This document shows positions 1 through 29,253 of a stretch of 29,253 bases of DNA, one piece after another (position 1 is the first letter of the stretch; every line of letters begins with the position of its first letter). The notes beneath the pieces are model-generated. The model was not told the origin of the DNA. It saw nothing but the letters and a program-made list of their open reading frames with translations, and ran no database searches. The DNA lies in the IMG/VR virus record IMGVR_UViG_3300020043_001244, positions 1 through 29,253 of that record. One strand, written 5' to 3'. This DNA comes from a virus. Its lineage: Duplodnaviria; Caudoviricetes. The position numbers and the translations under genes were made by a program.

Positions 1-84
1 TACAAAGAAAAGAAAGACTAATGCCTACCTACGAATACAAATGCCCTAACTGCCCTATGACTATTACTATTACCCGAAGCGTAG
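1..84. repeat. 84-bp perfect inverted copy of 330-413 at the contig end (probable chimera artefact)
   Basis: 1-84 (tacaaagaaa...ccgaagcgtag) is the exact reverse complement of 330-413, and identity stops abruptly at 85. Confidence 0.95.
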
Positions 85-227
85 TCCCCGGCATACTGGC
101 CCGTCTGCGCCTTGCGTTGCGCTCTTCTTGCTTCGTGAACTTGCTTTGCTTGTTCGGCGTGAGTTGGGCATAGCGGTTCGGGTGAGAGTGTCCCGCAGAT
201 ACGGCAGGGCTTGGGGAACCTTCTAAT
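85..227 (-). CDS. 5' part of a probable terminase-associated HNH endonuclease gene, truncated by the inverted duplication
   Basis: A frame absent from the ORF track reads IRRFPKPCRICGTLSPEPLCPTHAEQAKQVHEARRAQRKAQTGQYAGDY (CxxC..CxxH, basic helix, Y). It sits just before terS on a circular map. The start codon is uncertain and the HNH core is not in the window. Confidence 0.55.
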
Positions 228-393
228 CCTTTCCCCAATCTTTACCCTTGAACTGGATAGGTGGAGCGTCGAAGACTCTCAGCATTACTTGAGCGCAGTT
301 AGCGCAACCGGGCTTATGCTCTTCGCTCTCTACGCTTCGGGTAATAGTAATAGTCATAGGGCAGTTAGGGCATTTGTATTCGTAGGTAGGCAT
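223..393 (-). CDS. FmdB-family zinc-ribbon protein
   Basis: MPTYEYKCPNC...CANC...RVFDAPPIQFKGKDW matches the FmdB pattern. Start trimmed to ATG 393 (TAATG coupling). Confidence 0.8.
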   Translation of the reverse strand: MPTYEYKCPNCPMTITITRSVESEEHKPGCANCAQVMLRVFDAPPIQFKGKDWGKD

Positions 394-515
394 TAGTCTT
401 TCTTTTCTTTGTATCTTGTTAGGCAACTAAGACAAAGTTGTAGAGGGTGAACGCCTTCCAATAGTTTCATTTCTAGGACGTGTCCATTCTCACAGACCAA
501 GCTAATCTTTCGCAT
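393..515 (-). CDS. small Cys/His (zinc-ribbon-like) hypothetical protein, 40 aa
   Basis: Manual translation gives MRKISLVCENGHVLEMKLLEGVHPLQLCLSCLTRYKEKKD*. It fills the gap and overlaps the next gene at TAATG. Confidence 0.65.
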   Translation of the reverse strand: MRKISLVCENGHVLEMKLLEGVHPLQLCLSCLTRYKEKKD

Positions 516-520
516 TGGCC

Positions 521-877
521 TCACGCGGATAGCTCTCGCATATAATCTTGTAGCTCACTTAGCCTTCCGGTTCGGTAGCTGATATCGTTTCGCTCTAGCT
601 CTAGGTCGCTCGGTGCTTTGATTATGTGGTCTTTGTTCACGCAGTCTTTGTGTCCGCAGACTCTAACGCCCGGAAGATAGAGCTTTAGGTTTCTATCTAT
701 CGGGTTGAAGTCTTCGTCTACTTCTCCACGCCACGGGCGACAAACCTTTCCGTGGTATTTGATTTCATTAGCCATTCCATTACGGCAGTCTGAGCATTTA
801 CCGTCATAGGTTCCCCGTGCTTTTCTTCTCTCTACTGCTGCTTCGCTTACTTCCATTCCGCAACGTTCGCAATTCAT
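521..877 (-). CDS. Zn-finger plus degenerate His-Cys-box/HNH-like protein (paralogue of 5858-6127)
   Basis: CERC...CSDC, CRPWRG, CGHKDCVNKDHI. Confidence 0.65.
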   Translation of the reverse strand: MNCERCGMEVSEAAVERRKARGTYDGKCSDCRNGMANEIKYHGKVCRPWRGEVDEDFNPIDRNLKLYLPGVRVCGHKDCVNKDHIIKAPSDLELERNDISYRTGRLSELQDYMRELSA

Positions 878-879
878 TT

Positions 880-1050
880 CTAATCCCTTCGTTTGTGTAT
901 TTCTTCCTTTAGTGAGTCAATTATTGCTCGGTAATGGTGTTCGTCGTAATACTCTAATTGCTCTACTTCTTCTAGCCAGTTGATTATTGTTAGGCGTTCT
1001 AATTCTTTGCCGTGATTCAAAGCGCGCAAGTATTCCTTCAATAGCTTCAT
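880..1050 (-). CDS. small hypothetical protein (GxxxER family)
   Basis: MKLLKEYLRALNHGKELERLTIINWLEE. Start trimmed to ATG 1050 (ATGA overlap). Confidence 0.7.
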   Translation of the reverse strand: MKLLKEYLRALNHGKELERLTIINWLEEVEQLEYYDEHHYRAIIDSLKEEIHKRRD

Positions 1051-2213
1051 AGCTTGATTACCGTTCCTGTAAAGTCTTTCCCTTTTTCTAGGGGAATGAT
1101 TAGAAGCCCCGGGTCGGAGTCTTCCCCACTTGTCCGACGAAACCAAGAACTACCCGCGTCTAATGCTGGAGCCATAACTATCCAGCGCGAACGTCCGTTG
1201 CGCCTTCCCGTTTCGGTTATGCGGACGTGATGCCAATGCCCGTGAACAAGAAGGTCTGCTTGAGCGATAGCTTGGTCGCCGTGAGATTGCCCGCGCCACC
1301 AATGCGCAACCTGCTCGGGTCTGCCTCCCGCTTGGTGTCCGTGAACTAGCCCGGCAATAAACGAACCGTCTTCCCAAACGTCAATCGCTAGAGATTCGTC
1401 GTGTGGTTGTGGTTCATAGAAACTTAGTTCTTCCCTTGTGTACCCGACTTCACTAGCTAGGCGCGCAAGGGTTCGCTGAATGTGAATGCCCCAATCGTCG
1501 AGCGGGCTTCCTATAACTTTCTTACCGATTCTCCAAGCACAATGATTCGAACCAACAGACGCAGCTCGAACGGGTGCGTACTTGACTAGGGTCTTTAGCA
1601 TTTGCCATTCGAACGTTGCTTCCAAGTCCACCTGCTCCATTAGAGATAGGTCGTTGGTTCGCATAGGATTTCCGCCCGACTCGAAGCCTTCGATAGAATC
1701 TCCGACGTTAAAGAACAAGATTTTGTCATACTTATTTTTCTTTAGATGTTGTTCGAGAAGCTCAATCTTTTCGTGAACGCGCTCGATTAGCTCCTTAGTT
1801 CCGCCTCGAATGTCGTTCGCTTTTCCGGTCTGCGTATCAGCCCAACAGACGATAAGAGCTTTATCGGTTGTCTTGACCTGTAAAGATTTGCCTTTATTTT
1901 TTACACGTTTCTTTGCTTCGGCGTAAAGAAGTGGAAGGTCAATCCCTGAAGTGCGCTTGCGGAAAGTAAACCGGAACGACGTTAGAAAGTCCCCGCCTTC
2001 TTTCTGTTGCCACTTGCTTACCCGTGGAGTCCCGATAACTTCGAACTCTTCCGGGTTCATTCCTGCGGCTTCTAGAAACTCTTCAAAGCTTGCGGGAGAT
2101 TCGGCGTAAGGCGTTGTAGCTTCTCCGGTGGAGCCGTCAAAGATTACTCCCGGACGACCGAACGGAGTCGGTTCTACTTTCTTCGCTGGTTCTAGGTTAT
2201 CTAGCAAGAGCAT
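1047..2213 (-). CDS. calcineurin-like metallophosphoesterase (Mre11/SbcD-like fold) with N-terminal extension
   Basis: Five metal-binding motifs occur in order: ADTQ, GDSIEG, GSNH, HGH, GHWHH. Confidence 0.85.
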   Translation of the reverse strand: MLLLDNLEPAKKVEPTPFGRPGVIFDGSTGEATTPYAESPASFEEFLEAAGMNPEEFEVIGTPRVSKWQQKEGGDFLTSFRFTFRKRTSGIDLPLLYAEAKKRVKNKGKSLQVKTTDKALIVCWADTQTGKANDIRGGTKELIERVHEKIELLEQHLKKNKYDKILFFNVGDSIEGFESGGNPMRTNDLSLMEQVDLEATFEWQMLKTLVKYAPVRAASVGSNHCAWRIGKKVIGSPLDDWGIHIQRTLARLASEVGYTREELSFYEPQPHDESLAIDVWEDGSFIAGLVHGHQAGGRPEQVAHWWRGQSHGDQAIAQADLLVHGHWHHVRITETGRRNGRSRWIVMAPALDAGSSWFRRTSGEDSDPGLLIIPLEKGKDFTGTVIKL

Positions 2214-2416
2214 TCTTTCTTTCGGTGGCGCAGAATTGGCTGGTCGCTAATTGACAGACCACGGTTAGTTAGTTCCCGGGCTAATGACTTACTAGCCCAA
2301 TCTGGATTTGCTAACGCGGCTATAAGAATTTCTTGGTCTTTCTTTTCTAGCTTGTCGATTAGCGTTCTAACCGCGCAAGTTCTAACCTGCTTCGTAGGTG
2401 TTAGGTCTTCTAGCAT
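2201..2416 (-). CDS. small HTH-like protein with Cys/His metal ligands
   Basis: TCAV...SKSLARELTNRGLSISDQPILRHRKKECSC; overlaps the phosphoesterase start. Confidence 0.65.
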   Translation of the reverse strand: MLEDLTPTKQVRTCAVRTLIDKLEKKDQEILIAALANPDWASKSLARELTNRGLSISDQPILRHRKKECSC

Positions 2417-2594
2417 TTTGTCCCCTTACTAGGTTGAAAGCCAAGTTCCCGAGTTCGGGTTCCAGTCCAGCGTATTCCATTTCCCAAGCTTTAGCCATAA
2501 GCAACGCAAGATTCTTTCGAACGCCTTCGAAGTCTTCAGACCAAACTAGATTCGGGTCATTTAGTAGCTTCAAAGCGTCGTTGAAGTTATCCAC
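2382..2594 (-). CDS. hypothetical protein
   Basis: 70-aa ORF in a tightly packed operon, with a purine-rich RBS upstream. Confidence 0.65.
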   Translation of the reverse strand: MDNFNDALKLLNDPNLVWSEDFEGVRKNLALLMAKAWEMEYAGLEPELGNLAFNLVRGQNARRPNTYEAG

Positions 2595-2700
2595 GTCGTT
2601 TCCTATCTAAAGCCCATAGACGAATGCGGTATCTAAGCCAAAGAATTTCACGGCGGAGATAGAACGGTTTCCTTTTTCCTCGGTGCTTACCCTTCGACAA
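2587..2700 (-). CDS. very basic 37-aa peptide with N-terminal GKHR motif
   Basis: Manual translation gives MSKGKHRGKRKPFYLRREILWLRYRIRLWALDRKRRG*. TTG start with GAAAGGA upstream; fills the gap. Confidence 0.55.
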   Translation of the reverse strand: MSKGKHRGKRKPFYLRREILWLRYRIRLWALDRKRRG

Positions 2701-2878
2701 TTTCGACAATCCTTTCCAATATCTCTACGTCTACGTTTGTGATTACTACTGCGTCTTTGAGAAGGTCGCTAATTATTCGCTCCCGCTCTTCGATTGTGGC
2801 TCGGTGATATCCCCGGGCGAAGGCGAACGTTAGCTTGCGCTCTTTCTTATCTTTCGAGTTCGGTCTGAAGCCACTCAT
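2687..2878 (-). CDS. small hypothetical protein (GxxxER family)
   Basis: FARGYHRATIEERERIISDLL. Confidence 0.7.
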   Translation of the reverse strand: MSGFRPNSKDKKERKLTFAFARGYHRATIEERERIISDLLKDAVVITNVDVEILERIVEIVEG

Positions 2879-2972
2879 TGAAGGCCACCATATCCTTTTC
2901 TAGCTGCTGAATCATTTCCCCGTAGACCTCTAGCTCGATTAGCAGAAGGTCGAGTCTTGTTTCTATGTCCAT
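2847..2972 (-). CDS. acidic coiled-coil peptide, 41 aa
   Basis: Manual translation gives MDIETRLDLLLIELEVYGEMIQQLEKDMVAFNEWLQTELER*, with an AAGGA RBS. Confidence 0.6.
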   Translation of the reverse strand: MDIETRLDLLLIELEVYGEMIQQLEKDMVAFNEWLQTELER

Positions 2973-3166
2973 TTCATTTCCTTTACGTGTAGCTGGGCCA
3001 TTTTGAGTCCAAGGTAGATTCCGTGCGTATCGAACGAACCTAACTTGTACGGGTGTTTCTCGAATCGTTGGATTTCTTCTTCCAGCATTCCGAGAATCCG
3101 GTCGCGCTCTTCGCGCTGGCCGTTCGTGTATCCGGTGCTTTCCTTTTCTGCGAACTTAGCTCTCAT
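2963..3166 (-). CDS. small hypothetical protein (GxxxER family)
   Basis: STGYTNGQREERDRILGMLEE; ATGA coupling. Confidence 0.7.
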   Translation of the reverse strand: MRAKFAEKESTGYTNGQREERDRILGMLEEEIQRFEKHPYKLGSFDTHGIYLGLKMAQLHVKEMKWT

Positions 3167-3450
3167 AAGCCCATTCCTTTTAGTGAGTCGTTCATTTCTT
3201 TCTTGTAGCGTCCGTTTATTTCGTTTACTAGGTCTTGAACGCTAATTGGAATTCCTTCGTGGTCTTCGACGAAGCTAAGAAGATACTCTCTCTCGTTGCG
3301 CTGCCCGGCTTTGAATCCGTCCGTGTAAGCGGTGTTGTTAGTTAGCTTCTCTTCTAGTCCGTCGTAGAATCCGCGGATATAGTTTTCTTGCTTTGCTTGT
3401 TGAATCGTTCCGAAGGTTGTCGTTACTTCGTCGTCATCTTTCCAGCTCAT
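3163..3450 (-). CDS. small hypothetical protein (GxxxER family, two Gly motifs)
   Basis: YIRGFYDGLEE and AYTDGFKAGQRNEREYLLSF; ATGA coupling. Confidence 0.75.
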   Translation of the reverse strand: MSWKDDDEVTTTFGTIQQAKQENYIRGFYDGLEEKLTNNTAYTDGFKAGQRNEREYLLSFVEDHEGIPISVQDLVNEINGRYKKEMNDSLKGMGL

Positions 3451-3638
3451 TCCATTTCCCTTCTTGGTCTGCGGTCAATCTTTGTTAGCTCTTCGATTAG
3501 TAGGTTCAAAGTGTCCGGGTCGATTAGTCGCTTGATTACCAGATACTCCAGTAGGTTTTCAACCGCGGCCTGTTCGTCGCGTCGTCCTTTGAGATAAGCC
3601 GTTGCGGTTTCAGCGGGAAACTTCAGAAGCGTAAACAT
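3447..3638 (-). CDS. small hypothetical protein (GxxxER family)
   Basis: TAYLKGRRDEQAAVENLL. Confidence 0.65.
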   Translation of the reverse strand: MFTLLKFPAETATAYLKGRRDEQAAVENLLEYLVIKRLIDPDTLNLLIEELTKIDRRPRREME

Positions 3639-3846
3639 CAGCGTTCAATCCTTCCACTAGGTCGAGAATCTTTGCTACCGCTTTAGTTGGAACCGGGTTC
3701 GTCGCTTTGATTAGGCGAAGAACTTCGTCCCGCATTAGTAGACGGCCCATAAGGATTCCGTCCTGCTGCGCGGTCTGGTAGCTGAACTGGTTCGGATTGA
3801 AGTCGTCGTTTCCGAATTCGATTGCCGGGTTAGTCTTGCTTGTCAT
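3610..3846 (-). CDS. small hypothetical protein (GxxxG family)
   Basis: AQQDGILMGRLLMRDEVLRLI; AGAAGGG RBS. Confidence 0.7.
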   Translation of the reverse strand: MTSKTNPAIEFGNDDFNPNQFSYQTAQQDGILMGRLLMRDEVLRLIKATNPVPTKAVAKILDLVEGLNADVYASEVSR

Positions 3847-4024
3847 TTGTGTTCCCTTCTAGGAATTGTTTTTGTAGGTGTTGTAGCAGGTGGACTTGTG
3901 CGGTGTATCGGTTTAGGTAATACCTTTCCACGCCTAACGTTTTACTTCTTTCTTCGTATTCTTGTTTTGCGTATTCGTGTCCGACCTTTAGAATCCGGCG
4001 GAGAACAAAATCAACTTCGTTCAT
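3830..4024 (-). CDS. hypothetical protein
   Basis: MNEVDFVLRRILKVGHEYAKQEYEER. Start trimmed to ATG 4024 (ATGA overlap, AAGGA RBS). Confidence 0.65.
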   Translation of the reverse strand: MNEVDFVLRRILKVGHEYAKQEYEERSKTLGVERYYLNRYTAQVHLLQHLQKQFLEGNTNDKQD

Positions 4025-4179
4025 AGATACTTCCTTGCTAGGTAATCGACGAACCAGATAGTCGCTCCAAGAAACCCGAAGACTCCAAGCGTGTATCCAA
4101 GAAGCAAGTCCGTTTCCTGAAGCTTCCAACTACCAACCAAGATAACTGCGAAGAGAATAAAGAATCCAAATAGCTTCAT
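4021..4179 (-). CDS. small two-TM membrane protein
   Basis: MKLFGFFILFAVILVGSW...LLLGYTLGVFGFLGATIWFV. Start trimmed to ATG 4179 (TAATG overlap). Confidence 0.7.
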   Translation of the reverse strand: MKLFGFFILFAVILVGSWKLQETDLLLGYTLGVFGFLGATIWFVDYLARKYL

Positions 4180-4412
4180 TAGACACGCACCTTCGGAGTC
4201 GAGAACTTGGAAGCAAATTCGTCGAACTTGTCGTGCGCTAGTCGCTTGTTTAGTTCTCCGTCTAGTGAGTTGTAATGCTCGTAGAAGTGAGCGTCGCCGT
4301 CTTGAACTTCTACCCGGTAGACGAACTGGTTTGTCTGACCCCGGGTGAATCCGATTACCACCCATTCGTTTTCGTCGCGCTCGAAGTAGTCGAGAAGTGT
4401 TAGGTCTTTCAT
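4179..4412 (-). CDS. hypothetical protein
   Basis: 77-aa ORF, TAATG-coupled on both sides. Confidence 0.75.
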   Translation of the reverse strand: MKDLTLLDYFERDENEWVVIGFTRGQTNQFVYRVEVQDGDAHFYEHYNSLDGELNKRLAHDKFDEFASKFSTPKVRV

Positions 4413-4759
4413 TAGAGTTTTCCCTCGTTTAGTAGTGAGCGAATGGATAAAGCGTTTTCTAGCACTAGCTCTTCGGCGCGCTGGCGTAGCTGAGTGGCCT
4501 GCGAAGCGTGCTGGTCTAGGTAACTGTTTAGCTCTTTGTAGACGCGCATAATGCTCGGACGGATTTCGTAGTCGTAGGCAATACGCTCGGAGAGTTCAAG
4601 AATCAAAAGCGCGCCGGCTTCTGCTAGTTCATTTCTTGAGCCGATAACGCAGGAGCCAACTTCTATGCTCTTGTCCTTTAGTGCGGTGCGTACTGCGTGA
4701 AGAGCGGTCTTCTCGTAATCGGTTGCGTCCCGCTGGCTGGTTGCGATTGTGCTGGTCAT
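4412..4759 (-). CDS. hypothetical protein, first gene of the small-gene (putative early) operon
   Basis: 115-aa ORF with a strong GAAAGGAA RBS, downstream of the regulatory gap. Confidence 0.8.
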   Translation of the reverse strand: MTSTIATSQRDATDYEKTALHAVRTALKDKSIEVGSCVIGSRNELAEAGALLILELSERIAYDYEIRPSIMRVYKELNSYLDQHASQATQLRQRAEELVLENALSIRSLLNEGKL

Positions 4760-4801
4760 TTCGGTTCCTTTCGTTCCCCCGGGCCTTTCCCGGTTATTCC
4801 A

Positions 4802-4807
4802 AGTGTA
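4802..4807 (-). promoter_or_regulatory. putative -10 element (TACACT) of the small-gene operon
   Basis: TAnnnT hexamer, followed by a 5' hairpin (ccggg-aaagg-cccgg, 4779-4793) and the RBS. Confidence 0.55.
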
Positions 4808-4864
4808 TAGGTAAATTGGGGAATTTCGGCAGATTTTGGCAAATTTTAAGGAATTTCTAGGAAT

Positions 4865-4880
4865 GTTACCAAATCGTTAC
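4865..4880. promoter_or_regulatory. GTTAC-N6-GTTAC direct repeat (GlnR/MtrA-type OmpR-family box)
   Basis: gttac-caaatc-gttac in intergenic DNA fits the GTnAC-N6-GTnAC pattern. Confidence 0.55.
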
Positions 4881-4893
4881 AATTCGGGTGCGT

Positions 4894-4909
4894 TCGAACG
4901 CCTGTTCGA
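4894..4909. promoter_or_regulatory. actinobacterial LexA SOS box
   Basis: TCGAAC-gcct-GTTCGA is a perfect match to TCGAAC-N4-GTTCGA and lies in the main intergenic gap. Confidence 0.75.
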
Positions 4910-4929
4910 AGAATTAGAGGCCGTAGAAC

Positions 4930-4947
4930 GCCCGTAGGCGGGTTTTT
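4930..4947 (+). terminator. weak hairpin plus T-tract (possible plus-strand or bidirectional terminator)
   Basis: gcccg-tagg-cggg-ttttt immediately past the rusA stop. Confidence 0.4.
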
Positions 4948-5347
4948 AGGGCTTGGGTAGAGTATTTACCCTTATGACTGCTCCCGGGCCTCTATCGTCC
5001 GCGTAGAGCTTTTGGGCTGTTGCCCGAACTATCCGGGAATCATCTAGGTAGATTACGCCGCTAAGTGAATCAAAGACGGCCCGGAGCAGTTTGTCCACGT
5101 CCGGCATAACGGCGGGGAACTCCCGGGATACGCTCTTAGGCCGGGGGAGATAGAAGATAACGGAAAGCTCTAGCGGTTCGTCTAGAAGCTCCCAACCGTC
5201 GGTGATTAGGTCGAGAGCTGCGAAGGCTACGGCGTTGCGCCAGCGTTTATGTTTGGCTGAATTGACTTGAACAATTCGCCCGTGGATTACGGAGTGCGAA
5301 CCTTGCGAAGCGGGTTCCCCGGATACGTCAATAGTTAGGTCGAACAT
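4946..5347 (-). CDS. rusA: RusA-family Holliday junction resolvase
   Basis: GEPASQGS, FYLPRPKS, PDVDKLLRAVFDSL, DDSRIV. Start trimmed to ATG 5347. Confidence 0.9.
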   Translation of the reverse strand: MFDLTIDVSGEPASQGSHSVIHGRIVQVNSAKHKRWRNAVAFAALDLITDGWELLDEPLELSVIFYLPRPKSVSREFPAVMPDVDKLLRAVFDSLSGVIYLDDSRIVRATAQKLYADDRGPGAVIRVNTLPKP

Positions 5348-5492
5348 ACTGATTCCAAGCTTCAAGGATTCCTGCCCAAAGGTAGAAACAACCGAAGACT
5401 AGCCCCGCTGCGTGTAGGAAGCCGGAAGACTCGGAAGCGAACTCAACGAATAAGATTCCGGACGCGACGGGGACTAGCCAACGGAGAAACAT
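5328..5492 (-). CDS. small two-TM membrane protein, 54 aa
   Basis: Manual translation gives MFLRWLVPVASGILFVEFASESSGFLHAAGLVFGCFYLWAGILEAWNQYVRPNY*, TAATG-coupled to ssb. Confidence 0.65.
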   Translation of the reverse strand: MFLRWLVPVASGILFVEFASESSGFLHAAGLVFGCFYLWAGILEAWNQYVRPNY

Positions 5493-5818
5493 TAGAACGG
5501 CAAAGCTTCTTCGTGGGTCGGTGTCATAGCTGGAGCTTCTGAGCCGTCTAATTTGATTGTTGCGAAGTTTATCGAGAGATTGACTACCGTTTTGTCTTCG
5601 CCTTCTTTGTTCTTGTAGTTTCCGATTGACGCCGAAAGAAGTCCGCGAGCGGATACTTTCTGTCCAACCTGAAGTGAGCTAGTCGGAGTATCTAGCCAAG
5701 CGGTGTATCTTGCGTCGCGCTTTTCTCCGTCTTTGCTCTTGAACGTTTCTAGGATTTGAACGCCTTTGTTCTGGAAGACCAGACCGACGATTTCACCCTT
5801 TACTTCTACTGTTGCCAT
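5492..5818 (-). CDS. ssb: single-stranded DNA-binding protein (OB fold)
   Basis: Beta-rich OB pattern with an acidic C-terminal tail EEALPF, in a replication context. Confidence 0.8.
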   Translation of the reverse strand: MATVEVKGEIVGLVFQNKGVQILETFKSKDGEKRDARYTAWLDTPTSSLQVGQKVSARGLLSASIGNYKNKEGEDKTVVNLSINFATIKLDGSEAPAMTPTHEEALPF

Positions 5819-5857
5819 TTGGTTATTACCTTTCTTTTTTTCTACCCTAACAGTTAG

Positions 5858-6127
5858 TTAGGACTTTTTTATATGCTCTGGATTGACGCAGTCGAAATGA
5901 CCGCAGTTCCGAATCCCGGGAAGAACTGGAAGCCCTTCATAGATTGGCTTAGATAGGGTTTCCGGGTCGAAGTCGCCCTGCCACGGTAGGCACTTAGTAT
6001 TCCCGTATTTGACAATGAGCGACTGCTCCATTCGGCAGTCGGCGCAACGGACGCCCGTCTTGGGTTCGTCCATTTTGACGCGCCAAATATGCCCGCAACG
6101 GTTACATATCGCTTCATTCTCTTCCAC
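5858..6127 (-). CDS. Zn-finger plus degenerate His-Cys-box/HNH-like protein (paralogue of 521-877)
   Basis: CNRC...CADC, CLPWQG, CGHFDCVNPEHI. Confidence 0.65.
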   Translation of the reverse strand: MEENEAICNRCGHIWRVKMDEPKTGVRCADCRMEQSLIVKYGNTKCLPWQGDFDPETLSKPIYEGLPVLPGIRNCGHFDCVNPEHIKKS

Positions 6128-6131
6128 CGCA

Positions 6132-6497
6132 TTAGCGTATCAGCCCTGCTTGAACCGCTGCGTTTCGACAACAAGGGTCGCACGTTAGAAGTCGCTTACC
6201 GTGCGCGCAGATTGGGTGCGGGTCGCCAACTCTTTCCGGTTGTGAATCCTTAGCCCGGGTGCGTAGTTCTTCGCTCTTTCTTTTCTCTTTGATTCGCATA
6301 GCAAAAGCTATTACGTGCTTTGCTTCGACGTAGGAGATTGACTCTTCTCGCTGGGCTTCGATTACTGCCGCCTTAGCGTCTGCGAAGTCTAGGTAGCCGA
6401 TTAGGTCGAACCAGACTTGGAGCTTGTCCGCCGTTAGCTGTCGGTTGTCGATTGCGCTTAGGTATTCCATTAGCTCTTTGAGTTCGTTCTTAGTCAT
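6132..6497 (-). CDS. helicase loader/inhibitor-like protein (G39P N-terminal-like) with Cys-rich tail
   Basis: MTKNELKELMEYLSAIDNR...VWFDLIGYLDFADAKAAV; directly downstream of the initiator. Confidence 0.6.
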   Translation of the reverse strand: MTKNELKELMEYLSAIDNRQLTADKLQVWFDLIGYLDFADAKAAVIEAQREESISYVEAKHVIAFAMRIKEKRKSEELRTRAKDSQPERVGDPHPICAHGKRLLTCDPCCRNAAVQAGLIR

Positions 6498-7149
6498 TAG
6501 CCCATTCCTCCAAAGCCTTCGAGTCGGTTGTTTTGCGTTTCGGTAGTGGCCCGTTATTCCAAGCTTCAGCGTTTAGCCAAGTTGCCGGGTTCTTTATGAA
6601 TTGCTTTTCCGGAAGATTCGGGTCTTCGGCGTAATCCTTTGCGCCTTTTACGATTAGGCCAACGTCCCCGGTCTTAGCCGCTTTCCTGAATGCTCGTTGC
6701 GCTGCGCCTTTATCGACTTTCTTCGGGTAGTAGCTCCAGAAAGAATCAAATTGCGAATCGCTATATATTCTCTCGTTATTCTTTAAGCTGTTGTTCTTAG
6801 TAATGTTCTTCTTAAGTAGCGGATTGTCCTGCGTAGGATTATCCTGCGTAGGGTCTTGCGTCGTATAGGTGTATCCGCCTAGATAGCCCTTCTCTCCGCG
6901 CTCTCTATCTTCGGAGCGCATTAGATAACCCGCTTCGAGCAGTTCGTTTATTAGCGTCCGGATTGCGTCGCGTCCAACTCCGTTATCCCTGCCCAAGCTT
7001 TCCTGCGAAATTCTCCAGCCCGGAGCGTGCGAGAGAAGCTGCGCTAGTAGCCCTTTAGCCCCAAGTGAGATTCTTTTATCCCGCAACCAGTCGTTAGGTA
7101 TCTGGGTGAAGTGGTCGTCGAATGAGTGGTGTCCCCGAATCAGAGGCAT
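6490..7149 (-). CDS. replication initiator (N-terminal HTH, lambda-O-like organisation)
   Basis: FTQIPNDWLRD..LGAKGLLAQL, INELLEAGYL, and C-terminal FDSFWSYYPKKVDK..NPATWLNAEAW. Confidence 0.85.
   Translation of the reverse strand: MPLIRGHHSFDDHFTQIPNDWLRDKRISLGAKGLLAQLLSHAPGWRISQESLGRDNGVGRDAIRTLINELLEAGYLMRSEDRERGEKGYLGGYTYTTQDPTQDNPTQDNPLLKKNITKNNSLKNNERIYSDSQFDSFWSYYPKKVDKGAAQRAFRKAAKTGDVGLIVKGAKDYAEDPNLPEKQFIKNPATWLNAEAWNNGPLPKRKTTDSKALEEWAND
6821..6862. repeat. iteron-like 15-bp tandem repeats (putative origin)
   Basis: ggattgtcctgcgta / ggattatcctgcgta / gggtcttgcgtc inside the initiator linker, next to the AT-rich tract 6761-6820. Confidence 0.65.
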
Positions 7150-7568
7150 TAGTTCCCTTTCTTTGCTAGTCCGATACTAGCTAATAAATCAGCGAGCGGT
7201 ATCAGTCGCCCGATTGAAGCCTTCGTTTCCTTGGTAGCTATTGGTTGCCTTGTTTCTCTCGGGTTCGTGTTGCTTATGAATTGCTTTAGGACGCTGGTTT
7301 TTATCATTACGAAGCCTTCCCCTAGCGGTGAGCCGAAGCAATAGTATTCTGCTTCGCTAACGTTTATGCCCGATTGCTTCTTATCCGAAGCGTCGGGTTC
7401 GGAATACTGCCACGTTTCAACGTAGACGTTCCCCGTTTCGTTTACTCGGTAATCAGTTTTGACTTCTATCTTTTTGCCGACTAGGTCAGCCAAGAAGGTT
7501 TCGACAAGCTCTTCGCCTATTCGTCCCCTTGTAAAGTCCACGTCAAAGCGTGGTTCGTATCCAGCCAT
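7149..7568 (-). CDS. PD-(D/E)xK restriction-endonuclease-fold protein
   Basis: GRIGEELV...IEVKTD...TGNVYVE. Confidence 0.6.
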   Translation of the reverse strand: MAGYEPRFDVDFTRGRIGEELVETFLADLVGKKIEVKTDYRVNETGNVYVETWQYSEPDASDKKQSGINVSEAEYYCFGSPLGEGFVMIKTSVLKQFISNTNPRETRQPIATKETKASIGRLIPLADLLASIGLAKKGN

Positions 7569-7577
7569 TTTTTCCTT

Positions 7578-7907
7578 TCAGTCTGGTTGGTTCGTTGGAA
7601 CCTTTCCAAAATTATCGTCTAGCAAGTGCCAGCCGTCCCATAACCGCACCGGAGTTTCTGCCGGGTCTTGATGTGAGTAGAGCTTCCAACCACGCATTCT
7701 GGCAAGCGCGGCGAATCCGAAAGACGATTCCATTTGTCCGTTTGAGTAAGAACAAAAAACTATTATGTTCGACGGGCGATTGCGTTCTTTGCTCCCGCCC
7801 ATTCCTCGGTTAGCTCGGTGTTGTGGAATCAGTTCCGGCCCAGTAGTTCCGCAACAAGGGCAAGCAACGTCCCGGTCTAGGTATTTTTGGAACTCTTTTT
7901 TATTCAT
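7578..7907 (-). CDS. HNH-family endonuclease-like protein
   Basis: RDVACPCCG...QHRANRGMGG...SNIIVFCSYSN. Start at ATG 7907 is likely (the track gives 7922). Confidence 0.7.
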   Translation of the reverse strand: MNKKEFQKYLDRDVACPCCGTTGPELIPQHRANRGMGGSKERNRPSNIIVFCSYSNGQMESSFGFAALARMRGWKLYSHQDPAETPVRLWDGWHLLDDNFGKVPTNQPD

Positions 7908-8133
7908 CTTCCCACGGGTCATATTTCTTCGCGGGTAGGTCTAAGCCCGTCCCGGAATAGTCTGCGGAGAATCCGATACTTGAAGAGCTGTCCGTATCTC
8001 GAAAGTTTAGAATCTCTTCCGAAGTCGGTTCTGGGCAGGAATGGCGACGAATCCAATTCTTGTAAAGCTGAGTTGCTTCGTCCCCGGACGCTTGAAAGCT
8101 TGCGCCGCAGGAACATTTTTCCCGAATCTTCAT
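7900..8133 (-). CDS. small Cys/His hypothetical protein
   Basis: CSCGASF...RHSC with an acidic tail. Confidence 0.65.
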   Translation of the reverse strand: MKIREKCSCGASFQASGDEATQLYKNWIRRHSCPEPTSEEILNFRDTDSSSSIGFSADYSGTGLDLPAKKYDPWEDE

Positions 8134-8159
8134 ACCCCGCCAATCCTTCGCCCATTAGT

Positions 8160-8489
8160 CTAGCTCCGCCATTGGAGTTCCACGTTCCGGCTAATAACGG
8201 CGGTCATTGTGGCCGTGTCGGATAGGACTTTCATCTTCATTTTTACCCGGTTGAACTCCGCCCGGGCTAGGTCGGCTTTTAGCTTTTCGTCTATCGCCTG
8301 AAGCTTTGCCACCGCTTGACGGTCTGCTACCGTGCCTTGACTATTCAAGAAAGATAGAGAAACGGACTTGTCATAAGTTGCTTCTGCGTCCGCTAGTCGA
8401 ACTTCTGCGTCATACAACGCCGAAGCTCCTTTCTCCATTTCCTTACTTATGCGTTGAAGCTCTTCGACGATTTGGCCCGGGGTTTCCAT
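8160..8489 (-). CDS. all-helical protein, possible UvsY-like recombination mediator
   Basis: Coiled-coil with GTVADRQA, TAATG-coupled to the SSAP. Function is inferred from context. Confidence 0.5.
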   Translation of the reverse strand: METPGQIVEELQRISKEMEKGASALYDAEVRLADAEATYDKSVSLSFLNSQGTVADRQAVAKLQAIDEKLKADLARAEFNRVKMKMKVLSDTATMTAVISRNVELQWRS

Positions 8490-8980
8490 TAGGCCAATCC
8501 TTCCGCCATAGTTTTTATGGCTTCTAAGATTCCAGCGTCGGCCTTAGCAGTCTTCGCTTCGGAATAGAGCAGTCGCAACTTGTCGATATCTTTAGCGTTC
8601 GTTAGTTCGCCCGCTTCATAGAGCCAAGCTCGAACCGGAACGCCGCGGGAAACCTTTTCCATTTCTTCCCGGCTTGGTCTTTTACCTTTAGGGCTAAATT
8701 CATTTCCTAGCGCGCTAATGGCACGGCCCAAAGCCGAAGTAGAACAATTCTCGACGTGGCTAATTTTGTTTACAGGGGACGTGCCGATTCTTTCTTCTGC
8801 GAAGTCTACGGTCGTCGGGTGCTTCTCGTTTTTATCCGTCCAGACTCGCGCTTGAATTATTACTTGCGTGTCCGTTAGGTTCACAATTCGAAGGTCAAAT
8901 CTTCCCTCGGGATACTTCTCCCAAAATAGGTCGATTCTTTCTTGAACAGTTTGGTACTGATTTAGGTCGAAGTGCGCCAT
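8489..8980 (-). CDS. single-strand annealing protein (Rad52/Sak/Erf-like)
   Basis: YQTVQERI..F...YPEG and ENCSTSALGRAI; lies near the YqaJ exonuclease. Confidence 0.7.
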   Translation of the reverse strand: MAHFDLNQYQTVQERIDLFWEKYPEGRFDLRIVNLTDTQVIIQARVWTDKNEKHPTTVDFAEERIGTSPVNKISHVENCSTSALGRAISALGNEFSPKGKRPSREEMEKVSRGVPVRAWLYEAGELTNAKDIDKLRLLYSEAKTAKADAGILEAIKTMAEGLA

Positions 8981-9123
8981 TAGTTATCCTTTCCGATTGG
9001 CTCAATTTCTTTTTCAATTAGGTCGGTGATTAGTTTCATATTGACGGCGGTATATCCGTCTTTTAGTAGGTTCGCAAATAGAGCCGTTAGGTCTATCGTC
9101 GAATAGAGTTTGTCCTTACTCAT
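8980..9123 (-). CDS. hypothetical protein, 47 aa
   Basis: Manual translation gives MSKDKLYSTIDLTALFANLLKDGYTAVNMKLITDLIEKEIEPIGKDN*, with ATGA and TAATG coupling. Confidence 0.7.
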   Translation of the reverse strand: MSKDKLYSTIDLTALFANLLKDGYTAVNMKLITDLIEKEIEPIGKDN

Positions 9124-10004
9124 TTCTTCCCTTTCTCGTTGTGAATGTAAGGGTTGCCCATTCCGCGAGCGCGCAAGCTTATCGCGTGTTCGCCGTAGAC
9201 GATTCCCTTTTTCTTCCCGCCCATAGCAGCCAATACCCGGCTCTTCAGTTCGGTAAGTCTTTTCTCGGTCTGCTCGAAGTCGGTTAGAGCGTTGAAGTAA
9301 TTTACCCCTAGTTCGTCTAGGTGTTCTTCTCCGTCTTCGATTTTAGGATTCATAGCGCGGATAGTTTCGAACGTTGAATTGCTTCCGTCCCAGTCCGGCA
9401 TTTGTTCTTTTAGAACTGATTCCCTAAAGCGATAAGCGGCCGCGATTAGAGAAGTCGCTTCGAACGAATCCCACTCGACGTCGAATTCTTGATAGCTGGA
9501 ACCTGCTAAAGCTACTAGCACCGCTTCTTGAATTGCGAAAACGTTCATATACCAAAGCACCTGCGCTCGGTAATGTTGTGGAACTTCGCTCCAGTAATCG
9601 CGTGAGAACTTGATTTCAATAATTCCCCAAGTGCCGTCCGGCTTGCGATAGAGCGCGTCCGGGTTAGCGCGTTGCCAACTGAAGTCTTTATGCGCCCAAG
9701 TTCCCGTAGTAAAGATTTCGTAGTCCGGGTGTTCTTCGGCAAAGATTTCTAGGATTGGAGTTTCTAACTTGTTGCCTAGACGCATACTCATATTCGGTTC
9801 TAGTTCGTCCGAGATTTTCCCCGTCTTCTTTGCCCACTTGGTAATTGCGGACTCCCACGGACTTAGCCCGGCGATTGCTCCGATATCGGAACCGCCAACG
9901 GCTGCGTCTTCGTTTCTTAGATTGTGCCACTCAGGGGAACCCGATTCGAAGTTGCCTAAGAATACTGCGTCCCCTAGTTCGGTGATTTCTAGCGGTTTTA
10001 TCAT
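9120..10004 (-). CDS. YqaJ/lambda-exonuclease family 5'-3' exonuclease
   Basis: EWHNLR..VGGSDIGAI, GNKLE, ANPDAL, IEIK, YRAQVLWYM. Confidence 0.92.
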   Translation of the reverse strand: MIKPLEITELGDAVFLGNFESGSPEWHNLRNEDAAVGGSDIGAIAGLSPWESAITKWAKKTGKISDELEPNMSMRLGNKLETPILEIFAEEHPDYEIFTTGTWAHKDFSWQRANPDALYRKPDGTWGIIEIKFSRDYWSEVPQHYRAQVLWYMNVFAIQEAVLVALAGSSYQEFDVEWDSFEATSLIAAAYRFRESVLKEQMPDWDGSNSTFETIRAMNPKIEDGEEHLDELGVNYFNALTDFEQTEKRLTELKSRVLAAMGGKKKGIVYGEHAISLRARGMGNPYIHNEKGKK

Positions 10005-10054
10005 TTTTCCCTTTCTTGCTATTTTCGGTCTAACTTTCCTATAAGGTCAGACTA
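10005..10054. promoter_or_regulatory. overlapping divergent promoter region between yqaJ-like gene and whiB
   Basis: Plus-strand TAAGGT (10042-10047) lies 6 nt before the whiB ATG (leaderless). Minus-strand TAGTCT (10054-10049) lies upstream of the AGAAAGGG RBS. Confidence 0.5.
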
Positions 10055-10335
10055 TGACTACCCTACGACAATTATTAGGAATTGAGCGGAAATACCTAGA
10101 ACTTCACGAAGCAATTCGGAAGGTCGGTTCCGTAGAGTGCGAAGAGCTGCCCGACGTCTTTTTTGCGCAGGAAGCAAGCCGGGTATCCCAGAAATTAGTG
10201 GAAGAAATAGCCAAAGGAATCTGCCAAAATTGCCCGGTTAGGCTACAATGCCGGGACTATGCCCTATCTACCCGGGTAACGGGTATTTGGGGAGGCACTA
10301 CTGAAGCGGAGCGTTACTCTGCGTCGGGGACGTAA
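10054..10335 (+). CDS. whiB: WhiB-family Fe-S transcription factor
   Basis: C..PDVFF...AKGICQNCPVRLQCRDYAL...GIWGGTTEAER. Confidence 0.95.
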   Translation: MTTLRQLLGIERKYLELHEAIRKVGSVECEELPDVFFAQEASRVSQKLVEEIAKGICQNCPVRLQCRDYALSTRVTGIWGGTTEAERYSASGT

Positions 10336-10499
10336 GAGATAGCTAGAGCGGAACCACCGATTGCTAGAAGAGCCGCGGCGACGTTTAGAATCTGCGCGCC
10401 AAGCTCTCCGGAGATAGTTCCAAGGCTAATTAGTAGCGGAACGGTTGCGGCAATAATTCCGTAAATCCATTTTCTTACTGCTGGTTTTAGGTTCAACAT
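10314..10499 (-). CDS. holin (two-TM actinophage type)
   Basis: VRKWIYGIIAATVPLLISLG... in the lysis cassette. Confidence 0.75.
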   Translation of the reverse strand: MLNLKPAVRKWIYGIIAATVPLLISLGTISGELGAQILNVAAALLAIGGSALAISYVPDAE

Positions 10500-10771
10500 T
10501 ATTCTTCTTCTTTCTTGTAGAGGTTCACGTCTTCAAAGGTAGCAGACGCCGTGTACGCGGTAAGGATAATCGAGATAAGGGCTACCCCGCCAATTACTAA
10601 CTGGACAGATACTTCTTTGTCAAAGAAGAAGGTTCCCATTCCGAAAAGAATCATAACGAAGCCTAAGCGATAACCGCCGTAGATTAGTTTTCTTCGATAC
10701 TTCCAAGACGGGCCAGAAGTGTCTTCGCCTTCTTGCTCCCGAAGAAGCATTAGAGCGTCGAAGATTTTCAC
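10499..10771 (-). CDS. two-TM membrane protein of the lysis cassette
   Basis: Two hydrophobic segments, located between the endolysin and holin. Confidence 0.7.
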   Translation of the reverse strand: MKIFDALMLLREQEGEDTSGPSWKYRRKLIYGGYRLGFVMILFGMGTFFFDKEVSVQLVIGGVALISIILTAYTASATFEDVNLYKKEEE

Positions 10772-11259
10772 TTCAGTTTTTCTAGGGCTATTTGGGTTTT
10801 GATATAGCTAGTCGGTTCCGTGTAGCGCAGACCCTTATTGTTCCAAACGTAGAACTTGCCGCGCTGGATTTCGAAGTGAAGGTGTGGCCCGGTGGACTCT
10901 CCCGTGTTGCCCGACTCTCCGAGCTTTGTGCCTTCTAGGACTTTCTGCCCGACTTTGATTCCAGCTTCTTTGATTGAGCCTTTTTTCAAGTGGTAGTAGC
11001 CGGAGGTTATCCATTCGCCGTTTACCTTATGGCGCAGTCTAACAATGTAGCCACCGCCAGCAGGTTCCCCGTTAGGAAACTTTAGCCTTGAAGCTCCCGC
11101 ATAAACAACCGTTCCGTTAGCGATTGCGTAAACCGGGCGACCGACTTCAACCGCAAAATCGACGCCGTTGTGGTGCTTACGGATTTTCTCGATTGGGTGG
11201 AATCTCCAACCATAAGGCGAAGAGATTTTAGGGATTGGTTTATTGAACGGATAGCGCAT
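10768..11259 (-). CDS. M23 metallopeptidase endolysin
   Basis: HNGVDFA (HxxxD), YYHL, GNTGESTGPHLHFE (HxH). Confidence 0.92.
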   Translation of the reverse strand: MRYPFNKPIPKISSPYGWRFHPIEKIRKHHNGVDFAVEVGRPVYAIANGTVVYAGASRLKFPNGEPAGGGYIVRLRHKVNGEWITSGYYHLKKGSIKEAGIKVGQKVLEGTKLGESGNTGESTGPHLHFEIQRGKFYVWNNKGLRYTEPTSYIKTQIALEKLK

Positions 11260-11263
11260 AAGG

Positions 11264-11509
11264 CTATTTTACCAGAAGAGAAAAGAAGGCGGAAACTAAG
11301 CCCGTGACTCCCGCGGCAAGACCTGTATAAGCTATCTTCTCAATCCACGCTAACCGGGCAAGGGTTAGTTCAACTTCCCGCATTCGCTCCGGGACGTCGT
11401 CTAGGTGGTCGAGCTTCTCTAGCAACCGAACAAGAATCTCTCCGTGTTCAAGTTGCTTTTGATAAATAGCGTTCTGGGTTATGCGTACCCCAGTTGTTTC
11501 CTCAGCCAT
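11264..11509 (-). CDS. coiled-coil protein with C-terminal TM helix (lysis-associated)
   Basis: Coiled-coil followed by IAYTGLAAGVTGLVSAFFSLLV. Confidence 0.7.
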   Translation of the reverse strand: MAEETTGVRITQNAIYQKQLEHGEILVRLLEKLDHLDDVPERMREVELTLARLAWIEKIAYTGLAAGVTGLVSAFFSLLVK

Positions 11510-11742
11510 TATGCGGTCAGAGCAGCGATTTCGTCAGCCGTTAGACCGAGTGCCAGAAGCTTTGCGTTAGCCGAGTCTTGTAAGGCTTGCTTTTCTGCTT
11601 CGGCTGCTAGGCGTTCTGCTTCTCTGGCTTCTGCTTCAGCACGAGTAGCTTCTAGGCTTGCGACTTCTTCAGCGGTAAGAGCTATTCTTGTTTGCTCCCC
11701 AGTTTCGCAATTTACAACCAGCTTGGTTAGTGTTTCTGTCAT
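11509..11742 (-). CDS. small tail-fibre-associated/chaperone-like protein
   Basis: VVNCETGEQT..LTAEE...AKLLALGLTADEIAAL; follows the tail-tip genes. Confidence 0.6.
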   Translation of the reverse strand: MTETLTKLVVNCETGEQTRIALTAEEVASLEATRAEAEAREAERLAAEAEKQALQDSANAKLLALGLTADEIAALTA

Positions 11743-11757
11743 TTCTTTTCTTCCTTG

Positions 11758-12291
11758 TTAGCTTGCGCCGACTATTCCGTCGGAGCCTTTAGTTATTGAG
11801 TAAAGATAGGCAACAGAGTTTTGCGCTAGTGTTCCTGTTACTAATTGTATTGAAAGCGAAGTGACTGCGCTTGTTGGGCTAAAAACAACGCTAGATGAAA
11901 GAGTCATATTGTCTGCTAGTGAAGACCTAGTTCTTGAGCTGTTTACTAAAATCATTTTTGACCGAGAAGATGTGTAATCTAAAATTTCAACTTTGTGGTC
12001 GCTCCACCCATTGACCGAATTATCAGCATACCCAGCAAGATTCAAGTCCACATAAGTCTTTGTAGCTGTACTGGCAGCCTCAGTTACGCTAATAGCTCGA
12101 AAGTTTGACTCACTATACGAGCTAGTGCTTACTCCGTTTATTCTCACAAAAGCTTCTGACGGAGAGGCTGAATCTCGCCTAAGAAAGCACCGAAGTACGA
12201 GGTCGGTAGCAGTCTGGGGTATTGAAGTTAGCTCGATAGAAGAAGCTCCACCAGAACCCACAGTGCTACTTGCGATTAGTTTCATTGTCAT
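11758..12291 (-). CDS. Ser/Thr-rich beta-structured tail-tip protein, paralogue 3
   Basis: LIASSTVGSGGASSIELTSIPQTATDL...AVTSLSI...AYLYSI. Confidence 0.7.
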   Translation of the reverse strand: MTMKLIASSTVGSGGASSIELTSIPQTATDLVLRCFLRRDSASPSEAFVRINGVSTSSYSESNFRAISVTEAASTATKTYVDLNLAGYADNSVNGWSDHKVEILDYTSSRSKMILVNSSRTRSSLADNMTLSSSVVFSPTSAVTSLSIQLVTGTLAQNSVAYLYSITKGSDGIVGAS

Positions 12292-12293
12292 TT

Positions 12294-12794
12294 TTAGCCG
12301 TCAATTCCATAGATGGCAAAAGTCGAAAGTGCGCCAAAAGAGTTTACAGATGGGAATAGCTGAACCGATGTAACAACCTTGCCTTCACCTCTACCTATAA
12401 AAAGCTCAGTGGTGCTGGCATTACCTGATTCGGCAATGTTTATAGTGCCCTGATTGCCTGCTGGGGTTTTTGAGAACATAATTTTTATGCGTGACGCAAG
12501 TCTTGTTGAGCTGTTGAAGGGTGCGAAGTTAGTCAGGTTCAATTCATTATTCCCTGTATAAGTCACACCAGTAATAATTGAAGTACCAATGTTGCTATAC
12601 ATTATGTAGCCGCTGTTTTCAGTCGTTCCATTGTTCAGCCTCATCCTGAGAAAGGCGTTAGTAGCACTGCTACCTAAACAGTCCACTACAATCTCGAAGT
12701 GCTTGTACCTAGTAGGCAAGCTTGTGAACTCAATAAGAGCATCAGAAGTACCAAGGGTAATGTTTGCTAGGGGTATGTAAGTTGGAGTAGGCAT
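12294..12794 (-). CDS. Ser/Thr-rich beta-structured tail-tip protein, paralogue 2
   Basis: YIPLANITLGTSDALIEFTSLPTRYKHF...VVTSVQL...FAIYGI. Confidence 0.7.
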   Translation of the reverse strand: MPTPTYIPLANITLGTSDALIEFTSLPTRYKHFEIVVDCLGSSATNAFLRMRLNNGTTENSGYIMYSNIGTSIITGVTYTGNNELNLTNFAPFNSSTRLASRIKIMFSKTPAGNQGTINIAESGNASTTELFIGRGEGKVVTSVQLFPSVNSFGALSTFAIYGIDG

Positions 12795-12796
12795 TT

Positions 12797-13339
12797 CTAT
12801 CCTCTAATTCCGTATAGGGCAAACATTGAATTCGGCTCAATAGTCCCCGCGCTGGCAGTTAAAGTAATTTCAGTAACCGCTGCTGTTGCCAAGCTAATTC
12901 CAGTTGCGTAGGTCACATCATCTTCATACATCCAGCTAAAGCTGCGGACAGTCTTTGTCAAAGTTGTGCTGGTGTAGTTTGCTATTTCTACTAGACCACC
13001 ACCAAAGATTTCAGGTGAGCTTCTACCGAGTGCTTCCTTTAGCTCAAAGCTAGATACACCTAAGTCATTAGAGGCAGCAGGTGATGTTGTTTCACCTATA
13101 ATCTCGTGACGATTCCAGTTGTTTGTGCCGTTGAAAGTGAGCAGTAGCTGTCTGTCATTGGTGTCCGAGCTGTGACCTAGAAACCTGATTTGTAAATGAG
13201 CATAGTCGGTAGGTAAAGAAGAGAAGGTTATGGCACTTGTAGCAGAGGCAACAGTAGTTGTGCTGATGAACTCAAAAGCGTCTGTAGCTACTGGCGCACT
13301 TGCTCCAGCGACAGCAAGTATTCCTAATGGAATAAGCAT
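12797..13339 (-). CDS. Ser/Thr-rich beta-structured tail-tip protein, paralogue 1
   Basis: FEFISTTTVASATSAITFSSLPTDYAHL...AVTEITL...FALYGI. Confidence 0.7.
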   Translation of the reverse strand: MLIPLGILAVAGASAPVATDAFEFISTTTVASATSAITFSSLPTDYAHLQIRFLGHSSDTNDRQLLLTFNGTNNWNRHEIIGETTSPAASNDLGVSSFELKEALGRSSPEIFGGGLVEIANYTSTTLTKTVRSFSWMYEDDVTYATGISLATAAVTEITLTASAGTIEPNSMFALYGIRG

Positions 13340-13875
13340 TAGACAGTAATCTTTCCAACTACTCGATAAGTGTTGGCAGCTACATCTAATACGGTAGCAG
13401 CGTTGTATTGCTGGTCAATCTTGAATGTGACTGCGGTTCCTGCGGTTCCTGCTCCACCCCAACCAGTTACGCCTGTTCCTGCTGCGATTGTGACTGTTCC
13501 TGCGCCGTCGCGGATAATGTCTACACGGTCGCCTACTGCGAATACGTCCGGAATTGTAATTGTGATAGCTGAAGAAGAAGTCGAATAAATAAATCCCCCA
13601 GCGTTAGCAGCTGTCGCTGTGTAAGCACTAGTAACAGTTGCGTTAGTCGGTGTAGTAGGAGTTGGGATATCAACTAAAGCAACGTAAGCCGAGCCGTCCC
13701 AGTATTCGTAAGCGTCGGTGTCAGCTAGGTAAGTAAGCATTCCTTCAACGGCTGTTCCAATTGCGGAGCTTCGAGCGGTTGAATCCGCAAAGGTCATAAC
13801 TGCTTGATTCATTAGATACGTGTTTACGTCCGCAGCCGTGAGAATATCTCCCGCGCTAAATGTCTTTTTTGGCAT
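13339..13875 (-). CDS. minor tail/fibre-anchoring protein
   Basis: KTFSAGDILTAADVNTYLM, EGMLTYLADTD..YWDGSAY; Thr/Ala-rich. Confidence 0.75.
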   Translation of the reverse strand: MPKKTFSAGDILTAADVNTYLMNQAVMTFADSTARSSAIGTAVEGMLTYLADTDAYEYWDGSAYVALVDIPTPTTPTNATVTSAYTATAANAGGFIYSTSSSAITITIPDVFAVGDRVDIIRDGAGTVTIAAGTGVTGWGGAGTAGTAVTFKIDQQYNAATVLDVAANTYRVVGKITV

Positions 13876-13902
13876 TAGGTTCCTTCGTTCTTTATTAGTT
13901 TA

Positions 13903-15138
13903 TCAGTAGCCTAGACTGTCGTTGTCTAGCTGTCCCAAGAGTGGTGAATCTAAAACAAATACACCAAGGTTTAGAGTTTCTAGGCTAAAGCTCACGCGCT
14001 TATTGGCAGGTTCCCAGTTGTGGGATATTCCGATAATTCGGCAGGGTAGTTCAATAGCCGGGGGAATCCCGGACGGGAGAAAATGAACTTGAACAATGTC
14101 CCCAATTTCAAGGTCTAGAACGGCGGCTAATTGCTCCGAAGTGAGTCGGTCAATAGAAACGCTTACTTCGTCAAAGCGATAGAGTGGCTCGCTGTAAGTA
14201 GCTAGAAGTAAATTAGCTAGGTCGGAGAGTTCTGCTGGGTCTTGAACTAGCAGATTGGTTATGGATAGGTTTCTAGTTCCGTAGACAATAGAAGAGTCCA
14301 CGTTCTCGACGATTACTTCTTCGGGGATAATGTCCGTGTTTGCTAGTTCGATTCTTGTAAATAGATTTTCTGAACCATAGACGGCACTAACCGAAAGGAA
14401 AGGAATCTTGATAGAAGATGAAGGCGCAGAATCGTCGGAGAAGATAATATCGGGGTTGCTAATCGCAGCGTTTCGTTCTTTGAAAACAATTTCGCCGTCT
14501 TTACTGATAAACAAGTTTCCAAATTCGGAAGTCGTCACGGTTTGAAGGTAGCTAAGAACTGATTCCCCTGCTACGGAAGTATCGAGAAGAAGGCTGTTGC
14601 CCGGGTCAATTTCTTTTCTATCTGCGGGCCATTCGGTTTCTGGTAGCTCTAGAACGCGGTTTACTCTCGCGCCAGATAGTTCGCTAGGCGGGTCTAGCTC
14701 TTCAATTATTGAGTTAGTAAGAATAGAGAAGGCGTCCGATACGTCAATCCGCACCGTTGCCCTGTTGCCCGGCTGGTAGTCAAGGTCGAAGTCTTCGACG
14801 TAGCCAAAGAAAACGGGAAGGTCATTCGCGCTAACTCTTATGGCACGGCGGGGAACTAGCTGTCCGTAATAAAGACCGGGTTCATAGAGCGGGTCAAATA
14901 AGCGGTCGGTGTTGTCTACAACTATTGAAGAAACTCCAGCGTCGATACGGTCTAACGCTTCGTTCTTTCCTCTTCTTGTTGAAACGCTTCTAATTCGGTC
15001 GGTGATGTCATAGAAAAGCGTTCCGCCCAATCTATCGGTAATGTTGTCTAGCTTTCCTCTTACCGGGTCGTCTAGCTTGAACCCGATAGGGCTGCTCTGA
15101 CCAAGGTCTAGTCCAATTTCAACTTTCGGGCTTAGCAT
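13903..15138 (-). CDS. minor tail (tail-tip/hub) protein
   Basis: 411 aa, acidic and beta-rich, TAATG-coupled to the tape measure gene. Confidence 0.75.
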   Translation of the reverse strand: MLSPKVEIGLDLGQSSPIGFKLDDPVRGKLDNITDRLGGTLFYDITDRIRSVSTRRGKNEALDRIDAGVSSIVVDNTDRLFDPLYEPGLYYGQLVPRRAIRVSANDLPVFFGYVEDFDLDYQPGNRATVRIDVSDAFSILTNSIIEELDPPSELSGARVNRVLELPETEWPADRKEIDPGNSLLLDTSVAGESVLSYLQTVTTSEFGNLFISKDGEIVFKERNAAISNPDIIFSDDSAPSSSIKIPFLSVSAVYGSENLFTRIELANTDIIPEEVIVENVDSSIVYGTRNLSITNLLVQDPAELSDLANLLLATYSEPLYRFDEVSVSIDRLTSEQLAAVLDLEIGDIVQVHFLPSGIPPAIELPCRIIGISHNWEPANKRVSFSLETLNLGVFVLDSPLLGQLDNDSLGY

Positions 15139-17402
15139 TACGCACCTTGGAAGACTGCGCCGGAAGTTCTTTCATACGCCTTGATTGCGTCTACAACGGC
15201 TTTACCGATAGAAGCCGGGGAGTCTAGGCCACCTTCTACGGTTAGGTTGTAAATAGTCTGCTGCTGTTGCGTTCCAAAAAGCGATTGCGTTCCGGTCATA
15301 CCGATTTCCCCAGCTACTCCGGCAAGTTGTGAATACCCTGAGTTGATTGCCGCTAAGCCACCAACGCCGCCAGCTACTAAGTTCGCGGCTAGTTTCGCAC
15401 CTGCGATTGGGCCAGCGTTTATTACCTGCTGAAGAAGCTTCGGGTCTAAGCCCATACTCGATAGCTTTGTAATGTTTCCAGAAAAGGCTTTTAGTCGGGT
15501 AAGAAGCTTGTCCATATTTCTAATAATGGACTCGGTTGAGTTGCCTAGTTGCGGAATTGTGAAGGCGTCTAGTATCTGGTCTTTGATTTGTGAGAATGTG
15601 TTTTTTACTGAATCTGCGAAAGCCTTGTAAATTCTCTCTCGTTCAGCTAGAGCCGCCGCTTCTTCTCTTAGGCGTTCTTCTTGTTGTCTTTGTAGTTCTT
15701 CTTGTTCTCTATCTATTTCTTGTTGCGCCTGTAATGCTTCTGAGTCGGCTAATTGCTGGTCTGCGTCTAGTTGCGCTTGAATGCTTTGTAGTTCAGCTTG
15801 ACCGCTCGCAGTCTGATTGAACTGGCCCTGTAATTTATTGACTGCCTTCTGGCCGTTCTTGGTTATTCTTGCGAGAATCTTATTCGCTGCTTTTACGGGC
15901 TTATTGCTTGAAGTAATTGCTTGCGCGAGTCCTTGACTCAAACCAGCGGCGACAAGCTTGCCAGCCTTTTTTGAGAGAGTGACTTGTCGCTTTAGAGATT
16001 GTGCGAAGGTAGGTTGTTTTGCTGCCTTGGCTCCGCCGCCACCGCTTAGGATATTTGAAATAATTCCGTTAGCATTTGTCTTCGGAACTGGCTGATTTGT
16101 TTTTAGGTTGTAGGCGTAGTCATCTAGAACGGAAGTTCGTCCTGCTGTTCCGCCAGCACCGCTTCCGGCAAATTGCCTTTGAGCAGTTACGGCTCCAAGA
16201 ATAGCCTTAGTGATGTTTTGCCACAATGTAGCAATAGGACTTAGTTTTGCCGCTGCTCCGCTTACCGCTATGGATTCGGTGTTGAACTTAGAAATTTCTG
16301 AATTGGATTCTTGAATTGCTGTTTTGAGTTTTCGGTATTCGTCAATAACAGAACCGACGGCTAAGGTTACTCCACCTAAGAAAAGAGCAGTTCTAAGAAA
16401 ACCTGCTGCTTTTGTTGTGCTGTTTAGAGTTGCGTTTAGAATTACGGCTGCTGCGTTGTAAAGCCCAACCGCAACTCTTCCAAGATTGTAAGCGGTATTG
16501 AGCAAGAACATAGCTCCGACTACGTTCATAATAACTTGCGCGTTCTGAATTAGAAAAGTAATGCCGTTTATTATTCCTGTTGTAAAAGTTCTCCAATCAA
16601 CAGAAGCCACGGAATTTTTTAGCGTAGTTCCAATCTCAGGAGCAAGTTCTCTAAATGCTGCGACCATATCTCGGACGGCTGGCATTACCATTGTTCCGAT
16701 TTCTTCGGATAGGTCGTTTAGTTCGTTGTTTAGACTTTCAACTTGCCCGGCGAATGTCTGCGCGTAGGCTGCTGCCGAACCGCCGAACTGAGCTTGAAGT
16801 TCCGCAAGAATAATCTTTTGCGCTCCGAGCAGGTCGCCCGAAGCCGTAAGAGTTTTTATTTGTTCTTTCTGTTGGTCGGTGAACTGAATACCAACACGGG
16901 TTAAGGCAGAGATTCCTTTTACCGGGTCATTCAACGCCTTACCTAAACGAATCGCTTCTCCGCTTGCGTCGGTTCCCATAGCCCGAGCAACGTCGAGAGT
17001 TGCTTGTACGGTCTGGTCGAAAATGTCGTTATTTTCCCCGGCTTGGTTCTGAATGTTCTTGAACGTAAGAAGAAGGTTAGCTCCGGATAGAATTGCTTCG
17101 TCATTGAAGGCCGTTGATTTTTGAAGGCTAGAAGCTAGACCTTGAATATCTTTAGCTGTACCGTTAGCGGTAGTTCCCATTGACTTTAGAACGGCTTCGG
17201 TCTGAGCAAAGACCTTCTGAGATTCGGCGGCGTCCTGAAGACTTTTACCAATTAGAGCAACGCTTCCGGCTAGAGCAGCCCCCGCAATAGCAAAGTTTCT
17301 TCCTAGATTTTGGAAGTTACCACGGACTTTGTTTAGTTGGTATTGCGCTTGCTTCAAACCTTTAGAGTCGAAGACGGTGATAATCGGTATTCTGACTGCC
17401 AT
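15138..17402 (-). CDS. tape measure protein
   Basis: 754 aa, Ala/Gly/Gln-rich and helical, with LGKALNDPVKGISALTRVGIQF; downstream of the tail chaperones. Confidence 0.92.
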   Translation of the reverse strand: MAVRIPIITVFDSKGLKQAQYQLNKVRGNFQNLGRNFAIAGAALAGSVALIGKSLQDAAESQKVFAQTEAVLKSMGTTANGTAKDIQGLASSLQKSTAFNDEAILSGANLLLTFKNIQNQAGENNDIFDQTVQATLDVARAMGTDASGEAIRLGKALNDPVKGISALTRVGIQFTDQQKEQIKTLTASGDLLGAQKIILAELQAQFGGSAAAYAQTFAGQVESLNNELNDLSEEIGTMVMPAVRDMVAAFRELAPEIGTTLKNSVASVDWRTFTTGIINGITFLIQNAQVIMNVVGAMFLLNTAYNLGRVAVGLYNAAAVILNATLNSTTKAAGFLRTALFLGGVTLAVGSVIDEYRKLKTAIQESNSEISKFNTESIAVSGAAAKLSPIATLWQNITKAILGAVTAQRQFAGSGAGGTAGRTSVLDDYAYNLKTNQPVPKTNANGIISNILSGGGGAKAAKQPTFAQSLKRQVTLSKKAGKLVAAGLSQGLAQAITSSNKPVKAANKILARITKNGQKAVNKLQGQFNQTASGQAELQSIQAQLDADQQLADSEALQAQQEIDREQEELQRQQEERLREEAAALAERERIYKAFADSVKNTFSQIKDQILDAFTIPQLGNSTESIIRNMDKLLTRLKAFSGNITKLSSMGLDPKLLQQVINAGPIAGAKLAANLVAGGVGGLAAINSGYSQLAGVAGEIGMTGTQSLFGTQQQQTIYNLTVEGGLDSPASIGKAVVDAIKAYERTSGAVFQGA

Positions 17403-17929
17403 TACATTACCTTTAGCTTCACGTTTGTTTTTCTGGAGTATCTATTGACGATTGCTAGGACTGCGGAGGATACGCCTTCTTTTTTCTGTTCGTATCCCTT
17501 CCAGACATACCTAGAAGCTTTTCCGCTGACTTTCTTTAGCATTCCCCTAGCATTTCTAGAGTTAGCGTCTGGGCCGGAACCAACCAAATCGAGAATCTCA
17601 AATCCTACTGCGTCGCTCGGAGATACCGCTTCAAAGCCGATTAGAGAACGCTCGGTTCCACCCCTGCCAAGTTTTGCGCTAGGTCTTATGTAGGTGCGAA
17701 TCTTAGGAATGGCGTATCTAGTTCTTCCGTTGTGAAGCATTCCACCTTGGCCCAATCGGTTTCCTAGTAGTGGAGAAACCAAAGGAACCTTAGATTGAAT
17801 GGAGGAAATTACCGAAGCTACTCCGGGTTCGGTAATAATTTCTTTTCTCATTTGTGCGAAGAGCTGTGGTTCGAACTTTTTCATTTCATTTACGGTTGCG
17901 CCTATGCCTTCAATGTCCACTCGTAGCAT
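17402..17929 (-). CDS. HK97 gp10-like neck/tail-completion protein
   Basis: Basic protein with VDIEGIGATVNEMKKFEPQL...RYVWKGYE; position is atypical. Confidence 0.55.
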   Translation of the reverse strand: MLRVDIEGIGATVNEMKKFEPQLFAQMRKEIITEPGVASVISSIQSKVPLVSPLLGNRLGQGGMLHNGRTRYAIPKIRTYIRPSAKLGRGGTERSLIGFEAVSPSDAVGFEILDLVGSGPDANSRNARGMLKKVSGKASRYVWKGYEQKKEGVSSAVLAIVNRYSRKTNVKLKVM

Positions 17930-17974
17930 TTCAACCAGCCTTCTTTTCTTCTATTCTACCGAAGCGGAAATAGG

Positions 17975-18000
17975 GAAGCCCCTGCGTTAGCAAGGGCTTC
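17975..18000 (-). terminator. intrinsic terminator-like hairpin after the tail chaperone genes
   Basis: gaagccc...gggcttc stem with inner tgc/gca pairing, directly after the stop at 18003. Confidence 0.6.
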
Positions 18001-18002
18001 AC

Positions 18003-18167
18003 CTACCGCGGAAGGTTCTTAGCAACTAACCAGCGTCGCATAGTCCATAGCATTCGGTCTGACTGCTCCAGTAAAACATTTGGAGGAATCCCAGACTCGA
18101 CCGCTAGGGAAGCTATGAACCAATGCGCCGAACGGTCGCCTAGTCCTTTTATTTCTGAACTTTTGGG
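18003..18167 (-). CDS. C-terminal extension of the tail assembly chaperone (gpGT-like, -1 frameshift)
   Basis: The -1 frame is open from the slippery C.CCA.AAA: PKSSEIKGLGDRSAHWFIASLAVESGIPP... Confidence 0.8.
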   Translation of the reverse strand, partial: PKSSEIKGLGDRSAHWFIASLAVESGIPPNVLLEQSDRMLWTMRRWLVAKNLPR

Positions 18168-18403
18168 TCTTCTGGTGTTCCAATCGAATCTACTAGCTCT
18201 AGCCATTCTTCATAATTAGATTCGGTTTGTTTTTTTCTCTTCTCAGAATGCCAAGCGAGAAATAGCAACCAACCAATTCTTGGGTCGTCTAGTTTTGCGA
18301 TTGAAACGTTGAACTTGTCTTCGAACGCCACCATATCGGCGGCAGATACTAGGACGTCCTTGTGTGTTCCGTCTGCGAATTCAATGCGTAGGGTAAGTTT
18401 CAT
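18149..18403 (-). CDS. tail assembly chaperone (gpG-like)
   Basis: Follows the tail tube gene and ends EDPKVQK at the slippery site. Confidence 0.8.
   Translation of the reverse strand: MKLTLRIEFADGTHKDVLVSAADMVAFEDKFNVSIAKLDDPRIGWLLFLAWHSEKRKKQTESNYEEWLELVDSIGTPEDPKVQK
18161..18167 (-). other. -1 ribosomal frameshift heptamer CCCAAAA
   Basis: GAC CCA AAA fits X XXY YYZ in the correct frame. Confidence 0.8.
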
Positions 18404-18411
18404 TTTTTACC

Positions 18412-18831
18412 TTAGACGGTTCCGGCGGTCGCGAAGCTGACTTCTCCCGAAGTCGGGAACGAAACGCTAAACGTAGCCAAATCTCCGACTGCTCCCGCGA
18501 TTGGAGATACGCTGTTGATTAGAACAGGCGCAGTCCAGATTGGGTTAGTTGAAGAAATTGCGGTTCCATTTGGTACTAGTGTTACGGTTGCGATTGTTCC
18601 AAGAAGCGGGTTTAGGACGGTGTTGATTCCGCCGACTCCGTAATCGTTGTGGAAGTCTAGAGTTACGGTTCCGGATTTTAGTCCACCGATAACCTCTGTC
18701 CAGCCAGCTCCGCCGAAGTCTGTAACGTCTACGTCTGCTGCGGTTAGTTCTAGTGTTGCCGAAGCGCAAGAATCAGAAACGTTAGTCGCTCCAATTTTGA
18801 CTACGGTAGCGGTTACTACGTATTTTGCCAT
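18412..18831 (-). CDS. major tail tube protein
   Basis: DVDVTDFGGAGWTEVIGGLKSGTVTLDF...GAVGDLATFSVSFPTSG. Confidence 0.88.
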   Translation of the reverse strand: MAKYVVTATVVKIGATNVSDSCASATLELTAADVDVTDFGGAGWTEVIGGLKSGTVTLDFHNDYGVGGINTVLNPLLGTIATVTLVPNGTAISSTNPIWTAPVLINSVSPIAGAVGDLATFSVSFPTSGEVSFATAGTV

Positions 18832-18861
18832 TTGTGTTTCTCCTATTTTCCTAGCGGTTTT

Positions 18862-19269
18862 TTATTGTGCGAATACGACTACGTTGAATTCGGCGGCTAG
18901 GTAGGTAATCTCGCCAATCACAAGGGAGCCGTAATTTCTCATATCGGTTACTCGGAGAGAATCACATTTCCCACCGAGCGTCCTATCTAATTCTATCGCC
19001 AGCTTGACGGAAGCGGTTCCCGTAGTGCTTATGTAAGAATCCAGAAGCTTCTGCGCGCTGCGCTCTCCGACACGTCCAACAATTACGGTAATGACGAAAT
19101 TGTATTCGTCCAGTCCACGCTGGAAGGTGCGGTCATAATTCACGTTTGCCACGTTCACAATGGCGATAGGTGGGCTGATTGTGTCGGGCTGTTCGGTGGT
19201 GGTTCTAAGCCCGGAGATAGTAGCTAGTCGGGTAGCTAGTCCAGCCCGAAGGTCGGTAATGGAAGCCAT
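18862..19269 (-). CDS. tail terminator
   Basis: ITDLRAGLATRLATISGL...IELDRTLGG; lies just before the tube gene. Confidence 0.75.
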   Translation of the reverse strand: MASITDLRAGLATRLATISGLRTTTEQPDTISPPIAIVNVANVNYDRTFQRGLDEYNFVITVIVGRVGERSAQKLLDSYISTTGTASVKLAIELDRTLGGKCDSLRVTDMRNYGSLVIGEITYLAAEFNVVVFAQ

Positions 19270-19865
19270 TACGCGAATCTAACTTTTCTGTAAACGTCGA
19301 TAAGGTGTTTCACGTCCGGGTCAAGTTGAACGCCAACGCGGACGGCTCCCATTTCGCCAAAGCCTGCGATTCCAAGTGGGCTGTCGTTACGCTTAAAAAT
19401 TCGAGCGGCTTGGATAACGGTCGCTTGCTTTACTGCTACCGGAACCGCAGACCAGCCCCAGACGCCCGTAATTCTTACGGTAGCCTCTCCGTCTAGGACG
19501 TTGAACAAGAAGTCGTCTACGGCCCTTATACGGGTTGCTGGGTGTCCTGTAAGCCCGTCCACTACTCCGTTTAGTGGCTCTAGCTGATAATCCTTAGCGG
19601 CCCAAGTAGTTCCGAAGTCGTCGCCGTCGGAAGTCTGAAGAACGCTGAATGAAATAGAGTCGTCAATTTCAGTAACGTAAGAATCCTGCGGAACGAATAA
19701 ACGAGTTGCGGTTCCTGCGTTGTAGAAATAACGCTGGGTGTAGCTGTCCACCATTCGGGAAGCTGATTCGACCGCAAGCTCTAAAAGGGCGTCGTCTACG
19801 TTATCCGTAATCCGAGCGGAAGCTTTTACTTCTGCGAGTGAGCAATATCCATTTACGATTGCCAT
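19269..19865 (-). CDS. head-to-tail adaptor (gp6/gp15-like)
   Basis: YCSLAEVKA..DDALLELAVESASRMVDSYT...WGWSAVPVAVKQA. Confidence 0.85.
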   Translation of the reverse strand: MAIVNGYCSLAEVKASARITDNVDDALLELAVESASRMVDSYTQRYFYNAGTATRLFVPQDSYVTEIDDSISFSVLQTSDGDDFGTTWAAKDYQLEPLNGVVDGLTGHPATRIRAVDDFLFNVLDGEATVRITGVWGWSAVPVAVKQATVIQAARIFKRNDSPLGIAGFGEMGAVRVGVQLDPDVKHLIDVYRKVRFA

Positions 19866-19886
19866 AAGATTTTCCTTTGTTCGCTT

Positions 19887-20306
19887 CTATCTTACCAGTC
19901 GGGCTTTTATAGCGGTCGAGCTGATTCCTGCCGTGTAGGGAATGTAGATTAGTGAGATTCCCCGGTCGTCTAGCCAATCTTGGCTAAAGCCCATTTGAGC
20001 GTAATAGTCCCGCCGCGCCCAGTCGGAACCAATAGCGATAATGTTTGGGCTAACCATTTCGATAGCTGCCTTAGAATCTGCCCCGCCGAAATTGGGAATC
20101 ACCGCCGAAACCGAACGGCAAGAAAGTAGAACGGCCTCTCTTTCTGCGTAGCTAATAACCGGAGCTTTGCCCTTGTAGGCTTCTATAAATTCGTCGGTGT
20201 TTAGGGATACGACTACTTCGCCTAGTTCCGCGCACTTAGCTAGAAAGTTAGCGTGGCCCGAATGGTAAAGGTCGAATGTTCCTCCGGTGTATACGGTTAG
20301 TCCCAA
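19887..20306 (-). CDS. cytidylyltransferase (TagD/glycerol-3-phosphate CTase-like)
   Basis: GGTFDLYHSGH (HxGH), LNTDEF, ER, GSDW, ISSTAIK. Confidence 0.9.
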   Translation of the reverse strand: MGLTVYTGGTFDLYHSGHANFLAKCAELGEVVVSLNTDEFIEAYKGKAPVISYAEREAVLLSCRSVSAVIPNFGGADSKAAIEMVSPNIIAIGSDWARRDYYAQMGFSQDWLDDRGISLIYIPYTAGISSTAIKARLVR

Positions 20307-20941
20307 CGGTTAGCCCTTCTAGTAGTCAAGTCCCAGTAGCCCGGAGAGAAGTCTTCTTCATTTACCTTCTTGTTGAATAGGTTTTGATTAGCTGCGTAGG
20401 TGCGGTTATTCTCGTTGCTTTTCCCGCTTAGGCTGGAAGAATTTTCGTGATGAATCTTTGCCGGGATTCTGTTTTCTTTTACTCCCGCTTTTATCATTCT
20501 GCGGTGAAGGTCGTTATCGTCAAAGTAGAGCGGATAGAAACGTTCGTCATAGAGTCCAGCCTTTGCGATTGCGCCTTCTCCAAAAACTAGACAAGACCAT
20601 TCCGGGATAATGTCTACGAAGTTTAGAGCGGTCGGGTCTGCCTGTTCCGCGATTATCTGTAATGCTCCCGGCTCGAACCAAGCGTCGTCGTTTATCAAAA
20701 GCCAGTAAGGAGCGTAAGGCGTCGATTTGATTATTAGATTCCAAGCCCCGACTAATCCGATTCCATAAGGCATTCGCAAGACAAAAAAGAATTCTACCGA
20801 CTCCGGCTTCTTAGGTTCCCAGTTTTGAGTTCCTGAATTATCTACGATTACTAAATGCCTGACCGGGTAATCTATCGAAGCTAGTAATCTATCCGCCTTG
20901 TGGAACTGACTGTAAACGGCGAATCCTAAAACGGGAATCAT
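20297..20941 (-). CDS. glycosyltransferase family 2 (GT-A)
   Basis: LVIVDNSG, AWNLII, LINDD, GLYDERFYPLYFDDND. Confidence 0.85.
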   Translation of the reverse strand: MIPVLGFAVYSQFHKADRLLASIDYPVRHLVIVDNSGTQNWEPKKPESVEFFFVLRMPYGIGLVGAWNLIIKSTPYAPYWLLINDDAWFEPGALQIIAEQADPTALNFVDIIPEWSCLVFGEGAIAKAGLYDERFYPLYFDDNDLHRRMIKAGVKENRIPAKIHHENSSSLSGKSNENNRTYAANQNLFNKKVNEEDFSPGYWDLTTRRANRWD

Positions 20942-22152
20942 TAGGCGAATTTATCCCGAAGAATTGGAAGCCAATACTTAGTCCAAACCTTTTCTACGTC
21001 GAACTCAGAAGCAAAGTCGATAGCTACCTGCGAACGGCCTTTGCCTAGCTTGTAAGCCTCTTCTAGAGCGGCAACGATTGAAGGCACGTTAGGGATTTGC
21101 CACCAAGCGTCCTGCCCTGAATCCCAAGAAGGCTGCCCGGATACTAGCCAACCGTCTTCGGCAACTAGGTCGGGAGTTGCTGCCCAATCAGAACCGACAA
21201 CGCGTGTACCTGCTGCCTGCGCTTCAATAGTTGGAACCCCGAATCCTTCTCCATAAGAAGTAGCAAGAAGAACGTCCATTCCCGTATAGTAAGCCGCCAA
21301 ATGTTCCTGCGGGATTCCATACTTGTAGCTGACCGGGTTTGGAAAGGCTACGTCGTCTTTCTCGATTCCCAACGACTGAAGAAGGCTAAGAAGATTCCAG
21401 CCAACGCCTTTAGAAAGCGGGTCGGTGTGAAGATACAACATAGCGTCCGGGTGCTTCTTCTGAAAAATAGAGAAGGCTAATAAATTTTCTGAGAAACTTT
21501 TTCTGTGAACTAGGCCCGAAGATTTGTTTGCGGCCACCATTCCAACAACGTATCTGTCCTTAGTTCCCATATGTTCTTCGACTGTCTGACCGTCGATTTC
21601 AAAGGTAGGTTTTATCTTCTTCGTGTCGATTCCGTGTGGAGCATAAACGCAGTCGATTCCCTTGTTATTCATTTGTCTAACTCCGTGCGGAGCCATAGCA
21701 ACGGGTGTAACGTTTTCTTTTCTTAGAAAGGTTTCTACTCTAGGCGGAAGAGTTAGGTGGTCGAGCGGTGTCCAAGAAAGAATAGGAAAGTCGTTGAATG
21801 CCGGGTTAGTAAGAACCCAAACGTCATAAAGGGTAATCATAGCGTTAGGTTGGTTTGGCTTTAGAGATGAAAAGTTTTTGTGGTCTACGGGCGCGGTGTC
21901 ATTGGAATACATATCCATTCCGCGGGCGAAGTGTGGAATCTTTCCATAAGGCGTATCTAGTTCGCGCTTGATTCCTTCGAGTCCGTAATTTGAAAGAGCT
22001 GCGACGTCGAAGCCGTGACGCTTTAGGCGGTCTACTAAGTAGCGGGCTTGCTGTCCATAACCCGTTGGCTGGTCGGGTGAATTGGAATAAAGGGAAACTG
22101 TCCCCTTGAACTGTTCTTTGTTAGCAGGGTTTTTAGATTTGGTAGGAGTCAT
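20941..22152 (-). CDS. glycosyltransferase family 4-like (GT-B)
   Basis: PTGYG, PHGID, RK, SYGEGFGVPTIEAQAAG (EX7E). Confidence 0.9.
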   Translation of the reverse strand: MTPTKSKNPANKEQFKGTVSLYSNSPDQPTGYGQQARYLVDRLKRHGFDVAALSNYGLEGIKRELDTPYGKIPHFARGMDMYSNDTAPVDHKNFSSLKPNQPNAMITLYDVWVLTNPAFNDFPILSWTPLDHLTLPPRVETFLRKENVTPVAMAPHGVRQMNNKGIDCVYAPHGIDTKKIKPTFEIDGQTVEEHMGTKDRYVVGMVAANKSSGLVHRKSFSENLLAFSIFQKKHPDAMLYLHTDPLSKGVGWNLLSLLQSLGIEKDDVAFPNPVSYKYGIPQEHLAAYYTGMDVLLATSYGEGFGVPTIEAQAAGTRVVGSDWAATPDLVAEDGWLVSGQPSWDSGQDAWWQIPNVPSIVAALEEAYKLGKGRSQVAIDFASEFDVEKVWTKYWLPILRDKFA

Positions 22153-22158
22153 AGAAAA

Positions 22159-22167
22159 ACATTATCA
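22159..22167 (-). promoter_or_regulatory. extended -10 leaderless promoter of the GT cassette
   Basis: TGaTAATGT lies 6 nt before ATG 22152, with no RBS. Confidence 0.55.
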
Positions 22168-22170
22168 CCC

Positions 22171-22218
22171 AAAAAAGACAAAAGGAAAGGCCGCCGAAAC
22201 CCTACCGTCCGGCGACCT
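22171..22218 (-). terminator. intrinsic terminator after the major capsid gene
   Basis: aggtcgccgg...tcggcggcct stem followed by ttccttttgtctttttt. Confidence 0.8.
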
Positions 22219-22246
22219 CTCCAGTCTGTTAGCTAATGCTTGTGGC

Positions 22247-23422
22247 TTAGCTTGCGCCTCCGCGGAACTTCACGAAGTGGCTTGCGTGTGTTAGGTTTCC
22301 GTCCACCCGTGCGGTAACACGGAAGGTTGTTACGTCCTCGTTGAAGGCGTAATCTGCGGACTGAGCAACCTGAATACCGCCGGCAACACGTGCCTTATAT
22401 GACGGAAGGTGTCCAACACCGATTGAGAAGGCGTTTGCTGCTACTGACAATGCGGCCGGGTTCTCGAAGACCGGATAACCCAAGAGCTGGTCTGGCTGAC
22501 CCTGTGCGATATTTCCGGCTGACCAGATAAACGCTCCAGAACCGTCCTTGATTTTGCGAACTGCCGCAAGACCAGTCTTGTTCATTAGCCAACCAACACC
22601 CGGAAGCAAGCGAGCCTGTCCGTCCAAAGTGTAAAGAAGGTCGACTAGGTTTTCGTAGGTCGGTGCGCCTGATACGCCAGTTCCACCAGTAACCGCAGAA
22701 GCTCCGGTTGTGAAGATACCTGTTGGCTCTACGGTTCCAGTTCCGGTGGTTAGTCCGGTGTTGATTGCGAAACCAATGGCATTTCCGGCCTGCTCTGCGA
22801 TTAGTGCGCTGATATCAAAACCTGCGTCTGTCAATAGCTCATTAGCTACTGGGACTAGGAATGAATACTTGTATGCGCCCAAGGTCAAAGAGCTGAATGT
22901 TGGTTCGCTGTCTGCGATTGCTGAACCAGCAACCTTGATAGTCGCAGTTGAACGCGCTGTCAAAGTCGGAATGGTTAGGTTCTCACCAGAAGCGGTGTTG
23001 ATTACCTGCGCAACGTTAAGCATTGGGCCGGCAAGTCTGGCGATAGAGAACACTTCGTCGAAGAAAGATTTCGGCACGGTGTTGTCGGAAGGAACTAGAG
23101 TTCTTTTCTCTGTTCCGAATGTGTGTGAACGTACTTCACCGTTAGCGATTGCGCGAAGAATGTCTGCGTCGCCACGAACCTCTGAAGAAGGAACGAAAGA
23201 GTTGCGAGCTGCGTCGATTGCGCGGGCTTCACGCTCTTCCATTTTCTTAGCGGTGTCGATAGCTGCGTCACGCTGGCTAATTTCGGTTTCGATACGTTCG
23301 ATTGTCTGCTGGTCATCTACGGTTAGTCCGCGCTTGTCCGCTTCGGCTGACTCGATTACTGTTCGGGCCTGCTCGATTAGGTTGTTGCGGGCTTCAACCT
23401 GTGACTTTAGAAAGTCGCTCAT
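22247..23422 (-). CDS. HK97-fold major capsid protein with N-terminal delta (scaffold) domain
   Basis: Coiled-coil N-terminus, VPVANELLTDA, GTGTVEPTGI, LLGYPVFEN, RVDG. Start trimmed to ATG 23422 (AAGGAG RBS). Confidence 0.95.
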   Translation of the reverse strand: MSDFLKSQVEARNNLIEQARTVIESAEADKRGLTVDDQQTIERIETEISQRDAAIDTAKKMEEREARAIDAARNSFVPSSEVRGDADILRAIANGEVRSHTFGTEKRTLVPSDNTVPKSFFDEVFSIARLAGPMLNVAQVINTASGENLTIPTLTARSTATIKVAGSAIADSEPTFSSLTLGAYKYSFLVPVANELLTDAGFDISALIAEQAGNAIGFAINTGLTTGTGTVEPTGIFTTGASAVTGGTGVSGAPTYENLVDLLYTLDGQARLLPGVGWLMNKTGLAAVRKIKDGSGAFIWSAGNIAQGQPDQLLGYPVFENPAALSVAANAFSIGVGHLPSYKARVAGGIQVAQSADYAFNEDVTTFRVTARVDGNLTHASHFVKFRGGAS

Positions 23423-23458
23423 TGTTGAATCTCCTTGTTTGATTTTTTTATTTGGATT

Positions 23459-23507
23459 CCGCCGAGCTAACTCAAGCGGTAGCAATAGGGAGCTGACTCA
23501 ACCCATT
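23459..23507 (-). promoter_or_regulatory. tandem hairpin motif in the capsid 5' leader
   Basis: Two copies of TT-GAG-TYAG-CTC, each closed by a different basal stem; -10 TAGAAT at 23514-23519. Confidence 0.6.
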
Positions 23508-23530
23508 AGTTCTATTCTAATCACCCGGGT

Positions 23531-23598
23531 AAAGAGCAACGCCCGCCGGAAAGGAATACGGCGAGCGTTGCGGTCGGGAGAAAGGGGATAACCCCGAC
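23531..23598 (-). terminator. double hairpin/terminator with CCUUUC loops
   Basis: gtcggg/cccgac (23573-23598) and gcaacgctcgccg/cggcgggcgttgc (23535-23571), followed by tcttt. Confidence 0.65.
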
Positions 23599-23605
23599 GT
23601 GACCC

Positions 23606-23773
23606 TTAGCGGGTTTCTTTAGCTTCTATGACGCGAACTTCTTTGGCTTGAACTTCATTATCAAGTTCCCAAATTGCCTGCGCCCAAGTGTCTACGTTAT
23701 CACGGACGATACCCGTATCTGGACGGCCTGAAGCCTTTAGAATTGCGTCTTTGATTTGTTCTTTAGTAGCCAT
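23606..23773 (-). CDS. small head-module protein, 55 aa
   Basis: Manual translation gives MATKEQIKDAILKASGRPDTGIVRDNVDTWAQAIWELDNEVQAKEVRVIEAKETR*. It has a GAGG RBS and abuts the protease stop. Confidence 0.75.
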   Translation of the reverse strand: MATKEQIKDAILKASGRPDTGIVRDNVDTWAQAIWELDNEVQAKEVRVIEAKETR

Positions 23774-25486
23774 TTATAGCCTCTTCATTAGTAGTTCGAG
23801 CTTCATCTTCTTCAACTCTAGTGCGGTTAGCTCTTCTAAGTTGTCTTCTTCTACGGCTTCTTCTTGTGGAGTTAGTCGCTGGATTACTTTAGTTAGAAGT
23901 TCGGACTGCTCTAGAGATAGGTCTTTACCGTCTTCGATAGCCAACATAGCGTCCGCTAACTGGTCTGCGTCTACTTCTGCGCGCTTTGCTACTCCGTCGA
24001 ATGAACGAACGGCTGCTGTTCCTGCGGTCTGCTGATATGCCGGGAATGCCACTATTGAAACTTCGTGAATTCTTACGGAGCGGAGAGTTCTTTCGGTTCC
24101 CTCGGTGTTCCAAGAATCACCGTTAGCTGGAACTGAGAATCCAAACGACATAGCTGATACGTCGCCACGTTGTACCAAAGTGCGAACGTCTTTTCCTAAA
24201 GTGGTTTCTGGTAGGACGGCAGTAACCCGAAGACCGTAGTTGTCTTCTTCAAGCTTTAGGGTTCCGGCCCGGGTAGAGCCTAGAACGCTTCCGGTGTCGT
24301 GGTTCCATAGAAGCTTGATATCGTTGCGTGCCTTTAGGGAACGCTTGAATGCTCCGGGCGCGATTCTTTCAATAAATGGAAGTGGTTCGCTTGGGCTGTT
24401 GAAGACTGCGGCGTATCCGGTGAACGTCATTCCGTCGCCACCTTCGACCGCTCTTAGCTCAAACTTTACTTCGTTAGTTCGCTTTTCAATCTTTGCCATT
24501 CGTTCGCTTTCCTGACTTATGCTTGCGCGATTTTCTTCCTCTAGTCTAGCAACGACGCCGTCCGCATAGTTCATAGCTCTACGCGCTGACGCTTTGCTCG
24601 GGCCACTTCCCCAAAGAAGGTGCGCGACAACTCCCGCGCTTGGATAATTTTCTGAAGACGGATTTGCGTCCGGAGAATCTAGGTCGCCTAAGTGTCTAGC
24701 AATCCAAGCGGCAATTCTTACCCACTTGTCCGCCGTGACGTTTCCTTCTGCCATAGCTCGGGCTTCTCTTACGGTTCTATCTACTAGGCCGTCACCTGCT
24801 AATCCTTCGGCGTAGTATTCAAGTCCACGGCGGGCTGCTGCTCGCATATAAGCGGGCGGCGTTAGGTTTACGTCCCGGGCTTCGGTTTCCTGCTCCGCTG
24901 GTTCCCAAGCATTACAGTAATTTCCGCCGTCTACGAATGCGTCCCACTTTTCGCACCAAGCTTTATCGCCGTCTTCGTTTAGTCGCTCTTCGTTGAAGAA
25001 GAAACAATTTCCACAAGCGCGACCTTCTGGAACATCTGGAGCAAGTGCCGGGCGATAGTTCTCCGGAAGATTTTGCTCTCCTTCGTCTTCTTCATCTTTA
25101 GCTTCTTCAACTTCTGCGGAGATTCTTTCCGGCATTTGAATTCTTGTTAGCTTGAAGACGTTCATAATCATTAGGCGATTAGTTGAATGGTAGGTTTCGT
25201 CTTCTAATTCGTAGACTTCTAGCCCTGCTAGTTCGCCTTCTATCATTACGACCTGCGCTAAAACATTCGGGTTTCTTTCGTTCCAGCTAACCCAGTCCCC
25301 GACTTGTAGCTGTCCAACGGCGGCGCGCTCTCCTACGAACTCGGTATCCTCGGCTAATGAAATTGCGATAGCTTGGTCGATAGCTGATTCTTTAGTGTCG
25401 TGGCAAGCAATTAGTTCGCCGTCTTCTTTAACAACGGCCCAAGCTGAAGGGCAGTCTGCGGATTGGTCGGTTATGTAATACGGCAC
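23774..25486 (-). CDS. multidomain HK97-type prohead protease (C-terminal S78-like domain with ~330-aa N-terminal extension)
   Basis: FTGYAAVFNS, ERIAPGAF, LLWNHD, MSFGF, EVSIVAFPAY. Confidence 0.92.
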   Translation of the reverse strand: MPYYITDQSADCPSAWAVVKEDGELIACHDTKESAIDQAIAISLAEDTEFVGERAAVGQLQVGDWVSWNERNPNVLAQVVMIEGELAGLEVYELEDETYHSTNRLMIMNVFKLTRIQMPERISAEVEEAKDEEDEGEQNLPENYRPALAPDVPEGRACGNCFFFNEERLNEDGDKAWCEKWDAFVDGGNYCNAWEPAEQETEARDVNLTPPAYMRAAARRGLEYYAEGLAGDGLVDRTVREARAMAEGNVTADKWVRIAAWIARHLGDLDSPDANPSSENYPSAGVVAHLLWGSGPSKASARRAMNYADGVVARLEEENRASISQESERMAKIEKRTNEVKFELRAVEGGDGMTFTGYAAVFNSPSEPLPFIERIAPGAFKRSLKARNDIKLLWNHDTGSVLGSTRAGTLKLEEDNYGLRVTAVLPETTLGKDVRTLVQRGDVSAMSFGFSVPANGDSWNTEGTERTLRSVRIHEVSIVAFPAYQQTAGTAAVRSFDGVAKRAEVDADQLADAMLAIEDGKDLSLEQSELLTKVIQRLTPQEEAVEEDNLEELTALELKKMKLELLMKRL

Positions 25487-25761
25487 TATTGGCTCTGCCT
25501 AACTATCAAGACGCCTAGCTCCAAATCAGAAGGGTCGGATACTGCCCAAAGCGTATCTAAGGGTTCTAGCGTTATTTCTTTTGATTCGCCCGGGTCTAGG
25601 TGAATACTGTTAGCGGTGCTTACTGTCTGGCTTCCAAGATAAATGTAGTGATTGCTTGACTTTGTAAGGTTATGAAAATGCGCAACTTGTCTTTGTGTGG
25701 CTGGCCCGACTACTTGTGTAGGTGTTCCAGCGGTAAGGGTAAAAACATTGTGGAGAATCAT
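25486..25761 (-). CDS. small beta-rich head-module protein (possible decoration protein)
   Basis: HN...YIYLG...VSTANSIHLDPGE..ITL...TLWAVS; located between portal and protease. Confidence 0.55.
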   Translation of the reverse strand: MILHNVFTLTAGTPTQVVGPATQRQVAHFHNLTKSSNHYIYLGSQTVSTANSIHLDPGESKEITLEPLDTLWAVSDPSDLELGVLIVRQSQ

Positions 25762-27113
25762 TACTCGACCTCGTAAACGCCTTCAGGATTGTTCGGGTCT
25801 ATTTGACTAACGGGCTGGAGTTGCGTACTTGCTAATCCGGTGTGCGGAATAGCTGGCAGACCTAGAGCTTCTAGAACGGCCTTCGGGTCGTAGCCGGATA
25901 GAACTAGCTTCTGCGCCATTCCAACTTTCTTATCCTCGGTTGAGATTCTCGAATCGTCGATAGACACGTTAGCTAGTGGAACTCTAACTTGGTCTGCTAC
26001 TGCGTCACCCATTGGGGTTAGGTCTTCGAATCGGCGGATATCGTTCACGGTGTAATAACCCGCTTGAAGTCCGATTGAGTACGAAGTCGCGCGGGCTTGG
26101 GAATCCCCGCGGAGAAGTCCGTCAAGGTTGAATCTTAGAAATGCTTGCTCTCCCCCGGGTACTTCGGATAGAAGGCCGCTAAATGCTGTTTCTAGTTTTG
26201 TCACAATCGGGCGAAGTGTGTGCTGGACGAAGAAGATAGAGTCTTGTTCAACGCTGGCGTAAGCGGTCGAACCTTGAACGCCTAGCATATGGTTTGGAAT
26301 GTTGAACGCTCTAGCTACGTCTTCGACTGCTAGGCGGCGAGAGTTTTCTAGTTGGCTTTGTTCTGGGTCTACGCCCGTTGCCTTCCACATAGCACCGCCG
26401 GAAAGAACTCCGGTCTTGTGTGATTTCTTTAGTCCTCGGTGCGCTGCGTCAAATCCACGGCGAAGGTTTTCTGCCTGCTCGGAATTTAGGTTGCCGGGGA
26501 ACTCAATAATTCCCTGCGGGGTTGCGCTGTTAGAAAAGAACCTAGCGGCGTAAGACTCTAGCGCGATAGATAGTCCGAGATTATCTTTTAGAGCTTCGAC
26601 TCTAGCCATTCCGCGAATGTCGCCCGGGCGAACTAGGTCGGCAATAAAGATAACGTCTTCGGAGCTAAGAAGATTTTTCTCGCCTTGAACCTCGAACATA
26701 ACGCGTCCGATACCGTTGCGCTTTATCTGTACCTTGTGCGGGTTTAGTGGAACAAGGTTTACAACCTGTCCCCCGGAACGGAAGACGCGAATAAAGGCGT
26801 TGCCGTCAATTAGAAGAGAAACGATAACCGACTGCCAGAATGCCGAAGGCTGCTGGTCTAAGTCGGGCTTAGATACCCAAGCTGGTTTCGGACGGAACGG
26901 GCCTCTAGCTCCATCGCGTCGAATGTATGCGTCTAGGGGAAGCGTTGAAATGGTGTCCGAGATGAGAGATACCGCAGACCATACCGCCGTAATCTTGAAA
27001 GCGGTTTCTGAATTGACGATTGTTCCGGACTGGTTTAGGTCTACTAGGTCGTCCCCAGCTCCCCAAAGAGTCTGAAAGTTTATTGCCCTTTTCTCAAAAA
27101 GGTTATTCAGCAT
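25761..27113 (-). CDS. HK97-family portal protein
   Basis: AVWSAVSLISDTISTLPL, LLIDGNAF, VARAFNIP, TLRPIV, TVNDIRRFEDL. Confidence 0.95.
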   Translation of the reverse strand: MLNNLFEKRAINFQTLWGAGDDLVDLNQSGTIVNSETAFKITAVWSAVSLISDTISTLPLDAYIRRDGARGPFRPKPAWVSKPDLDQQPSAFWQSVIVSLLIDGNAFIRVFRSGGQVVNLVPLNPHKVQIKRNGIGRVMFEVQGEKNLLSSEDVIFIADLVRPGDIRGMARVEALKDNLGLSIALESYAARFFSNSATPQGIIEFPGNLNSEQAENLRRGFDAAHRGLKKSHKTGVLSGGAMWKATGVDPEQSQLENSRRLAVEDVARAFNIPNHMLGVQGSTAYASVEQDSIFFVQHTLRPIVTKLETAFSGLLSEVPGGEQAFLRFNLDGLLRGDSQARATSYSIGLQAGYYTVNDIRRFEDLTPMGDAVADQVRVPLANVSIDDSRISTEDKKVGMAQKLVLSGYDPKAVLEALGLPAIPHTGLASTQLQPVSQIDPNNPEGVYEVE

Positions 27114-27244
27114 TAGTTACGCTCCAAAGCAATTCCAAAGAAGACCGTCGCTACTCCAGCGACAATTACCGCAACGGGAAAGTTTAGAAATGCTATACCC
27201 GCAACGATTAGCGCGGCTCCGATTATTTGAATTACTGTTGCCAT
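27113..27244 (-). CDS. small hydrophobic membrane protein between terL and portal, 43 aa
   Basis: Manual translation gives MATVIQIIGAALIVAGIAFLNFPVAVIVAGVATVFFGIALERN*, TAATG-coupled to the portal gene. Confidence 0.7.
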   Translation of the reverse strand: MATVIQIIGAALIVAGIAFLNFPVAVIVAGVATVFFGIALERN

Positions 27245-27253
27245 TATTCACCC

Positions 27254-28777
27254 TTAGAAAAAGAAGTCGGGAACCATTTCTTCCATTCTACTACTTACGG
27301 CTCTATCAAAGGCAATAACGGCGGCTACCGCTGCGTCAATCTTTCTAGGTGAATGACGATTCTCTTTGACGATACGGATTCCTAAGTTATCTATTTTGGT
27401 CACGGCGTTATCTAAGTGCCTTGCTAGAACTGGGCTTCCGTCGTGTTCTACGGTTCCACCCGTAACGGCGTCATAGAACTTAGCGCAGGCTTGAACCATT
27501 CGCTTCGGAGAAGTAGAAGGCCACTCGACGATTGGAACTCCCCGGTCTGCTAGGACTTCCATAGAGCGTTGCCAGCGGAACGGGTCGCAAGCTACTTCTC
27601 GGGTCTTCGGGTAGTCGCGCATAAAGTTCATAATCGTTTCCTCGACTTCTTGGATATCTACCCGCCATTGGTCGTCGTGGATTGTTAGGTCTTTCTCCCA
27701 TTCCTTCACTAGCCAAAGGAAAGGTTTTTCTTCTTCGGTCTTTGGGATAACGCAAGCAACTAGAACGGTACAGTCCCCCGAGAATGAACCGTCGAAGCCA
27801 AGAATGATTTCGTCGTCCGGGCTAGGGATTCTTTCGGTCTTTAGTTCGTCCCAAGTTCCGGCAGGTAGCCAAGCGGTCTGCGAGCTTACCCATTGGTTTA
27901 GTCGCTTAGTTCTAAACTCCGCTTCGGGTGTTCGCCTTACTGCGCTCTCGAAGTCTGCTGAATCTACTAAGTCGTCATAGCCCGGGTTAGCTTGCTCCCA
28001 AACTTTCGGGTCGCGGTGGTCTGCTTCGTCCGGTGCGGCCCACCAAGCCATAAAAAAAGACGGGTCGATAACTTCCCCGCGTGAAACCTTCTGCCCATAC
28101 TGGAACAAGTTGTAAGCGATTGAGTCGCCTCCAGTCATATCTTTTTTTACTCCAGCTGTTGTAATTGCGATTAGCTGCGCAATACTTCCACGGTTTCCCA
28201 TAGCCAAACTCATAACGTCAAAGAGTGAACGGTCTTTGTGCGCGTGGAGTTCGTCGGCGATAACGCGGTGCGGGTTGTATCCCTCTTTGGAAAAGCTCTC
28301 GGCAGATAAGACTCGATAGACGGAATTAGTTTCTGGAACGAATAGAGCGTCCCGATAAACCTTTACCATTTCACTTAGTTCGGTAGATTCGACAATTCTT
28401 TTTGCTTCACCGAATACGATTCGAGCTTGTTCTTTTTCTGCTGCGATTGAATAAACTTCTCCACCGTCTACGCCTTCAGCTAGTAAGGAATAAAGACCGA
28501 AGCTAACTGAAGCAAGCGCGCTCTTGCCATTTTTCCTCGGTTCCCCGATTAGACAAGTTTTCGCAATAAGTCCACCGCTTTCGTCCCGAGCGTAGACGTG
28601 ACGGATTAGTTCTTTCTGCCAGTCACGTAGCTTGAGTGCGTCCCCAACCTTTCCAGCGATTCCGTCCTTACCGATAGTCCCAAACGCTTCTGAGAATTCA
28701 ATTACTATTTCTCCGTCGCCTTGTTCGATAGCCTTCTGCGGAACGGGCGTTAGCCATAGCGGGGGCCAACTACTCAC
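27254..28777 (-). CDS. terL: terminase large subunit (HK97-like)
   Basis: Walker A PRKNGKS, Walker B VIADELH, ITTAG, GFDGS, KIDAAVA. Confidence 0.96.
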   Translation of the reverse strand: MSSWPPLWLTPVPQKAIEQGDGEIVIEFSEAFGTIGKDGIAGKVGDALKLRDWQKELIRHVYARDESGGLIAKTCLIGEPRKNGKSALASVSFGLYSLLAEGVDGGEVYSIAAEKEQARIVFGEAKRIVESTELSEMVKVYRDALFVPETNSVYRVLSAESFSKEGYNPHRVIADELHAHKDRSLFDVMSLAMGNRGSIAQLIAITTAGVKKDMTGGDSIAYNLFQYGQKVSRGEVIDPSFFMAWWAAPDEADHRDPKVWEQANPGYDDLVDSADFESAVRRTPEAEFRTKRLNQWVSSQTAWLPAGTWDELKTERIPSPDDEIILGFDGSFSGDCTVLVACVIPKTEEEKPFLWLVKEWEKDLTIHDDQWRVDIQEVEETIMNFMRDYPKTREVACDPFRWQRSMEVLADRGVPIVEWPSTSPKRMVQACAKFYDAVTGGTVEHDGSPVLARHLDNAVTKIDNLGIRIVKENRHSPRKIDAAVAAVIAFDRAVSSRMEEMVPDFFF

Positions 28778-29219
28778 GGTTAGCCTTCTTCGCCATTAGC
28801 TCTTCGAGCTTGCTCATTTTCTTTACTTCGGCAACGCCTAAGCGGGAGCGGTCGGACGGAGTGAACCCAAGAAGCCCCAAGTTAGAAACGATTTGCTTGT
28901 CTAGCTCACGGAGTCCCCGGCGGTCTTTCGGGTTGTTGTCGGTCATCACTCGGACGCGCAGGTTCCACCGTTCGTCGATTAGCTCGCAGGTCATAAGAAG
29001 AATTTCTAGGTCGGTGTTAGGGCTTATCCAATTTATGCCGGATTCCCAAACCCTGTCCCAAAGCTCCTGCCCGTATTTGAGAAGTGGACGTGCGGGTTCT
29101 GGAGTTTGGCTTGCCTGCGGAATAAGCATTATTGCCGATTGCTCGGGCAGGGCGCGCTTGCCGGGATTGCCAGTCAATCGCTTTATCTCTGCTGGTTTAG
29201 TCGGTCGTCCTGCTGGCAT
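28770..29219 (-). CDS. terS: terminase small subunit (P27-like)
   Basis: GRPTKP..KRLTGNPGKR...LGFTPSDRSRL. Confidence 0.92.
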   Translation of the reverse strand: MPAGRPTKPAEIKRLTGNPGKRALPEQSAIMLIPQASQTPEPARPLLKYGQELWDRVWESGINWISPNTDLEILLMTCELIDERWNLRVRVMTDNNPKDRRGLRELDKQIVSNLGLLGFTPSDRSRLGVAEVKKMSKLEELMAKKANRE

Positions 29220-29253
29220 TAGCTTCCCTTAAAAATTTTTTTAAATTTCCCAA

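Follow-up and report, generated by a model that had tools for sequence, protein, structure and literature searches.

Twin bulged hairpins in the capsid leaders of an aquatic phage family as a candidate autogenous operator

The coat-protein operators of the RNA phages MS2/R17, Qbeta and PP7 consist of a small hairpin with a 5' bulge, a short upper stem and a small loop, and the ANTAR dual-hairpin RNAs of actinobacteria are tandem short leader hairpins, which are read by a dimer and carry six-base loops with A1 and G4. The scaffolding protein of phage P22 is said to regulate its own synthesis, as reportedly described by Wyckoff and Casjens in 1985. In HK97-type capsids the scaffold is the delta domain (PMC3185693). 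The operators of T4 gp32 and gp43 lie 67 and ~40 nt upstream (PMC3014915).

The window, i.e., the whole stretch of DNA that was analysed, is a record of 29,253 bases with an estimated completeness of 93%. It encodes on its minus strand a terminase, a portal, a prohead protease, a 55-aa protein and an HK97-type capsid protein. The features of the capsid region are as follows:

23606..23773, minus strand: 55-aa gene upstream of the capsid gene, no assigned function (from context; family near the capsid gene in 35/35 clusters)
23530..23571, minus strand: intrinsic-terminator-like hairpin after the 55-aa gene, with a pyrimidine-rich loop complementary to Shine-Dalgarno sequences (fold z -5.31)
23514..23519, minus strand: predicted -10 box TAGAAT (TAnnnT) of the capsid promoter (from conservation; predicted transcript start ~23507)
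23484..23507, minus strand: hairpin 1, with a basal helix, a 2-nt 5' bulge, GAG/CUC and a UCAG loop (from sequence and covariation)
23459..23479, minus strand: hairpin 2, with a basal helix ending in U-G, a 1-nt 5' bulge, GAG/CUC and a UUAG loop (from sequence and covariation)
23437..23458, minus strand: A-rich, G-poor spacer from hairpin 2 to the Shine-Dalgarno sequence (SD; from composition over relatives' leaders)
23431..23436, minus strand: SD AAGGAG (from sequence; ATG at 23422)
22247..23422, minus strand: HK97-type major capsid gene, 391 aa (phrog_10, PF05065, AlphaFold2 model)
22184..22222, minus strand: intrinsic-terminator-like hairpin after the capsid gene (in 45/45 representatives), its loop complementary to the opening codons of the gene that follows

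The original prediction saw two copies of a bulged hairpin in this leader. The window contains exactly two copies of the 12-nt apical pattern, where 0.01 would be expected, and 0 of 100 shuffles reach that number; both hairpins are also conserved and covary in relatives, so that they can be taken as real. When 2 mismatches were allowed, the number of matches in the window was 7 against 4.8 expected, indicating no additional real copies. Folding energy was not exceptional (z: region -1.45, hairpin 1 -0.71, hairpin 2 -2.37); thus, the reality of the element in the window rests on comparative evidence. Hairpin 2, the middle pair of which has a probability of 0.91 in the window, is present as predicted, although a U-G pair and a one-base bulge describe it better than its earlier form.

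Capsid-first scans together with one motif-first scan yielded 345 capsid loci and, after the exclusion of shorter or N-containing leaders, 207 distinct leaders of at least 120 bases. In these 207 leaders, twin bulged hairpins have a TAnnnT box on their upstream side and an A-rich spacer on the side of the HK97-type capsid gene, even though the pairwise identity of the capsids is as low as 38%, and the element is thereby conserved across relatives. The repeated unit consists of a basal helix, an optional bulged base (mostly U), one pair, a 1-2-base bulge, G-N-G, a 3-5-base loop and C-N'-C. As the unit parser always yields the best pair of units, threshold detectors were added. The first of them found at least two units in 121/146 leaders against 14/2920 shuffles, and the missed leaders had, upon inspection, basal-stem mismatches. 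A stricter detector (0.3% in shuffles) found at least two units in 129 of the 207 leaders, one in 76 and none in 2. The core-to-core spacing was 22-29 nt in 200/207 leaders. A covariance model built from 51 leaders, R1, gave 74 matches in 80 further loci, a few of which are near training members; there was one match apiece, at the capsid leader. The bulge that adjoins the core was A in 175, U in 114, C in 31 and two bases in 91 of the 414 units, and the loops of 3-5 nt were mostly UYAN, with pentaloop variants. In L366-L371, the linker is longer (core spacing 35-37 nt) and the second hairpin is extended, and in some of them the loop types differ between the copies. Judged from these comparisons, the tandem RNA element is real and under selection in a large family of aquatic phages.

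The middle pair of the core was Watson-Crick in 406 of the 414 units (C-G in 178, A-U in 144 and U-A in 84; A-A in 8). On a tree of 185 capsids, in 46 clusters at 80%, its two sides changed on the same branch 19 and 20 times in the respective hairpins, against 2.5 and 3.0 expected by parsimony with a branch-length-weighted null; the covariation suspected within the one genome is thus borne out by phylogenetically independent changes. An earlier set of 126, in which basal registers were selected to maximise pairing, gave 11 + 11 same-branch changes for the middle pair, and 3/4 basal pairs per hairpin were also significant. In a structure-blind MAFFT alignment of 51 leaders, 88.7% of 807 cells could pair, as compared with 68% in shuffled and 29-60% in slid alignments. 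The view that the apical 12 nt are conserved while the stems vary held in part: basal-stem changes are compensatory, but the middle pair is A-U, C-G or U-A and the loops depend on the lineage. There were 83 G-U cells and 10 A-C cells on the transcribed strand, which favours RNA over a DNA palindrome. The hairpins themselves are weak (median middle-pair probability of 0.2 for hairpin 1 and 0.5 for hairpin 2 over 47 leaders), as would be expected of a fold stabilised by a ligand; the neighbouring terminators are very stable. The minimum-energy fold in the window pairs the 5' arm of hairpin 1 with the SD-AUG spacer; as a conserved switch it was rejected, such 7-bp pairing being found in 4/207 leaders.

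Two sister clades with ~45% capsid identity to the window (P0125 and P0129) have a like unit with other loops, and the loop type (YYC, GAGC or UKUAU) is matched in both copies. In the P0125 clade, which was assigned by the unit detector and inspection by eye, the loops are YYC triloops, or GAGC in a subgroup, and two units were found in 32/37 leaders; R1 misses this clade (best E of 0.36, with 74 loci of the P0125 and P0137 clades searched). The P0129 clade has UKUAU pentaloops and a usually mismatched middle pair in hairpin 1, and the strict detector found one unit in 47/53 and two in 3/53 of its leaders. The P0137 clade (41% capsid identity) carries a different, folded-looking leader, with two units in 0/44. 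Capsid leaders thus appear to be structured throughout this part of the tree, in clade-specific forms. The more distant HK97 capsid genes of L597-L668 (P0137 clade) and L745-L747 also have other conserved, folded-looking leaders, which are candidates for further RNA families. In the P0129 clade (L676-L750), the last 25 nt before the capsid ATG contain an additional small hairpin over the SD; as judged by eye, L687, L688, L695 and L732 appear to show compensatory changes in it.

The element was found only before capsid genes. Motif-first scans, which were run without protein information, placed a related capsid gene immediately downstream in 88/119 loci in the first scan and in 105/120 in the second, where 4 more were cut-off leaders of the same kind; most other matches lacked basal stems or lay inside reading frames. 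R1 matched once in the window genome and gave one strong match in phage phiPsal1, and 6/6 matches in three metagenome bins lay before capsid genes. In the 151 genomes of the bin G001 family (39 candidates scored per genome), the strong matches were four phage capsid leaders only; five weak chromosomal matches (E 0.003-0.007) lay inside or opposite reading frames and were chance-like. A scan with a single unit gave 3 matches in the window (shuffled mean 1.25) and 4 in phiPsal1 (shuffled mean 1.45), 2 of them in the leader in each case. A weak recurrent match ~805 nt upstream was rejected as an extra copy due to its position within the protease coding region. Motif-like matches distant from capsid genes were seen in L159 (1493-1537, minus strand), L115 and L197; that of L159 has an R1 E of 0.0007 but lies opposite a reading frame, and L197 contains two perfect palindromes.

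The hairpins had been proposed to lie downstream of a promoter, and a conserved -10-like box is indeed found upstream of them: TAnnnT ends 13-17 nt before the hairpin-1 core in 201/207 leaders, as compared with 7-22 in six control windows. The box is present also where no terminator precedes. As a sigma-70 scan gave no minus-strand promoter at the capsid leader, the promoter call rests on this conservation, and the start remains a predicted one. The first paired base is 7-9 nt past the box in 32/43 representatives, so that hairpin 1 would start at the predicted +1 to +3. RNA runs contributed assembled contigs of relatives only (shares <0.1), and one contig of run X4 extends beyond the predicted start to about the -10 box by a hand count, which DNA carry-over or read-through would give as well. 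The hairpins lie 24-40 nt upstream of the AUG and include neither it nor the SD; hairpin 2 ends 12-27 nt before the SD in 46 representatives, and the spacer is 48% A and 5% G (146 leaders). A terminator follows the capsid gene in 45/45 representatives, and in 15/15 of each sister clade, and another one precedes the capsid promoter in 37/47 cluster representatives but is absent in the P0125 clade. The position of the box, the downstream terminator and the distance between hairpin 2 and the SD make it likely that the element forms the 5' end of an mRNA for the capsid alone, in which the ribosome-binding site (RBS) is left uncovered.

In the terminator that precedes the capsid promoter, the loop (window 23549-23562, minus strand) is, here and in many relatives, often a pyrimidine run complementary to SD sequences. 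Its pairing with the capsid SD was rejected (own -4.7 vs. cross-lineage -4.8 kcal/mol, p 0.65, 37 representatives), in a comparison that has little power as the SDs are alike. In L270, L355 and L379, insertions between the 55-aa gene and the promoter contain, as judged by eye, GGTTCGA(C/T)TCC-like words of tRNA/tmRNA T-arms. The post-capsid terminator (22184-22222) has a loop that is complementary to the opening codons (22141-22152, minus strand) of the following gene, which encodes a glycosyltransferase and is usually leaderless. This pairing is stronger within than between lineages (own -9.3 vs. cross-lineage -7.8 kcal/mol, 43 representatives, permutation p 0.0002), and several lineages use different complementary words (e.g., L046, L048, L056, L057, L078, L104, L252 and L393). 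In L075, an insertion separates the loop from its pairing partner, which is 222 nt further along, and about one third of the representatives are without a good partner. That this loop and the beginning of the following gene covary suggests control by antisense pairing or by a pseudoknot.

Among the known systems, the element would act most like the T4 gp32 and gp43 operators, and by its logic like the autoregulation of P22 scaffold. As in the T4 operators, a structured element tens of bases before the AUG is followed by an open A/U-rich stretch up to the RBS, there is one target gene, here the capsid gene to which the element is confined, and the loop bases differ between related phages (PMC3014915). 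The T4 operators differ, in the same source, in being a single hairpin or a pseudoknot in place of two like hairpins, and here the target is the capsid and the reader is predicted. A pseudoknot like that of T4 gene 32 was not found: complements of the loops in the linker, the spacer and the first 30 coding bases were not commoner than permuted pairs in 46 representatives. With P22 the locus shares a head-assembly gene and free scaffold as the proposed sensor, the HK97 delta domain being a fused scaffold; it differs in that the scaffold is part of the capsid protein and in its tandem bulged hairpins, and it is predicted from sequence. The RNA-phage operators resemble it in hairpin shape and in having the capsid protein as the proposed reader. 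They differ in that here the hairpins exclude the SD and the start codon, hairpin 2 ending 12-27 nt before the SD, are tandem, have a variable bulge base (A in 175/414 units) in place of an invariant bulged A, and lie before the capsid gene itself in a dsDNA phage. The ANTAR RNAs are alike in their two tandem leader hairpins and their occurrence in actinobacteria, but the loops here are of 3-5 nt, mostly UYAN, without the six-base A1/G4 arrangement, and the lower stems are bulged.

The host of the window phage is likely actinobacterial, as indicated by a WhiB gene in its genome, by its kinship with Pontimonas phage phiPsal1, and by relatives in two bins, one of Actinomycetota and one of uncultured Microbacteriaceae (others are in three bins of other phyla, possibly mis-binned). 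phiPsal1 is the sole close named phage among 449 matching records (capsid identity 48%); its gene order is as in the window, and both hairpins are present. It is known as a sequence only, the phage itself having been lost (PMC6106888), and does not provide a laboratory system. The 55-aa protein had no match in Pfam or PHROG, and its atlas matches were all <0.9 and without names. The C-terminus of its family carries repeated E-x-R motifs, and two capsid residues where the delta domain is predicted to end, E105 and R107, are likewise invariant; the motifs and these residues may be prohead-protease sites. In the prohead protease itself (23774-25486, minus strand, 570 aa), ~330 residues precede the S78 domain and include a cysteine-rich stretch, which we take to resemble iron-sulfur HiPIP proteins, with no Pfam match there.

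The strongest indication of how the hairpins are read comes from their loops. The last loop base is a purine in both hairpins or a pyrimidine in both in 45/46 clusters, and a switch between the two affected both hairpins on one and the same branch in 10 instances, as compared with 0.93 expected. No such concordance between hairpins was observed for the middle pair (4 vs. 3.1 expected), the sub-bulge pair (5 vs. 6.5), loop base 2 (6 vs. 6.6) or a basal pair (5 vs. 5.5). Duplication or conversion of units does not explain the joint switching, as whole units would homogenise and the stems do not; nor does loop-loop or pseudoknot pairing, for which there was no excess of complements. Joint switching of loops over independent stems points to one lineage-specific reader, and we infer a single dimeric or oligomeric one, the preference of which drifts by lineage. 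This supports the original prediction of a tandem protein-binding element in so far as a shared reader is concerned.

The likeliest reader is the unassembled capsid protein, with the twin hairpins as a putative autogenous translational operator that would be recognised through the delta (scaffold) domain, a reading that we hold to be tentative and somewhat short of probable. In this model, the promoter would start a capsid-only transcript at hairpin 1, and the terminator would end it. Two subunits of an oligomeric reader would take one hairpin each, contacting the loop end as well as the two G-C pairs that the bulge opens. Whenever capsid subunits are made faster than proheads assemble, the oligomer on the leader would keep ribosomes from loading on the A-rich spacer, 12-27 nt ahead of the SD, from an upstream structure, as with T4 gp32 and gp43; when assembly consumes the free capsid protein, the block would be lifted. 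The sign of control is taken as repression in this model, and activation or stabilisation would also be compatible with the results.

The capsid N-terminus is predicted by AlphaFold2 to be a delta domain with a helical hairpin (residues 3-28 and 35-73; pLDDT 82-90 across residues 1-60, 58.7 for the whole model). The mature capsid body was rejected as the reader of loop type, as bodies that are 97-99% identical carry different loops. Two cases of apparent recombination show the leader going with the delta domain and not with the body: the same leader and a 95% identical delta domain occur with a 68% identical body, and 97-99% identical bodies occur with different loops. L330, L333, L583, L225 and L247 appear to be recombinants in which the crossover lies close to the boundary between delta domain and body. 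As the leader adjoins the delta coding region, such co-inheritance is expected from linkage alone. Delta residue 50 was R/K in 38/38 pyrimidine-loop and 42/102 purine-loop sequences, but it is the post hoc best of 391 columns and is not diagnostic. Capsid residues 1-75 are net acidic (-4 to -8), which counts against an RNA-reading delta domain. Moreover, the distinct delta types of L225, L247 and L407 retain UYAG-type loops, and similar short loops occur with differing delta types, so there is no simple lock and key. That the delta domain, beyond its role as a disposable scaffold, is a sequence-reading RNA-binding module, by which capsomers bind the hairpins of their own mRNA while loop type and delta surface co-evolve as a lineage code in hundreds of aquatic phages, is a doubtful, if possible, extension of the operator model.

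The joint switching of loops requires merely a lineage-specific reader, and a like tandem docking site could be bound by a host protein (e.g., a ribosomal or RNA-binding protein with a preference varying by host genus) or by another phage protein (e.g., the long N-terminal part of the prohead protease), so as to enhance or time capsid translation. Such a reader would fit the uncovered RBS and the fact that the bulge and the invariant G-C pairs are retained where the delta domains differ greatly, and the protease parts are at most 81-89% identical across loop types. However, there was no convincing chromosomal copy in the 151 genomes of the bin G001 family and no further copy ahead of other late genes, as would tend to be the case with a general regulator, and closely related phages differ in loop type through repeated switches. 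For the 55-aa protein, a role as reader is unlikely: a search of 159 loci from the P0125 and P0137 clades, flanks of 1.5 kb included, gave no match, and in the P0125 clade, where the gene is absent near the element, the hairpins are present. On balance, we regard a host or other phage reader as rather unlikely.

Less probable still is a ligand-free function, for which the leader of T7 gene 10 is the model: the stems would shield the mRNA from 5'-end-dependent decay, and the A-rich spacer would aid ribosome loading. The start of hairpin 1 at the predicted +1 to +3, the A-rich spacer and the 3' terminator in 45/45 representatives would suit a 5' stabiliser and translational enhancer of this kind. 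Yet a shield needs neither a pair of hairpins at a fixed spacing, nor invariant bulged G-C pairs, nor matching loops, and these hairpins are weak (see above; z of -0.71 for hairpin 1 of the window).

The twin stems immediately past the predicted promoter, including their pentaloop variants, also recall HK022 put and lambda nut, antitermination signals of comparable type, which could modify RNA polymerase for read-through of the post-capsid terminator. This is very improbable, as the next gene often has, by eye, a TAnnnT box of its own and a leaderless start, the rapid change of loop type is not what would be expected where a conserved host enzyme binds, and there is one copy per genome in the window and in phiPsal1. 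Two DNA operator palindromes bound by a transcription factor downstream of the promoter, as the short inverted repeats of the cores and the presence of WhiB in the genome might suggest, are hardly credible in view of the excess of G-U over A-C on the transcribed strand (83 vs. 10), the one-sided bulges and the compensatory changes in the basal stems.

The original prediction had also called the motif possibly uncatalogued. Rfam 15 had no match in the window at the gathering score, GP20-a (RF02991) and GP20-b (RF03003) included, and at E up to 10 only DUF3800-IX matched, on the upstream terminator (E 5.6). GP20-a/b and, in Fremin 2023, DNAVirus_933 and DNAVirus_1143 are predicted cis-acting RNAs before phage head genes (PMC10690425). 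DNAVirus_933 is given there as 104 nt long, with 109 sequences, 105 from freshwater and 100 before major_cap_HK97 (PMC10690425). Compared by description only, its habitat, length and downstream gene are compatible with the twin-hairpin family, which, or a sister clade of which, may quite possibly have been listed already, without analysis, in that catalogue; the claim of novelty holds for Rfam and is tempered by DNAVirus_933. No description of this twin-hairpin capsid leader was found in the literature searched, which was mainly open-access.

Little is known of how tailed phages match capsid synthesis to head assembly beyond the P22 scaffold. The RNA of the family described here is small and well supported, and its natural loop variants and recombinants make it possible to ask whether an HK97-type capsid protein reads its own mRNA. 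If the operator model is true, coat-protein operator control would extend to tailed dsDNA phages, possibly together with a further level of control, at which the loop of each terminator would cover the beginning of the following gene; if the delta domain does the reading, it would have an RNA-binding role and might provide orthogonal protein-RNA pairs. Even with a host reader, the twin hairpins would represent an RNA family absent from Rfam in abundant aquatic phages.
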